Virus record (IMG/VR): IMGVR_UViG_3300032138_000006
Coordinates: 1-64,000 of that record
Reading direction: 5' to 3' (one strand)
DNA length: 64,000 nt
From: a virus
Taxonomy: Duplodnaviria; Caudoviricetes
Shown: in pieces, positions 1 through 64,000 of the stretch
Layout of the letters: each line of letters begins with the position of its first letter
Position numbering within the stretch: position 1 is the stretch's first letter
Notes under the pieces: generated by a model
Database searches by the model: none
Told to the model about the DNA's origin: nothing
Seen by the model: the letters and a program-made list of their open reading frames with translations, nothing else
Made by a program: the position numbers and the translations under genes

Positions 1-334
1 AAATGGCTTCGAAGACGATATCGCCGGAATGCTCAACACATGTTTGAAATATCTGAAAAAGGAATATAAAAATATCACTGGCGACGCGCTCTCTTTGAAG
101 AGTGTTGATGAGCCCGATATTTTGGTACAGAACACCTCCCGAGTTCGTTCATGGGTCCAAGCCAAGCAACATTTCCAGATCAACGGAATGGACGCTGAAT
201 CGATCAAGCAAGAAAGCGAAGACCGTCTAGACGACGCGATTAAGAACTGGCTAGCTATTGGTAAAGACAAATTTCCCAAGACCAAGAAACCAGAAAACGT
301 TTCTGGCAAGAGAGACGAGGAGCCACGCAAATGA
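1..334 (+). CDS. Hypothetical protein (5'-truncated)
   Basis: Frame is open from the window edge through the 29..334 ORF; its stop overlaps the next start (ATGA). Confidence 0.6.
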   Translation, partial: NGFEDDIAGMLNTCLKYLKKEYKNITGDALSLKSVDEPDILVQNTSRVRSWVQAKQHFQINGMDAESIKQESEDRLDDAIKNWLAIGKDKFPKTKKPENVSGKRDEEPRK

Positions 335-642
335 ACTTGACGAAAGGTAGATTGAGAGAAATCATTCAAGAAGAGCTTGCGAACATTTCATTGGGTGAAT
401 TGGACCAAGGGGGTGATAAAGACTCCGAGGAGCCTATGGAGAAGGATGCTGAGAAGCTTGAAGACAAATTGGACACCAGTGTAATTGATAACGTGTTTGA
501 TAAGATTTCAAATGTTAGAGAATTCAAAGACGTTATGACAATGCTTTTGAACAAAGCCTCTCAGCATCCTTCAATTAAGCCGAACAATGTTCGAAGAATT
601 CTTATTGACTTGGCGAAAGAAGCCGCAGCAGAAGCAAAATAA
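331..642 (+). CDS. Hypothetical protein with MNLTKGRLREIIQEE leader (putative internal head protein)
   Basis: GAGGAG SD upstream; N-terminal amphipathic LxExIxEE motif followed by an acidic linker. Confidence 0.6.
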   Translation: MNLTKGRLREIIQEELANISLGELDQGGDKDSEEPMEKDAEKLEDKLDTSVIDNVFDKISNVREFKDVMTMLLNKASQHPSIKPNNVRRILIDLAKEAAAEAK

Positions 643-651
643 GAGTAATGA

Positions 652-2229
652 ATGGGGTATCAGTTAACTAAAAACGAGATCATTAAAGAGATCGTCAAGT
701 CAGGAAAAGACCCAGCCTACTTTATCAACAACTATGCAAAGATCTCACACCCAATGCGCGGTCTTATTCCTTTCCGAACTTATGACTTTCAAGACGATCT
801 CCTAAGAGATTTCAACGACTATCGGTTCAATGTAATTTTAAAAGCACGGCAGCTTGGCATCTCTACTGTTACCGCTGCTTACGTTGCTTGGATGATGATG
901 TTTCACCGAGACAAGAACATTCTTGTCATTGCCACAAAGTTCTCCACAGCGGGAAACTTGGTTAAAAAAGTCAAGCACCTTATTAGAAACTTACCAGAGT
1001 GGATGATGGTATCTAACATCTCTGTTGATAACCGTACATCATTTGAACTCTCCAATGGTTCGCAAATCAAAGCATCTTCAACATCTGGCGACGCAGGTCG
1101 TTCAGAAGCCTTGTCACTCTTGGTCATTGACGAGGCAGCACACGTTGAAGGGCTGGAAGAACTGTGGACGGGTTTGTATCCCACGCTGTCTACAGGTGGT
1201 CGGTGCATTGCGTTGTCTACGCCCAACGGTGTGGGTAATTGGTTTCATCAAACTTTTATTGATGCAGACATTGCTGCAAACGATTTTCACCCAACAACTC
1301 TCCCTTGGGAGGTACACCCAGACCGCGACCAAGAGTGGTTTGAGAAAGAGACAAAGAACATGTCTCGTAGACAAATTGCTCAAGAGCTTGAGTGCAATTT
1401 TAACATGTCTGGCGAAACGGTTCTTCATCCATCGGATTTGGAAAAGATAGAAAAAGGTGATATTTGCGAACCAGTTTATAAAACTGGCTTCGATAGAAAC
1501 TTGTGGATTTGGGAAACTTATAATCCCGAACACACTTATCTCCTTGTTGCTGACGTCGCCCGTGGCGACGGGAAAGACTATTCAGCGTTTCACGTTATTG
1601 ATTTAAATACTTTAACGCAGGTAGCAGAATATCAAGGTCGCCCGAACCTTGACACTTACGCATCTTTACTTCAAGACACCGCAAGAGAATACGGAAATTG
1701 TATGCTTGTTGTGGAGAATAATAATATCGGGTTTGCCATTTTGGAAAAGCTTATTGAGGCAAATTATCCCAACATTTATTTTTCTGTCAAATCAACTCAT
1801 GAGTATATCGAACCACACTTGGCAGAGTACGCAAGCAATTCTGTCCCCGGCTTTACAACTACAATGAAAACAAGACCATTGATTATTGCAAAACTGGAAG
1901 AATTCATTCGTAATCAACTAATTACTTTGCATTCGTCTCGCATTTTAAATGAAATGAAAACTTTCATTTGGAATAATGGTAAGCCGGAAGCAATGCGAAG
2001 TTATCATGATGACTTGGTAATGAGTATGGCAATCGGGTGTTGGGTTAGGGACACGGCGTTGGTGACCAATCAGAGGGATATGGAATATAAAAAAGTTTTC
2101 TTAAATTCTATGACAAAATCTAATACAATATTGGATACAACCATACCCGGAATGACAGGGAACAAAAGCAAGGCAGCAGAAAAGCAAATAAAAGATCGAC
2201 AAGAATTCGGTTGGCTTTTTAAAGGATGA
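652..2229 (+). CDS. Terminase large subunit (T4 gp17-like)
   Basis: ILKARQLGIST Walker A, LLVIDEAA Walker B, STPNG motif III, nuclease ADVARGDGKDYS and HDDLVM. Confidence 0.95.
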   Translation: MGYQLTKNEIIKEIVKSGKDPAYFINNYAKISHPMRGLIPFRTYDFQDDLLRDFNDYRFNVILKARQLGISTVTAAYVAWMMMFHRDKNILVIATKFSTAGNLVKKVKHLIRNLPEWMMVSNISVDNRTSFELSNGSQIKASSTSGDAGRSEALSLLVIDEAAHVEGLEELWTGLYPTLSTGGRCIALSTPNGVGNWFHQTFIDADIAANDFHPTTLPWEVHPDRDQEWFEKETKNMSRRQIAQELECNFNMSGETVLHPSDLEKIEKGDICEPVYKTGFDRNLWIWETYNPEHTYLLVADVARGDGKDYSAFHVIDLNTLTQVAEYQGRPNLDTYASLLQDTAREYGNCMLVVENNNIGFAILEKLIEANYPNIYFSVKSTHEYIEPHLAEYASNSVPGFTTTMKTRPLIIAKLEEFIRNQLITLHSSRILNEMKTFIWNNGKPEAMRSYHDDLVMSMAIGCWVRDTALVTNQRDMEYKKVFLNSMTKSNTILDTTIPGMTGNKSKAAEKQIKDRQEFGWLFKG

Positions 2230-2235
2230 TAAACA

Positions 2236-4134
2236 ATGGCAGATAACGAGAACAATCCAAGAAATTCAGATTCCCCCCTCTTTAAAAGGTTAACTCGCCT
2301 TTTCTCTGGTCCGATTGTTAACTACCGTGCGCAAACAACACGCAATCTCCGTCGTAGACAGTTAGATAAATATAAATTTAGCTCTATGACCGGTCAGCAG
2401 TTTAAGAAAACACAGTATAATCCTTTTGAGAGTTTGTCAAGTGCTTATATGGCAAATCAAAACCGTGCTGATCGTTATGCCGACTTTGACCAGATGGAAT
2501 ACACTCCAGAGATTGCCTCGGCATTAGATATCTATGCAGATGAGATGACTACATCCACTTCACTCCAGCCATTGCTCACTATTGATTGCCCCAATGGGGA
2601 GATCAAGGATATGCTGGCTACACTTTATCACAATGTTTTAAATATTGAGTTCAACCTTTTTGGTTGGTGCCGCACGATGTGTAAATATGGCGACTTCTTT
2701 TTATATTTAGATATTGACGAGAACGAAGGGGTAAAGAATTCAATTGGTCTCCCCCCTCACGAGATTGAAAGATTGGAAGGTGAAGACAAGACCAATCCCA
2801 ATTATGTACAGTTCCAGTGGAACACCGGTGGGTTGACATTCGAGAACTGGCAGATCGCGCACCTTCGTATTTTAGGCAACGACAAGTATGCTCCATATGG
2901 AACATCCGCGCTAGAACCAGCACGCCGCATTTGGCGACAGCTTACGCTCTTGGAAGATGCGATGATGGCTTATCGTATTGTTCGCTCGCCCGAGCGCCGC
3001 GTGTTTTATATTGACGTTGGTAACATTGCACCAAACGATATTGAACAATACATGCAGAAGGTCATGACCCAGATGAAGCGCAGCCAAATTGTGGATGCAG
3101 ATACGGGTCGTGTCGATCTTCGTTATAACCCAATGAGCGTTGACGAAGATTATTTTATTCCAATGCGAGGCGGTCAGTCTTCACGAGTTGAAAGCCTACC
3201 CGGTGGAACATACACTGGCGACATTGATGATGTTAAATACTTGCGAGACAAACTGTTCTCCGCTTTGAAGGTGCCAATGTCGTATCTCTCAAGGGGCGAG
3301 GGAGCAGACGAGGACAAAGCCACGCTAGCGCAGAAGGATATTAGATTTGCTAGAACCATTCAAAGACTACAGAGAGCAATTCTTTCTGAGTTGGAGAAGG
3401 TTGGCATCATCCACTTATATACATTAGGTTATCGTGAAGAGGATCTGGTTTCGTTTAAATTAAAATTAAACAACCCATCAAGAATTGCAGAGCTTCAAGA
3501 GCTAGAACACTGGAAGACTAAATTTGATGTTGCCTCTGGTGCAACTGAAGGATACTTTAGTAAGCGATGGATCGCCAAAAACATCTTTAGTCAGTCGGAC
3601 GAAGAGCACCTTCAGAACCTTCGTGAAATGTTCTTTGACAAGAAGCATGAAACCGCGCTGGAAGCAGTAGCAGAAGAAGGCGCCGAGGAAGGCGGCGGTG
3701 ATATGGGAGGCGGTGACTTTGGCGGCGGCGGCGAAGATCTAGATCTCGGTGGCGAGGAAGGCGGCGAAGAAGGCGGTGAGGAAGAGGAAGAAGGTCCCCT
3801 CCTCGCAGCCCCAGCACGACGAGCCGATGACGGTTCGTACCTAACTCCCCGCGCAAAAGGGAAATATTATACACCTGTTAATTCAGACAAGAGGGACATT
3901 GGGGCAAATCGCCGCAGTACTCGATCACAATATTCTGATGAAACTGGAAGAGGCACACTGCGCAATATGTACAAGGGGATGGCTGATTTAAGTTCCCTTG
4001 TTAAAACAACTGGGCTTTCCGAGGGGAAAGAATCTAATTATTCTTTGGAAGAGAAGATGCTTAGTGTTGATAGTGAGGTGAAGTCTTTGATTAAAGAACT
4101 GGAGATAAAAAATAATGAAGTTAAAACACAATAA
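2236..4134 (+). CDS. Portal protein (T4 gp20-like) with acidic Gly-rich C-terminal extension
   Basis: LLEDAMMAYRIVRSPERRVFYIDVGN, EDYFIP, LPGG and DDVKYLRDKLFSALKVP are gp20-type motifs; follows the terminase. Confidence 0.93.
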   Translation: MADNENNPRNSDSPLFKRLTRLFSGPIVNYRAQTTRNLRRRQLDKYKFSSMTGQQFKKTQYNPFESLSSAYMANQNRADRYADFDQMEYTPEIASALDIYADEMTTSTSLQPLLTIDCPNGEIKDMLATLYHNVLNIEFNLFGWCRTMCKYGDFFLYLDIDENEGVKNSIGLPPHEIERLEGEDKTNPNYVQFQWNTGGLTFENWQIAHLRILGNDKYAPYGTSALEPARRIWRQLTLLEDAMMAYRIVRSPERRVFYIDVGNIAPNDIEQYMQKVMTQMKRSQIVDADTGRVDLRYNPMSVDEDYFIPMRGGQSSRVESLPGGTYTGDIDDVKYLRDKLFSALKVPMSYLSRGEGADEDKATLAQKDIRFARTIQRLQRAILSELEKVGIIHLYTLGYREEDLVSFKLKLNNPSRIAELQELEHWKTKFDVASGATEGYFSKRWIAKNIFSQSDEEHLQNLREMFFDKKHETALEAVAEEGAEEGGGDMGGGDFGGGGEDLDLGGEEGGEEGGEEEEEGPLLAAPARRADDGSYLTPRAKGKYYTPVNSDKRDIGANRRSTRSQYSDETGRGTLRNMYKGMADLSSLVKTTGLSEGKESNYSLEEKMLSVDSEVKSLIKELEIKNNEVKTQ

Positions 4135-4945
4135 GAAAAGAAATACCGCTTTTTTGTTTGAAGCACTGGTACGAGAGCTTACTAGGTCAGCAATCCGAAA
4201 AGACACAAATGCCTCGGTCGCATGTAAGGCAATTTTAAAAGAGCACTTCTCTTCTAGTTCAGTGTTGCATGAGGAATTAAAACTATATAGGGCTCTTTAT
4301 GAAACTCGGGGTCTGGCGAAGTCATCGGCAGAAAAATTAATTAAAGAAGTTAGAATTTCATATGAAAACTTGCTTGCCGAGAGTTCGGAGCAGATTTTTT
4401 CGGAGCAGAGCAAGGTCATCAAGAAGATCAATAAAAACATTTCGACCAGCGTTTTTTCCAACTTTGTCCCACAATATAAAAATCTTGCAACAGTGTATCA
4501 AATTTTCAATGGAGAGTTACCCCCTGAAAGGCGAGTACTCTTAGAAGAGACAATTTGTAATTCCTTGTCTGGCATCTCTTCGCCGCAGGAGAAAAAGACA
4601 CATCAAGTGGACAACCTTGTGATGAAGAACTTTGTGAAAAAGTTCAATGATCGGTATAGCGGCAGTCTACATGAAGAACAAAGTGTGCTTTTAAACAATT
4701 ACGTTTTATCGTTTTCAGATAACGGTCTCGCACTTAAGGCGTTTCTGAACGAAGAGATTGGTCGACTTCGAGATGTTGTTCATACCGGTATCATGCAAGA
4801 AGAGATTTCCAGTGACGAGGAAATGAAAGTAAAGACAAAGAAAGTTATAACAATGCTTGACGAATTCGCTAAGAAAAAAATCAATAGCGACATGTTGGAA
4901 AACGTATTGAAGATCCAGTCGCTGGTCAGGGAGATTGAGGCATAA
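4115..4945 (+). CDS. Hypothetical protein (head module)
   Basis: 276-aa helical ORF overlapping the portal end. Confidence 0.7.
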   Translation: MKLKHNKKRNTAFLFEALVRELTRSAIRKDTNASVACKAILKEHFSSSSVLHEELKLYRALYETRGLAKSSAEKLIKEVRISYENLLAESSEQIFSEQSKVIKKINKNISTSVFSNFVPQYKNLATVYQIFNGELPPERRVLLEETICNSLSGISSPQEKKTHQVDNLVMKNFVKKFNDRYSGSLHEEQSVLLNNYVLSFSDNGLALKAFLNEEIGRLRDVVHTGIMQEEISSDEEMKVKTKKVITMLDEFAKKKINSDMLENVLKIQSLVREIEA

Positions 4946-5502
4946 TGGCAGATATCGAAATAACAGTTAATACTCCTCCGGTTGAACCAGAGCCGCATGC
5001 AACAGTGGAGTTGCAGGCTCGTAAAACTCTGGATGATAATATTATGATCATGGATCACGAACAGATTGATGTTGTGATCTACCCCGCCAAGAATAAAATT
5101 TTAGCGCTGGCTAAAGATGATTTTCATGACATGGTATATGAAACACAGGATCGCCTTTTTAAGTTTTTATATAAAAGCGGCATTGTTGATATGTCGACCG
5201 TCCACGGCGGAAACGTATATGGCTCGATGGAGGGCACTATCCTTGAATCGACAGCCGACGGCGTGTCATCAGTTCAAATGGCAATGCTATCTATTGACAA
5301 ATTTATGGATATGGAAAGACCATACTTTATGGTTTCCAAGGCTTATGATCGAGCCGAGACCGCTCGCCTGACAGAGCCCGATCCGGAAGACAGCACCGAA
5401 CTGGGCGAGGTTCCGCAAGGCGAAGAGAAAGGTGCCCTCGGCACATCTCACGCATACGGTATGGGTGGAACTCACCAGCAGCGTGGCAGAAGGTTTGTTT
5501 AA
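4945..5502 (+). CDS. Hypothetical protein
   Basis: 185-aa ORF, TAATG-coupled to the upstream gene. Confidence 0.7.
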   Translation: MADIEITVNTPPVEPEPHATVELQARKTLDDNIMIMDHEQIDVVIYPAKNKILALAKDDFHDMVYETQDRLFKFLYKSGIVDMSTVHGGNVYGSMEGTILESTADGVSSVQMAMLSIDKFMDMERPYFMVSKAYDRAETARLTEPDPEDSTELGEVPQGEEKGALGTSHAYGMGGTHQQRGRRFV

Positions 5503-5511
5503 GAGGCGTTC

Positions 5512-5826
5512 TTGGATTTAATATATTTTATTTTATGTGCCTTCGGAATGACACAAATTATTGTGTACGGCTCAATCTTTAACACAGTCCGACCATCTAA
5601 AGAAAAATTCGCTGGCTTTTTCCATTGCCCTATGTGCATTGGCTTTTGGGTCGGCGTGTTTCTATGTGGAATAAACCCTTATACCGAACTATTTATGTTT
5701 GACATAAGTGTGGCGACAGCATTCTTGTTGGGATGCCTAAGCTCGGGCACTTCTTATGTTTTAACCATGTTATTCGGAGATAGGGGTATACGCAATGAAC
5801 TTTTTACAGGAAGAGAAGGCGATTAA
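5512..5826 (+). CDS. Small membrane protein with CPMC motif (DUF1360-like)
   Basis: Three hydrophobic segments and FHCPMCIGFW; TTG start after AGAGG. Confidence 0.6.
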   Translation: MDLIYFILCAFGMTQIIVYGSIFNTVRPSKEKFAGFFHCPMCIGFWVGVFLCGINPYTELFMFDISVATAFLLGCLSSGTSYVLTMLFGDRGIRNELFTGREGD

Positions 5827-5875
5827 TCGCAAATGGGGCTTACAGCCGGTGCGACGTTGTTGCAAAGGCTCTTAG
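5795..5875 (+). CDS. Putative 26-aa peptide MNFLQEEKAINRKWGLQPVRRCCKGS
   Basis: Below the ORF-track cutoff; AGGGGT upstream of ATG 5795; TAG 5873-5875 is in frame with the protease ORF. Confidence 0.35.
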   Translation: MNFLQEEKAINRKWGLQPVRRCCKGS

Positions 5876-5911
5876 CTCGTGCGGGTAACGCCCGTAGATG
5901 AGGAGAATATG

Positions 5912-6514
5912 ATGTCTAAAATGGTATTAAGAGAATATTTTGAACTTTGTGAAGGTGGTGTTTGCCAAGACTTCTTGACCGAAGCAGAGAAAGCCGAGGT
6001 CAGAAATGGCGCACTCTACTTGACCGGGATTATGCAGAAGGCTGACACGCCAAATGGCAACGGTCGCGTCTATCCGCAGAAAGTTTTACACCGAGAGGTC
6101 CAAAACTATCAGAAGCTTGTCAAGGAACGCAGAGCCCTTGGAGAGTTGGACCACCCAGAGGATTCGGTTATCAACCTGAAGAATGCTTCTCATATGGTTA
6201 CCGATATTTGGTGGGACGGTCAGAGTGTAATGGGGAAAGTAAAGGTACTCAACACCCCATCCGGACGCATCCTTCAGGACCTTGTAGGCTCTGGTGTAAC
6301 ACTCGGCATTTCATCTCGCGGTCTCGGATCTGTGCACGAATCTAGCAGCGGCGCAGCCGTAGTGGAAGAGGACTTTCAATTGATTTGTTTTGATTTTGTG
6401 TCAGAACCTTCAACTCCCGGTGCTTATATGATGAAAGAGCATAAGGAGCCAAACATCTTTACCAAAGCTGATAAAATCAATCGAGCTTTGAACGAAATTA
6501 TAGGTGCGAAATGA
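5912..6514 (+). CDS. Prohead core protease (T4 gp21-like)
   Basis: NGNGRVYP, ALGELDHP, GISSRGLGS, DFVSEPSTPGA; AGGAG SD at 5901-5905 favours ATG 5912. Confidence 0.93.
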   Translation: MSKMVLREYFELCEGGVCQDFLTEAEKAEVRNGALYLTGIMQKADTPNGNGRVYPQKVLHREVQNYQKLVKERRALGELDHPEDSVINLKNASHMVTDIWWDGQSVMGKVKVLNTPSGRILQDLVGSGVTLGISSRGLGSVHESSSGAAVVEEDFQLICFDFVSEPSTPGAYMMKEHKEPNIFTKADKINRALNEIIGAK

Positions 6515-6930
6515 AAAAGAGCGAACTCAAAGAAACATTGAAGCCGCTAATTAAAGAATGTATCAAAGAGGTTATGTTCGAGGACGGTACGCTTTCAACA
6601 ATAATTGCAGAAGTTGTCAAGGGCGTCGGCGCTCAAGCCCCGCTTGTTGAAGAGGCGACCCCTACGCAGCAGCCTATCGTCGACACTGCCAGAGAGCAGC
6701 AGGTCGCAGCAATGAAAGAAGAATACAAAAGAGAGATGGAAACCCAGCGAAATAAATTAAATGAAGCAGTTTCAACTCGTTTCGGCGGTATTGATCTGTT
6801 TGAAGGGACAACCCCTATATCTAAAGCTGGACAGCCCGGATCCCCAAGTGCCCCATCCTCACCCTTTCAAGGAGTTGATCCAGAAGACCCCGGCGTTGAC
6901 ATTTCAAAGCTTGGAATACTCGGAAAGTAG
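6511..6930 (+). CDS. Hypothetical head-associated protein
   Basis: MKKSELKETLKPLIKECIKEV leader; ATGA-coupled to the protease. Confidence 0.65.
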   Translation: MKKSELKETLKPLIKECIKEVMFEDGTLSTIIAEVVKGVGAQAPLVEEATPTQQPIVDTAREQQVAAMKEEYKREMETQRNKLNEAVSTRFGGIDLFEGTTPISKAGQPGSPSAPSSPFQGVDPEDPGVDISKLGILGK

Positions 6931-6939
6931 GAGAACAAA

Positions 6940-7158
6940 ATGGCTAATAGCCCAATACAAGTAGAGGTCAGACCTAGACCAAACGAACCCACAGAAAGAT
7001 TAATTCGCCGGTTTGTTAAAAAGGTCAAAAAAGAGGGAATTTTAGATGAAGTTCGTGATAGAATGTATTATGAAAAGCCCTCAACAAAGCGCCGAAGAGA
7101 AAAAATTAGAAGAAAACAACTCGCTCGTCGCGCACAAGAGAAGAACAACAAACGATAG
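6940..7158 (+). CDS. rpsU: Ribosomal protein bS21 homolog
   Basis: 72 aa, basic; V.VR..E..ERLIRRF.KK...EGIL.EVR.R.YYEKPS.KRRR fits the bS21 signature; AGGAG SD. Confidence 0.88.
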   Translation: MANSPIQVEVRPRPNEPTERLIRRFVKKVKKEGILDEVRDRMYYEKPSTKRRREKIRRKQLARRAQEKNNKR

Positions 7159-7184
7159 TCTATTTATAAGACGAGGAGAAAAAA

Positions 7185-7583
7185 ATGGCAACAGGAAGAT
7201 CAACATGGGCAGGCTACGGGCGCACGCGCCGTCCTAAAAACATTGCGGGACCAGACGGCACGGCTGTAGCTAGTGTTGCCGACCTTGCCGCAGCTAAGAG
7301 TGTTACCGACGCAAGCACCAACGCAGATAAGACTGGCACTGGTGTATATGCGACGGAGAACCAAAGATTTCTGCACGTTTGCACCTACAATACCGGCGCC
7401 ATTAGCAAAATATATGGATATACATATGCTTCAGGAAACTGGGGAGAGCTTAAAACGTCCGGTGGAAGCTCTTGGGCCATCTCGGCTGGCACCCATGGTG
7501 TCATCACTATTGCCGGAGTTGATTTAGTTGCTTTTACTTTAGCCAACTCCACCACTGTTTATGCAGCCTGTAGCACGTTTTAG
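7185..7583 (+). CDS. Hypothetical virion protein, paralog A
   Basis: MATGRSTWAGYGRTRRPKN...TENQRFLHV...VYAACSTF; late motif at 7159. Confidence 0.75.
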   Translation: MATGRSTWAGYGRTRRPKNIAGPDGTAVASVADLAAAKSVTDASTNADKTGTGVYATENQRFLHVCTYNTGAISKIYGYTYASGNWGELKTSGGSSWAISAGTHGVITIAGVDLVAFTLANSTTVYAACSTF

Positions 7584-7594
7584 GAGAATACACA

Positions 7595-8005
7595 ATGGCA
7601 ACAGGTAGAACAAAATGGGAAGGTTACGGTCGGACTCGCTGCCCTAAAAATGTAATTGGGGCGCACGGCGCTGGCGCTGTAACGGTCCTCGCCCATGATG
7701 CCGTACCATCTGGCATTACCGCAACTGATGGCACAGGTGGTTATCCTACAGAGAATCAGAGATATCTGCATGTGATGGTCGACCCAGCCGCAGCCGGTGC
7801 CCCGGATCGGGATATTGAGGTCTGGGCATATTCATATTTTTCTGGAGTGTGGGCAAAATATGGTGTAATTGATTGCAGCGGTATAACCGAGAATACAACA
7901 TTTGTATCAGCGATTTATGGTATTGATCGTGTTGCATTTGTTAGAGATGCAGGTGCATGGGGCGACGCCCCGGATGCGGTTTATGCAGCTTGTAACACAT
8001 TTTAG
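7595..8005 (+). CDS. Hypothetical virion protein, paralog B
   Basis: MATGRTKWEGYGRTRCPKN...TENQRYLHV...VYAACNTF. Confidence 0.75.
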   Translation: MATGRTKWEGYGRTRCPKNVIGAHGAGAVTVLAHDAVPSGITATDGTGGYPTENQRYLHVMVDPAAAGAPDRDIEVWAYSYFSGVWAKYGVIDCSGITENTTFVSAIYGIDRVAFVRDAGAWGDAPDAVYAACNTF

Positions 8006-8015
8006 GAGATAATTT

Positions 8016-8750
8016 ATGGGAGGCTTCGGCAAATTCAGCAAGAACTTTGGACGCGGCAGCGCAGGCGGTGGAGCAGTAACCCTGCAAGACCTGACCGACG
8101 TTGGCTGGACTCTTCCCACAGAAGCCGAGACCCGTGAAGTTCTAACCTACAATGGTGAAAAATGGGCACCCTCCGACACACCCCCTTTTCTAGAGGGTGG
8201 TGATACAGGAGGTTCAGACCGCACCATTGGAAATAAAGACGCTTACGCATTGAACCTGTCAACGAGCAACTCCACCCGACTGCAAATCAAGGATGATGGG
8301 TTTATTGGTATCGGAGCCACTGGAAATGCCGTTACGCACAAGCTCACGCTTCCGAACGATTCAAACGGGAACAACGGAAAAGCAAAAGCATTTGCTTGGG
8401 CAACTTATTCTTCAAAAAGATATAAGGAAGATATCGAACCAATCAAGGATCCTGTAGGGTTAATCAATAAAATTGAAGGAGTTACATACAAGTGGAAAGA
8501 CTCTGGATATTGTGATATTGGCTTCGTCGCAGAAGACGTCGGCAAAGTCATCCCCTCTGTCGTCGACTATGAAGAGAATGGTGTCGATGCCATCGCCATG
8601 GACTACACTCGGCTCAACGCGGTGATCGTCGAAGCGGTGAAAGTCCATGACAAGAAATTAGAAAAATTAATTAATTTAGTGGACACTGTGCACTCAATGC
8701 AAAAGAAAAAATTAATCTCAATCTGCTCCATTCTTAACCCCTCTAGATAG
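8016..8750 (+). CDS. Short fibre protein with C-terminal peptidase S74 intramolecular chaperone
   Basis: TYSSKRYKEDI..I.GVTYKWK...IGFVAEDV..VIPSVV...MDYTRL....VEAVK. Confidence 0.8.
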   Translation: MGGFGKFSKNFGRGSAGGGAVTLQDLTDVGWTLPTEAETREVLTYNGEKWAPSDTPPFLEGGDTGGSDRTIGNKDAYALNLSTSNSTRLQIKDDGFIGIGATGNAVTHKLTLPNDSNGNNGKAKAFAWATYSSKRYKEDIEPIKDPVGLINKIEGVTYKWKDSGYCDIGFVAEDVGKVIPSVVDYEENGVDAIAMDYTRLNAVIVEAVKVHDKKLEKLINLVDTVHSMQKKKLISICSILNPSR

Positions 8751-8763
8751 ACTAATTATAGGC

Positions 8764-8803
8764 GAGTATCACGGAAGCCTCCGGGCTTCTTCTCGTGATG
8801 CTT
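8764..8803 (+). promoter_or_regulatory. Long hairpin in the 5' leader of the large fibre gene
   Basis: GAGTATCACG/CGTGATGCTT plus GAAGCC-TCCG-GGCTTC, immediately after the late motif at 8751. Confidence 0.55.
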
Positions 8804-8837
8804 ACTCATACTAATTTATTTTGGGAGGAATAAAAAT

Positions 8838-11800
8838 ATGGCTACAGAATATGGTAGATATACTATCGGGGTTGAAACAAATCACAGCGATTCAAACGCT
8901 GACCCCAGTGCGACGTCCGGAGAGGCGTCCATCTTTGTCTCAGGCTCAGGCACTGCGGCAAAATTTTATCAGGTTGACGGTAACGGAGATAAGGGTACGG
9001 TTTTAACAACCAACTTGGTTTCCGGTGACGCAACCATGAGCGCCGCAGGCGCTCTGACAATCGCAAATGACGCAGTTGAGAGCGGAATGCTCAACGACAA
9101 CGTTATTTCCGGTCAATCAGCCCTCGGCAGCGCTGCTGTCGCACAGGGCGATGAGTTACTCTTTTCTGATGGTGGAACTGTCAAGAAGGTGACTTTTTCA
9201 AACTTCGAAGACTCAATCTTCGGAAATGTAAGTGGCGATGCCACAATCGCTGCTGGTGGTGCTTTAACTATCGCAGCACAGGCTGTTGAAAACAGCATGC
9301 TTGCAGATGACGCTGTTGGCGCCGACGAGTTGGCTGCTAATGCCGTTGTCGAAGCTAGCATTGTCGACAATGCAGTCACTTTGGCTAAGATGGCTGGACT
9401 TGCAAGAGGTAAGTTCATCTATGGTGACGCCAGTGGCGACCCAGCGGCTTTAGCTGCTGGTGCCAATGGAAAGATTCTCGTTGCTGATGCAAACGGAGAT
9501 CCTTCTTGGACAACTTTGAGTGGCGATGCCACTTTAAGCGCAGGAGCTATCACCATCGCCGCAGGCGCTGTTGAAGGCTCAATGCTTGCAGACGATTGCA
9601 TTAGCGCTCAATCAAATCTCGGCGGCACAGGTGTCGCTGACGCTGATGAGTTCATGCTTTCTGATGGGGGTACGCTTAAAGCCTTGACGGGTGCTAACCT
9701 TTATGGTTGGGTATTCAGCAAGGTTTCCGGCGATGCCACTGTTGCTGCTGGTGGTGGTCTTACCATCGCAAACGATGCGGTTGAGAACGCAATGATTGCG
9801 GATAACGCAGTTGATGACACTCACATCCGTCTTCGCAACAATCAGGCTTTGAACTCACGCAACGCCGCCGACGACGGCGACGTGGATATGATCAAGGTGC
9901 TGAGCAATAATGGCGTTCAGGTAGGAGCGGGTGGTTCGGCTACGTTCATACTCAACGCTCCAACCCCATTTGTGACTGCTTCAAATCCAGCCTTTTACCT
10001 TTCGTCATCGCAGATGTCGAACTCCAATGGTCATCGTTATTCGACCTTTGGTTTCAAGGGCACAAAGGCTGATGGAGAAAATTGCACCATGGTGCAGCTT
10101 CAAGGTGCGCACTATGGAACAGGTGACGATTTCAAAGGTCAGTTTGCTATCAAAGTTAATGATGGCGACGATGCCGCCAGTGGTCTCGGTACCGCGTTTC
10201 ACATTGATGCTGACAAGAAGTCCACGTTCTACGGTGACGTCGTTATGGGCGGCACCACTCCATCACTCACCATTGGTGATGCTGGAGCAGAAGACACCAT
10301 GTTGGTGTTTGATGGGAATGCACAGGATTATCGTATCGGTCTTGATGACGGAACAGATGTCCTAGAGTTTGGTGTTGGTTCTGCCCACGGCACAACCACA
10401 TCGCTCAAAATGGACTCCAGCCTGAACGTTGACGTTGCTGGTCACAATGGCTCTGTTGGTCTCAAGCTTGGAGGAACTTTGGTTTCTGCAACTGCGGCTG
10501 AACTCAACTATGTTGATATCGCCACGCTCGGTACCGCTGCTGCCTCTAAAGCTCTTACTATTAAGGGCGATAGCACTTGGACAGTTGCTGGTATGACTTG
10601 TGCCGATATCGGTACTATCACTACGGCTGATATCAATGGTGGTAACATTGACGGCACTACTATCGGCGCAACCGGGGTTGCCGCTGGTTCTTTTGCCGCC
10701 GTCGTGGGTACCACTGGTACTTACAGCGGTATTCTTAAGACTGATGATACCACTGAAGCCACTTCTACCACAGACGGTTCTTTACAGACTGACGGTGGTT
10801 TGAGTGTCGTTAAAAGTGCTGTTATTGGTGACGATCTTGACCTCTTGTCCGATGCTGCAATCATGAGCTTTGGCGCTGGCAAAGACGTTACCTTTACACA
10901 TGATGGTGGCACCGGTATGGATATTGTTTCCGCAGGTGCTCTGGATGTTTCGTCCACTGGTGGCAGTGCCACGTTCACAGTTGCTGACGGTCAGACACTT
11001 ACATTAGGTAAATCTGGAGCCTCCGCTCTGTTACTTTCGCCTCACGGAACTGCGGGCAGCGAGCTTGCTTCGTTGACGAACACCGCTGGTACTACTGATG
11101 GTACTGACGGCGCTGGCGCGATCTTGTTAGACGCACAGGCTGGCGGTATTGGTCTCGCATGGGCTGATGCTAAAGATCTCTGGGCAGAAGGTGGTAGGTT
11201 TGTTGTTACAGCCAACGAAGATGCTGCGGATGCTATCAAGCTTCACGCAGACGCTGGCACGTCACAAACAATTACATTGGTAAATGACGCTGGTACTTCG
11301 GTAACAGAAGGTTCTGCGGCGATCCAACTTACAGCAACCGCTGGTGGTATCAACATCAAAGGTAATAAAGATGCTGCTGATGCTATCTTATTAACATCGG
11401 ATGGTGGTACATCGGGCGCGATCAAGGTTCACAATGACCAAGGTACTGCTGCGACGTCTATTGAATTGATTTCCGACGCTGGAGGTGTTTCCATTTTAGC
11501 TGGTAATACAACACATGGTGTTAAAATTGCCACGGGAACTTCTGGTGTCCCAGTTACAATTGGTCACGGTACTTCTGAGGTAACTGTTGCTGACAACTTG
11601 ACTGTTTCTGGTAACTTGACGGTTACTGGTACAACGATCACAGACTCGGTAGAAGTTATTTCTACATCGAGTGGTGTTCTGTTTGAGGGTGGCACTGATG
11701 ACGGTCACGAGGGTACCTTGATCTCTGCTGTTGCAGGGGCTGATGTAACCTACACGTTGCCGAACTTGACCGGTCACATTCCTTTGTTGGCTGGAGCAGC

Positions 11801-13004
11801 TTCAAACGCTAATGTAACTGCTGCGGAGTTCCACCTTCTTGATGGTGGCTCTTCAGTGGCAACTGTCACTGTTGCTGATGGGGACGGAGTTCTCTTCAAC
11901 GACGCCGGTACCATGAAGCAGGTGACTGTTCAGTCTCTTGCTGCGTACTTTGATGACGAAATCACCGCAATGCCCAACTTGGTAACAGTTGGGACTATTG
12001 GTAGTGGTGTATGGAACGCAGGCGCGGTTACTTCCTCTGGAAGAATCGTATCTGATAACAACACTGAAGCTACTTCCACCACAGATGGTTCAATCCAGAC
12101 TGACGGTGGTATCTCTTCTGCAAAGAGCATTGTTTGTGGCGATGACTTGGATCTCTTGTCTGACGGCGCAATCTTGAATTTCGGTGCCAATCAAGACGTT
12201 TCTTTGACTCACGTTCACGATGATGGACTTCTTTTGAATAGTTCAAGAGAACTTCAGTTCGGTGATAATGGTACTTTCATTTGCCAGTCTTCTGACGGTA
12301 TTTTGAAGGTCGAGGCTGATAGCTCAATCGCTCTTACGGCGCCAGATGTTCTCATCTCCAGTTCCACAAGTGATAAGCCACAGCTTGAGCTTCGCTGCAC
12401 CAACGCTGATGCTAACCCCGGAACCTTGCTCTTCCGACACGACAGTGCTTCGCCTGCCGATGACGATGAGCTTGGCGAGATTGTATTCAACGGCGACGAT
12501 GATGGTGGCAACGACACCATGTTCGCCAAGATTGCTTGTTTCGCTTCGGACGTATCCAATGGTTCCGAAGACGGTGCTCTTGAATTTAAGTATCGCGGCG
12601 CAGGCGCAATCAAAGAGTGGACGCTTGGTGATGGCGCAGGGCTCGTTGGTCCTAACGACAGCACCTACGGTACTGTCAAGGCTCACTCCTTCGTAACCTA
12701 CTCTGATGAAAGCTTGAAGACCGATTTCAAAGCTCTTGACAATCCACTGGAAATGGTCAAGAAACTGAATGGTCTTAACTACACTTGGAAGTCTGATGGC
12801 TCCAAGGACATTGGTTTCATCGCTCAGGAAGTTGAGAAGGTTGTTCCAGAAGTTGTTTACAGCACAAACGGTAAAGCCGGTAGTTATGGTCTGGATTACT
12901 CCAGCTTGACTGCTCTTCTTACCGAGGCTATCAAACAACAAGACAGCGAAATTACTGCTCTTAAAGCCACGCTCGCCAAAGTGCTTGCTAAACTTGACAA
13001 GTAA
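8838..13004 (+). CDS. Long repetitive fibre protein (1388 aa) with C-terminal S74 chaperone
   Basis: Gly/Ala/Thr/Asp-rich with repeated VSGDAT..AGGALTIA..AVE..M; C-terminus TYSDESLK...YTWK...IGFIAQEVEKVVPEVV...LDYS.L. Confidence 0.85.
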   Translation: MATEYGRYTIGVETNHSDSNADPSATSGEASIFVSGSGTAAKFYQVDGNGDKGTVLTTNLVSGDATMSAAGALTIANDAVESGMLNDNVISGQSALGSAAVAQGDELLFSDGGTVKKVTFSNFEDSIFGNVSGDATIAAGGALTIAAQAVENSMLADDAVGADELAANAVVEASIVDNAVTLAKMAGLARGKFIYGDASGDPAALAAGANGKILVADANGDPSWTTLSGDATLSAGAITIAAGAVEGSMLADDCISAQSNLGGTGVADADEFMLSDGGTLKALTGANLYGWVFSKVSGDATVAAGGGLTIANDAVENAMIADNAVDDTHIRLRNNQALNSRNAADDGDVDMIKVLSNNGVQVGAGGSATFILNAPTPFVTASNPAFYLSSSQMSNSNGHRYSTFGFKGTKADGENCTMVQLQGAHYGTGDDFKGQFAIKVNDGDDAASGLGTAFHIDADKKSTFYGDVVMGGTTPSLTIGDAGAEDTMLVFDGNAQDYRIGLDDGTDVLEFGVGSAHGTTTSLKMDSSLNVDVAGHNGSVGLKLGGTLVSATAAELNYVDIATLGTAAASKALTIKGDSTWTVAGMTCADIGTITTADINGGNIDGTTIGATGVAAGSFAAVVGTTGTYSGILKTDDTTEATSTTDGSLQTDGGLSVVKSAVIGDDLDLLSDAAIMSFGAGKDVTFTHDGGTGMDIVSAGALDVSSTGGSATFTVADGQTLTLGKSGASALLLSPHGTAGSELASLTNTAGTTDGTDGAGAILLDAQAGGIGLAWADAKDLWAEGGRFVVTANEDAADAIKLHADAGTSQTITLVNDAGTSVTEGSAAIQLTATAGGINIKGNKDAADAILLTSDGGTSGAIKVHNDQGTAATSIELISDAGGVSILAGNTTHGVKIATGTSGVPVTIGHGTSEVTVADNLTVSGNLTVTGTTITDSVEVISTSSGVLFEGGTDDGHEGTLISAVAGADVTYTLPNLTGHIPLLAGAASNANVTAAEFHLLDGGSSVATVTVADGDGVLFNDAGTMKQVTVQSLAAYFDDEITAMPNLVTVGTIGSGVWNAGAVTSSGRIVSDNNTEATSTTDGSIQTDGGISSAKSIVCGDDLDLLSDGAILNFGANQDVSLTHVHDDGLLLNSSRELQFGDNGTFICQSSDGILKVEADSSIALTAPDVLISSSTSDKPQLELRCTNADANPGTLLFRHDSASPADDDELGEIVFNGDDDGGNDTMFAKIACFASDVSNGSEDGALEFKYRGAGAIKEWTLGDGAGLVGPNDSTYGTVKAHSFVTYSDESLKTDFKALDNPLEMVKKLNGLNYTWKSDGSKDIGFIAQEVEKVVPEVVYSTNGKAGSYGLDYSSLTALLTEAIKQQDSEITALKATLAKVLAKLDK

Positions 13005-13037
13005 GATTTCAATATCTTAAAAAATCATTTTGATTTT

Positions 13038-13071
13038 GCCCGCCCAGTCCTTGCGATTGGGCGGGCTTTTT
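13038..13071 (+). terminator. Rho-independent terminator
   Basis: GCCCGCCCAGTC-CTTGC-GATTGGGCGGGC followed by a T tract. Confidence 0.85.
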
Positions 13072-13128
13072 ATTTCTTTTTACTATAAAAAACCCTACTT
13101 ATAATGTATACTACGTTTGAGGTGAATT

Positions 13129-13632
13129 ATGGCAATAGGTGATACAAGTCCTTCAACATATAGGACAGTTTCTGGAATCGGTCACGTTGGTGCTTACCAA
13201 GTATCCGGACGACCGTGGATGACAGGCTCTCAGATTGAACCTTCGGGCACAATCACTGTAGAGTTTCCAAGTGTGACAAAAAACTTCACAGTTGTTAGCA
13301 CCAAGCACAGTGCAGGCGAAATCCCATCCACCATTCATACAGGCTCGCTGGCAGTTTATTTTGGACCAACGCCCGGAGTCACTTGGAATGGTACAAACAT
13401 TGATCAAATAGAAAAGAATCATTATGTGATGCTTGATGGTCCAGACGATGCGTATACATTTGAAACAAAGACGGATAAAGTACACATCACTTGTTTGGGT
13501 TATGGAAACTTTTCTGGAGGGAATCCAACTCAAGCAAATGGCGTTAAAGGCTCCTTTTTTATCATTGCAGAGCTTACTGGAATTCCTACAGACAGCATGT
13601 ACCCACTTACGGGCTCCGGAATTGATGAATAA
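13129..13632 (+). CDS. Hypothetical virion protein (beta-rich)
   Basis: GAGGTG SD; late motif at 13094; lies between the fibre and scaffold genes. Confidence 0.7.
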   Translation: MAIGDTSPSTYRTVSGIGHVGAYQVSGRPWMTGSQIEPSGTITVEFPSVTKNFTVVSTKHSAGEIPSTIHTGSLAVYFGPTPGVTWNGTNIDQIEKNHYVMLDGPDDAYTFETKTDKVHITCLGYGNFSGGNPTQANGVKGSFFIIAELTGIPTDSMYPLTGSGIDE

Positions 13633-13706
13633 AGGGTTTTTTATCATAAACCGTACTATTTATTTGTGATAAAAAGTAATCTTTTATTTTTTTTAGGAGC
13701 AGATAA

Positions 13707-14690
13707 ATGTCTAAGATGTTACAAGAAGCAATTGTCGACGCCGAGGCGCTAAAAGAAGCAGCCTTCCGCAATGCGGAACAGGCAATCATTGAAAAATATG
13801 AATCAGAAATTAAAGACGCGGTGACGTCGCTTTTGGAGCAACCAGAGGATGACCCGCTAGCGATGGACGATCCCATGGGGCTTGGCGGCGAAGAAGACAG
13901 TCATGAAGAACTCGCGCAGGAGCTACCCAGCGCCGCCACAGACGGCGAAGAGCTTTGCCCCTGTCCAGAAGCCGACGAGCCCGTGGAAGTTGACTTAGAT
14001 CAGCTTATCGCAGCAGCAGACGCCTCCGAAGAAGAGGACAGTCTAGCCGCACAGAGTATGGGTCTTCCGGGCGACTTAGCTCTAGAAGAAAAGGTCGACT
14101 TCAGTGAAGACCTGCTCGCCAAGATCGTAGAAGAACTAACTGTTGATGTTTCCCCCCAGTCCGATGGTTGGGCAGGCGCAACTTCCGATCAGGTAGAAGA
14201 GGCAGAGGAACAGGCAGTAGCCGAAGAGCAAGATACAGAGATTTCCGAGGAAAACGAGGAACTCAGAAAGAACATTAAAGATCTTGAAGAGAAGTTGGCA
14301 AGAACCAACAAGAGATTCAAGACTCTTAAAGAAGAAAAGAACAAAATTAAAAATATCACTCTGAAGATGCGCAATCATGTTGATAGCGTTAACCTTCAGA
14401 ATGCTAAACTACTCTACACAAATCGTGTTTTGACTAGCGCCTCCCTGAATGAGCGGCAAAAAATTAAAATTGCTGAGGCTATTTCAAGTGCGAATTCCGT
14501 AGATGAAGCGAAGACGATCTTTGAGACACTTCGAAGCGCAGTGGGGACTTCTTCTGGTAAGAATCCCAAATCATTGAGCGAGGTTGTGGAACGACGTACT
14601 TCAATTTTGCCTCGGGCAACCAAGGCAAAAAAAGCATCCGATCCGGCAGCGGAAAGGATGAGAATTCTAGCAGGAATTTCTAAGAAATAA
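13707..14690 (+). CDS. Prohead scaffold/core protein (gp22-like)
   Basis: Very acidic, long coiled coil, many L-x-E sites, directly upstream of the major capsid gene, ends RMRILAGI. Confidence 0.75.
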   Translation: MSKMLQEAIVDAEALKEAAFRNAEQAIIEKYESEIKDAVTSLLEQPEDDPLAMDDPMGLGGEEDSHEELAQELPSAATDGEELCPCPEADEPVEVDLDQLIAAADASEEEDSLAAQSMGLPGDLALEEKVDFSEDLLAKIVEELTVDVSPQSDGWAGATSDQVEEAEEQAVAEEQDTEISEENEELRKNIKDLEEKLARTNKRFKTLKEEKNKIKNITLKMRNHVDSVNLQNAKLLYTNRVLTSASLNERQKIKIAEAISSANSVDEAKTIFETLRSAVGTSSGKNPKSLSEVVERRTSILPRATKAKKASDPAAERMRILAGISKK

Positions 14691-14716
14691 AACAATTAAT
14701 AAGGGAGGACAATAAA

Positions 14717-16561
14717 ATGTCTGTTTTAGAAAAACTTACAGAAGGTATTGTTAACCGTTCCCTCGCCAAAGATGGTCAGGCTCTTCTCACAAAGTGGGAA
14801 AACACTGGTCTTTTGGAGGGATTGGATAACGACAATACCAAGAATAGTATGGCTTGTCTCCTAGAGAACCAAGCCAAGGAGCTTCTCCGAGAAGCTTCAG
14901 CCATGTCACAAGGTGACGTGGAAGGGTTCGCAGCAGTTGCGTTCCCAATCGTCCGTCGTGTATTCGGTGGACTTATTGCTAACGACCTCGTTAGCGTTCA
15001 GCCTATGAGCTTACCCTCTGGTCTGATCTTTTTCCTTGACTTCCAGCACACGGATACGAAGGCAAACGTTGGTGCTACCGCACGCACAACTTCCGTATAC
15101 GGTGGTAGTGTTGTAGGTAGCAACATCTCTAAGGGTGTTGGCGATCTCACCGGAACTGGGTACTACGACCTTCAGGGAGGCTATGCTTCTCCGACAGGTT
15201 CAATCACTCTTCCGGCTGCGGATTCTGCGGCAAGCACTTTTGCGCTCATTGCGGATAACCTCGCTGATGGGGCTCCCGCTTGGTCGACTGTTGCCACGGC
15301 TTTCACAGCTTTCAATGGCGTCGCAGTTCAGATTGATGCTTTGAGTCAGCAGCAGAAGGCTGCGCTTAGATGGGATCCGGATCTCCTCGCTGGTGGACCT
15401 AACAACCTAACCACTGATGATGTGGTGGAGCTTGTTATGAAGGTCAACAAGGCTGATGCTGATAAGATGAATTTCAACAACATGGGCGCCTTTAACCTTA
15501 CGGGTCTTCACGCTGATGTTGATGGAGTTCTTCGCAGATTAACACACCTTGGAACCAAGGGAACAGATGGTACCACAATTGCAAATAATGACCCAACTGC
15601 GACTACTGTCGGTATTACTTTCTATCTTGTTGGTACGGGCTTGACACATGGCAACGCAGATGCTGGTACTCCGGTATTGACTTACCCAGCCAAGGATGGC
15701 TTCACTGCTGGCGGTGCTAATGGTTCCGTCGTCGGTACCACCCCGTGGGGTCTTGAGACAACTGCCGATTCCAATCTGGACTTGGCTGGTGCGAACCTCG
15801 ACATCCCTGAGATCGACATCAAGGTAGACAGCATCGCTGTGACTGCCGTGACGAAGAAGCTCAAGGCTAAGTGGACACCGGAATTGGGACAGGATCTCAA
15901 TGCCTACCACAACCTTGACGCTGAGGTTGAGTTGACTGGTATTCTCTCCGAGCAGATTGCTCTTGAGATTGATCAGGAGATTCTCAATGATCTCATTCAG
16001 GGTGCCACGGCTGGTACGCTCTATTGGAGCCGCCGCCCCGGTCAGTTCCTCGATCCGGAGAAGGGTACTAGCATCACAAGTGCTACCGCTCCTCCAGACT
16101 TCACCGGAACTGTTTCTGAGTGGTATGAGACGCTTGTTGAGACAATCAACGACGTTTCCGCTCGCATTCACCGCAAGACTCTTCGTGGTGGGGCTAACTT
16201 CCTCGTTTGTGGACCCGAGGTCGCAAACATTCTTGAATTCACCAGTGGCTTCCGCGCAAGCATTACCGCTGATGACGACAAGGGAACAGTTGGTGCAGTA
16301 AACGCTGGTTCAATCAGCAAGAAGTGGGATGTTTGGGTTGACCCATACTTCCCGCGTAACTTGGTCCTTGTTGGACGTAAGGGTGGTAGCTTCCTTGAGA
16401 GTGGCTACGTATACGCTCCTTATGTTCCTCTTCAGGTTACCCCGACCATCTTCGGTACCGAAGACTTCCTGCCTCGCAAGGGCGTGATGACTCGTTACGC
16501 GAAGAAGATGGTTCGCCCCGACATGTATGGTCTTGTCGTGGTACGCGATCTGATTGGCTAA
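14717..16561 (+). CDS. Major capsid protein (T4 gp23 family) with large insertion
   Basis: LLENQ, P.VRR, VSVQPMSLPSGLIF, KLKAKWTPELGQDLNAYH, EIDQEI, GYVYAPYVPL, PRKGVMTRYA. Confidence 0.95.
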   Translation: MSVLEKLTEGIVNRSLAKDGQALLTKWENTGLLEGLDNDNTKNSMACLLENQAKELLREASAMSQGDVEGFAAVAFPIVRRVFGGLIANDLVSVQPMSLPSGLIFFLDFQHTDTKANVGATARTTSVYGGSVVGSNISKGVGDLTGTGYYDLQGGYASPTGSITLPAADSAASTFALIADNLADGAPAWSTVATAFTAFNGVAVQIDALSQQQKAALRWDPDLLAGGPNNLTTDDVVELVMKVNKADADKMNFNNMGAFNLTGLHADVDGVLRRLTHLGTKGTDGTTIANNDPTATTVGITFYLVGTGLTHGNADAGTPVLTYPAKDGFTAGGANGSVVGTTPWGLETTADSNLDLAGANLDIPEIDIKVDSIAVTAVTKKLKAKWTPELGQDLNAYHNLDAEVELTGILSEQIALEIDQEILNDLIQGATAGTLYWSRRPGQFLDPEKGTSITSATAPPDFTGTVSEWYETLVETINDVSARIHRKTLRGGANFLVCGPEVANILEFTSGFRASITADDDKGTVGAVNAGSISKKWDVWVDPYFPRNLVLVGRKGGSFLESGYVYAPYVPLQVTPTIFGTEDFLPRKGVMTRYAKKMVRPDMYGLVVVRDLIG

Positions 16562-16586
16562 TAACTGAGTTATTGCTTTTAATCGC

Positions 16587-16628
16587 AAAGCCCCGTGTTA
16601 GTTTCGACTGGCACGGGGCTTTTCTTTT
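16587..16628 (+). terminator. Rho-independent terminator with UUCG loop
   Basis: AAAGCCCCGTGTTAGT-TTCG-ACTGGCACGGGGCTTT then TCTTTT. Confidence 0.9.
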
Positions 16629-16665
16629 GTCCGAAAACTAATTACTCTCGGAGGATTTACGCACT

Positions 16666-17940
16666 ATGGCAGCACCTACTTTAACACCGACTTCTAGAAC
16701 AAGCGTTTCGAAATTATCAATCACTGGAAGCTTCGATGATGTCGCAACAAATCTACCGCTGGGCATCTACTCGGATTCTGATCCTTTTTTATCTGGAGCA
16801 TCCGATCAGGTTGCCTATGTGTTTAAAAAATTGGGCGGGGATATTCTTGATGTTGAGATCACAGATGGTCAAGTATATTCTGCTTATGAAGAAGCTACAT
16901 TAGAATATTCGTACCTTGTCAACATACATCAAGCGAAGAACATTCTTGGTAATGTCCTCGGCGGCACGACTGGTTCGTTTGATGAGGACGGACAGTTGAC
17001 CGATGGGCACGCTCTTGAAGGTAAAAACGTCAACCTCAGACTTCCACGCTTTGACTTTGCATATGCGCGAAAGGTCGCCGAGGGCATCTCGGCAGAAAAG
17101 GGTATGGGCACCAGTCAAATGTACTCCGCATCCTTTGCTTTGGAGGGCGGCATACAGGATTACGACTTACAGAAGATTATTTATTCTGCGTCCATCGATT
17201 CAGATAATAGTGATTACCCTTATTATAATAAAGTTGGGGTTAATAAAATTTCTATCTCAAAGGTTTATTATAAAACACCGGCTTCGACATGGCGTTTCTT
17301 CGGATATTATGGTGGCTTAAACACCGTAGGCAATTTGGGAACATATGGTCAATATGCAGATGATTCGACATTTCAGGTTGTGCCTGTGTGGCAGAATAAG
17401 GCGCAGGCAATTGCGTACGAAGATTCTGTTTATACTCGCAACTCCCACTGGTCATATGAATTAAGAAACAACACTGTACGAGTATTCCCAATCCCTCCAA
17501 CAGGCGGGGGCTATCCTTCAAAGTTGTGGGTGGAATTTCTAACCACAGGTACGGACACATGGGAAGAGCAAGCAGATCGCAAAGAGGGTGTTGAAGGTAT
17601 CAACAACATGAACACACTACCTTTTGAAAACATCCCCTATGCAAATATCAATGCGATTGGTAAACAGTGGATCCGCCGCTTTGCTTTGGCTTTATGTAAA
17701 GAAATGCTGGGGCATGTAAGAAGTAAGTTCGCCTCGATTCCGATCCCCGGCAATGACGTTTCGCTAAACGGCGGCGACTTGATAAGTCAAGGAAAAGAAG
17801 AACAAACCGCACTCAGGGATGAATTGAAAACAGTGTTGGATGAGATGACGTACGGAGAGCTAATGTCGGGTGACGCTGAAATGGTCGAGAATTCCAACAA
17901 GGTTCAGTCAAACGTTCCTATGTTGATTTACAGCGGATAG
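16666..17940 (+). CDS. Neck/head-tail adaptor (gp13-like)
   Basis: KKLGG..LDVEI near the N-terminus; WIRRFALALCKEMLG.VRSKF..IP...VSLNG near the C-terminus; follows the capsid gene. Confidence 0.7.
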   Translation: MAAPTLTPTSRTSVSKLSITGSFDDVATNLPLGIYSDSDPFLSGASDQVAYVFKKLGGDILDVEITDGQVYSAYEEATLEYSYLVNIHQAKNILGNVLGGTTGSFDEDGQLTDGHALEGKNVNLRLPRFDFAYARKVAEGISAEKGMGTSQMYSASFALEGGIQDYDLQKIIYSASIDSDNSDYPYYNKVGVNKISISKVYYKTPASTWRFFGYYGGLNTVGNLGTYGQYADDSTFQVVPVWQNKAQAIAYEDSVYTRNSHWSYELRNNTVRVFPIPPTGGGYPSKLWVEFLTTGTDTWEEQADRKEGVEGINNMNTLPFENIPYANINAIGKQWIRRFALALCKEMLGHVRSKFASIPIPGNDVSLNGGDLISQGKEEQTALRDELKTVLDEMTYGELMSGDAEMVENSNKVQSNVPMLIYSG

Positions 17941-17951
17941 GATTATAAAAA

Positions 17952-18440
17952 ATGGCAGATGAAAAATGGACACAGCCAGCCGCCCCTCCCCCCCCGTTGT
18001 TTACGGGAGAAAAGGAGCGGAATTTGGTAAAGCAAGTCAATGACGAATTAATTGAACGTGTCATTGGTCAGCAAATTGTGTACTATCCCATTAGCATAGA
18101 CCATACCAATTACCATCCTTTATATGGCGAAGCGATTAAGAAGTCTTTTCTTCCTCCCGTCCGTGTATATGCCTTGGTTGAGTGGGAGGGGAGCGACACT
18201 ACCACATCTAACCTCGGGATTGATAGAAAAGGCTCCATCACTGTGCACTTTCATAAGCGCCGCTTGGTGGAGGATCAGGATCTGTTTGTTCGTGAAGGAG
18301 ATTTTATTGCTTATGGTGGCAGGTTCTATGAAATTGTGTCGCTAGGCGAACCAAGAGAAATATTTGGACAACCTGAACATAAAATGGAAATTTTAGCTAA
18401 ATGCATTAGAGCGAGGGAGGGACTATTCAATGGGGAATAA
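17952..18440 (+). CDS. Neck/head-closure protein (gp14-like)
   Basis: ELIE..IGQ.IVYY, LYGEA, REGDFI motifs; gene position. Confidence 0.6.
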   Translation: MADEKWTQPAAPPPPLFTGEKERNLVKQVNDELIERVIGQQIVYYPISIDHTNYHPLYGEAIKKSFLPPVRVYALVEWEGSDTTTSNLGIDRKGSITVHFHKRRLVEDQDLFVREGDFIAYGGRFYEIVSLGEPREIFGQPEHKMEILAKCIRAREGLFNGE

Positions 18441-19293
18441 TGACGATCCAAAAACTAGAGAAATACCCTTTCAGCCATCCACTATCGAGACCATTGATTA
18501 TGCGGCTGCGAACTGGCTCAAAGAGATGCGAGTACATACGACGACAAACAAGGGCTTTAAGCAGGTACCTGTGCAATGGGTTGCTCCAGAGCGCTCATAC
18601 TCTGTTAAAAAAAACAAAGAGGTTCGTGATTCCGGAGGCGCTCTTATCTTGCCGATAATGACGATTGAAAGAACGGCAATGACAAAAGACGCAGCGAGAA
18701 AGGGAACAGCGTGGGCAAACATACCCGCTCAAGGAGACTATAGGGGCGGCTCGATTACTATTGCTAGAAGAATTGGGCAGTCAAAAACAGCCGCTTTTGC
18801 TGCGGCAGATGCAAAATATAAAAAAGGACAATTTAATTATCCAAGAAAAAATGGAAAAGTGGTATATGAAACTATATCAATACCGATGCCTGTTTATGTG
18901 GATGTGACCTATAAAATCAGCATTCGTGGAGAATATCAGCAGCAAATGAATGAAATAATGCAGCCGTTTATTACCAAGACTGGAGGAATTAATTATTTTA
19001 TTATTAAGCACGAACATCATACGTTCGAGGCTTTCATGCAATCCGATTTTGCACAGGAGAGCAACATTGCAGAAATTGGAGAAGAAGAGAAATATTATCA
19101 AACAACCTTTGATGTGAAAGTTTTGGGCTATCTTATTGGCGGCGACAAGAACCAAGAGCAGCCAAAAGCAGTGATAAGAGAGAATGCAGTCGACGTAAAA
19201 ATTGCCCGCGAGCGCGTAATTCTTGGTGACGAGCTTATCCATGCAGATATTAATAAAAATAATGCGGGTATAGATGGAAAGTATCGTGGCTAA
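18430..19293 (+). CDS. Tail completion/terminator protein (gp15-like)
   Basis: VPVQW, LPIMTIER, PVYVDVTY, QQQMNEIMQ.F; directly before the sheath gene. Confidence 0.6.
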   Translation: MGNNDDPKTREIPFQPSTIETIDYAAANWLKEMRVHTTTNKGFKQVPVQWVAPERSYSVKKNKEVRDSGGALILPIMTIERTAMTKDAARKGTAWANIPAQGDYRGGSITIARRIGQSKTAAFAAADAKYKKGQFNYPRKNGKVVYETISIPMPVYVDVTYKISIRGEYQQQMNEIMQPFITKTGGINYFIIKHEHHTFEAFMQSDFAQESNIAEIGEEEKYYQTTFDVKVLGYLIGGDKNQEQPKAVIRENAVDVKIARERVILGDELIHADINKNNAGIDGKYRG

Positions 19294-19364
19294 AATTAGG
19301 TTTTTCGTATTTTATACGACTATTTATTAGAGAAAATCTTTAAGTTTGAAGGAGAACACACATC

Positions 19365-22274
19365 ATGTCAGTAAAAAGATTTAAGTTTGTTTCACCCGGA
19401 ATTTTTTTGAATGAGATCGACAACTCATTTCTTCCGGCTGAACGGGAAAAGTCAGGACCGGTTGTAATCGGTCGAACCCTACGAGGACCCGCGATGCGCC
19501 CGGTAACGGTGCAGTCGCAAGCGGAATTCGTAGAAATGTTTGGATCCCCCGTACCGGGCGGTCGAGGCAACGACGTTTGGAGACAGGGGAACCTCCAGTC
19601 TCCAATGTATGCTAGTTATGCCGCGATGGCATATCTTCGAAATAACGGACCAGTCACCATGGTGCGATTGCTCGGTCATGAGCACGAAGATAGAACCGCA
19701 AGCAGCGGCGAATCTGGATGGAATGTCACGAACGCATGGGGCTTGTTCCTTTGGAATTCTAGTTCTGATGCAACCCCCGCCGATGAGGAAATTACCGGCT
19801 CTCTTGCGGCTGTGTTTTATCAAAACGATGTTGGAGCGCCGTTACTTTCGGGCTCCAGAACGTCAGCCAACCTCGGAGGCTCACCTTCCGCGGCAACAAA
19901 AGTTACATGCGGAAACGTCATATCTGTCGGCGACGATAAAGAATTTAGAATTGCGGTAGTTGCCGCTCATGATGGAGCAGCATCGCTTGTCACTTCCTTC
20001 AACTTTAACAAGCGGTCGAGCAAATTCATTCGAAAGGTGTTTAACACAAATCCCACACTTTTAAATACTAACTTGATTGGTACAAGCAACAGGGAAACCA
20101 TGTTCTTGGGTCAAAGCTTTGAGAACAATCTTGATGATTACATAACAGATAGCGCTGCCGGTAAGGTTCAGGGCATGATCTGTAGGCTTCAACAGGGCGG
20201 CGCCGGAACCAAGGTTGGCGCCGATTTCCGCGACAACGGCGGCGCTACGGCTGGTAACACAGGTTGGGTTTTTTCTCAACACCTTTCTTTTGACCACAAC
20301 GATTTTGCGCCTGCTATTTCGAGCGGCGCAGTTTCCGGCGGTGTTAATCGATTGTTCAAACTTCACGCCCTTAACAATGGAGAGTGGGAGAGCAGCAATC
20401 TGAAAATCTCGATTAGAGACATTAAGTATTCTAGAAATCCAGTGGAGAACCCATATGGGACATTCACTGTCGAGGTTCGCAAAGCATCGGACACGGACAT
20501 TTCGCCTGTTGTCGTGGAAGCATTTTCAAATTGCAACTTGAACCCGAACTCTCCTGATTATATCAAGAGGAAGATCGGAGACATCAACCTTGTATGGAAT
20601 GAGGCAGATCGACGATACACAGAGCAGGGTGATTATGCAAATCAGTCTCGCTACATTCGAGTTGAAATGGATGAGGATTTGGACGCCTCTGCGTTAGATC
20701 CGCAGTGTCTGCCATTTGGATTCTTTGGACCCCCTCGACTGGTGACAACTCACCTTAATGACGCGACCGGCATCACGGCTACAACGACAAGCATGTTCAC
20801 TGACGGTGGTGGTCCAGCGCATGGTTATCCCAATGCGGTGGGCACCGACGATAATAGGCTTTCCATTACCACCTCGAATCTTCTTGCGCTTGAGTTCCCA
20901 AAAGTTCCGACCCGTGCTAGTAGCACGTCTGGATCGCTTTCCAATCGAAAGCAGGCTTATTGGGGCGTATATACGCTTGAGCCCGGAAGCGCCAAGGTGT
21001 TCAATGCATCTTGGGGCGATCTGATGTATCCGCTTCCCGACGGCATGGCTGTCGGAGATTCCGACGGCTTGGTCGAAGAAAGCCAGTGGGTATTTAGTTT
21101 GGATGATGTGGGGCTTTCCGGTGCAAACAATTCTGAGGCTTCATGGGCTGCGGGTAAACGAGCAGCCGGAACCTCTTGGAGCGCTAGCGGAAGCGACGGC
21201 GCCGGAGCGAATGGAAGCTGGTCAGGTTCGCTTGATCAGGGTATCGACAAGTTCACCATGCCTCTCTGGGGTGGCTTCGACGGGCTTGATATTAAGCAGT
21301 TGGATCCCTTCTCTTCCGACAAGGCGATGGATGCTGCGTCGACCGACAAAAGCAACTATGCTTTTTACTCAACGCGCAAAGCAATCGATGCTGTGTCCGA
21401 TTCGGAAGTAGTGGAGATGAACTTGGCTTGTATGCCCGGTATCACCAATAATAACCTCAACACTCACTTGGTTAATGTTTGTGAACGCCGCGGCGACGCG
21501 CTAGCAATCCTCGATTTGGATGGCGGCTATAAGCCGCGAAGCAATCGAGCCGCAGGCGATGCGTTTTCAGCATACGGCGGCTCGGTAGAGAACACGCTTA
21601 CCACAGTGGAAACGCTAGGAATTAATTCAAGCTATGCATGTAGCTACTACCCATGGGTTCAGATTCAGGACACACAGAATGGAGCGTCCTTGTGGGCTCC
21701 TCCTTCGGTGGCTGCGCTGGGTACCCTTGGTAGCGCTGAAACCCAATCAGATGTGTGGTTCGCCCCTGCGGGATTCACTCGCGGAGGCTTGACAGAAGGT
21801 TCCGCAGGCTTGCCTGTTACGGCAGTACGAGATCGTTTGACGTCGAAAGATCGAGACAAGCTCTACGCCGCTAATGTCAACCCGATTGCAACGTTCCCAG
21901 CCGAGGGTATTGTTATCTTTGGTCAGAAGACAATGCAGATAACCCCATCGGCTTTGGACAGGATCAATGTTCGCCGCTTGATGATCTTTGTTAAGAAAGA
22001 GATTTCCAAGATGGCGGCTACCACTCTTTTTGAGCCCAACGTTCAAAGAACGTGGGATGGTTTTGTGGGTCGCGTTAATCCGTTCCTTTCTAGCGTACAA
22101 GCAGGTTTGGGTCTGGACGACTTCAAGGTTATTCTTGACGAGACTACAACCACTGCGGACTTGGTTGATCGCAATATCATGTATGCAAAGATTTTGCTTA
22201 AGCCAACACGCGCTATTGAGTACATTGCGATTGACTTCGTGATTACAAATAGCGGAGCATCGTTCGAAGATTAA
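19365..22274 (+). CDS. Contractile tail sheath protein (gp18-like)
   Basis: FVSPG...EID at the N-terminus; SSY...YYPW, WFAPAG..RG, RDKLY...VNPI, GQKT, SALDRINVRRL, FEPN. Confidence 0.95.
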   Translation: MSVKRFKFVSPGIFLNEIDNSFLPAEREKSGPVVIGRTLRGPAMRPVTVQSQAEFVEMFGSPVPGGRGNDVWRQGNLQSPMYASYAAMAYLRNNGPVTMVRLLGHEHEDRTASSGESGWNVTNAWGLFLWNSSSDATPADEEITGSLAAVFYQNDVGAPLLSGSRTSANLGGSPSAATKVTCGNVISVGDDKEFRIAVVAAHDGAASLVTSFNFNKRSSKFIRKVFNTNPTLLNTNLIGTSNRETMFLGQSFENNLDDYITDSAAGKVQGMICRLQQGGAGTKVGADFRDNGGATAGNTGWVFSQHLSFDHNDFAPAISSGAVSGGVNRLFKLHALNNGEWESSNLKISIRDIKYSRNPVENPYGTFTVEVRKASDTDISPVVVEAFSNCNLNPNSPDYIKRKIGDINLVWNEADRRYTEQGDYANQSRYIRVEMDEDLDASALDPQCLPFGFFGPPRLVTTHLNDATGITATTTSMFTDGGGPAHGYPNAVGTDDNRLSITTSNLLALEFPKVPTRASSTSGSLSNRKQAYWGVYTLEPGSAKVFNASWGDLMYPLPDGMAVGDSDGLVEESQWVFSLDDVGLSGANNSEASWAAGKRAAGTSWSASGSDGAGANGSWSGSLDQGIDKFTMPLWGGFDGLDIKQLDPFSSDKAMDAASTDKSNYAFYSTRKAIDAVSDSEVVEMNLACMPGITNNNLNTHLVNVCERRGDALAILDLDGGYKPRSNRAAGDAFSAYGGSVENTLTTVETLGINSSYACSYYPWVQIQDTQNGASLWAPPSVAALGTLGSAETQSDVWFAPAGFTRGGLTEGSAGLPVTAVRDRLTSKDRDKLYAANVNPIATFPAEGIVIFGQKTMQITPSALDRINVRRLMIFVKKEISKMAATTLFEPNVQRTWDGFVGRVNPFLSSVQAGLGLDDFKVILDETTTTADLVDRNIMYAKILLKPTRAIEYIAIDFVITNSGASFED

Positions 22275-22284
22275 TATAAGTGAC

Positions 22285-22310
22285 GTCGGGGTAATATTGA
22301 TTACCCCGAC
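22285..22310 (+). terminator. Perfect 11-bp hairpin between sheath and tube genes
   Basis: GTCGGGGTAAT-ATTG-ATTACCCCGAC with only a weak T tail; overlaps the late motif at 22309. Confidence 0.5.
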
Positions 22311-22358
22311 TACTTATTACTAGAAAATGATTTTTTAATTAATAGGAGTTGATAAAAA

Positions 22359-22862
22359 ATGGCTAAGGAAACATGGTGGAATGACGCCCAAGCAGAACCA
22401 AAGAGAGCATATCGATGGACTGTATATTTTGGAGGTCTCTCGGAGTACATCGCAAAGAAGGTGTCAAAGCCTAGCTTCACTGTTACAGAGACCGCACACA
22501 CATACTTGAACCACAAGTTTTACTACCCCGGTCGAGTTGAGTGGAACACAATTAATTTGACTGTGGTCGATTCGGTCTCGCCAAATGCATCTAGTGAAAT
22601 CCTTCAGATGATTTCAGCCGCTGGCTATAAAGTGCCCAAATCGGCTGGAACGGCAAAGCATACCATGAGTAAAGCAGCGGCGATCAATCGCCTCAAAGAG
22701 GTGAAGATCCACCAACTCAAGCCTGATGGCACACCAATGGAGACTTGGACTCTCAGTGGGTGCTGGATCAAAGATGTCAAGTTTGGAGAGTTGGATTACG
22801 AATCAGACGACATGATCGAGATCGAACTTGAACTTCGCTATGACTTCGCAGAGCTAGGCTAA
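22359..22862 (+). CDS. Tail tube protein (gp19-like)
   Basis: EPKR.YRW, YYPGRVEW..I.LT..D, WTL.GCW......GELDY, L.YD; follows the sheath gene. Confidence 0.9.
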   Translation: MAKETWWNDAQAEPKRAYRWTVYFGGLSEYIAKKVSKPSFTVTETAHTYLNHKFYYPGRVEWNTINLTVVDSVSPNASSEILQMISAAGYKVPKSAGTAKHTMSKAAAINRLKEVKIHQLKPDGTPMETWTLSGCWIKDVKFGELDYESDDMIEIELELRYDFAELG

Positions 22863-22886
22863 CTTAGCTAATAATTAAAAAAGTTC

Positions 22887-22915
22887 TTAACAAAAGATAG
22901 AAAAACTCCTATTAT
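22887..22915 (+). promoter_or_regulatory. Putative sigma70 promoter
   Basis: TTAACA-17 nt-TATTAT with an A-rich upstream tract. Confidence 0.45.
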
Positions 22916-22945
22916 AGTATATATTCTTTTGAAAAGAGGTGATAG

Positions 22946-23797
22946 ATGTCTAGAAATAATGAGGAGCGCACAGGAGCCCGACAAGCTGCTGAAACGCCTC
23001 CTAGTAAAATGGTTTCTGAAAATGAAGCTTCCCCCCTTGACTTTACAACGCCAACCGAATTTGTAGATCTGCCATCTGGTGGCACATATTACGCAGATGA
23101 CCATCCCCTGCACGGGAAAGATAGCGTTGAGATTCGTTACATGACTGCAAAAGATGAAGACATTTTAACGTCGAAATCTTTGCTTAAAAAGGGTCTAGCG
23201 ATTGATAGATTGTTGCAGAACATCATTGTTGATAAATCAATTAAGCTCGGCGATCTTCTTATTGGTGATAAAAACGCGCTCGTTGTGGCAGCACGAGTTA
23301 CCGGCTATGGAAGTGAATACATTACAAGAGTGACGTGCCCAGCCTGCGCAGCCTCGCAGCAATATCAGTTTGATTTGGATGCCGGTGATCACAACGCTGG
23401 AGGCAGCCACCCTGATGTGACAGCGGCAGGCACGGGCTTATGGTCGGTTGTGTGTCCCAAGAGCAACGTTGAAGTTACATTGGGGCTTCTTACCGGACAG
23501 GACGAAAAGATTATGCTCCAGTCGCAGCAGCGCCGAAAGAAACAAAAGTTACCAGAGACCGCGGCAACAGAACAGCTTCGGCTGATTATTAAATCGGTGG
23601 CAGGGAACTCAGACATTCTTACGGTTAACAAATTTGTTAATGTAATGCCAGCGCAAGACGCAAGGTACCTTCGCACAGTATACGAAGATCTAATGCCAAA
23701 CGTCAATCTCGATCAAGACTTTGAATGTGTTGAATGCGGGTTTGATATGGAAATGGAGGTGCCGTTTACTACGGACTTTTTTTGGCCTAAGCGATAA
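22946..23797 (+). CDS. Baseplate hub/tail assembly chaperone (gp26-like), two CxxC motifs
   Basis: VDLPSGG, IRYMTAKDEDIL, ARVTGYG, CPAC, CVECG, ends DFFWPKR. Confidence 0.75.
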   Translation: MSRNNEERTGARQAAETPPSKMVSENEASPLDFTTPTEFVDLPSGGTYYADDHPLHGKDSVEIRYMTAKDEDILTSKSLLKKGLAIDRLLQNIIVDKSIKLGDLLIGDKNALVVAARVTGYGSEYITRVTCPACAASQQYQFDLDAGDHNAGGSHPDVTAAGTGLWSVVCPKSNVEVTLGLLTGQDEKIMLQSQQRRKKQKLPETAATEQLRLIIKSVAGNSDILTVNKFVNVMPAQDARYLRTVYEDLMPNVNLDQDFECVECGFDMEMEVPFTTDFFWPKR

Positions 23798-23981
23798 ATA
23801 TATTGAAAGTGTTTATGAACAAATATTTGTTTTAAAACACCACGGTGGATGGAGTTTTGTTGAGGCATATAGTTTGCCGATCATGCTTCGACATTGGTTT
23901 GTGAGAAGGTTAACAAAGCACTTCGAGCAAGAAAAAGCAGAGATGGAGAAAGCCAAGGCTCGCTCCAAATCAAAAAGATGA
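23778..23981 (+). CDS. gp51-like chaperone extension, probably reached by frameshift
   Basis: FFGLSDKY...YEQIF.LKHHGGWS..EAY.LP...R.WF; no SD-linked start; overlaps the upstream gene at a T7 run. Confidence 0.65.
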   Translation, partial: FFGLSDKYIESVYEQIFVLKHHGGWSFVEAYSLPIMLRHWFVRRLTKHFEQEKAEMEKAKARSKSKR

Positions 23982-23982
23982 T

Positions 23983-24010
23983 AAAAGGGCATCACTCGAT
24001 GCCCTTTTTT
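23983..24010 (+). terminator. Rho-independent terminator
   Basis: AAAAGGGCATC-ACTC-GATGCCCTTTTTT. Confidence 0.85.
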
Positions 24011-24062
24011 CTTTTTAAAAGAACTATTTATATCGTATTAATATACTTGCGAGGACGAAAAC

Positions 24063-24404
24063 ATGGCAAATCAAAATGGCGACCTGAGTCCAATTGTTAT
24101 TGACTTGACAGCAGCCAAAGATGGCAAGCTTGATGAATTTAATTTTCTTGCCATGATGGGCTCAGGAATTAAAGAGTTGCTTAAGTTGATGTTTGGCGGG
24201 AGTGGCGCAGTTCCAGTGTCTGTGAGAGGATCCAAGGGCGACGTGAAATCATTCGCCAAAACTCTTGGTCGAGAAAAGAGATACATCGACGCATACCGTA
24301 AATATGGGTTGAATGATCCGCGGACATACAAGAACAAATTCAAATTAAACAAATCTATTAAAGACTTTAAAAAGAAGACTGGCTTGAAGTGGCCTTTTAA
24401 ATAG
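24063..24404 (+). CDS. Hypothetical protein
   Basis: GAGG SD; late motif at 24023; basic C-terminus. Confidence 0.7.
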   Translation: MANQNGDLSPIVIDLTAAKDGKLDEFNFLAMMGSGIKELLKLMFGGSGAVPVSVRGSKGDVKSFAKTLGREKRYIDAYRKYGLNDPRTYKNKFKLNKSIKDFKKKTGLKWPFK

Positions 24405-24422
24405 GCAAGAGGTCTGTAATGA

Positions 24423-27400
24423 ATGGCTGACGATAAGACCCCAAAAATTGATACTGGACCCGCAGAACGACTTCATCAGAAATTAGTTGAGATCGATCAG
24501 ACCATGGGCGGGATTATATCCAAGTCTGAGGCACTCGCTTCAGCCACGGGTGAAATTGCAGACGAGGAGTCTCGCAAGCTTCAACTCATGCTTGAGGTTA
24601 AAAACCATGGTACCGACCGGCTCGCAGAACAGAAAGAAGCAGCCGAATTGGCGCTGCGCGAAGCCGAGGCGCTGGAGAAGTCGGGAGCCGCGACTGCTGC
24701 GCTGGTCAAGGAGCGCCGGGATGCTGTCGACGCCGCAGGGGAGGACTTAGCAGCCGCAGAGGGTTTGGGCGACGTCACCGACGCACAAGTTCAAAAACAA
24801 AAAGGCGTCGCCGATCAAGCCGAACGTGGCGCCAACGCATCAGCTAGACAAGCAAAGATAATTGCCGGTGGTGAGGGCAGCATGTCCAACATGCTTACCA
24901 TGATGACCGGTATCAGCAATTCTTGGGAAGAATCCGCCATTGGCGCGTTTATATTAACGGCGCGGGTCAATGGTCTCGGCGCTGCATTTGCGATGGTCGG
25001 CGCTGCCGCAAAATCTCTATTCACCACAATGAATATCCTGATGTCGATGGGCATCGGTCTCGGTCTAGTTCTTCTAAAAATGGCGTTTGGTCTAGATAGT
25101 GCCAAGGCTTCTCTCAATGAGACAACTGGAGCGATGGGCACATATAATGTAGAGCTTGAACAAGCGTCCGTGCATACTGCCAAGTTTGGTTTGTCATCTG
25201 GAGAGACAGGCAAGATTTTCGAAACGCTGAAAGGGGAGATGCTCTCATTTCATAAAATCAGCCACGACGCTCTCGATGGGGTTGTGGCATTGCAGGGTGC
25301 CATGACAAGATTTGGCGTTTCTGGAGGCGAAAGCACGAAGGCGCTCGATCACATGATAGGCTCAATGGGGATGGGCACCGGGGAGGCAAAGGCGTTTTCC
25401 TCAGACTTGGTTGGGCTTGGTCAAGCCTTCGGCACCCCGGCACGAACGTTTGCAGATTTCAACGCACACTTTGATACACTGGCAATTCATGGAAAGAACG
25501 CAGGAAAAGAATTTAAAAAACTGACAGGCATTTCAAAAGGCTTGGGTATGGAGATGGGAGAACTGATCTCTCTGACAGAACAATATAACACCCTCACCGG
25601 CGCCATGGCGGCTAGCGCTCAAATCAATGCAGTCTTGGGTGATCAATTGCTGGACGCCAACAAGATGTATGCCATGTCAGAGGGCGAGCGGATCATTGCA
25701 ATGAAACAGGCGTATGATCAGTCTGGTAAAAACTTCGCTCAAATGGGTCGAGGTGCCAAGAATCAGATGATTGAGGCGTTCGGCTTGAAGAATGCCGCGC
25801 AGGCAAATAAATTCTTTAGCCAAACTACTGCTGCCGAGCTTGAAAAATTGGCAAAACAGGCAGAAGAAACAGGCAAACCAATTGGAGATCTGATCGACGC
25901 GGCTGATGACAATCTCGATGCGATGACCACATTTAAAACCGCTTTCTCCGATTTGGCAAAAGCCATGGCTCCGGTTGCGGAGGCAATTAGTTGGGTTGCA
26001 AAAGGGCTCGCATCACTCACACAGCAGATTGGACCGGTCGGGAGCCTTCTTGTAGCCTTCTTGGCTTTTAAAGCAGTGCCACTAATTTTTAGTCTCTTTG
26101 GTGCGCTACTGACGAAGACTGCGGCAAAAATTCCCGGCTACGCTGCGCTGAATAAACTTCTTGGAACGACTGGTCTCGAAGCCGGGGCAGGTCAGGCCAG
26201 CGCAGCCACTGGAACTACTTTGATGGGGCAGGCAGCTTCAATGTCTGCTGGTCAGATTGTAGCACTGGGGTTTGCAATCTTGTTGGTTGCCGCTGGTATC
26301 GCCCTTATTGTATTGTCTTTGGCAGTGCTTGCTTCCCAGATGAGTGAGATGTCCGGAGGGCAGATGGCAGCATTTGCCCTTGTTGTGGCAGCAATCGGGT
26401 TCGCCCTGTGGCTGGTAATCCCGGCTATCATGGCTTCCGCCGCCACCGCCGGAGCAGCCACGGTTCCATGGATGACATTTGGTAAAGCTGCCTTGCTCGT
26501 CGGCGTTGGAGTTGCCTTGGCAGGCTTGGGCATGTACTTGTTCGCGGCAGGTTTCCTAATGATTGCTGCGCAGATAGCAAACTTTGCATTGTTCGTTGGG
26601 CTGATGGCTGTGTTGGCATTGACCTCTTATTTGGTCGGCGCAGCCGGGGGTATTGTGCTGGTCGGCTTCCTTTTAATGGCAGCGGGCTTGATGGCTCTGG
26701 CGTTTGCATTGTTTTGGATTTCAACAGACGATCTCCAAGCACTTGGAGACATGATGATGGGGCTCGGAAAAGTCGCAGAATTCTCCGGCAAAGGTATATC
26801 TGAAATTGTTCCGACCGTCAAGAGCTTGATGTATGCACTGATGAGTTTGGGCTTTTGGCTCAAGGTCTCCGATGTCGAGGGCGAACTGTATTCGATGGGT
26901 CGGGCATTCCATGCGATGGGACGCGGCGCTTCATTGGGCGCAAGGTATCTTCCCACCTTTAATATTGGCTTAAAGGAAACCTTGACGATCACTGCTGGCA
27001 TCGGACCTGCTCTCAAATTTGCCAATGATGAGCTTGAAAGATTTTTTGACCACTTTGGTGAAATGTTCGGTATGGCATTGGGTGTGTATGCGTTCGCAGA
27101 TGCTTTGGATGAAATGGCATGGGGCGCGTACTGGCTCGGAGACGCTTTGGACAACATCAGCCCCGCACACGCAATTGCGTTTTCCACAATGATGGAAGAG
27201 GTGGGCGAAGTTTCTGATAAAATTGTAAAGATATCCCCCACCGCAATTGATAATGTCGGAGCGCTGGTGGAGCACGCAAACGATTACGCAGCATCCACTC
27301 GCGGCTCTTTCTTCTCTGGTGTGAGCGATGGCTTTGTGCGAATGCTGGAAGCTGCAAATGGTGCAGGCACCGCTGGACAAGGCGCGGCTGCTGTCGTCAC

Positions 27401-27494
27401 GGACAACCGCCCGATAATTCTACAAGTAAATGAGCGAGAACTGGGACGCGCAGTTAAAGAAGCACACAATAAGCACAAGAAAATCACTGGGTGA
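24423..27494 (+). CDS. Tape measure protein
   Basis: 1023 aa, Ala/Gly/Met-rich, helical with a long hydrophobic region; follows the tube and chaperone genes. Confidence 0.8.
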   Translation: MADDKTPKIDTGPAERLHQKLVEIDQTMGGIISKSEALASATGEIADEESRKLQLMLEVKNHGTDRLAEQKEAAELALREAEALEKSGAATAALVKERRDAVDAAGEDLAAAEGLGDVTDAQVQKQKGVADQAERGANASARQAKIIAGGEGSMSNMLTMMTGISNSWEESAIGAFILTARVNGLGAAFAMVGAAAKSLFTTMNILMSMGIGLGLVLLKMAFGLDSAKASLNETTGAMGTYNVELEQASVHTAKFGLSSGETGKIFETLKGEMLSFHKISHDALDGVVALQGAMTRFGVSGGESTKALDHMIGSMGMGTGEAKAFSSDLVGLGQAFGTPARTFADFNAHFDTLAIHGKNAGKEFKKLTGISKGLGMEMGELISLTEQYNTLTGAMAASAQINAVLGDQLLDANKMYAMSEGERIIAMKQAYDQSGKNFAQMGRGAKNQMIEAFGLKNAAQANKFFSQTTAAELEKLAKQAEETGKPIGDLIDAADDNLDAMTTFKTAFSDLAKAMAPVAEAISWVAKGLASLTQQIGPVGSLLVAFLAFKAVPLIFSLFGALLTKTAAKIPGYAALNKLLGTTGLEAGAGQASAATGTTLMGQAASMSAGQIVALGFAILLVAAGIALIVLSLAVLASQMSEMSGGQMAAFALVVAAIGFALWLVIPAIMASAATAGAATVPWMTFGKAALLVGVGVALAGLGMYLFAAGFLMIAAQIANFALFVGLMAVLALTSYLVGAAGGIVLVGFLLMAAGLMALAFALFWISTDDLQALGDMMMGLGKVAEFSGKGISEIVPTVKSLMYALMSLGFWLKVSDVEGELYSMGRAFHAMGRGASLGARYLPTFNIGLKETLTITAGIGPALKFANDELERFFDHFGEMFGMALGVYAFADALDEMAWGAYWLGDALDNISPAHAIAFSTMMEEVGEVSDKIVKISPTAIDNVGALVEHANDYAASTRGSFFSGVSDGFVRMLEAANGAGTAGQGAAAVVTDNRPIILQVNERELGRAVKEAHNKHKKITG

Positions 27495-27567
27495 TAAAAA
27501 ACTTATATTTGGGTGTTGTTAAAAATCAATCGGTGCCTAATTATTCTTAAGGAGATACAAAATTCTT

Positions 27568-28527
27568 ATGGCGAAGTGCACTGATACAGAACCTACAACT
27601 ACTGTGGAGAAGGTTGCCGAGGGCGTCCTTGATGGAATGGATCTCCTCGGGGGCGGCGCCTCCATCGATCACACAAGGTTCTTAGAACAGGATTATAAAA
27701 TTGAATTTTATAGTCTTGCGACCCACATTCAGACAACCTTTAAAGCCTTTGTTAAGTCCTTTTCAGACACATACGAATGCCGCTGGGAATCAACAACCGG
27801 CGTGGGAAGAAACGACCCAATTCAGAGTTATCAGGGTACGGGTCGGAAGATATCCATTGAATGGGATGTGGTGGCTCACAGTGCAGAGGAAGCAAGAAAA
27901 AATTTAAAAAAATGTGAAGCTCTCATTAAATCGATGTATCCGGTGATGAGACCAGCAGGCGGCGTTGTCCGAGCTATCGAATCTCCACCTTATTTCAGAT
28001 TTAAATTTGCCAACTTGGCTTCGGATAGAGGTGGCATGGGTCCTGTTGACAAGGATGGTTTGTTTGTGACTTGTGCTGGTATAGAATATGCTCCCGACTT
28101 TGATGCAGGGGTTTTTACTTCCCCTTGTGGAAACAATAATATATATCCAAAGCTTGTAAGCCTGAATGTTGAACTGACAGTTTTACATGATCACGATCTT
28201 GGCTTTGGCACAGGGGGATCGGACCACGGTGCATTTTCAGGATTTCCCTATGGTACTATTAAGGGCACTCCGCCAGATCTCGTGATGACTCAGCCCGAAG
28301 CGGCTCCAGCCACGCAGAGTGAGGAGGCAAACGCTGTGAATTCCGGAGCGTTGGGCACGCTGCCGGATGGCACTCCCATGACTGAAGCGCCCATGACGCC
28401 CGCCCCGGCCGCCGAGCAGCCACCGGATGGCACAGCCCCACCCGATGACACCACCGCCGCTAAGGCTAGTGAAGTTGGCGCCGATTCCGTGCTAAACCCG
28501 CCGGGTACCAATAGCGTTTTACAGTAG
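27568..28527 (+). CDS. Baseplate/tube initiator-like protein with Pro/Ala tail
   Basis: FKAFV.SFSD.Y...W.....GRNDPIQSYQGT.RKIS..W pattern; position after the tape measure gene. Confidence 0.55.
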   Translation: MAKCTDTEPTTTVEKVAEGVLDGMDLLGGGASIDHTRFLEQDYKIEFYSLATHIQTTFKAFVKSFSDTYECRWESTTGVGRNDPIQSYQGTGRKISIEWDVVAHSAEEARKNLKKCEALIKSMYPVMRPAGGVVRAIESPPYFRFKFANLASDRGGMGPVDKDGLFVTCAGIEYAPDFDAGVFTSPCGNNNIYPKLVSLNVELTVLHDHDLGFGTGGSDHGAFSGFPYGTIKGTPPDLVMTQPEAAPATQSEEANAVNSGALGTLPDGTPMTEAPMTPAPAAEQPPDGTAPPDDTTAAKASEVGADSVLNPPGTNSVLQ

Positions 28528-28540
28528 TGAGGATTAAAAA

Positions 28541-28879
28541 ATGAGCAGATATACAGTTAGACAGATTTACAAAAGCATGCCAGCGATGTATACTGGCATG
28601 ATGCGTGCACGCGGCATGACAACACAAAATGAGTATTTTGAAGGTCCTCGTTTCGATCAACCAACGCCAGAAGAATTAAAAAATATTGATCACATCGAGC
28701 ATGTGTGGAAAATTGGTGATCGTTTTTATAAACTTGCAGACAAGCACTATGGAGACCCAACAGCATGGTGGATCATAGCGCTTTATAACGGCACCCCAAC
28801 AGAGGGGCATGTCCGGACAGGAAATAAAATTTATATTCCTCAGCCCCCAAAGAGACTGATGGTATATTATGGGTTTTAA
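28541..28879 (+). CDS. LysM-like baseplate protein (gp53/tail X-like)
   Basis: H.WKIGDRFYKLADKHYGDP..WWIIA..N.......G..IYIP. Confidence 0.75.
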   Translation: MSRYTVRQIYKSMPAMYTGMMRARGMTTQNEYFEGPRFDQPTPEELKNIDHIEHVWKIGDRFYKLADKHYGDPTAWWIIALYNGTPTEGHVRTGNKIYIPQPPKRLMVYYGF

Positions 28880-28883
28880 ATAA

Positions 28884-31800
28884 ATGAGCGAAGAAACAAA
28901 ACCTTCAAGCGGCACCAAGCAGGTTAACGTTGTTAACGAAGATCGTGCGAAAGTCTACGAACAAGTCCGATCAGCTTGGGGCAGTGCAGGCGAGGGCGTG
29001 GCAAATAACGCCGAAGCCATGCGCGATGATGCCTCTGTAATGCGCCTGAACGAACAATGTTTTCTGATGGAAAATATTACTGCCTTCTCTCAGAAAGCCC
29101 CCCAGTCTTATCAAAATATAACTGTGTACACAGGAAGCCCACAGGAACTGCAAAAAAAATTAAATGCCGTGACCAATATGCGGACTTTCATGGAACTGAC
29201 GCCATATCAGATGGCAGTGCTTGTTCCCGAGGTGGCAATATTTCTTGTAAAGGCAGACGCAGGACATCTGGCGGAGCATGAAAAATCAGGAAATGATGCG
29301 ACGGTAAGGTCAAAAGACGTAAGAAAGGTGGAATTTGCCAACAGATTAAGAGCGGATATTATTGATGAGATAATGACGCCGCAGGGCTATGGTACCGTGA
29401 GAGCAGCTAGGTTGACAGAATTGTTTTATGAAACATCCGGAGACACCAATATCTCTGGTGGTGGGGACACCGGCGCCACGGATACACGAATATGTACAAT
29501 GAAGTTTGCAGCAGAGTCGCTGGCTGCGTTGTCATATCGCCCCGACGTTAACAAGTCAGCATCTTTGTTTGACATGGTAATGTCTCCTACGGCAGACAAA
29601 TCGTATGCAAATGGCTCTCTCAAGGTTTCCAATAAAAACTTTTTTATGGTAAGGGTTGCGTTTGGCTATCGTGTCCCACAAGGCTATCGTGACGTTTTTG
29701 CTGCCGGTCAGCTTGAGGCAATTAGAAAAGCCAAAACATATATGATCATGAACCAATCAAAGGTTCCCAAAATTTCTCTTAAGGAGGATGGTCAGGTCGA
29801 GGTTGAATTAAACTATCTGGCAAGAGTTGAGGTCGACCCCTTTAAGGGAACTGGCTTATTCGACGACAACACCCCTCCCAGAGGCTCGATGAACAACACT
29901 ATAACTGCCACCATGAATGAAAGGAAGGAGAAGGAGGCAGGAAGGGCTGCGCAAGTTCAAAGGCAAATAGATGCCAAAACCGCAAGGAAGCGATATGCCG
30001 CATTGCTTACTGATATTTACAAGAACATGGATGAGAGTGACGTCAGCGATCTGTTTGGAGATGGCGTCCACGACGCGGTTGTGAAGGGATCTCAGGACGG
30101 CGGCGATCCCGAGGCGATTCTTGAGCATGCCAATCACAGTGATATTATTGCATGGGGTGGCGAGGGCGATAGCCAGTTGGAAACCACTGTCGAAGACAAT
30201 ATGGAATATATAGGACCCGACAACCCCAACCCCGAAATGCACCCACAATCAGGGCTTAAGAAGCCGCAATGGTCTGTGAAAGAAGCCATGCAAAAGCTAA
30301 GGGATGCAAAATCACTTGCCGAACAGTTCCAATCCACCACGGCAGAGGTTGCTCAAGGCGTAGCCGGAGACCGAATGGAGAAGTATTCTCGAACCATGAG
30401 GTGGTTATTGGCAAATAATAAAATTTATAGCATGCTTATTCCAAAAGAGGCGCTGGGGATTGAAACCACGCCCGCAAAAGCCTTCTATGATCCGAACTCC
30501 CCCGGTGGCATCAGCACATCCTACAACAAAATCAAGCGTACACGGCTTTCTCACTTAAGTGATGTCATGGCAACCGGCGGCGAAGAGGCACGCGCAAATC
30601 AGATTATTGGTGGCGGTACATCGTTAGATGAGAGGCAGGCGGAAAAGCACCTCCTCAACGCAGGATATTCACATGATGAGATCGACGAGATCCTCGATAC
30701 CAAAGTGCACGCCCACGGGGTAGACCGCATCACCTTCCACCAAGACTTCGTTGAAAAACATAAAAAACTGCACGAGAAGAAGCGAGCCGTCGAGAAGGAG
30801 TATGTTAATAACCAAGAGGGAGCTAACAAGAGAAAAGTCGATGTGGCGAACACCGAAGTGCAAAATACAGGCAGCAGCCATCAACAACAGGTTCAGAGCA
30901 CCCAAGAAACAATCGCAAAGAACACGGCGGCAAAGGCTAACGTATCATCTGAAGATGTCGAAAAGATAAAAAGCGACTTGGCAACCTCCATTAACGGCAC
31001 AGGTGCCTCGACCGGGTTTGTTGAAATGGACGACGCCCAGAAGAATGTTAAAATACATTATACATATTTTGGCAACTTGATCGAAGCCGTGGTCCATCGC
31101 TTGGGTACCAGAATGGACGGATCCATATCTAATCCCAAGTTGCTTTTAGGCGTACTTGATTATAGAGATCCGGACAACCTAAACGTTGTTAAAAGCGTGC
31201 CTTTGACCGATATCCCGATTTCAATTAGCATGTATCGTTGGTGGCTTATGAAGTTCATGGTGGATCCGATGATTGACTATTCTACCATCGATCAGTTTAT
31301 CGACAGCATAGTTAAAGATCTCTTATACCAGATCATGGGCGGCGACGCAAATGGGTGCTTTACTGGCACTGGGGTTGTTAGCGCGACAGGACAACAGGGC
31401 GTGATGACCCGCGGGATTGAGGCACTTGGCGCACAAGGCGGCATCAATCGGCTCGCAAAATTTGATGGCGGTCGTTTTGGCACTGAATCGCTTAATGAAA
31501 TTGTGCCACCCGATCCGGATTATTCATTCGACGCAGAAAAAAAGACTTACCATTATATTGTAATGAGTGCTTTGTTTTTTACGGAAGATAATATAAAGGT
31601 TGGAAATGTTAGAGCGAGAACTCCCGAGACCGACGAGGCACAGGGAAAATATTGGGTTTCGGTGCGTTCTGACAAGGGTCCGGTGCACTCCGTATCATTT
31701 GAGGAAATGGACACAAAAGACGATGACGTCGCCCGCGCCGCAAACGATGAAGTCGCTGCTCGCTATGGAATCGGAGGAGGCTTATTTACTCTATATAAAG

Positions 31801-32192
31801 TCAATGTTAAGATGATGGGCAATGGTCTTTTTAAACTTGGTTCAGACTTTTTCTTGAACACTGGCACGATTGGAGATCTCCCTTCCGAAGAACTTGCGGA
31901 AGCACTGGGGTTTGGTGGAGACTATCAGGTTAACAAAATTACGGGAACTATCAACGAGGCTGGCTGGGTGACAGAAATACAGGGATATCCGAAAGCCAGA
32001 ACAAAGGAACAAACAAGGCGCTTTGAGGCTTTCATTAAGAAACAAACGGCAGAGCAGGGCTTGTGGAGCAAGGACGTGAGGGGCTTGGATGAAATGGATC
32101 CCTCCGAGATCACGACCCCGGACAACCCAAATCTTACTCGACCAAACCATAGGTTCGGGAGAGGCGTAAAGAAGAGCACCCGCTATTTCTAG
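28884..32192 (+). CDS. Large baseplate hub-like protein
   Basis: C-terminal V.MMGN..F..G..F.L...G.YQV.KI...I....W.T pattern resembles gp27/gpD-type hubs; follows the LysM gene. Confidence 0.5.
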   Translation: MSEETKPSSGTKQVNVVNEDRAKVYEQVRSAWGSAGEGVANNAEAMRDDASVMRLNEQCFLMENITAFSQKAPQSYQNITVYTGSPQELQKKLNAVTNMRTFMELTPYQMAVLVPEVAIFLVKADAGHLAEHEKSGNDATVRSKDVRKVEFANRLRADIIDEIMTPQGYGTVRAARLTELFYETSGDTNISGGGDTGATDTRICTMKFAAESLAALSYRPDVNKSASLFDMVMSPTADKSYANGSLKVSNKNFFMVRVAFGYRVPQGYRDVFAAGQLEAIRKAKTYMIMNQSKVPKISLKEDGQVEVELNYLARVEVDPFKGTGLFDDNTPPRGSMNNTITATMNERKEKEAGRAAQVQRQIDAKTARKRYAALLTDIYKNMDESDVSDLFGDGVHDAVVKGSQDGGDPEAILEHANHSDIIAWGGEGDSQLETTVEDNMEYIGPDNPNPEMHPQSGLKKPQWSVKEAMQKLRDAKSLAEQFQSTTAEVAQGVAGDRMEKYSRTMRWLLANNKIYSMLIPKEALGIETTPAKAFYDPNSPGGISTSYNKIKRTRLSHLSDVMATGGEEARANQIIGGGTSLDERQAEKHLLNAGYSHDEIDEILDTKVHAHGVDRITFHQDFVEKHKKLHEKKRAVEKEYVNNQEGANKRKVDVANTEVQNTGSSHQQQVQSTQETIAKNTAAKANVSSEDVEKIKSDLATSINGTGASTGFVEMDDAQKNVKIHYTYFGNLIEAVVHRLGTRMDGSISNPKLLLGVLDYRDPDNLNVVKSVPLTDIPISISMYRWWLMKFMVDPMIDYSTIDQFIDSIVKDLLYQIMGGDANGCFTGTGVVSATGQQGVMTRGIEALGAQGGINRLAKFDGGRFGTESLNEIVPPDPDYSFDAEKKTYHYIVMSALFFTEDNIKVGNVRARTPETDEAQGKYWVSVRSDKGPVHSVSFEEMDTKDDDVARAANDEVAARYGIGGGLFTLYKVNVKMMGNGLFKLGSDFFLNTGTIGDLPSEELAEALGFGGDYQVNKITGTINEAGWVTEIQGYPKARTKEQTRRFEAFIKKQTAEQGLWSKDVRGLDEMDPSEITTPDNPNLTRPNHRFGRGVKKSTRYF

Positions 32193-32205
32193 ATAAGGAG
32201 GATCT

Positions 32206-33462
32206 ATGGCTTTTGAACACTTAACATATTTTGCTTTGGCTTCTAACGGCATGGATGCTCGCATGGCGTTTGAATACCGTCGTTTCTGGAAGGAGCACAT
32301 GAAGGAAGACAACGCACCACTCAACCAGACTGCTGATTTGTGGTACGACAAGAACCTTCATGGAAAATTGAACCACGATGGGGACATTGTTCACCTTTCT
32401 GAGACAAATCTGAAAACTTATAAGTCCATTTCTGGGGACTTGGTAGAGGGCGTTGATTTTGTTGTCGACGCTTTCACCGACCTGCAAAAACATTTTTTAT
32501 CTGCACGCGCCACGAGCATGTTGAATACAAATTCGGGCAAAGAAGATATTGTTAATATGCAGGCTCATTTTGGTTGGACCAGTGTGCACACAGCCTACAA
32601 CTCATATTTAAAAGACATGTATAATGTGCTGGTTTCTGACTGGTTTTCGAAAAACATTACTGGGCGCTGCTTGCAGACGAGATCTCATACGATAAGGGAT
32701 TTGCCGTCATACACAAAGGCTGTTTTGGAGTTGCTGATTGAGAATAATGGGAGAGCGTTCTTAAGCAAGAGTGCTTTCATTTGTTCTAATTTTCTTTCCC
32801 CCATGGCTAGCGGTCTTTGCATTGAGATAACAAAGCGCGGACAGCATCACAGCGATCCGGATAAGAGTACATGGATTAACGATCCAAACTTTCAATTTTA
32901 TAAAAGTTCCGCACAGAATCATGGCTTCATGCTTGACGGCAATGCCCCATGGAGATTAATAGCAGATATCAACCATCCCGTCATGCAGACCTATATGGAG
33001 ACCTATGGCGTCACCGCAGAGAACCTTTTTCAAAAGTATTATTATCAAACCTTTAGGTATGATATCGATGAACTCAAGGATTGGTTTGCAGGGTCTTATC
33101 ACGCATATGCTCAGGCATACCCCGTGTTTGCTTTGCCTCAAACCACAACTGTGGCAGGGCTCCCGGTGACCAGACCCAGACTCGTTTCCCGATGGAAAGC
33201 GCACGAGCCCTCCGACAAAAGCATTACTTCAAAAGAGATCTCTGACTTTTACGTGGCGCCACAGGGAGATGAATATTGGCTGGAGCTTTATTACTTTATT
33301 CGTCTCAGAGAGCTTGGCGTTCCGCTAGAACCAACAAAGTTTAATCGCACGGTTAAAAAAATAATTCAAGTTTATAAGCATTTTGGACTTGACAAAGCTC
33401 AGGAATATGTTAGTATGTTAATTAAGAATACTAGAACAGAATTTTTGAGCAAACGTCGTTGA
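32206..33462 (+). CDS. Hypothetical protein
   Basis: 418-aa ORF with AGGAGG SD. Confidence 0.75.
   Translation: MAFEHLTYFALASNGMDARMAFEYRRFWKEHMKEDNAPLNQTADLWYDKNLHGKLNHDGDIVHLSETNLKTYKSISGDLVEGVDFVVDAFTDLQKHFLSARATSMLNTNSGKEDIVNMQAHFGWTSVHTAYNSYLKDMYNVLVSDWFSKNITGRCLQTRSHTIRDLPSYTKAVLELLIENNGRAFLSKSAFICSNFLSPMASGLCIEITKRGQHHSDPDKSTWINDPNFQFYKSSAQNHGFMLDGNAPWRLIADINHPVMQTYMETYGVTAENLFQKYYYQTFRYDIDELKDWFAGSYHAYAQAYPVFALPQTTTVAGLPVTRPRLVSRWKAHEPSDKSITSKEISDFYVAPQGDEYWLELYYFIRLRELGVPLEPTKFNRTVKKIIQVYKHFGLDKAQEYVSMLIKNTRTEFLSKRR
33389..33416 (+). promoter_or_regulatory. Putative intragenic sigma70 promoter for the PolA-like gene
   Basis: TTGACA-16 nt-TAGTAT. Confidence 0.45.
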
Positions 33463-34646
33463 TTTTTCAAATATTAGATACAAAAAAAGAATGTGCTGGA
33501 ATATACGCTTCGGGTGAGATTATCCGAGATTGCACGCCAGACGGCTTAACTGCAACTTGGAAGTACACAACACACTTTGATTTGCCTGTCAAGTATGCCA
33601 GCTTATATTGTGCTGGTAAGTCTATCGGTGAGGCATGCCCTCCTGAAAAAATGGAGAGTTGGCAGGCATTGAATGGAAAGCTTCAAAATTGTCTTAATGC
33701 CTGCAACGTCGCCAAGGTAGATCTAGAACAAAATTGTTTTTACGATCTGGTACCGCAGAAATTCTTGCTGGAATACTGCGAGCTTCGGAATCAAATTACC
33801 GAACATGTTATCAACAACTATGAAAAGCCACAAAATTATGATTTTTTGCTTGACTTGGTGCGGATGTTGGCACACATTAAAGAACAGCCTTTAAACATTG
33901 ATCCGTCTTTTCTTAGCGAATACATGGCGCTCCCTCGCGCTCGCATGCTTTATAAAAAACTCATCAAGAAAGACACACATCGTGTTGACTATCTCCCATT
34001 CAAATCAAAGACCGGGCGACTTACAACGAGCAAGAGTAGCTTCCCCATATTAACCTTGGATAAAGTTTTTCGCCCTGTAATAAAGCCCACCAACGATTAT
34101 TTTGTGGAACTTGATTTTAATGCCGCAGAGCTTCGCACCCTTCTTGCTCTTTCTGGAAAGGAGCAGCCGAGCATCGATATTCACGATTGGAATGTTGAGA
34201 ATGTTTATCGGGGTCTGCTAACAAGGGACGAAGCTAAAAAAAGAATATTTGCTTGGTTGTATAATCCGGCTTCAAAAGACTATCTTTCTGGGAGAGCTTA
34301 TGACCGCGACGAAATTTTAAAGAAACATTTTGATGGCAACAGAGTAACAACTGTTTTTGGCAGGAATATTCCCGCCGATAACCATCACGCATTAAATTAT
34401 ATTATTCAAAGCACAACAAGCGATTTGCTCTTAAAAAGGGCAATCGAAACTGGTAAAATACTACATAACCGTAAATCCACTGTGGCTTTTTTGCTGCATG
34501 ATTCGCTGGTTATTGACTTTGCCAAGAGTGACACCAGCTTGCTGGACGAGATTGTGGAAACATTTGGCAATACGGATCTTGGGCGGTATGTCACGAACAT
34601 TTCAGTTGGCAAAAACTTTGGGGCGATGAAGAGGTATAATAAATGA
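33459..34646 (+). CDS. Minimal family A DNA polymerase domain
   Basis: TGRLTT; motif A ELDFNAAELR; DIH; motif B RDEAKKRIFAWLY; ALNYIIQST; motif C LLHDS. Confidence 0.8.
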   Translation: MIFQILDTKKECAGIYASGEIIRDCTPDGLTATWKYTTHFDLPVKYASLYCAGKSIGEACPPEKMESWQALNGKLQNCLNACNVAKVDLEQNCFYDLVPQKFLLEYCELRNQITEHVINNYEKPQNYDFLLDLVRMLAHIKEQPLNIDPSFLSEYMALPRARMLYKKLIKKDTHRVDYLPFKSKTGRLTTSKSSFPILTLDKVFRPVIKPTNDYFVELDFNAAELRTLLALSGKEQPSIDIHDWNVENVYRGLLTRDEAKKRIFAWLYNPASKDYLSGRAYDRDEILKKHFDGNRVTTVFGRNIPADNHHALNYIIQSTTSDLLLKRAIETGKILHNRKSTVAFLLHDSLVIDFAKSDTSLLDEIVETFGNTDLGRYVTNISVGKNFGAMKRYNK

Positions 34647-35476
34647 GCAGTGTTATTGGATTGGGAGAGGTTGGGTCCGCTGTTGCCAATGAATTTAAAA
34701 AATATCCTCCGTATACTGTTTATACCATCACAGTGGGGGACAAGAGGACTTATGGCAAAAAAACGTATATTAAGAAGCAGAAGACTGCGGAAAAATATGA
34801 AGAGAAGTGTCCTTCGCTTAAAAACTTTTTAAAAAATGTGAAGGGAGACGTTTTATTTATTGTCGACGGAGCAGAACTTGCCTCGGCAGCATCTTTAAGG
34901 ATTTTATCACACATAAAACAGTGTAACATTACTATTCTCTATGTCAAGTCTGAAACAAAATTTCTTTCAGCAGAAGAAAAAATGAATGAAGCAACTGTTC
35001 GAGGCGTCTTACAAGAGTATGCGAGATCCGCTGTGTTTGAAAAAATAATATTAGTCGATGTTCCCATCATTGCAAATACGCTTTCTGGTTTAACTGTAAA
35101 AAATTATCATTCTAAAATTAGAGAATCGCTGGCTTCAACTCTTCACATGGTGGAGGTGTTTTCTCGCTCGAAGCCTGCCTTGGGTAGCGAAAAGGCACCA
35201 CACCCAGCCGCTCGATTGGTGACTGTTGGGCATATGGACATGAAAACGGGAAAAGAAAATTTGTTTTTTCCGCTTGACTATCCGCGAGAAAGGTGTTATT
35301 ATTATGCTATTAACGAAGACAAACTGGAGAATGATTCTAGTTTACTGGACAAAATTAATGAGCAGGTCTCAGCGGCAGCACATGACAACATGGATGTATC
35401 TTATGGGATATACTCAACTCAATATGAGAAAGACTATGTGTATGTTGTGTCTCGCAGTTCGGCAATACAAAATTAA
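34643..35476 (+). CDS. Degenerate tubulin/FtsZ-like protein
   Basis: N-terminal VIGLGEVGSAVA and FtsZ-like strand-helix spacing, but no GGGTGSG signature. Confidence 0.45.
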   Translation: MSSVIGLGEVGSAVANEFKKYPPYTVYTITVGDKRTYGKKTYIKKQKTAEKYEEKCPSLKNFLKNVKGDVLFIVDGAELASAASLRILSHIKQCNITILYVKSETKFLSAEEKMNEATVRGVLQEYARSAVFEKIILVDVPIIANTLSGLTVKNYHSKIRESLASTLHMVEVFSRSKPALGSEKAPHPAARLVTVGHMDMKTGKENLFFPLDYPRERCYYYAINEDKLENDSSLLDKINEQVSAAAHDNMDVSYGIYSTQYEKDYVYVVSRSSAIQN

Positions 35477-35484
35477 AAAAGTGC

Positions 35485-35513
35485 TTGACAAAAGAAATAT
35501 ACTGTGCTACAGT
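35485..35513 (+). promoter_or_regulatory. sigma70 promoter
   Basis: TTGACA-17 nt-TACAGT with extended TG. Confidence 0.75.
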
Positions 35514-35571
35514 GTAAACTAGAAACTTGGAAGATTAGCTGAGTTTACTTTAACAACTAGGAGAAAAGCCA

Positions 35572-36345
35572 ATGGCTATTGATTTGAAGAAAATGCAGGA
35601 GAGAAAGTTCGCCCTCGATAATCGAGGTGGTTCAAGATCTCAAAAGAACGGGTTTTGGAAGCCACAGGATGGCGAGCAGACCATCCGAATTATTCCGACT
35701 GCGGATGGAGATCCGTTCAAGGATTATTGGTTCCACTATAATGTGGGCAAGAACTCTGGGTTTATGTGTCCGAAGAAGAACTACGGGGAGGACTGTCCTG
35801 TCTGCGATTTCGCAAGCCAGCTTTGGCGAGAGGACAACGAAGGAAGCAAGAAGATGGCAAAGTCCCTTTTTGCACGCCAGCGTTTCTTCTCTCCTGTAAT
35901 GGTTCGTGGGGAAGAGGCGCAAGGAGTGCGTGTCTGGGGCTACGGCAAGATGGCGTACGAAACGCTTCTTAATTTGGTACTCAATCCAGAGTATGGAGAT
36001 ATTACCGACACTGAGGCTGGTACAGACTTGGTTATGGTATACGGTAAGCCTCCGGGCGGTCAGTTCCCGCTGACAAAGCTCACCCCTAAGCGCTCAACTT
36101 CACAGTTCTGTGAGGATGTTACGCCGGAGCGATGCAAAGAGCTTCTGGATGGTATTCCAAACTTCGAAGACCTGTTTGATCGCAAGACTTCAGCAGAGGT
36201 GAAAGCCCTTTTGGATGAGTTCTTGCTTTCTGACGAGGATGCCGAATCAGCCTCAACAGAGACTGTTAAGTATGCCTCGTCAAACAAGACAACTTCAGAG
36301 GCAAATTCTGTTTCTGATGCGTTTGATGAATTGTTGGGCAGTTAG
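35572..36345 (+). CDS. Single-stranded DNA-binding protein (gp32-like)
   Basis: FWKP..G...IRIIP, HY, CP......CPVC zinc site, VWGYGK, DITD...G.D, acidic tail ending FDELL. Confidence 0.8.
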   Translation: MAIDLKKMQERKFALDNRGGSRSQKNGFWKPQDGEQTIRIIPTADGDPFKDYWFHYNVGKNSGFMCPKKNYGEDCPVCDFASQLWREDNEGSKKMAKSLFARQRFFSPVMVRGEEAQGVRVWGYGKMAYETLLNLVLNPEYGDITDTEAGTDLVMVYGKPPGGQFPLTKLTPKRSTSQFCEDVTPERCKELLDGIPNFEDLFDRKTSAEVKALLDEFLLSDEDAESASTETVKYASSNKTTSEANSVSDAFDELLGS

Positions 36346-36351
36346 TCCATT

Positions 36352-36384
36352 CCCACAGGGAGGCACAGGGTTATCAGGTGTCTT
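36352..36384 (+). repeat. 33-nt structured element, copy 1
   Basis: CCCACAGGGAGGCACAGGGTTATCAGGTGTCTT; 30/33 identical to 36857-36889. Confidence 0.85.
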
Positions 36385-36413
36385 GTTATTTTACTATAAA
36401 AAGGATTTAAACC

Positions 36414-36839
36414 ATGAGTAAAGCAGAAAACGGACAGAGCGTTAAGGTGCATTACAAGGGTACTCTGAGCGATGGCACGATATTTGACAGTTCGCGTGAT
36501 CGAGGAGAAACCTTGGATTTTGAGTTAGGGGGAGGCGATCTTCTTCCTGATTTTGAGGGTGCTGTTATCGGAATGGAGGTAGGCGAGGTGAAGTCGTTTA
36601 CTATTGCGGAGGGTTATGGCGCTCATCAACAAGATGCAGTGGTGCCAGTGCCAAGAGCAGCCTTTCCGGAAGATTTTGAGTTTACCATCGGGCAGACTGT
36701 TGGGGGTACTAGTGCCTCTGGTCAGCCCATCCGGGCAGTTGTTACAGAGGTTGGCGACGAACAAGTCACCTTGGACCACAACCACCCCTTGGCGGGTAAA
36801 GACCTCAATTTTGAAGTCGAGCTTGTAGAAGTTTCTTAA
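36414..36839 (+). CDS. FKBP-type peptidyl-prolyl isomerase (SlyD/FkpB-like)
   Basis: VKVHYKGTL.DG..FDSS, FE.AV.GM, YG, V.LD.NHPLAGKDL.FEVELV. Confidence 0.92.
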   Translation: MSKAENGQSVKVHYKGTLSDGTIFDSSRDRGETLDFELGGGDLLPDFEGAVIGMEVGEVKSFTIAEGYGAHQQDAVVPVPRAAFPEDFEFTIGQTVGGTSASGQPIRAVVTEVGDEQVTLDHNHPLAGKDLNFEVELVEVS

Positions 36840-36856
36840 GAACAACTCCTTCGATC

Positions 36857-36889
36857 CCCACAGGAAGGCACAGGGCTATCAGGTGCCTT
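36857..36889 (+). repeat. 33-nt structured element, copy 2
   Basis: CCCACAGGAAGGCACAGGGCTATCAGGTGCCTT. Confidence 0.85.
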
Positions 36890-36915
36890 AATTTATATTA
36901 ATGGGAGACAGAGAC

Positions 36916-38049
36916 ATGGCAAGACCAAAATCAGGAAAAACAAAAGTCGGCAAGTTGAGCATTGCCGATATGCGAGCGTTAATTAATAAGAAGGCTGGTA
37001 TCAATGTGGCTCACAATCTCGCAGAGGATAACCCGACAGAGGTCAATGATTGGATCCCAACCGGCTCTCGCTGGCTAGATAGTATTATTTGTCGTGGGCA
37101 GTTGGCGGGGATCCCGGTTGGAAAAATCTCTGAGATCGCTGGATTGGAATCCACGGGTAAGTCTTTTTTGGCAGCACAGGTCGCAGCCAACGCTCAGAAG
37201 AAGGGCATCGATGTAATTTATTTTGATTCCGAATCAGCCATCGATCCAGAGTTTCTGGCACGCGGAGGTTGTGATGTTGATCGCGTACTATATGTACAGG
37301 CTCAATCAGTAGAGTTTGTTTTGGAGACCATTGAAGATCTCTTGGAGACAAATGAAAACCGAATGCTTTTTATTTGGGATTCATTGGCACTCACTCCATC
37401 TACAACAGATGTTGAGGGGGACTTCAACCCCTTGTCTTCCATGGCAGTAAAGCCGAGGATTTTATCAAAGGGGATGTCAAAGCTCACTGTGCCGATTGCG
37501 AACAGCCAATCAACATTTCTGGTTCTTAATCAGCTTAAGACTAATATCACTAGCAATATTGCAGAAGCTATGACGACGCCATACTTCACCCCCGGTGGAA
37601 AGGCGATGCACTATGCGTATTCGCTCCGCATCTGGCTTACAGGGCGCAAGGCTAAGAATGCATTTGTTATGGATGATCGTGGTTTCCGCATTGGTTCAGA
37701 GGTCAAAGCTAAGATTCAGAAATCTCGCTTTGGAACACAAGGTCGCCAGAGTGCATTTAAAATTCTTTGGGGTGAAGAGGTTGGAGTTCAAGACGAGGAA
37801 AGTTGGCTGGACGCAATCAAGGGCTCTGATAATTTAAAGAATGCCGGTGCTTGGTTCCAGTTGGTATATGAAGATGGCTCGGTTGATAAATTTCAAACGG
37901 CTCATTGGATGGACAAGCTACAAGATGAGAAATTTAAAAGCCGAGTGTTACAAATTATGGATGAAGAGGTTATCCTAAAGTTTGATAAGCGACTGGGCGA
38001 AGCGTCAGATTTTTATGGCGACGATGAGGAGACGGAAGATGAAAAATAA
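36916..38049 (+). CDS. recA: RecA/UvsX recombinase
   Basis: IPTGS..LD, GIPVGKISEIAGLESTGKS, YFDSE.AID, IWDSL, LNQL, TPGGKA; GGAG SD before ATG 36916. Confidence 0.9.
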   Translation: MARPKSGKTKVGKLSIADMRALINKKAGINVAHNLAEDNPTEVNDWIPTGSRWLDSIICRGQLAGIPVGKISEIAGLESTGKSFLAAQVAANAQKKGIDVIYFDSESAIDPEFLARGGCDVDRVLYVQAQSVEFVLETIEDLLETNENRMLFIWDSLALTPSTTDVEGDFNPLSSMAVKPRILSKGMSKLTVPIANSQSTFLVLNQLKTNITSNIAEAMTTPYFTPGGKAMHYAYSLRIWLTGRKAKNAFVMDDRGFRIGSEVKAKIQKSRFGTQGRQSAFKILWGEEVGVQDEESWLDAIKGSDNLKNAGAWFQLVYEDGSVDKFQTAHWMDKLQDEKFKSRVLQIMDEEVILKFDKRLGEASDFYGDDEETEDEK

Positions 38050-38695
38050 ATTAATTTTTGGTGGAACAACATTGGCTTTTTTGCTTTTGATGGCAATTAC
38101 CAATAAGACAGCACACGCTAGCTCTTGTGAATCCCGCCCCGAGCCTCTTCGATGGAACGTCGGCTCAGCCGAATATATTGCTTCATGGCATGTTGGTGAG
38201 GCTCCAAGAATATATTTTAATGTAGGACCGTTTGATCACAGAAGGTCGATTATTGTTGCAGAGTTTGACGTGCGCTTTAATGTGTGGTTGTTTCATAGCT
38301 ACGTCGACGACGGCTTCATCAAGGATGTGCATCGTCACTGGCGCCGTCACCGCCGGCACTACCGACGGTGTATGGGATATTCCGCAGAATACTATTATAA
38401 GCCATATTATCCTCATTATAATTATAGATGGTTTAAGCGCCAGCATCGGTATAGAAAATACGCACGCCCACATGCCCACGGAAACCTTTATCACCCCCAT
38501 GTCTCACCGCCCTACAGCTACGGGCACCACCACAATGTAATGCCGCAGCAGAATCAGAAGCCTAGACGAAAGCTGTCCCCTCACCGCCGGCATCAAAATA
38601 ATAGCTCGGCGAATGCACAGCCAAATCATCAAAAGCCGAAGCGGCATCATCAAAAGCGAAAGAAGCGGCGCAACAAAAGACAGCACCGCCGCTAA
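38039..38695 (+). CDS. Signal-peptide protein with His/Arg/Tyr-rich basic tail
   Basis: MKNKLIFGGTTLAFLLLMAITNKTAHA (basic-hydrophobic-AxA); GAGGAG SD. Confidence 0.6.
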   Translation: MKNKLIFGGTTLAFLLLMAITNKTAHASSCESRPEPLRWNVGSAEYIASWHVGEAPRIYFNVGPFDHRRSIIVAEFDVRFNVWLFHSYVDDGFIKDVHRHWRRHRRHYRRCMGYSAEYYYKPYYPHYNYRWFKRQHRYRKYARPHAHGNLYHPHVSPPYSYGHHHNVMPQQNQKPRRKLSPHRRHQNNSSANAQPNHQKPKRHHQKRKKRRNKRQHRR

Positions 38696-38702
38696 AAAGT
38701 GC

Positions 38703-38731
38703 TTGACTTTTCCTGTTGCCTACTGTATAGT
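38703..38731 (+). promoter_or_regulatory. sigma70 promoter (leaderless transcript likely)
   Basis: TTGACT-17 nt-TATAGT; ATG 7 nt downstream. Confidence 0.75.
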
Positions 38732-38738
38732 GTTAAAC

Positions 38739-39143
38739 ATGAACATCAACGAACTCGGCGGAAGAAAACGCCGCTATGTAGATTTGGCAAGACGCATCGC
38801 ACAACAAAGTACATATGGTAATGTAAAGCACGGAGCAGTTCTAATCAAAGGAGGCTCCGTGCTTAATGTTGCGTGTAACAAAGAGAATCATTGTGGCTTT
38901 GGCAATCGCTTTCGAGAGCGTAGCACGGGTCACGCAACGTTGCACGCGGAGTTGGGATGCGTGTTAAACCTTGACCGCAGCGTAACGAACGGAGCGGAGG
39001 TATTTGTTGTGCGTGTCAATAGAAAGGGCGAATACAGGATGTCAAAACCCTGCCCAATGTGTCAATCTGCCCTTGAACATGTGGGCATAAATAAGGTATA
39101 CTATTCCACAAGCGACAACACCTTGGAGACTATGAGACTATGA
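38739..39143 (+). CDS. Zinc-dependent cytidine/dCMP deaminase-like protein
   Basis: HGAVL, HAE and SKPCPMC motifs. Confidence 0.85.
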   Translation: MNINELGGRKRRYVDLARRIAQQSTYGNVKHGAVLIKGGSVLNVACNKENHCGFGNRFRERSTGHATLHAELGCVLNLDRSVTNGAEVFVVRVNRKGEYRMSKPCPMCQSALEHVGINKVYYSTSDNTLETMRL

Positions 39144-39658
39144 ATATTTTTGCTATTGAAAAAAACAAGCACGGCGGCATTGACTGGGTAATGTCTGCTC
39201 GTTCGCAGGATAACTACCGAGTTGTCAAGATGATACTGGAATCCTGTCAGATGTTGTCAACCGCCATCAATGAGCTATCAGGCACCACTGACGCCCCTTA
39301 TCGCACCACCCACAAGCACCACCCGTCCACCAAATGGGTTATGCAGTCATCAGACAATTTTTGTATGCTGGTTGTACATTGTGCGGAGATGCTTGACGAG
39401 TATGAGCGTCGCTTTAATAAGGTGCACAAGTGTCGGGCTGTCCTCCACCGCATCCAAGAGTTGTTTGACCCGTCCCTGTTCCCGTCCAGCGAACCCACTC
39501 GCCTGCCGTTGGCTATGCCGCCAGAGTTTCACACAGATGACATTGTAGAGTCTTACCGTCGTTTCTATGCTAGCAAGCCTCGTATGCGATATCCCGCAGA
39601 TAAGGTGCCAAGTTGGTTTGCCGAGTATCGCGGCGACAAAGAATATCAGGTGGTGTAA
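39140..39658 (+). CDS. Pyrimidine-dimer DNA glycosylase (DenV-like family)
   Basis: MNIF, VVKMILES.QMLST, Y..TH.HHP..KW, EY..RF.K.H, AMP, YR.FY. Confidence 0.8.
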   Translation: MNIFAIEKNKHGGIDWVMSARSQDNYRVVKMILESCQMLSTAINELSGTTDAPYRTTHKHHPSTKWVMQSSDNFCMLVVHCAEMLDEYERRFNKVHKCRAVLHRIQELFDPSLFPSSEPTRLPLAMPPEFHTDDIVESYRRFYASKPRMRYPADKVPSWFAEYRGDKEYQVV

Positions 39659-39660
39659 GG

Positions 39661-40632
39661 ATGCCAAGAGTACTAATCATTGACGCCCTCAATATGTATT
39701 TCAGGGCATACATCGTAGACCCCAGCCTATCTACTAACGGTCAACCCATCGGCGGCACCAAGGGCTTTCTTAAGATCTTGCAGAAGCTAGTGCGAGAGAC
39801 CAAGCCTGATCAGATTGTGATTGCATGGGATGGAGCAGGCGGATCCCAGCGCCGCAAGAGCATAGATAAGAATTATAAAGAAGGGCGCAAGCCAATCCGC
39901 CTCAATCGCCAAATTCGCAACCTCTCTGAAAATGAGGAGGTGGAGAATAAGGTCTGGCAACAAACCCGCTTGGTAGAATACCTAAACTGTATGCCCGTAT
40001 GCCAAGTGATGCTTCCAGCGATTGAAGCCGATGATGTTATTGCCTACGTTGTGGGTATGTCATCGCTCAAGGGCTGGCAGAAGGTCATTGTGTCAAGCGA
40101 CAAAGACTTCTATCAGTTGTGCGACGACGAGACTGTGTTACATAGACCAATCCAGAAGGCGACGCTGAACAAACTTCGCATCATAGAAGACCACGGGATC
40201 CACCCACTGAACTTTGCTCTTGCTCGCGCTGTTGCGGGAGATAAGAGTGACAACCTTAAAGGTGTTGGCGGTGTGGGATTGGCTACAATATCCAAACGGT
40301 TCCCGTTCTTGGCAGAAGAGAAGTCCTATACAATTGACGAGCTAGTTGATTATTGCGACGACTGTGAAAATAAATTAAAAGTACACCATAACATCCTCGA
40401 CGGACGTGGTATAATAGAAAAGAACTACAGATTGATGCAGCTTTACTCACCGAGTATCTCGCCTCAATCCAAGAAGATTATTAGGCACACGGTTGAGGAG
40501 GCGGCTCTGGAGTTTAATAAGACAGAGATGCTGAAGATGATGAACACAGACGGGTTTGGAGTGTTTGACTGGACAAGCCTGTTTCAGACGATGCGGCGAA
40601 TTGTGGCTGCGGAGGTAGCGGATGGCGCGTAG
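39661..40632 (+). CDS. 5'-3' exonuclease/flap endonuclease (Pol I N-terminal or T4 RNase H-like)
   Basis: LIIDALN..FRAY, WDG, YKEGR, EADDVI, SSDKDFYQL, GDKSDNL.GV.GVG. Confidence 0.92.
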   Translation: MPRVLIIDALNMYFRAYIVDPSLSTNGQPIGGTKGFLKILQKLVRETKPDQIVIAWDGAGGSQRRKSIDKNYKEGRKPIRLNRQIRNLSENEEVENKVWQQTRLVEYLNCMPVCQVMLPAIEADDVIAYVVGMSSLKGWQKVIVSSDKDFYQLCDDETVLHRPIQKATLNKLRIIEDHGIHPLNFALARAVAGDKSDNLKGVGGVGLATISKRFPFLAEEKSYTIDELVDYCDDCENKLKVHHNILDGRGIIEKNYRLMQLYSPSISPQSKKIIRHTVEEAALEFNKTEMLKMMNTDGFGVFDWTSLFQTMRRIVAAEVADGA

Positions 40633-41989
40633 CGAAAACGCAGATTTTTCAAAGTTTGGCAAGGCATTTCAAGAGGGGTTGGCTCAGCTTATTATGGAGG
40701 ACCGCCCCTTCGCAGATCAGATTCAGGAGGTCCTGTCAATAGACTTTTTTGAATTAAAATATTTGCAAGCCTTTACCAAAAAGGTTTTTGATTTTAAGGT
40801 CAAGTACGATGTGCACCCATCAAAGGATGCGATGCTATCAGTGCTCCGAGCGGAACTTGATGACGAAAACCCAGCTACCCAAAAACAAACCCGAGATTTC
40901 TTTGCAAGAATTTATAAATCTGAGATCGAGGTCGGCGGAGAAAAATATATTAAAGAGACAGCCCTTGACTTTTGCAGAAAGCAAAAGCTCAAAGAGGCTA
41001 TGATCAAATCAGTAGGGCTGCTAGAGGCGTCATCGTTTGATGAGATCAGTTCAGTGATCAACGAGGCTTTGAAGCTAGGCTCCAACACAGATTTTGGTTA
41101 TGACTACATGGCTGATTTTGAAGAGCGGTTTTTGCTCAAGGCTCGCGACCCCATCAGCACAGGCTGGCAAATCATTGACGACCACTGCAAAGGTGGGTTG
41201 GGGATTGGAGAGCTTGGTGTAGTCATCGCCCCGACCGGAGCAGGGAAGTCAATGGTCTTGGTACATCTTGGAGCCGAGGCTTTAAAACAGGGCAAGACTG
41301 TGGTACACTATACACTAGAGTTGGCGCCCACAGTCATTGCTAATCGGTATGATAGCTGCATAACGGGCATTCCACTCCCGCAGCTTTTTGGTTGCAAAGA
41401 AGGTATTTACGAGACGGTAAAAGAATTGGACGGGCAATTAATAATTAAAGAGTATCCAACCAAGTCAGCTTCGCCGAATGTAATTCGTAATCATCTGGAA
41501 AGGTTGCAGCAACGGGACATCAAACCGGATTTAATTATTGTGGATTATGCCGATTTGCTGCGCCCAAACGTAATAAGAAAAGAAAAAAGACACGAGTTGG
41601 AGACTATTTATGAAGACATCAGAGGTATAGCACAGGAGTTTAAATGCCCGTGTTATACCGCATCGCAAACCAACAGGTCTGGATTGAACGCAGAAGTAAT
41701 TACCATGGAAGCCATCTCCGAAGCATTCAATAAGTGCTTTGTGGCAGATTTTATTTTCTCCGTCTCCAGAACAGTTGAAGATAAAAATACAAATGGGGGC
41801 AGGGTCTTTCTAGCTAAGAATAGGAATGGTCCTGATGGAATTATCTACCCTATTTTTATGGATACGGCGAGAGTTAAAATAAAAGTGTTGCCACCAGATG
41901 GCACCACGATTGAGCAGGCTGTCGCACAGTCGACTGCCGAACAGGGAAAGCAGTTACGAGAGAAATACAAGGAATTTAGGAAGAAATAA
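40622..41989 (+). CDS. DnaB-family replicative helicase (gp41-like)
   Basis: APTGAGKS, YTLEL, IKEYP, IVDYADL, TASQTNR, KNRNG. Confidence 0.92.
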   Translation: MARSENADFSKFGKAFQEGLAQLIMEDRPFADQIQEVLSIDFFELKYLQAFTKKVFDFKVKYDVHPSKDAMLSVLRAELDDENPATQKQTRDFFARIYKSEIEVGGEKYIKETALDFCRKQKLKEAMIKSVGLLEASSFDEISSVINEALKLGSNTDFGYDYMADFEERFLLKARDPISTGWQIIDDHCKGGLGIGELGVVIAPTGAGKSMVLVHLGAEALKQGKTVVHYTLELAPTVIANRYDSCITGIPLPQLFGCKEGIYETVKELDGQLIIKEYPTKSASPNVIRNHLERLQQRDIKPDLIIVDYADLLRPNVIRKEKRHELETIYEDIRGIAQEFKCPCYTASQTNRSGLNAEVITMEAISEAFNKCFVADFIFSVSRTVEDKNTNGGRVFLAKNRNGPDGIIYPIFMDTARVKIKVLPPDGTTIEQAVAQSTAEQGKQLREKYKEFRKK

Positions 41990-41990
41990 A

Positions 41991-44426
41991 ATGACACTGG
42001 ATACAGCCCGAGAGAGAACTTTAAAATATTTTGACGGAGATGAGCTAGCAGCTAATGTCTTTCTAACAAAATACGCCCTTAAGAACAAGATGGGGGAAGT
42101 GCAAGAGCAAACTCCAGACGTGATGCATGACCGTTTGGCAAAACAGTTTGCAAGGATGGAAGAAAAATTTGGTGGCAACCGCCAGTTGTCGTATGAGGAA
42201 ATTCGTAAATCGTTTGACGGCTTCAAGTGCATCGTTCCACAGGGATCAGTAATGTTTGGCTGTGGCAATGATTATGTTCACGCATCGCTTTCCAACTGCG
42301 TCGTGGTATCTTCTCCGGAAGACAATATGTCATCTATCGTCGAGACCGGCAAAGACCTAGCAAACCTCTTTAAGCGCCGCTGTGGCGTCGGCGTTGATAT
42401 CTCAGAACTACGCCCAGAAAACACACCAGTTAATAATTCTGCTGGCACCACCACAGGAGCTTGGTCGTTCGCAGATTTTTATTCTTATGTGTGCCGGATG
42501 GTTGGGCAAAATGGTCGCCGCGGAGCACTGATGATTTCAATGGACGTTAGACATCCAGATATCGAACAGTTTGTGACGATGAAGCATGACTTATCAAAGG
42601 TCACCGGAGCAAACGTTTCAGTAAAACTGAGTGATGATTTCATGCATGCGGTTGATTCTAATGCAGACTTTCTTTTGCGCTACCCGGTTGATTCTGAACC
42701 AGACGAGGCGGTTAACTTTACGAAGACCATCCGCGCTCGTGACTTGTGGGAAAAGATTGTCGAGAGCGCCACCAAGACAGCCGAACCGGGATTGTTGATG
42801 TGGGACAATATTAAAAAGAACCTTCCAGCCGAGTGTTATGCTGATGTTGGATTTCAGACCATCTCCACTAACCCCTGTGCAGAGATCCCCCTGTCATCTC
42901 ACGATAGCTGTCGTCTGATTTCCATTAATTTAAAAAACTTTGTCAAGAAGCCATTCACCAAGGGCGCATATTTTGATTATGAAGATTTTGGCAAGAATGT
43001 TACTATGGCAATGCGCCTGTCTGATGACTTGGTTGAATTGGAAGCAGAGCAACTGGCAAAGATAATTAAAATTGCCGATACCAAGGACGAAAAGAAGCTT
43101 TGGACAAAGCTGCGCAAAGCCTGCCTTGAGGGTCGCCGTACAGGTCTGGGCACGCACGGCTTGGCTGATGCTGTTGCTCGCTTGTGCATGCGTTATGATT
43201 CTGATGAAAGTGTCGTCGAGATTGACAAGATTTATGGTACTCTAAGAGACAAAGCCTATGAAGAGAGTGCGCGCTTAGCCCAAGAAAGGGGTTCTTTTCC
43301 AGTGTTTGATTGGGAAAAAGAAAAGAATAATGCCTTTATCCGCCGCCTGCCAAAGCGTATCCAAAAAATGATCGCTGAGGCTGGTCGACGCAATATCTCT
43401 ATTTTGACAAACGCCCCGACGGGCAGCGTATCGATCTTGTCACAAACCAGTTCCGGCTTAGAGCCGGTGTTCCGCAATTCGTATGTGCGACGTCGCAAGC
43501 TGAACCACAACGAGCAAGGCATTGAACCAGACTTTGTTGACGACTTGGGGGATCGCTGGGTGGAGTATAAAGTTTTTCACCACAACGTCGAAGAATGGAC
43601 CAAACATCATTCTGGCGCCGGTACTGAATTGCCTGATTTCTTTGTAGAAAGCGACCAAATCGATTGGACACGTCGAGTTAAAATTCAGGCGGCAATTCAA
43701 AAGAATATTGATCATGCGATTAGTTCCACGATCAACCTTCCGGAAAATACTTCTCCTGATGTTGTTGCCGATCTTTATATGAGAGGCTGGAAAGAGGGGC
43801 TCAAAGGCATTACTGTATACGTTGATGGCAGTCGTACCGGCGTACTGGTCACTGGCAAAGAGGACACGTCTGACACGTTCCCTCAAAACGGTGCGCCACA
43901 TAGACCCGAGGTTGTTGATTGCGACATTCACCACACCACAATCAAGGGCGAAAAGTGGACTGTCCTCGTTGGTATTTATGAGGGTCGACCCTATGAGGTG
44001 CTCGGGGGGTTGTCTAATTTAATTGAAATTCCGAAGCGGCACACCGAGGGTCGTTTAACAAAGCACAGGTTTAAGACAAGGACCAACCGATATGACTTGA
44101 CATTTGGTGTAGATGATGATACGACAGTGGTAAGAGACATCGTTCGCGTATTTGATAATCCAAACGAGTCTGCGTTTACACGAATGATTTCTCTTGCCTT
44201 GAGGCATGGTGCCCCACCGCGCCTTTTGGTGGAACAACTACAAAAAGATAAGGACAGTGATATGTTTAGCTTTGCTAGATGCGTTGCTAGAATTCTTAAG
44301 AATTATATCCAAGACGGAGAGCCTGCCGGGGACAGGGATTGTCCTGAGTGCAGCGCAGAAGATGGGCTGGTCTACCAAGATGGTTGCGTGGCTTGCCGTC
44401 AGTGTGGTTATGCAAAATGTGGATAA
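41991..44426 (+). CDS. nrdJ: Class II (B12-dependent) ribonucleotide reductase
   Basis: SNCVV, RRGA, HPDI..F, TNPCAEI, APTGS.S, SSG.EP, KGITVY.DGSR, C-terminal CPEC...CRQCG; no beta subunit in the window. Confidence 0.85.
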   Translation: MTLDTARERTLKYFDGDELAANVFLTKYALKNKMGEVQEQTPDVMHDRLAKQFARMEEKFGGNRQLSYEEIRKSFDGFKCIVPQGSVMFGCGNDYVHASLSNCVVVSSPEDNMSSIVETGKDLANLFKRRCGVGVDISELRPENTPVNNSAGTTTGAWSFADFYSYVCRMVGQNGRRGALMISMDVRHPDIEQFVTMKHDLSKVTGANVSVKLSDDFMHAVDSNADFLLRYPVDSEPDEAVNFTKTIRARDLWEKIVESATKTAEPGLLMWDNIKKNLPAECYADVGFQTISTNPCAEIPLSSHDSCRLISINLKNFVKKPFTKGAYFDYEDFGKNVTMAMRLSDDLVELEAEQLAKIIKIADTKDEKKLWTKLRKACLEGRRTGLGTHGLADAVARLCMRYDSDESVVEIDKIYGTLRDKAYEESARLAQERGSFPVFDWEKEKNNAFIRRLPKRIQKMIAEAGRRNISILTNAPTGSVSILSQTSSGLEPVFRNSYVRRRKLNHNEQGIEPDFVDDLGDRWVEYKVFHHNVEEWTKHHSGAGTELPDFFVESDQIDWTRRVKIQAAIQKNIDHAISSTINLPENTSPDVVADLYMRGWKEGLKGITVYVDGSRTGVLVTGKEDTSDTFPQNGAPHRPEVVDCDIHHTTIKGEKWTVLVGIYEGRPYEVLGGLSNLIEIPKRHTEGRLTKHRFKTRTNRYDLTFGVDDDTTVVRDIVRVFDNPNESAFTRMISLALRHGAPPRLLVEQLQKDKDSDMFSFARCVARILKNYIQDGEPAGDRDCPECSAEDGLVYQDGCVACRQCGYAKCG

Positions 44427-44432
44427 AAACAC

Positions 44433-44461
44433 TTGACAAATAAACAAATAAGGCTTATACT
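44433..44461 (+). promoter_or_regulatory. sigma70 promoter
   Basis: TTGACA-17 nt-TATACT. Confidence 0.8.
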
Positions 44462-44491
44462 AGTCTTATAACTTTCAAAAGGAGTGACTTA

Positions 44492-44749
44492 ATGTCTAAT
44501 AACAATAACGAGTATCAGGAAAAGGAAAATCGCATTACAAACTATATTAAGTCTTTGTCGACTATCGAAGATGCCATGGAACCCTACAAGGAACAGAAGC
44601 GAGCCTTGAAGGGAAACTATGTCGAGAACGGATGGCTTTCAAAAGAGGAAATCAGTATGGCTGTCAAGGCATACCGCATGGTCAAGGATGACACGGATGT
44701 TGATCAGTTGTTGGACTTCTACTCACATGTGCAGAAGACTTGCAAATGA
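44492..44749 (+). CDS. Small helical protein, possibly DNA-binding (GapR/T4 DsbA-like)
   Basis: 85 aa; I..YI..L..IE.......EQ...L pattern; AAGGAG SD. Confidence 0.45.
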   Translation: MSNNNNEYQEKENRITNYIKSLSTIEDAMEPYKEQKRALKGNYVENGWLSKEEISMAVKAYRMVKDDTDVDQLLDFYSHVQKTCK

Positions 44750-45030
44750 TTATTAAACCCCAAAATAGGCACTTGTTGGTGGAAGTTCTGGAATCCGATC
44801 AGGGCGATAAGCCGACAATTCTGGTACCAGAAGACTACACTGTAAGGGCTGCGAACGAATATCAGTTGGTTCGTATATTGGCAACAGCGCCTGATTCGTC
44901 TCTTTTTGAGGTGGGTCAGTGCGCTGTTGTTGAGGGTCATATGATTAAGAGCGTCGGCGTGGGCTCTTCCCCGCACCAACTAGTATTGGAAAACTACGTT
45001 CTTGCGCTAGTGGAAGATGAGGCAGTATAA
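44746..45030 (+). CDS. GroES-like co-chaperonin
   Basis: IKP.NRHLLVE, ILVPE mobile loop, VG..VV, LVLENYVLALV. Confidence 0.65.
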   Translation: MIIKPQNRHLLVEVLESDQGDKPTILVPEDYTVRAANEYQLVRILATAPDSSLFEVGQCAVVEGHMIKSVGVGSSPHQLVLENYVLALVEDEAV

Positions 45031-45919
45031 TGAAATTGTCGTTGGGCATAGCCTAGCGGCGGTCGCATATGCGTACCTTAATGCCGCGCCTCTTATAATT
45101 AATAAGCAAGGTGCGTCGCCATTTTTATTTGATTTCTTTGAACAGGGGTTCGATTTAGCTCCGTTCTTGACTCCACCCGTCACCTATGATATGGTTTCTA
45201 ATGTCGGTATAAAAACCGTTGGAGCGTCGAAGTCAGATTTGTGGGAGAAGATTGTTTTTTCATTAGCTGTCTCTGGTCGTCTGCCTGTTTCTGATAAAGC
45301 AAAATCGATAAGAGTGGATGCAGAAACTAAATCGCTGGTAGTTATTATCGGGGGATCGGCAGTGAAATATGGCTACCAAAAATTGCGCATATTTAATAGT
45401 GACGTCATACAGGGGCTCAATCTAGCTGAACCGCCAGAATCTGAAACGGTCAGAGTATTCGACTGGTTTAACGTTCGAACGGGCTGTTGTCACGAATATG
45501 ATCACTTGCGCAGCGATGATGACTTAGTGAGTGAAATATATTTTTATCCATCCCCGAGAGCAGGAACAAAAAACCACAATATTAAAGATTTGGTTGCGGT
45601 TTCTTTTTTGAGCGCGGATCAATTAAACGATGTTGAATATTCAGATGTCGCTGCGCGATTTAAGATTTTAAATATGATGAAGACTGCTGGCATTCGGGGC
45701 GCCAGAAACGGGCGCGACCAAAAAAAGCCAGAAAGATATAAGTATTACGCTGTGAGGATTGAAGCAACCGAGCGTCAGGTCGAGCAGATCAAAACAGGCA
45801 GTTATTCGAGCCGATGTGGTGTGATTTTCGATCATCGCAACGAAGAAGAAGTTATATTAGAACACCCATTCAATGAAAATCATAGTTATAAAACTCTCCA
45901 CCAGCTAATTAGGGGGTAA
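45017..45919 (+). CDS. Hypothetical protein, degenerate Rossmann-like N-terminus
   Basis: Y.EIVVG.SLAA..YAY start; 300 aa. Confidence 0.55.
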   Translation: MRQYNEIVVGHSLAAVAYAYLNAAPLIINKQGASPFLFDFFEQGFDLAPFLTPPVTYDMVSNVGIKTVGASKSDLWEKIVFSLAVSGRLPVSDKAKSIRVDAETKSLVVIIGGSAVKYGYQKLRIFNSDVIQGLNLAEPPESETVRVFDWFNVRTGCCHEYDHLRSDDDLVSEIYFYPSPRAGTKNHNIKDLVAVSFLSADQLNDVEYSDVAARFKILNMMKTAGIRGARNGRDQKKPERYKYYAVRIEATERQVEQIKTGSYSSRCGVIFDHRNEEEVILEHPFNENHSYKTLHQLIRG

Positions 45920-45947
45920 GGTGCAGGAAGCACAGGAGGATAATACT

Positions 45948-46322
45948 ATGAGTGGCATCGGAGGAGTGTCGGGCGCAGGAGGCGCATCAGCGGCTGGAGG
46001 AGCAGGAGCCGCCGCAGGAGCAGGAGCAGGGGCAGGAGCCGCTGCTGCTGGTGGAGTATCGCATGCGGGAGGGGTTGAATCTGCTGGCTCTACCGAAGGG
46101 GGTACCGGCGAGGCGTTAAAGCCGTTGGACTCTGGAGAACATGTTGCACCACCGGGTGAGCCGAATGGAAACATGAATACGATGAACTTTATCGAACTTC
46201 ATAATACTTCGGTCACACAGGTGAACGAGGTGCAGGAAAGCGGAGAGATTGATTGGAAGAAGCTGATCGAAATGATGATAGCAATTAAACTATTACAAGA
46301 GATGGGTAAAAGTCAACAGTGA
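45948..46322 (+). CDS. Gly/Ala-rich low-complexity protein
   Basis: AGGAGG SD at 45934-45939; ATG 45948; amphipathic C-terminal helix. Confidence 0.65.
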   Translation: MSGIGGVSGAGGASAAGGAGAAAGAGAGAGAAAAGGVSHAGGVESAGSTEGGTGEALKPLDSGEHVAPPGEPNGNMNTMNFIELHNTSVTQVNEVQESGEIDWKKLIEMMIAIKLLQEMGKSQQ

Positions 46323-46534
46323 AAGTGACAGAAATCAAAAATATTCCATTTTTAAATTTGATACCAGAAGAGCACCGCCGCTGGGTTGCACAAGAGATAG
46401 AGTTTGAAGAGCCAGAGCCGGAAGAAGAGTACGGAGAACTGCCCGCCATTCAGGACGGCGAACTTATATTATATGATCGTTGTGGCAGAATTAAAAAGTT
46501 AAAAAAAATGTCTCGTCTTATAAATATAATTTGA
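46319..46534 (+). CDS. Hypothetical protein
   Basis: GTGA-coupled to the upstream ORF. Confidence 0.5.
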   Translation: MKVTEIKNIPFLNLIPEEHRRWVAQEIEFEEPEPEEEYGELPAIQDGELILYDRCGRIKKLKKMSRLINII

Positions 46535-46559
46535 CTTTCGTGTTTTAGTCTGTTATTAT
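46531..46559 (+). promoter_or_regulatory. sigma70 promoter (leaderless transcript likely)
   Basis: TTGACT-17 nt-TATTAT; ATG 6 nt downstream. Confidence 0.65.
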
Positions 46560-46565
46560 ACTCTT

Positions 46566-47471
46566 ATGTCCTTACACAAAAGCTCAATCAGCGAAAAGAC
46601 GTTTCATTTGGCTGGCATCGTTCCAGTTGCAGGTCAGCCGCTAGATTTTGAGTTCCCTTGGCACGATTCTTTAATGCCAATCGCGCCAAACTATTTGGCA
46701 ATAGAGAGAGCCGTGGTTGAATGTGCATGGGCTGGTTGCGAAACGATTTGGATTGTGTGCAATGACGATATGCAGCCGCTCATTCGCCACCGCCTCGGAG
46801 ATTATATTTACGATCCTGTGACCATGGGCAGGAACTACGGCATCAAACCAACTGACGAAAGAAAGCCAATAACAATTTACTACACACCAATACACCCAAA
46901 AGACCGACAAAAGAGAGACTGCTTGGCTTGGAGCGTATTGTATGGTGCTCAGGTTGCTTTTGATACGTCTAAGCAAATAAGTCGTTGGGTTGCGCCAGAT
47001 AGATACTATGTTGCTTTCCCGTATGGAGTTTACGAGCCCGAGATATTAAGAGAGTACCGTAAAGAAATCTCTAGTCGCCGCGATTTTTGTCTGGCTCATA
47101 AGGACAAGACCGTGAGAGATGGTGAATATTTGGGATTTACTTTCGAGGCAGACGCCCACAAAGAATTTGTAAAAGTGGTTCGTTCCGGTACAGGAGATAA
47201 AGTACCGGGTCGACATCGCCCCGGCGAAATCCCCACTGAAAGGCTACCTTTGCATAAAAAATGGTCAGCGAGGTTTTTTTCTCTTGACAAAGTTTTTGAA
47301 TCTGTTATGGTAGAGAAGGCTGTTACAGCGGAAGTCAAATGGTATCACAAAATCGATAGCTGGAAACTGTTTTGTGATTATGCCGCTAGCGGCAATTCAT
47401 TAACGCGACCGGCAAAATGTATACTCTCTTATAGAGAGTGGAACCCAATAGGAGTTGATAATAATGAGTGA
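46566..47471 (+). CDS. Sugar-phosphate nucleotidyltransferase-like (GT-A fold) protein
   Basis: AGIVPVAG...LMPI....AIE....C..AG...IWIV resembles the NTP-transferase N-terminus but lacks GxGTR and PK. Confidence 0.6.
   Translation: MSLHKSSISEKTFHLAGIVPVAGQPLDFEFPWHDSLMPIAPNYLAIERAVVECAWAGCETIWIVCNDDMQPLIRHRLGDYIYDPVTMGRNYGIKPTDERKPITIYYTPIHPKDRQKRDCLAWSVLYGAQVAFDTSKQISRWVAPDRYYVAFPYGVYEPEILREYRKEISSRRDFCLAHKDKTVRDGEYLGFTFEADAHKEFVKVVRSGTGDKVPGRHRPGEIPTERLPLHKKWSARFFSLDKVFESVMVEKAVTAEVKWYHKIDSWKLFCDYAASGNSLTRPAKCILSYREWNPIGVDNNE
47284..47311 (+). promoter_or_regulatory. Putative intragenic sigma70 promoter for dnaE
   Basis: TTGACA-16 nt-TATGGT with extended TG. Confidence 0.4.
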
Positions 47472-50400
47472 AAGAACCGTATCTAATATCCCTTTTGTAG
47501 GGCTTCATGCCCATAGTGGATTGTCGTTGTTTGATGGTCTGGGATACCCACAAGATCATATGGATTTTGCATATCAGAACGGCAGCGACGCGCTAGCCTT
47601 GACTGATCACGGGCATATGAATGGACTATCATACCAAGTTCTTCATGCAAAAAAAATGAAAGCCGCGGGAAAAGAATTTAAGCCAATCTTTGGAGTGGAA
47701 GCATACTTCCTTCCATCTGTGCCCAAGTGGAAAGCTGCATATGAAGAGTCTAAAGAAGCTAAAAAGAAGCAGAAGAAAAGCGGTCTTGTCATCGAGGATG
47801 AGAACGCGAGCAAGAGTGCCAAGAGCCTTTTGAATAAAAGGAACCATCTTATTTTGTTGGCAATGGACCAAACAGGTTTGAACAACATATTTAAGCTCAT
47901 ATCGGAGAGCTATGATGGTACAAACTTTTATCGGTATCCTCGCGTTGATTATGATATGCTCGCTGCTCACAGTGAGGGTGTTATTGCCACGTCTGCTTGC
48001 CTTGGCGGTGTGTATGCTGGGAATTATTGGGATAATAAAGATGATGGTCCTGATGCTATCATGGATGCAATGAGGCTGACCACTGAGAAGATGCAAAACA
48101 TCTTTGGAGATCGGTGGTATGGAGAGCTTCAATGGAATAACATCCCAGAACAACACGAGCTAAATAAATATATTATTCAGGTAGCCACAGAATCCGGCGT
48201 GGAATTGGTTTCCACAGCCGACAGTCATTATCCAACGCCGGAAGCTTGGCGAGATCGAGAACTATACAAGCGTTTAGGCTGGCTCGGTAAAGGGGGCATG
48301 CCCAGTTGGATGAGCACAGAGCTTCCAGATGGCGTTGAGGAAATTGGCTACGAACTGTATCCCAAAAATGGGGATGAGATGTGGGAGTCATATAAAAGTT
48401 ATTCTGCGATGGCGGGTCAGGAATATGATGATGATCTCGTGAGAGCGTCTATTACTCGCACCCATGACATTGCCCACAATCGTATTGAGTGCTTCATGCC
48501 AGACGACACAGTTCGTCTACCAGACTTTGTTGTACCAGAAGGGAAGACTGCGGAAAAGGCATTGAGGGAGTTTTGCGTCACCGGTCTCCGCGAGTATATG
48601 AAAGCGGATGACCCCAAACTACCGGAGTATATTGAACGACTCAAGTACGAGTTGGATGTCATTGAAGATCGTGGTTTCACAAAATACTTTTTGACAATGA
48701 AGACCATCGCAGACAAGGCTCTGGAGAGGCAGCTTGTAGGAGCCGGTCGCGGCTCCGCTGCTGGGTCGCTAGTGTCCTTCTTGATTGGTATCACGCAGGT
48801 CGATCCACTTAAATATAACCTACTCTTTGAGAGGTTTATGCGGAAGGACCAAACCGACTATCCTGATATCGATTATGATGTTTCGGATCCTATGGATCTT
48901 AAGGAGCAGCTTATCGGGGAGTGGGGCGACGGCACGGTTGTGCCAATCTCAAACTTCAATACCTTGAAGCTTCGCTCTCTGATCAAAGATATTGCAAAGC
49001 TATACGAGGTGCCGTTCACAGAGGTTAATCCAGTGACGGCGCGAATGATTAACGAAGCCACGCCAGAGGCGAAGAAGAAGCACGGTATTAAGGCTGGAGT
49101 TTATGTACCAACCTTTGATGAGGTGGTTGAGTTCTCGCCAACGCTTCAAGGGTTCTTTGATAAGTATCCAGACATCAAGACGCACATTGAAGCACTGCAC
49201 GGGCAGGTACGCAGTGTGAGCCGCCATGCTGGAGGCGTTGTGGTAGGAGAGAATCTTGACAAGTGGATGCCGCTGATTAATAGCGGAGGTATTCGTCAAA
49301 CCCCATGGTCAGAGGGTCAGAATGTCCGACACTTGGAGCCGCTAGGGTTTATTAAATTTGATATCCTTGGCTTGGCTTCTCTGCGAATGATGGAGGGAGC
49401 TATCAAACACATCCTCCGACGCCACAAAGGTATCGCAGATCCAACCTTCGCACAGGTTAAAGAATATTACGATGAGTATCTTCATCCAGATAAAATAAAT
49501 TTTGATGACCAAGCCATCTACGAGAAGATCTTTCACAAGGGCAAGTGGGCTGGCGTCTTTCAGTTTACAGAGAAAGGAGCCCAGACATTCTGTCAGAAAG
49601 CCAAGCCGACAAGCATCATTGATATCTCGGCTATCACTTCCATCTTCCGTCCCGGTCCCTTGAGTGCCAACGTCCACGAATTATATGTGGAAGCGAAGAG
49701 TAATCCAGACGAGATTGATTATGGGCACGAGATCATCAGGGAAGTGACAGAGGAAACATATGGGTTCCTCATCTTCCAAGAGCAGATTGCCTTGCTAGCA
49801 CATAGGCTAGGCAAGGACCTGACGCTGGACGAAGGAAACATGCTCCGCAAACTTCTAACCAAAAAAGGGACGGGCTCTACTGATGCCAAGAAAATTAAAA
49901 TCTACAACAAATTCATCGAAGGTTGTACTGATAAAGGACTTTCAAAAAGCTTCGCCGAGGGGCTCTGGGAGAAGTTCGAATACTTCTCGGGATACGGTTT
50001 TAATAAGTCCCACGCTGTTAGCTACAGCATTCTTAGTTATCAGTGCGCCCATCTTCTGTATCACTATCCTTCAGAGTGGATGGCAGCGTTTCTTGACAAG
50101 GAACCAGAAGCCAGAAAAGAAGCGGCAATCAATGTAGCCAAGTCACAGGGCTTTACAATTGCGCCGCTGAACGTTAACACATCTGGAACTGTGTGGGAAA
50201 TCTCAGATGATGGCAGCACTCTAATCCAGCCGCTAACTTCGGTCAAGGGCTTGGGCGACGCAGCCATTGAGCAGATCATTAGCCATCGCCCATTCAACAC
50301 TATTGAGGAACTGTTGTTTAGTGAGGAGATTGTATATTCCAAATTAAATAAAAAAGCACTGGACGTTCTTGTGCGAGCGCAGGCTCTGAATGCGTTGGTT

Positions 50401-50889
50401 GATGATCGCTTCTCTGGGCTTAAGCATTTCTGGTCAGCAGCGGTTGTGGATCGCCCGAAGACCAGAAAGAAGCTGAACGAGAACATTGAAGTATATCAGC
50501 CGGAAGGAGACTTCACTGACGAGGAGAAAATTGAATACCTCGTCAACCTCACGGGTGTCTTTCCGTTTGCATTGGTCATGGATGATTATATCCAAGAACA
50601 ACTGGCAGACCACTGTGTTCCACCACTGGGGGACTGGGACCATGACATCGGAGTGGCTTGGTTTATTCCCCGAGAGGTGGTAGAGAAGAAAACCCGCAAG
50701 GGTAGGACGTACTGGCTGGTAAAGGTTGTTGATTCGACCAGTAAAAATACCACTATCAAGTGCTGGGCAGTTGATCCGAAGAAAGATGTGGTCCACCTCA
50801 ATAGACCATATATGGCTCGGCTCGACCACAGCGATGACTGGGGGTTTAGTACACGATCAGTGAGATATAATTTTAAACTTCTAGGATGA
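47464..50889 (+). CDS. dnaE: DNA polymerase III alpha subunit (family C)
   Basis: PHP domain LHAHS, ALTDHG, GVEAY, ADSHY; GRGSAAGS; PDIDYD; HAGGVV; KFDILGL; FQEQ; YGFNKSHA. Confidence 0.95.
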   Translation: MSERTVSNIPFVGLHAHSGLSLFDGLGYPQDHMDFAYQNGSDALALTDHGHMNGLSYQVLHAKKMKAAGKEFKPIFGVEAYFLPSVPKWKAAYEESKEAKKKQKKSGLVIEDENASKSAKSLLNKRNHLILLAMDQTGLNNIFKLISESYDGTNFYRYPRVDYDMLAAHSEGVIATSACLGGVYAGNYWDNKDDGPDAIMDAMRLTTEKMQNIFGDRWYGELQWNNIPEQHELNKYIIQVATESGVELVSTADSHYPTPEAWRDRELYKRLGWLGKGGMPSWMSTELPDGVEEIGYELYPKNGDEMWESYKSYSAMAGQEYDDDLVRASITRTHDIAHNRIECFMPDDTVRLPDFVVPEGKTAEKALREFCVTGLREYMKADDPKLPEYIERLKYELDVIEDRGFTKYFLTMKTIADKALERQLVGAGRGSAAGSLVSFLIGITQVDPLKYNLLFERFMRKDQTDYPDIDYDVSDPMDLKEQLIGEWGDGTVVPISNFNTLKLRSLIKDIAKLYEVPFTEVNPVTARMINEATPEAKKKHGIKAGVYVPTFDEVVEFSPTLQGFFDKYPDIKTHIEALHGQVRSVSRHAGGVVVGENLDKWMPLINSGGIRQTPWSEGQNVRHLEPLGFIKFDILGLASLRMMEGAIKHILRRHKGIADPTFAQVKEYYDEYLHPDKINFDDQAIYEKIFHKGKWAGVFQFTEKGAQTFCQKAKPTSIIDISAITSIFRPGPLSANVHELYVEAKSNPDEIDYGHEIIREVTEETYGFLIFQEQIALLAHRLGKDLTLDEGNMLRKLLTKKGTGSTDAKKIKIYNKFIEGCTDKGLSKSFAEGLWEKFEYFSGYGFNKSHAVSYSILSYQCAHLLYHYPSEWMAAFLDKEPEARKEAAINVAKSQGFTIAPLNVNTSGTVWEISDDGSTLIQPLTSVKGLGDAAIEQIISHRPFNTIEELLFSEEIVYSKLNKKALDVLVRAQALNALVDDRFSGLKHFWSAAVVDRPKTRKKLNENIEVYQPEGDFTDEEKIEYLVNLTGVFPFALVMDDYIQEQLADHCVPPLGDWDHDIGVAWFIPREVVEKKTRKGRTYWLVKVVDSTSKNTTIKCWAVDPKKDVVHLNRPYMARLDHSDDWGFSTRSVRYNFKLLG

Positions 50890-50898
50890 TGTGGTAAG

Positions 50899-51198
50899 AT
50901 GAACAAAGAAAAAAAAGAAAAAGAGATGTATATGATTATAGAATCTTTATCTGATCGAATTGAAACTGTCACTGCGCGTGTCTGTAGTGATGATCGTAAA
51001 GAATATCACATTAGTATGATGAGGCTGGAAGCATCGCGCCTCTTGGAACTTCTTGGCGCCGAGGAGATTGAGGCTGATGGCGACGGTATCTTAGGCACTG
51101 CCCGTGAAAATTTCAAGAAAGTGGAACAACTGATTGCCAAACATGGTTTAATTAAAGCATTGCAACTTCTTCAACCCTCAAACAAAAGGAGAAAGTAG
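50899..51198 (+). CDS. Hypothetical protein
   Basis: 99-aa ORF in operon context. Confidence 0.5.
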   Translation: MNKEKKEKEMYMIIESLSDRIETVTARVCSDDRKEYHISMMRLEASRLLELLGAEEIEADGDGILGTARENFKKVEQLIAKHGLIKALQLLQPSNKRRK

Positions 51199-51672
51199 AT
51201 GAACCTTAAAGTTAATTTGTTACGAGAAGGCGCAAAGCCGCCACAACGAGCATACGCCACGGACGCCGGGGCTGATGTTTTCTTCTGTCCAGATTCAAAA
51301 AGCTTAAGTAATTGTCGCATGGGAGAGGGAGAGGACGTGTGGGTCTCCCCACGAACATCTTGTGTTATTCCAACCGGCATCAAGGTGGAAGTACCAGAGG
51401 GATATATGCTGGAGGTTAAAAACAAGTCAGGCATCGCCTCAAAGCGACAACTGGTTGTTGGCGCATGTGTGATTGATTCCGGCTATGACGGCGAGGTATT
51501 TATTAATTTGCACAATATTGGAAATTCAACGCAGGTTGTTAAACCGGGGGATAAACTAGCCCAAGTGGTTCTGGTACCAGTCAACACTTGTGGGTTTGAA
51601 GTTGTGGCTGGGGAAATCAATAACAACACAGAGCGTGGAACCGGCGGGTTTGGCTCAACGGGTGAGAGATGA
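51199..51672 (+). CDS. dut: Trimeric dUTPase
   Basis: AGADV, IPTGI, KSG, VIDSGYDGE, LAQ, RGTGGFGSTG. Confidence 0.93.
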   Translation: MNLKVNLLREGAKPPQRAYATDAGADVFFCPDSKSLSNCRMGEGEDVWVSPRTSCVIPTGIKVEVPEGYMLEVKNKSGIASKRQLVVGACVIDSGYDGEVFINLHNIGNSTQVVKPGDKLAQVVLVPVNTCGFEVVAGEINNNTERGTGGFGSTGER

Positions 51673-51953
51673 GCCAAAAAAGAAAAATAAACAGACGCCA
51701 ACAACAGCGCGACAAGAAGAGAGTGCAAAAAGAAATGACCCAGAAGATGGGAATGTTTGAACGCATGCCTGACGAGTGTAGCGCCTGTGAAGAGTCTTTT
51801 GATAAGCAAAATCGTGAACAGGTTATGAGTTGGAATGTGGTTGTAAGAGAAGAAGAGAAAATCGTACGCCTATATTGTCCTGCCTGCTGGGGCAAGGCTA
51901 AAGAACTAATAAAGGAGATGAAGGATGCTATACCAAGAAACACTGACGTATGA
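51669..51953 (+). CDS. Hypothetical zinc-finger protein
   Basis: CSAC...CPAC with a basic N-terminus. Confidence 0.65.
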   Translation: MSQKRKINRRQQQRDKKRVQKEMTQKMGMFERMPDECSACEESFDKQNREQVMSWNVVVREEEKIVRLYCPACWGKAKELIKEMKDAIPRNTDV

Positions 51954-52956
51954 CGACGTGCTGCTAGTGCCGCAGTACTCGGATATTGAGAGCAGAACGG
52001 AAATTAACATATCCAATCATTTGGATAAAAATATAAAGCTGGAAGTGCCAATTATATCCAGTCCAATGGATACGGTTACCGAAAGCTCCATGGCAATTGC
52101 CATATCAGAACTGGGTGGTCTTGGAATTATCCACCGCTATAACTCTATCGAAGAGCAGGTCGCTATGGTAGACGCCGCCTTGCGCGACCCCGGTTGCCGC
52201 ATCGTAGGCGCCGCAATCGGCGTCACCGGAGATTATGAAGAACGTGCCGCAGCATTGTTTGAGGCTGGGGCAGATGTTATTTGTCTAGACGTTGCCCACG
52301 GACATCACTTGTTGATGAAGAATGCCTTGCGACGACTGACGTCCACACTCCCCTCTGCTGCCCACATTATGGCGGGAAATGTAGCCACCAAGACGGGCTA
52401 TGAAGCCCTTGTTGACTGGGGCGCTCGTTCTGTTCGGTGCAATATTGGCGGTGGGTCTATTTGTTCTACTCGCATTCAGACCGGTCATGGGATCCCCGGA
52501 CTGCAAACTATTTTTGAATGCGCGTCTGCCGGATTGGACATTCCGATTATTGCCGACGGTGGAATTAAAAATTCTGGTGACATTGCGAAAGCACTTGGAG
52601 CAGGCGCCGATTTTGTAATGCTTGGTTCACTCTTGGCGGGAACAGATGAAGCCCCCGGCATAACTTATATTAACGCATCTGGTAGAGAATCTAAGATGTA
52701 CCGAGGCATGGCTAGCCATGGTGCACAAAAGGACTGGCGCGGCAGGTTGACCTCTGCGCCAGAAGGTGTCACTTCACAGATCCCATACAAGGGCGACGTG
52801 GCTACTGTTTTGCGTAATCTGACCATGGGTGTGCGTAGTGGGTTTTCGTATACTGGCGCCCGCACCCTGCCAGAATTTCAAGCAAGGGCAAAGTTTGTCA
52901 AGCAAACTGGCGCCAGCCAGACTGAAAGCACGGCGCATATTTTGAGAGGTGAATAG
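51925..52956 (+). CDS. guaB: IMP dehydrogenase/GMP reductase family protein lacking CBS domains
   Basis: [57 protein letters not shown]. Confidence 0.85.
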
Positions 52957-53286
52957 GTGGCAGAATATGGACATAATAAAAAAAAGGTTGTCTTCTACTC
53001 GACAGACAAAGCGCATGCAGACATGAAGGTACGCCTGAAGTATGATGGCTTGACGCAGAGCAGCTTTTTTCGAGGAATTGTGAATGGATATATTAATAAA
53101 GATCCAGCTATCAGCGACTTCATCGATAGACTTAAAGAAAACCTGTCGACACAGGGCGCGTCAAAGCGCCAACAGTCTAATCGGTTGATACAGGAAGGAG
53201 AAGAAGTGTCATCTAAATTTGGCTTGGGAGATACTGAGGTAGAGGATATATTTGACATTATACAAAAGGAGCACCCAGAACTATGA
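52957..53286 (+). CDS. Possible ribbon-helix-helix DNA-binding protein
   Basis: KKVVFY strand followed by helix-G-helix (LKYDGLTQSSFFR). Confidence 0.45.
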   Translation: MAEYGHNKKKVVFYSTDKAHADMKVRLKYDGLTQSSFFRGIVNGYINKDPAISDFIDRLKENLSTQGASKRQQSNRLIQEGEEVSSKFGLGDTEVEDIFDIIQKEHPEL

Positions 53287-53600
53287 GCGAGAAAGCGTTG
53301 TCAAAGAAGAGCATACCCGAGTGTTCAAAAAAATGTGCAGAGTTGGGGGTCTCTTGTCCGGTCAAAGATTGCCGGGAATGGATTGATTTCGAGGAAGATT
53401 ATAATTGTACATCCATAGCTATAGCCAAACACAGCAATATGACGCTACGAGAAGTAGCTGATCGGCTGCATGTAAGTTTCGTACGAATAAAACAAATAGA
53501 GGACAAAACACTTGAAAAAATCCATAGATCTCTCGCAAGAGAACTAGGGGTTAGAAAAGATGATCTACCCCAGTTTATTTTAGATTGCTATAAGGATTAA
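53283..53600 (+). CDS. Stand-alone sigma70 region-4 HTH protein with Cys-rich N-terminus
   Basis: MTLREVADRLHVSFVRIKQIE...LEKI; CxxxC-x5-CxxxxC..C. Confidence 0.75.
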   Translation: MSEKALSKKSIPECSKKCAELGVSCPVKDCREWIDFEEDYNCTSIAIAKHSNMTLREVADRLHVSFVRIKQIEDKTLEKIHRSLARELGVRKDDLPQFILDCYKD

Positions 53601-53690
53601 GCAATGGCAAAAACTTTGTTATAGATTGGCATTTATCTATTACAACGAACTATTTATTTGAGAAACACTATTGTCTAAGGAGATAATGTA

Positions 53691-54263
53691 ATGAGCAATA
53701 ACAGACTTGATGAAGGCACAATTCGCCGCTTTATGGGGCTCGCTGGGCTCCAGCCCTTGGGCGAAGGCTTTCTTGATCGCATCGATCCACTTGAGGAGAT
53801 GCCAGAGGAAGAAGATACCATGGCACCAGAAGCCGATCCTGCCGCCGAAGAAGCACCTCCCGCAGAGGATATGGGCATCGATGATGCTGAGGCTCCAGCC
53901 GATCCTGCTGCTGCTGATGCGGCTGCTGAGATTGCACAGGACGTCGCCAATGCGGTTGCTGATGCAATGACTGACGCGCTGGGCAAGCACGGCGTGACTG
54001 TTGATGCTGGCGCTGGCGAAGGCGCCGCGCTGGGCGCTGAAGAGGATCCTATGGCTGACATGGGAGAGCCCGAGGCAGAGGCTGCACCTGAAGAGATGCC
54101 CCCCGTCGATGACGAGGCACCGCTTGAGGAGACAGCCGCCGATGACGACACCTTAACGAAGCTTGAATCTTCCGACGTAGAGTTGGTTGATGATGAGAAG
54201 GTCGTACAAGAGGTCGCCCGTCGTGTTGCCGCACGTCTTCTTCGCACTGCCAATAAGCAGTAA
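53691..54263 (+). CDS. Highly acidic scaffold-like late protein
   Basis: Late motif at 53649; AAGGAG SD; RRFMGLAGL N-terminus; D/E/A/P-rich. Confidence 0.7.
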   Translation: MSNNRLDEGTIRRFMGLAGLQPLGEGFLDRIDPLEEMPEEEDTMAPEADPAAEEAPPAEDMGIDDAEAPADPAAADAAAEIAQDVANAVADAMTDALGKHGVTVDAGAGEGAALGAEEDPMADMGEPEAEAAPEEMPPVDDEAPLEETAADDDTLTKLESSDVELVDDEKVVQEVARRVAARLLRTANKQ

Positions 54264-54301
54264 GGACACTCTCTTTAGGTGCTTAGCCGCAGAGGGTAAT
54301 T

Positions 54302-54946
54302 GTGAGTAAGGTACAATATAGCGAAGCGGATCTTGAATTTAGGTTTCACAAACTTGTTTTTTATATAAAAAAACAAATACCTAAGTTTCGATTGCGCAGC
54401 AAGAAAGATAGTACCCTCATGCAATTACTGGCTGTGGCTTTGTTTTTTAATAAAGACTTTTTAGATAAGTACGTCACTACTTTATATCCCGAAGTTTATG
54501 TGCCCAATTTACCATGGGAACGTGCTGCCGCCTCGCGCATATCCATCTTGGCGCACGAGTATGTTCACCTAAAAGATCGCAAGCGCATGGGTTGGCTGTT
54601 TAATATTTTATATCTTTCGCCGCAAATATTCTCCTTGCTTGCCCTCGGGGCAGTTTGGAATGTTTGGTGGCTGCTGGCTCTCTTGTTCTTGTTGCCCCTG
54701 CCCAGTCCGGGTCGAGCGTGGTTAGAGTTCCGTGCATACAAGGTGTCTATAGCGCTGCACTGGCAGTTGACTGGTCACCGAATAAATCTTTTTTGGCTTC
54801 AAGCTCAATTCACCAAGTCCAATTATTATTGGATGTGGCCATTTAAAAAAATGATAGAAAAGCATATGCTAAAGGCGGCGGAAAATGTGGAATCTGGCAA
54901 TTTTTTGTCGCCTGAAATTTCAGAGATTTTAGAAGTAATAAAATAG
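54302..54946 (+). CDS. Membrane-associated zincin metallopeptidase-like protein
   Basis: LAHEYVH motif, hydrophobic segment, then E.RAY. Confidence 0.65.
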   Translation: MSKVQYSEADLEFRFHKLVFYIKKQIPKFRLRSKKDSTLMQLLAVALFFNKDFLDKYVTTLYPEVYVPNLPWERAAASRISILAHEYVHLKDRKRMGWLFNILYLSPQIFSLLALGAVWNVWWLLALLFLLPLPSPGRAWLEFRAYKVSIALHWQLTGHRINLFWLQAQFTKSNYYWMWPFKKMIEKHMLKAAENVESGNFLSPEISEILEVIK

Positions 54947-54955
54947 GAGTAAGTT

Positions 54956-55324
54956 ATGGGTTCAGAAGCATTGTGGTTTTTTGGAGGCGCGTTAACGTTT
55001 CAAATTCTATCTCGGCTATTTCGAGCTAGCCAGCTTGTAAAAATGTCGATAGAGGTGGGGGCATCTTTGATGGTCTTGGTGTCTAGCGTACATGATGATG
55101 TAGAGAATGCGGTCAATTTAAAGCATAAAAATATGGAAAACAGCGTAAAAGACGAAGATTTAAAACTACTTAAAGAGGTAGACAGCGCTGCTTTACAAGT
55201 TTGGCGAGAGTCAATAATTTATAAATTTAAGAGCGCCTTGCCTAAACCGGTTAGCGACATATTTGCCTTTCAAGACTGGAATGGTGCCATGAGGTTTATG
55301 AGGAAATACACACGAAAGGGGTAA
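54956..55324 (+). CDS. Hypothetical protein
   Basis: AGGAG SD; hydrophobic N-terminus. Confidence 0.6.
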   Translation: MGSEALWFFGGALTFQILSRLFRASQLVKMSIEVGASLMVLVSSVHDDVENAVNLKHKNMENSVKDEDLKLLKEVDSAALQVWRESIIYKFKSALPKPVSDIFAFQDWNGAMRFMRKYTRKG

Positions 55325-55330
55325 GCAACG

Positions 55331-56551
55331 ATGGGAAAAACTAGTTTAAAAGAAATAAAAGAACTCATTAAAGAAGAAGTTCAGAAATCACGACACAGTA
55401 TACTACTGGAATCTCCAGAGATGCTCGATGAAAAGAGCATTTTAAAGAACAAATACCCGTTCAAGGCAATTTATATCTTTGGACCGGCAGGGTCGGGAAA
55501 ATCATATATTGCTGGAAACTTGCTAGGAATTCCGACAGACTTTGTTGTCTCTAACCCCGATGAGCGGATTGAAGCGGTGTTCCCCGCTTTCGGTGTCAGT
55601 ATGAAGTTCGTTAACTCTAATGACGGCGACGATGCCGATTTGGAAAAGATCCAGCAGACATCGCGTAAAATTTTACAGAGAGCCACAAAAGCCCATACAG
55701 CAAATTTGGTTGGCATCGCAAATCCCATTCTGTTTGACACCACTGGAGAGAAGGTGCCTAAGATGGTTAATCGTATTAAGAATTTGACCAAATTGGGATA
55801 TGACGTCGCAGTCTTTATGATAAATGTCCCAACACAAGCCTCTGTTGAGCGTGACGCTCGCAGAAAACGAGTTGTTGGAGCAGAAAGAACAGCGGGTATC
55901 TCACAAGCCTATCAAAAGGACGTCGTACAGTCTCAGGGATATCTTAAGGCTCTTGCTGACAATGAACATGTGACCATTTTATCTGATGTCTACAATAATA
56001 TTTTTGATCTGAATACCGGAGATCTCTTGACAAAACCAACGGTTATCACACCAGATATGCTTCCGGATGATCTAAACCCCGAGAAAAACCCCGAAGCGTT
56101 TGCCAACGAGAAAGCCAAGATAGAGCAAGCCGTCAGCAGTCTTCAACAGTGGGTCAACACTCCGGTGGAAAATCCGGGCGGTCAAACAGTGCTCAAAGGT
56201 ATGCGGACTCTGGTTAAAAAATCTGGGGGCAAATTGGGTCAAAATTTAAATGACATTGTTGTGGCAACACGAAACGAAGAATTTCAAGATCCAGACATCC
56301 TCGCTGCGGCTGAACACCTTGGATCACTCGGAGGTGTTAAGAGAACAATCAGGCGTTCTCAAGCAGCCGCCCCGCTGGTCAAGACCCGGCATCAGCGGGT
56401 CGACCCGGAGACAGGGGAAACCTATACGGCACATAAGTCTCGCCAACATGGGGAAATTGACACTATTCGCGGAATGACACAAAAAGAAGCATTAAATTAC
56501 GATAATTTGGTCGATTTAGTTCGCGACGTCTTAATTAAAGGTGATGGATGA
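55331..56551 (+). CDS. Zeta-toxin/AAA_33-like P-loop kinase with LKEIKELIKEE leader
   Basis: GPAGSGKS, NPD, FDTTG, GYDV...........S.ER...R.R.V. Confidence 0.7.
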   Translation: MGKTSLKEIKELIKEEVQKSRHSILLESPEMLDEKSILKNKYPFKAIYIFGPAGSGKSYIAGNLLGIPTDFVVSNPDERIEAVFPAFGVSMKFVNSNDGDDADLEKIQQTSRKILQRATKAHTANLVGIANPILFDTTGEKVPKMVNRIKNLTKLGYDVAVFMINVPTQASVERDARRKRVVGAERTAGISQAYQKDVVQSQGYLKALADNEHVTILSDVYNNIFDLNTGDLLTKPTVITPDMLPDDLNPEKNPEAFANEKAKIEQAVSSLQQWVNTPVENPGGQTVLKGMRTLVKKSGGKLGQNLNDIVVATRNEEFQDPDILAAAEHLGSLGGVKRTIRRSQAAAPLVKTRHQRVDPETGETYTAHKSRQHGEIDTIRGMTQKEALNYDNLVDLVRDVLIKGDG

Positions 56552-56825
56552 TTATAGAGGATATACGGTCAGGACAGCGCGAAGGGAACTTATAAGAGCC
56601 TTCGTGCGCACAGATGACATTATTTTTAAGAAAGGCAACGTCTACTATGGCGGCAAAACCTTTGTCATCAACTCTATTATCAATTGGTGCTTAAATCAAC
56701 GTGCAAAAAAGTTTTTTTCCTTGACAGAGATGCGCTACTATGTTACATTGATACAAAGATATATTGATGATGAAATCGATTTGTGGTGGGATGGAAGATC
56801 CCTTAACATTCGAACGAAGAAATAA
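56541..56825 (+). CDS. Hypothetical protein
   Basis: 94-aa ORF overlapping the upstream stop. Confidence 0.5.
   Translation: MMDDYRGYTVRTARRELIRAFVRTDDIIFKKGNVYYGGKTFVINSIINWCLNQRAKKFFSLTEMRYYVTLIQRYIDDEIDLWWDGRSLNIRTKK
56721..56749 (+). promoter_or_regulatory. Intragenic sigma70 promoter
   Basis: TTGACA-17 nt-TACATT with extended TG and A/T tracts upstream. Confidence 0.6.
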
Positions 56826-56835
56826 AGGAGACAGC

Positions 56836-57147
56836 ATGGAAGCGACAGCATGGAAAGAAGATTACTACGCAGACGGGCATCGTTATCGCCTGCAAGTTAA
56901 TAATGTATCAGACGGCAGGTCGGTTCGGAAATTGCGCAGCGCCGTGAGCGACTGGCAAGAGTCTGGTTCAGGCTGGAACCCGGCTAGTAAATCTGAAGTG
57001 CTTATATTTTCAAAAGAATTTGACACCGAGCAAGAATGGTTGAAATGGGCTAAACATTTTCCATATAAACTGGTAGAATTGAATCGAAAAGGAAATCCTA
57101 AGCGAACAAAGCTTGGGCTTGATGCTCAAAAGAGAAAGGGGCAATAG
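56836..57147 (+). CDS. Hypothetical protein
   Basis: AAGGAG SD before ATG 56836 (MEATAWKE...). Confidence 0.6.
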   Translation: MEATAWKEDYYADGHRYRLQVNNVSDGRSVRKLRSAVSDWQESGSGWNPASKSEVLIFSKEFDTEQEWLKWAKHFPYKLVELNRKGNPKRTKLGLDAQKRKGQ

Positions 57148-57149
57148 TT

Positions 57150-57845
57150 TTGAAAAATTACCTTGCTGGAAAGAAGAAGAAGGCGAAGGCAGAAGAAAAG
57201 CCAAAAGAAGAGGCGGATGAGGCTTCGGCGGAATCGGTCCTTGCCTCACTGTTGATGGAAGCCGCCGAGACAGACGACAAGCCAAAAACCCAAATGATCA
57301 GCATGTACGGCGAAGTCGAAGAAGAAAAGATTGGCGAAATAGCATATGCTCTTCGAGTGCTTAGTTCTTTAAATGTTCAGAAGAAAGACGAACATGCTCG
57401 CAAGGAAAAAGATGGCGACTGTGAGCCGGATACGGTGGAGTTGATCTTGTCCACTCACGGTGGCTCTGCTGCTGATATGTTCTCGCTATACGACACCATC
57501 CGCTGGTGCCGCTCAGAGGGCACTCCAATCGCCACAACCGGCATTGGAAAGATTATGTCAGCCGGGGTCCTCCTAATGGCTGCTGGCTCCAAGGGCAGGC
57601 GAAAGATCGGAGAGAACTGTCGCGTGATGCTCCACGGTGTTGCCTCTGGGCACGTTGGTCAGATTCATAACTTGGAGAACGAGTTGGATGAAGCCAAGTG
57701 GACGCAGGATCGATATATCAAGGCACTCGTTAAAGAAACCAATATGACCGCTGCCTACATCAAGAAGTTGTTTGATCGTCGTCAGAATGTCTACCTCACG
57801 GCTGAAGAAGCCGTTGAGTTAGGTATCGCTGACGAGGTGTTTTAA
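57150..57845 (+). CDS. clpP: ClpP-like protease
   Basis: LSTHGGS, YDTI, G.IMSAG.LL, G.R......VMLH, YLTAEEAVELGIAD. Confidence 0.85.
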   Translation: MKNYLAGKKKKAKAEEKPKEEADEASAESVLASLLMEAAETDDKPKTQMISMYGEVEEEKIGEIAYALRVLSSLNVQKKDEHARKEKDGDCEPDTVELILSTHGGSAADMFSLYDTIRWCRSEGTPIATTGIGKIMSAGVLLMAAGSKGRRKIGENCRVMLHGVASGHVGQIHNLENELDEAKWTQDRYIKALVKETNMTAAYIKKLFDRRQNVYLTAEEAVELGIADEVF

Positions 57846-57888
57846 TAGCGGAAATGACTAATTATACCTGAATGTGAGGGTTTAAGCT

Positions 57889-61079
<3,191 letters not shown>

Positions 61080-61124
61080 ACAGGGGGCATACTATTTAGT
61101 GTATCCAAGGAGAGGCGCCATAGC

Positions 61125-61460
61125 ATGTCAGACAACCCTACCCATATAAAGAGAAAGCTGGACCCAACAATAACAGCGCACATCTTAGATCTCACAAATA
61201 AGATTGACATATTGATCGAATCACACAGGGTATTAACTGAAAGTGTCGACAAGATCAAAGAGGCAATTTACCACCCAGACGAGGGGATTTACTCCCGCAT
61301 TCGTGAAGTGGAGCGAGAGGTTATTAAAGACGGCGATATCCGAATTGCTAAGCTTGAAGAAACGATGGAAGCCGTAAAGAGGCTTCAGTGGCTGGTTATT
61401 GGTTCTGGTACCGCAGCTATTATAAGTGTTATTTTTAGAACTTTCGTTATGAATGGATAA
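61125..61460 (+). CDS. Coiled-coil protein with one C-terminal TM helix (holin-like)
   Basis: Late motif at 61091; ends RIAKLEE...WLVIGSGTAAIISVIF. Confidence 0.5.
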   Translation: MSDNPTHIKRKLDPTITAHILDLTNKIDILIESHRVLTESVDKIKEAIYHPDEGIYSRIREVEREVIKDGDIRIAKLEETMEAVKRLQWLVIGSGTAAIISVIFRTFVMNG

Positions 61461-61470
61461 AAAATAAAGC

Positions 61471-61499
61471 TTGACTCCCCGATGAAGTCCCTATATACT
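61471..61499 (+). promoter_or_regulatory. sigma70 promoter
   Basis: TTGACT-17 nt-TATACT. Confidence 0.7.
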
Positions 61500-61553
61500 A
61501 ATAGACAGGTTGACAAGGAAAATAAAAAAAATGCAAAAAGAAGCGTTTTTTCC

Positions 61554-61582
61554 TTGACAAATAGGTAGAATGCTGCTATTCT
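61554..61582 (+). promoter_or_regulatory. sigma70 promoter
   Basis: TTGACA-17 nt-TATTCT with extended TG and an A-rich upstream tract. Confidence 0.7.
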
Positions 61583-61613
61583 ACTTATGTATTGATGGTT
61601 GATAGGGAGACCA

Positions 61614-62267
61614 ATGAGCTACTACCGAAATTATCGTCGCAACAGTTACCCGCCAGTGGAGCGCGTGACGGATGAGACTATCGCCCCTCGGCTTAAGACT
61701 TTGCTTGAAAACGGCAATGTTCCGGCAAACACTGTTGACTTTCTTCAATCGCTCGTTGAGGCGAACGAGAAGTATTCAGGCTTGACCTCTCGTCAAGCTG
61801 ATGCTCTCAAGAAGGTTGAGCAGCGTTTTTCTACTGAAGCTATCGCCCACCGCAAGGCTTGGGCTGGTGAATATAGTGAAGAGCGCCGAGCCGCGGCTAA
61901 GATTTGTGCTGAGTACTACCTCGCCAATCCTCCCTACTATCGTGACCTTGCGGAAAAGGTCTTGAACGATCCAGAATTCGTTCCTACTGAACGTCAATGG
62001 CGTGCTTTGTGTGAAAACAAGTATGCAAAGAAGGTCCTCGTGGCTACTCGCGCCGAACCTAAGTACCCTGTTGGGTCTATGGTTATGGGACGCGCCAATG
62101 CTGGACGTCAGGTTCAAAATCGCCTCTTGGTTGTTATTGAAACCGACGCAGAGCCTGTGACTAAGGCTGCGAAGGGAACTAAGGTCTATCGCGTGCTCCC
62201 CGTGGGAAGTCCGTCGACCCTACTTGTTGAAGAGCGCGACATTAAAAAGTCGAAAAAAGCAGCGTAA
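61614..62267 (+). CDS. Hypothetical early protein
   Basis: GGGAG SD before ATG 61614; beta-rich C-terminus. Confidence 0.7.
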   Translation: MSYYRNYRRNSYPPVERVTDETIAPRLKTLLENGNVPANTVDFLQSLVEANEKYSGLTSRQADALKKVEQRFSTEAIAHRKAWAGEYSEERRAAAKICAEYYLANPPYYRDLAEKVLNDPEFVPTERQWRALCENKYAKKVLVATRAEPKYPVGSMVMGRANAGRQVQNRLLVVIETDAEPVTKAAKGTKVYRVLPVGSPSTLLVEERDIKKSKKAA

Positions 62268-62276
62268 GGAAAAGAT

Positions 62277-62612
62277 TTGTCAGAAGCAAACAAAAGAGTA
62301 AGAATAACCTATACGGTGGAGATGGAAGAGGTGCCATCGAGGATTGCGGGGCTTTTAAGAGAGGCAGAAAAGGACGCAGAAGCTCTTGTAAGACAGTTAT
62401 CCGATGCGGCATCACATCTAGATTCAGATGACAATGCGAACAAGGCGATTGTCGTACTTGAGCATGTACGCCAAGGAATGATGAAGGTTGATCTTCGCCT
62501 AGACGATTGTCAAAATTTGCTCGTTGGATATCAATCAGCGACCGCAGAGTTTAATAAAATAAACTTGGATCCCCAGTCAGAAGAGATCGCTGAAGGGGTG
62601 CCCGATGAATAG
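62277..62612 (+). CDS. Hypothetical protein
   Basis: 111-aa helical ORF, TTG start after AAGGA. Confidence 0.6.
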   Translation: MSEANKRVRITYTVEMEEVPSRIAGLLREAEKDAEALVRQLSDAASHLDSDDNANKAIVVLEHVRQGMMKVDLRLDDCQNLLVGYQSATAEFNKINLDPQSEEIAEGVPDE

Positions 62613-62838
62613 CGCAGAGCTTAAGAAGGGGGCGCTAGTGTATATTCCGGCAGGCGCTAGGCTTTTGCAATTTGAAGACGGAAGAAAGTTGCCCACCAGA
62701 TATTGTCATATTCAAAAGCCTACAAACGTTTTGTTTTTGCTTGCCGGTATGAAATATTGTGATGTTATTTACGGAGGTGAGAGGTGGGCTGTGGAACGAA
62801 GAGATATATATCCAATGAAGGTAGAAAAAAATGAATAA
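62605..62838 (+). CDS. Hypothetical protein
   Basis: 77-aa ORF overlapping both neighbours. Confidence 0.55.
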   Translation: MNSAELKKGALVYIPAGARLLQFEDGRKLPTRYCHIQKPTNVLFLLAGMKYCDVIYGGERWAVERRDIYPMKVEKNE

Positions 62839-63157
62839 CGTTAAATTGACAGAAGTGGTTTCAAAGAGGTCTCTTGCAAACGAAGGTACCGCTGCCGTGA
62901 AGGAGACATACACGTTGCGCGAGGTTTATATCAATCCTGAGCATGTTGTGTGCATGCGCACAGACAATCTGATGAAGCGCCGACTAGCTGAAAATTTGCT
63001 GCCGAATGATTTGGATGATCGTCAGGAATTTACAAAGATTTATATTAACCGCGGTCATGCTGGGTTGGACATCACTGTCGTGGGGTCTCCAAGCATTATC
63101 CAAAATAAAATGTTTGAAACTGCGAAACAGGTTAAAAGAGAAATATTAAAGGGTTAG
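62831..63157 (+). CDS. Hypothetical protein
   Basis: 108-aa ORF containing EVYINPEHV. Confidence 0.6.
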   Translation: MNNVKLTEVVSKRSLANEGTAAVKETYTLREVYINPEHVVCMRTDNLMKRRLAENLLPNDLDDRQEFTKIYINRGHAGLDITVVGSPSIIQNKMFETAKQVKREILKG

Positions 63158-63163
63158 TTTACT

Positions 63164-63454
63164 ATGGCAATGTACTTTCATGTGTTTGGAAAAAAGCGCT
63201 GTAAATACTGCACAAAAGCAGTAAAACTTTTGCAGTCAAAAAAACTAGATTATGTGGTGTCTTACTTAGATCATGCACCAGCCTCCTTAAACGAGTTGAA
63301 GCGTGGTGTTGATTGGAAAACCGTGCCAATTGTCTTGGAGGTATTGAATGACACCTCTGTGTTTGTTGGCGGCTTTACTGAATTGGAGAAATACCTAGAT
63401 GGGTCGTACGAGAAAAAAGAAGAGGGTCGCGGAGAAGGTACCGATAACGGCTGA
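63164..63454 (+). CDS. Glutaredoxin
   Basis: CKYC, KTVPIV, FVGGFTEL. Confidence 0.88.
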   Translation: MAMYFHVFGKKRCKYCTKAVKLLQSKKLDYVVSYLDHAPASLNELKRGVDWKTVPIVLEVLNDTSVFVGGFTELEKYLDGSYEKKEEGRGEGTDNG

Positions 63455-63860
63455 GCCGATTCCTTGCGAACTTCGTTCAATATCAGAATATCCGAGCCTG
63501 CTTCCATCATGGAATCCGGACAAGTTTCGAAAGGGTCGTTATGCGGGTAGTGCTTATTCATCAACGCACAAAAAAGAATATGCAGTAATTGTATATATCG
63601 ACGGTGAGTTCGAGCCTCTTCGCTCGCAGGGCATGCTTGATGAGGAAATATTGGCGGGATGCATTGCAACGTTGAACAAAGCGCCTCCAAGAAAGAAGTA
63701 TGCGAAAAAAGCACCAAAGGCACCGTATGGAGATCTTCGTATTCTTCAGTGGCAAGCAAAAGAATATTCCGCCACTGGAAAGCTGTCTTATGTTGTCGTA
63801 TTAGGCACCAATCAGAAAAAAAACAAAAACTTTTGGGGCGTCGGATTGGGGAAAAAGTAG
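63399..63860 (+). CDS. Hypothetical basic protein
   Basis: 153-aa ORF with GGAG upstream; overlaps the end of the glutaredoxin gene. Confidence 0.55.
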   Translation: MGRTRKKKRVAEKVPITAEPIPCELRSISEYPSLLPSWNPDKFRKGRYAGSAYSSTHKKEYAVIVYIDGEFEPLRSQGMLDEEILAGCIATLNKAPPRKKYAKKAPKAPYGDLRILQWQAKEYSATGKLSYVVVLGTNQKKNKNFWGVGLGKK

Positions 63861-64000
63861 ATGGAAGATCGCGGATTTCTTTTGCCGAAACCACAGTGCG
63901 AAAAGCTTTTTCGAGAAACAAGCACGCGCATGATGCTTGTTAGATCTCACCTTCATGAATATTCTGATTTAAAGAAAAAAGAAAATCAGGATATATTAAG

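Follow-up and report, generated by a model that had tools for sequence, protein, structure and literature searches.

A candidate new H-type pseudoknot RNA family downstream of single-stranded-DNA-binding protein genes in uncultured phages

The source record is a 93-kb IMG/VR virus contig, estimated to be 51% complete, and the window analysed here is its first 64 kb. It derives from a myovirus-type phage, with genes for terminase, portal, major head and sheath proteins and for a DnaB-like helicase. On the + strand, a gp32-like single-stranded-DNA-binding protein (SSB) gene is followed by a first copy of a 33-nt element, a gene for an FKBP-type peptidyl-prolyl isomerase, a second copy of the element and a gene for a RecA-like recombinase. 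The SSB gene (35572–36345) encodes 257 amino acids and matches Pfam PF08804 (gp32, E = 5e-14), and the FKBP gene (36414–36839) encodes 141 amino acids and matches PF00254 (E = 1.6e-19). The open reading frame of the RecA-like protein (36901–38049; PF00154, E = 1.3e-35) probably begins translation at the in-frame ATG at 36916, because GGGAGA lies 7 nt upstream of that codon and the proteins of relatives begin with MARPKSGK.

Ahead of the SSB gene, a sigma70-type promoter-like site on the + strand (35485–35513; TTGACA, 17 nt, TACAGT with TG; 10 of 12 matches) probably marks, to judge by its sequence, the start of an SSB-FKBP-recA transcript. The same TTGACA/-10 arrangement is kept in relatives (TTGACA-17-TAnnnT), and a scan of the + strand from SSB to recA in the window detected no promoter-like site. 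The SSB 5' leader contains a hairpin of 8 pairs (35523–35546, + strand) with the loop AAGAUUAG, which is followed by ACUUUAAC and the ribosome-binding site. Compensatory changes were seen at 8 of its 8 predicted pairs among 23 relatives. This leader hairpin is an element distinct from the pseudoknot described below.

Copy 1 of the 33-nt element occupies 36352–36384 on the + strand, starting 6 nt past the SSB stop codon (36345), and copy 2 occupies 36857–36889 on the same strand, starting 17 nt past the FKBP stop codon (36839) and ahead of the RecA gene. Both belong to subtype A of the family defined here (covariance model 53.6 bits, E = 1.6e-11, and 57.5 bits, E = 1.8e-12, respectively), and the covariance models find only these two copies in the whole 93-kb contig. 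In copy 1, helix S1 pairs 36352–36354 with 36368–36370 and helix S2 pairs 36360–36366 with 36378–36384; in copy 2, the corresponding segments are 36857–36859 with 36873–36875 and 36865–36871 with 36883–36889. With up to 3 mismatches allowed, the window contains 2 matches to the element, against 0.00 expected from 100 shuffles. The copies differ at 3 of 33 positions: G or A at position 9, opposite U33 (G-U to A-U); U or C at position 30, opposite G12 (G-U to G-C); and U or C at position 20, in the loop. The initial annotation, which drew attention to this locus, had located both copies exactly, and its description of a stem joining positions 9–15 to 27–33, of CAGG occurring three times, and of two pair-keeping stem differences and one loop difference agrees with what is seen in the sequence. 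The single-sequence folding energy of the two copies is not significant (z = -0.06 and -0.81). Because this energy is ordinary, the case for structure rests on comparative data, which are strong.

The same annotation had proposed a structured RNA-type motif that it did not recognise, and the Infernal/Rfam check, which has now been run, returned nothing credible. No match at gathering score was found in the 64-kb window with Rfam 15, and a permissive search of 36300–36950 yielded matches at chance level only (E >= 0.75). One of these, DUF2815, overlaps the element (16.5 bits against a gathering score of 41.2, E = 3.6) and owes its score to the ribosome-binding region; the other two are internal to the FKBP gene. 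In IMG/VR, exact matches to a 23-nt core with two free positions are present in at least 119 contigs, and a structure-aware scan recovered 262 instances from 172 sources, representing 88 unique sequences. Two further subtypes (C and D) were found beyond that set, giving four subtypes, A to D, in all. Many of the contigs are near-duplicates, and unique sequences or unique contexts are counted wherever numbers are given. Loci were also gathered with the SSB protein as the sole criterion (from 597 confirmed relatives, 80 were kept; 61–92% amino acid identity), and in most of them the element or a close variant lies directly past the SSB stop codon. Searches of cultured phages by DNA and by the SSB and RecA proteins revealed neither a close relative nor any copy of the element. 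In a scan of prokaryote genomes, true matches occurred only on phage-like contigs in metagenome-assembled genomes of inconsistent taxa, alongside chance matches, and bacterial genomes yielded no repeat array that matched. A published catalogue of 10,006 candidate viral RNAs has candidates upstream of GP32 genes, not downstream (PMC10690425). The element family, absent from Rfam 15, is a real H-type pseudoknot RNA family of phage replication-module junctions; measured against that release, it is a well-supported candidate new RNA family of 36 nt, with covariation in both helices and members on hundreds of uncultured phage contigs.

Comparison across the family shows each copy to be a compact H-type pseudoknot of ~36 nt that is read on the + (mRNA) strand. 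Its consensus runs N7-C8-C9-R10-C-A-G-G, S2a (7 nt), R22-G23-G24-X25, then, past the loop, A-(U)-C-A-G, S2b (7 nt) and A. Helix S2 is a 7-bp stem, and helix S1 consists of 3–5 bp between the bases 5' of RCAGG and the first loop bases. Pairing in S2 holds in 99–100% of cells (99.8%), and changes on both sides are found at 4 of its 7 pairs (G-C/A-U/C-G; A-U/G-C; A-U/C-G; C-G/U-A). One S2 pair is G-U in 30 of 71 sequences; these wobbles fit the + strand alone, because the same position would be a C-A mismatch on the opposite strand. The first structure scan required pairing, so the count was repeated on elements defined by their 5' half alone, and all 7 S2 pairs are formed in 85 of these 86 unique elements. 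The structure-preserving character that had been ascribed to the stem differences between the two copies thus extends to the relatives.

The pairing of the 5' CCC with the loop GGG, which the initial annotation had raised as a possible short pseudoknot, is borne out by the covariation of S1. Of 88 unique sequences, 81 can form its outer pair, N7–X25, where 48.9 would be expected, and every one of the four Watson-Crick types is seen (permutation p < 5e-5, a value to be read with the subtypes being partly lineages and raw shuffle controls overstating significance). The pairs at which several independent types of compensation are seen stand without such controls. At the middle pair (8–24), the alignment of unique sequences has C-G in 37, G-C in 21 and no unpaired case. 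Subtype C was found by a scan for G24 loop variants in which the 5' flank was left free; it comprises 40 genuine elements (21 unique sequences) with G24 changed to C, and C8 is changed to G in every one of them. Subtype D extends S1 to 5 bp (GCCCA/UGGGU, GCUCA/UGAGU, GCCGA/UCGGU, ACCGC/GCGGU, CCCGC/GCGGG) and includes a change at the 9–23 pair, which is invariant elsewhere. Every S1 pair therefore covaries somewhere in the family (C-G to G-C, C-G to A-U). A scan for G23 loop-base variants, restricted to the commonest stem, found none. Loop 3 tolerates insertions of up to ~50 nt. In 85 of 88 sequences, R10 and R22 are the same base, A/A or G/G, a match that could reflect a non-canonical pair at the helix junction or simply two lineages. 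Almost no variation is seen in the unpaired RCAGG, in the CAG preceding S2b or in the stem's central G-G-C, which suggests either a tight tertiary fold with loop-helix contacts or a conserved partner.

Among 187 unique contexts, the gap between stop codon and element is 5–15 nt in ~90% and 6–9 nt in ~70%. The next start codon lies 12–36 nt past the element in ~80–84% of contexts, and ~80% of copies are 17–36 nt upstream of it. The other ~20% are followed by an intrinsic terminator (often with a sigma70-type promoter), by tRNA genes, by a second element 12–15 nt away or by a longer spacer. Genomes contain 1–4 copies, and relatives that are complete or more than 90% complete (147–204 kb) contain 1–2, as do the complete genomes among them (165–204 kb). 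The proposed link to the SSB gene holds, as SSB is the upstream gene in 150 of 256 cases, the others including an Hc1 histone-like protein (56) and FKBP (11). The downstream genes include those for RecA (67), an Hc1-like protein (55), an unknown protein (44), a small unknown protein (18) and FKBP (15). A tie to recA in particular, which had also been suggested, is not supported by the comparison: the element also precedes terminators, tRNA genes, DNA polymerase genes and further genes and occurs at a second locus ~41 kb away. This second locus, seen in three relatives of the same clade, carries subtype C after a gene for a MoxR-like AAA ATPase, ~41 kb from the SSB locus.

Subtype C is also found after genes for a 206-aa phrog_4652 protein, a ~450-aa unknown protein and a 212-aa protein; HMM searches with the 212-aa, 206-aa and ~450-aa proteins returned only the unnamed phrog_4652. 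The gene for the 212-aa protein is situated between helicase/exonuclease genes and a DNA polymerase gene. An AlphaFold model of this protein (pLDDT 80.8) has a disordered C-terminal tail, and its best Foldseek match is the OB-fold ssDNA-binding protein PrgE (E = 5.5e-5, probability 1.0, TM 0.43/0.62). On the strength of this model, the 212-aa protein is probably a second, unrelated OB-fold SSB. When loci were sampled by the 212-aa protein family alone, the pseudoknot was present just downstream in 20–25 of 80. Since it is found after both gp32-like and 212-aa OB-fold genes, the element is linked to two unrelated SSB families, the second a probable one, and it is more conserved than the proteins encoded around it.

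FKBP is a cassette gene with a pseudoknot on either side. In L124, the closest FKBP-less relative examined (SSB 89% identical in amino acid sequence), the order is SSB-element-RecA, with one copy. Two relatives (L123 and L089) share the window's order, SSB-element-FKBP-element-RecA; two others (L122 and L116) carry an extra gene and three elements, whose subtypes run A, B, A, and further relatives have up to four elements between SSB and RecA. The number of elements rises with the number of open reading frames between SSB and recA, without being strictly one per gene. The suggested check of FKBP-less relatives for a single copy thus comes out positive for L124. The idea that the element was duplicated when FKBP was inserted is nevertheless unsupported or too simple, given the many cassette genes that are punctuated in this way, the age of the FKBP alleles and flanking copies of differing subtypes. 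FKBP alleles are 46–74% identical in amino acid sequence among relatives; in DNA identity to relatives, the element stands at 91–100%, SSB and recA at 82–84% and FKBP at 63–70%. From this divergence FKBP appears to be an old, variable resident, and the pattern fits cassettes being exchanged recurrently through recombination at the elements, not one duplication when FKBP was inserted. In the SSB protein tree, a quick version of which starred branches only should be trusted, the element is present throughout, including a clade on a branch of 1.06 changes per site that has the identical subtype-A sequence, and at least 5–10 losses or replacements of the element are required. One well-supported gp32 clade has subtype B with a U-run alternating with ordinary intrinsic terminators. 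In Microcystis phage Mel-JY01, SSB and recA are 8 nt apart.

Several familiar identities do not fit the element. An intrinsic terminator would have a GC-rich stem, a U-tract directly behind it and a loop of 3–8 nt, as opposed to the 9–11 nt or more found here, and a run of at least four U residues lies within 12 nt of the stem in just 36% of contexts. A CsrA/RsmA site, for which a binding assay had been suggested, is not sustained either: such a site has a conserved GGA in a hairpin loop, whereas the sole GGA here spans loop 1 and the stem, and this motif is lost whenever the stem covaries, as in GGGGCAC and CAGGCAC. The T4 RegB/S1 cleavage site is a single-stranded GGAGRAYARAA (PMC1702504). 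In the element, the GGAG lies in a stem, is followed by GCAC and is not conserved. A promoter reading fails on the spacing of -10-like hexamers, which is inconsistent between copies, and no + strand promoter was called there.

The best explanation, which we hold tentatively, is that the element is a post-transcriptional boundary or 3'-end element. The pseudoknot would be transcribed from the sigma70-type SSB promoter within the SSB-FKBP-recA message and would act post-transcriptionally where the SSB cistron, and likewise each cassette cistron, has its 3' end, being placed as near to the stop codon as a terminating ribosome permits. The G-poor A-N-W-U-U tract after the stem would fit the cutting preference of RNase E, with a U-run in its place in some relatives. 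Once the transcript had been cut or terminated, the upstream SSB message, for which demand is high, would have the pseudoknot as a protective cap, and its level would be uncoupled from that of the downstream replication and recombination genes. As the best-conserved local DNA, the element would also offer a crossover point for the swapping of cassettes such as FKBP. If the element does set boundaries or stability in this manner, it would bear on how large phages set very different amounts of SSB and of its operon partners, and it would account for accessory genes such as FKBP being slotted in and swapped.

In favour of a boundary role, the element lies close to the stop codon, close relatives have an ordinary intrinsic terminator at the same spot, and the identical element is kept before a terminator plus promoter or before a tRNA gene, where it cannot serve a downstream coding gene. 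The 3' flank reads A (93%), N, W (84%), U (64%), U (73%). RNWUU, the consensus for RNase E, is in register in 42% of contexts as opposed to at most 16% at any other offset, although the RNase set of the host may differ. The RNase E consensus has been given as RN↓WUU (PMC5222698), and in T4 no message is more stable than the gene 32 mRNA, which has a conserved site for RNase E next to its stop codon (PMC3014915). With the leader having its own conserved 5' hairpin, the SSB message would be structured at both ends. Some observations count against the boundary model. A plain GC hairpin would be enough as a 3' cap. The model alone gives no reason for the strong conservation of the loops, nor for the pseudoknot being kept in some phages together with a canonical terminator 5–11 nt later. 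The RNWUU match, present in less than half of contexts, may come partly from A/U-rich spacers and the U-tract, and the position of ~80% of copies 17–36 nt before a start codon fits an operator equally well.

Such an operator, responsive to SSB and acting on translation, is the main rival to the boundary model and is possible, if on balance doubtful. Free SSB, or another phage RNA-binding protein, would nucleate at the pseudoknot and spread over the A/U-rich spacer, blocking the ribosome-binding site of the next gene (FKBP, recA, Hc1-like or DNA polymerase) and extending the logic of T4 gene 32 to the neighbouring genes. The gp32 protein of T4 first recognises a pseudoknot in the RNA, after which it covers an A/U-rich leader that is unstructured (PMC3014915). 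The occurrence of the element after SSB genes of two unrelated families, gp32-like and 212-aa OB-fold, the G-poor spacer of 12–36 nt that separates ~80–84% of copies from a start codon and the SSB leader hairpin, which is followed by a similar tract, ACUUUAAC, all point the same way. Yet the core is near-identical across very divergent gp32 proteins (the branch of 1.06) and across unrelated SSBs, so that there is no co-evolution with the supposed partner; subtypes A and B swap between sister phages; and in the deepest gp32 clade and elsewhere it is a terminator plus promoter or tRNA genes, not a ribosome-binding site, that come next. In a more specific version, which we regard as somewhat unlikely, the pseudoknot would be a shared sensor of free SSB for unrelated SSB families, coupling translation of recA, DNA polymerase, the histone-like protein and FKBP to uncoated SSB; if true, the T4 gene 32 circuit, which involves one gene, would be broadened here into a post-transcriptional 'SSB regulon'. 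It is unlikely that the element is a conditional transcription signal, either a weak or regulated intrinsic terminator or a nut/put-like modifier of RNA polymerase for terminator read-through. The U-run (four or more U residues) within 12 nt of the stem in 36% of contexts, the alternation of subtype B and its directly following U6–7 with classic terminators among close relatives and the copies located just upstream of a strong terminator would all suit such a signal, but intrinsic termination is poorly served by a loop of 9–11 nt or more and by the common gap of 3–4 nt ahead of the U-run. A U-run is, moreover, absent from most copies, many copies are 5–8 nt from the next Shine-Dalgarno sequence, and the terminator scan of the window flags copy 2 by a different 5-bp stem only and leaves copy 1 unflagged.

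A ligand-sensing or host-factor-binding RNA, that is, a tiny riboswitch-like aptamer or a decoy for a host protein (a nuclease or defence component) made abundant via the SSB message, seems quite improbable. In its ~10 bp, its ~14 invariant unpaired bases and the site in loop 3 where insertions vary, the element is similar to small pseudoknot aptamers, tandem copies occur, and the retention of the sequence across unrelated phage groups would suggest a host-side or small-molecule partner. Against this, Rfam contains no matching riboswitch, the downstream genes are functionally mixed with no expression platform evident, no ToxN-like or other defence-type gene is nearby, and the matches in bacterial genomes are to phage-like contigs only, with no repeat array. 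Were the element nonetheless a binding site for SSB or a host factor, it would represent a regulatory circuit in an abundant uncultured phage lineage. Function at the DNA level alone, as a recombination or insertion hotspot or as a single-strand DNA replication signal without a role in RNA, is very improbable. Swapped cassettes do have copies at their borders, no DNA in the vicinity is better conserved than these copies, and G-T pairs are tolerated in folded single-stranded DNA too; however, the element is perfect in single-copy genomes, and the two-helix compensation, the coding-strand wobbles, the fixed orientation with transcription and the strict stop-to-start placement all indicate the transcript. 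Scarcely credible is a stimulator of recoding, through which ribosomes would read past the SSB stop codon or shift frame near it. The 6–9 nt gap from the stop codon (~70% of contexts) equals that of known read-through and frameshift pseudoknots, but all three stop codons are used, there is no conserved slippery heptamer, and the spacing varies modulo 3, so that any peptide added by extension differs (for the window, it would have 17 codons after SSB and lie in a different frame at copy 2).

To our knowledge, the T4 gene 32 operator is the only known SSB-linked pseudoknot, and it sits at the other side of the gene. Like the element described here, the operator of T4, T2 and RB69 is a small pseudoknot of the H type carried by the mRNA for a gp32-family SSB (PMC3014915, PMC535899). 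The unstructured A/U-rich tract that comes after the operator has a counterpart in ~80% of the copies, ahead of the ribosome-binding site of the next gene; in the other ~20%, terminators, tRNAs or further copies come next. In contrast to the operator, the element is 3' of the SSB stop codon and not in the 5' leader, which has a different hairpin; its sequence and helix lengths are unrelated to those of the operator, and it is also found after non-SSB genes and after genes of the unrelated SSB family.

Intercistronic and 3' mRNA stabilisers and retroregulators, such as REP hairpins, terminator hairpins and lambda sib, are plain hairpins with free loop sequence. The element resembles them as a structure just past a stop codon that could set upstream stability and the ratio of expression within an operon, and it swaps position with intrinsic terminators in relatives, but it is a pseudoknot with invariant loops and is present in 1–4 copies per genome. 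The PeSL cassettes of T4-like phages, which consist of an early promoter and a terminator stem-loop, are scattered through hyperplastic regions (PMC4122927). They too are short conserved repeats that flank variable genes and mark points of homologous exchange and modular shuffling; the element differs in being a pseudoknot, in having no adjoining + strand promoter and in being confined to replication-module junctions.

ToxI-type (type III) antitoxin RNAs are head-to-tail pseudoknot repeats upstream of a ToxN-family toxin gene, and they share with the element a pseudoknot unit of ~36 nt that may be present in more than one copy in phage DNA. We rejected this identity, given that the copies are parted by genes or by spacers of 12–15 nt and that no ToxN match, nor a PADLOC match of such a kind, was obtained for the proteins encoded nearby. 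Luteovirus frameshift pseudoknots and the exonuclease-resistant RNAs of plant viruses belong to eukaryotic RNA viruses and act on ribosomes in mid-ORF or on Xrn1. These compact viral H-type pseudoknots, which have loop-helix triples, are likewise ~30–45 nt long, with a short S1, conservation of loop bases and central stem pairs that do not vary; the element differs in occurring in DNA phages, past stop codons. By analogy, the likeness would be consistent with a mechanically robust fold at gene junctions, and a conceivable alternative role for the element would be that of a phage counterpart of the exonuclease-resistant viral RNAs, blocking host RNases. Being so small, the element would lend itself readily to structure probing, crystallography and reporter assays.

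In relatives, the pseudoknot occupies a second conserved locus, approximately 41 kb from the SSB locus, where it is preceded by a gene for a MoxR-like AAA ATPase. At this locus (positions 177285-177331, 115427-115465 and 18730-18776 of contig C1 in the related genomes G006, G009 and G010, respectively), the pseudoknot belongs to subtype C, in which helix S1 is flipped to G-C. The 93-kb contig that includes the window lacks a homologue of the MoxR-like ATPase gene. Subtype C or D pseudoknots were also identified in another phage group (L270:9706-10394; also L281-L351), located 3' of a gene for a 212-aa OB-fold protein in about one-quarter to one-third of 80 sampled loci. This gene is flanked by exonuclease and DNA polymerase genes, and the model of its product, which has a disordered tail, best matches the ssDNA-binding protein PrgE.

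Structural variants of the pseudoknot also occur, with loop 3 insertions of 6 to ~50 nt (L225:438-533, L225:807-862 and L204:1154-1212). All these variants retain both helices and the terminal A-U-A-G, and the largest insertion is able to fold into a hairpin of its own. Tandem pseudoknots, spaced by 12-15 nt and sometimes differing in subtype within a pair, are present in L030 (580-666), L056 (11113-11208) and L079 (2800-2893).

The cassette gene most commonly found between the SSB gene and the next conserved gene of the relatives encodes a histone H1-like Hc1 protein of ~60-66 aa (L057:1240-1437 and 55 similar loci; PF07432, E = 3e-20). In several relatives (L015, L026, L031, L032 and L053), tRNA genes, with Thr, Glu and Met anticodons as read by eye, begin 7-40 nt past the pseudoknot, and the sole pseudoknot copy of a complete 204-kb genome lies in such a tRNA-gene context.

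A phage-like SSB-pseudoknot-RecA block is also present in the 2.85-Mb chromosome of a MAG, 'candidate division WOR-3' (CP070664.1; locus L207, 1174-6533). Its RecA is only 277 aa long, being truncated where genes of opposite orientation adjoin it. This block could be a prophage remnant, a hint of the host or an assembly chimera.

Upstream of the SSB gene of the window, we identified a predicted sigma70-type promoter (TTGACA, 17 nt, TACAGT; within 35485-35571) and a conserved 5' leader hairpin (35523-35546), which shows compensatory changes at all eight of its pairs among relatives. Downstream of the hairpin lie a conserved ACUUUAAC and the ribosome-binding site. This region is probably an autoregulatory or stabilising leader of SSB, and may be among the candidates described in PMC10690425 as 'upstream of GP32'.

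The true start of RecA is likelier to be the in-frame ATG at 36916 than the listed ATG at 36901, because the former is preceded, at a distance of 7 nt, by a GGGAGA Shine-Dalgarno sequence and yields a product that agrees with the MARPKSGK start seen in relatives.
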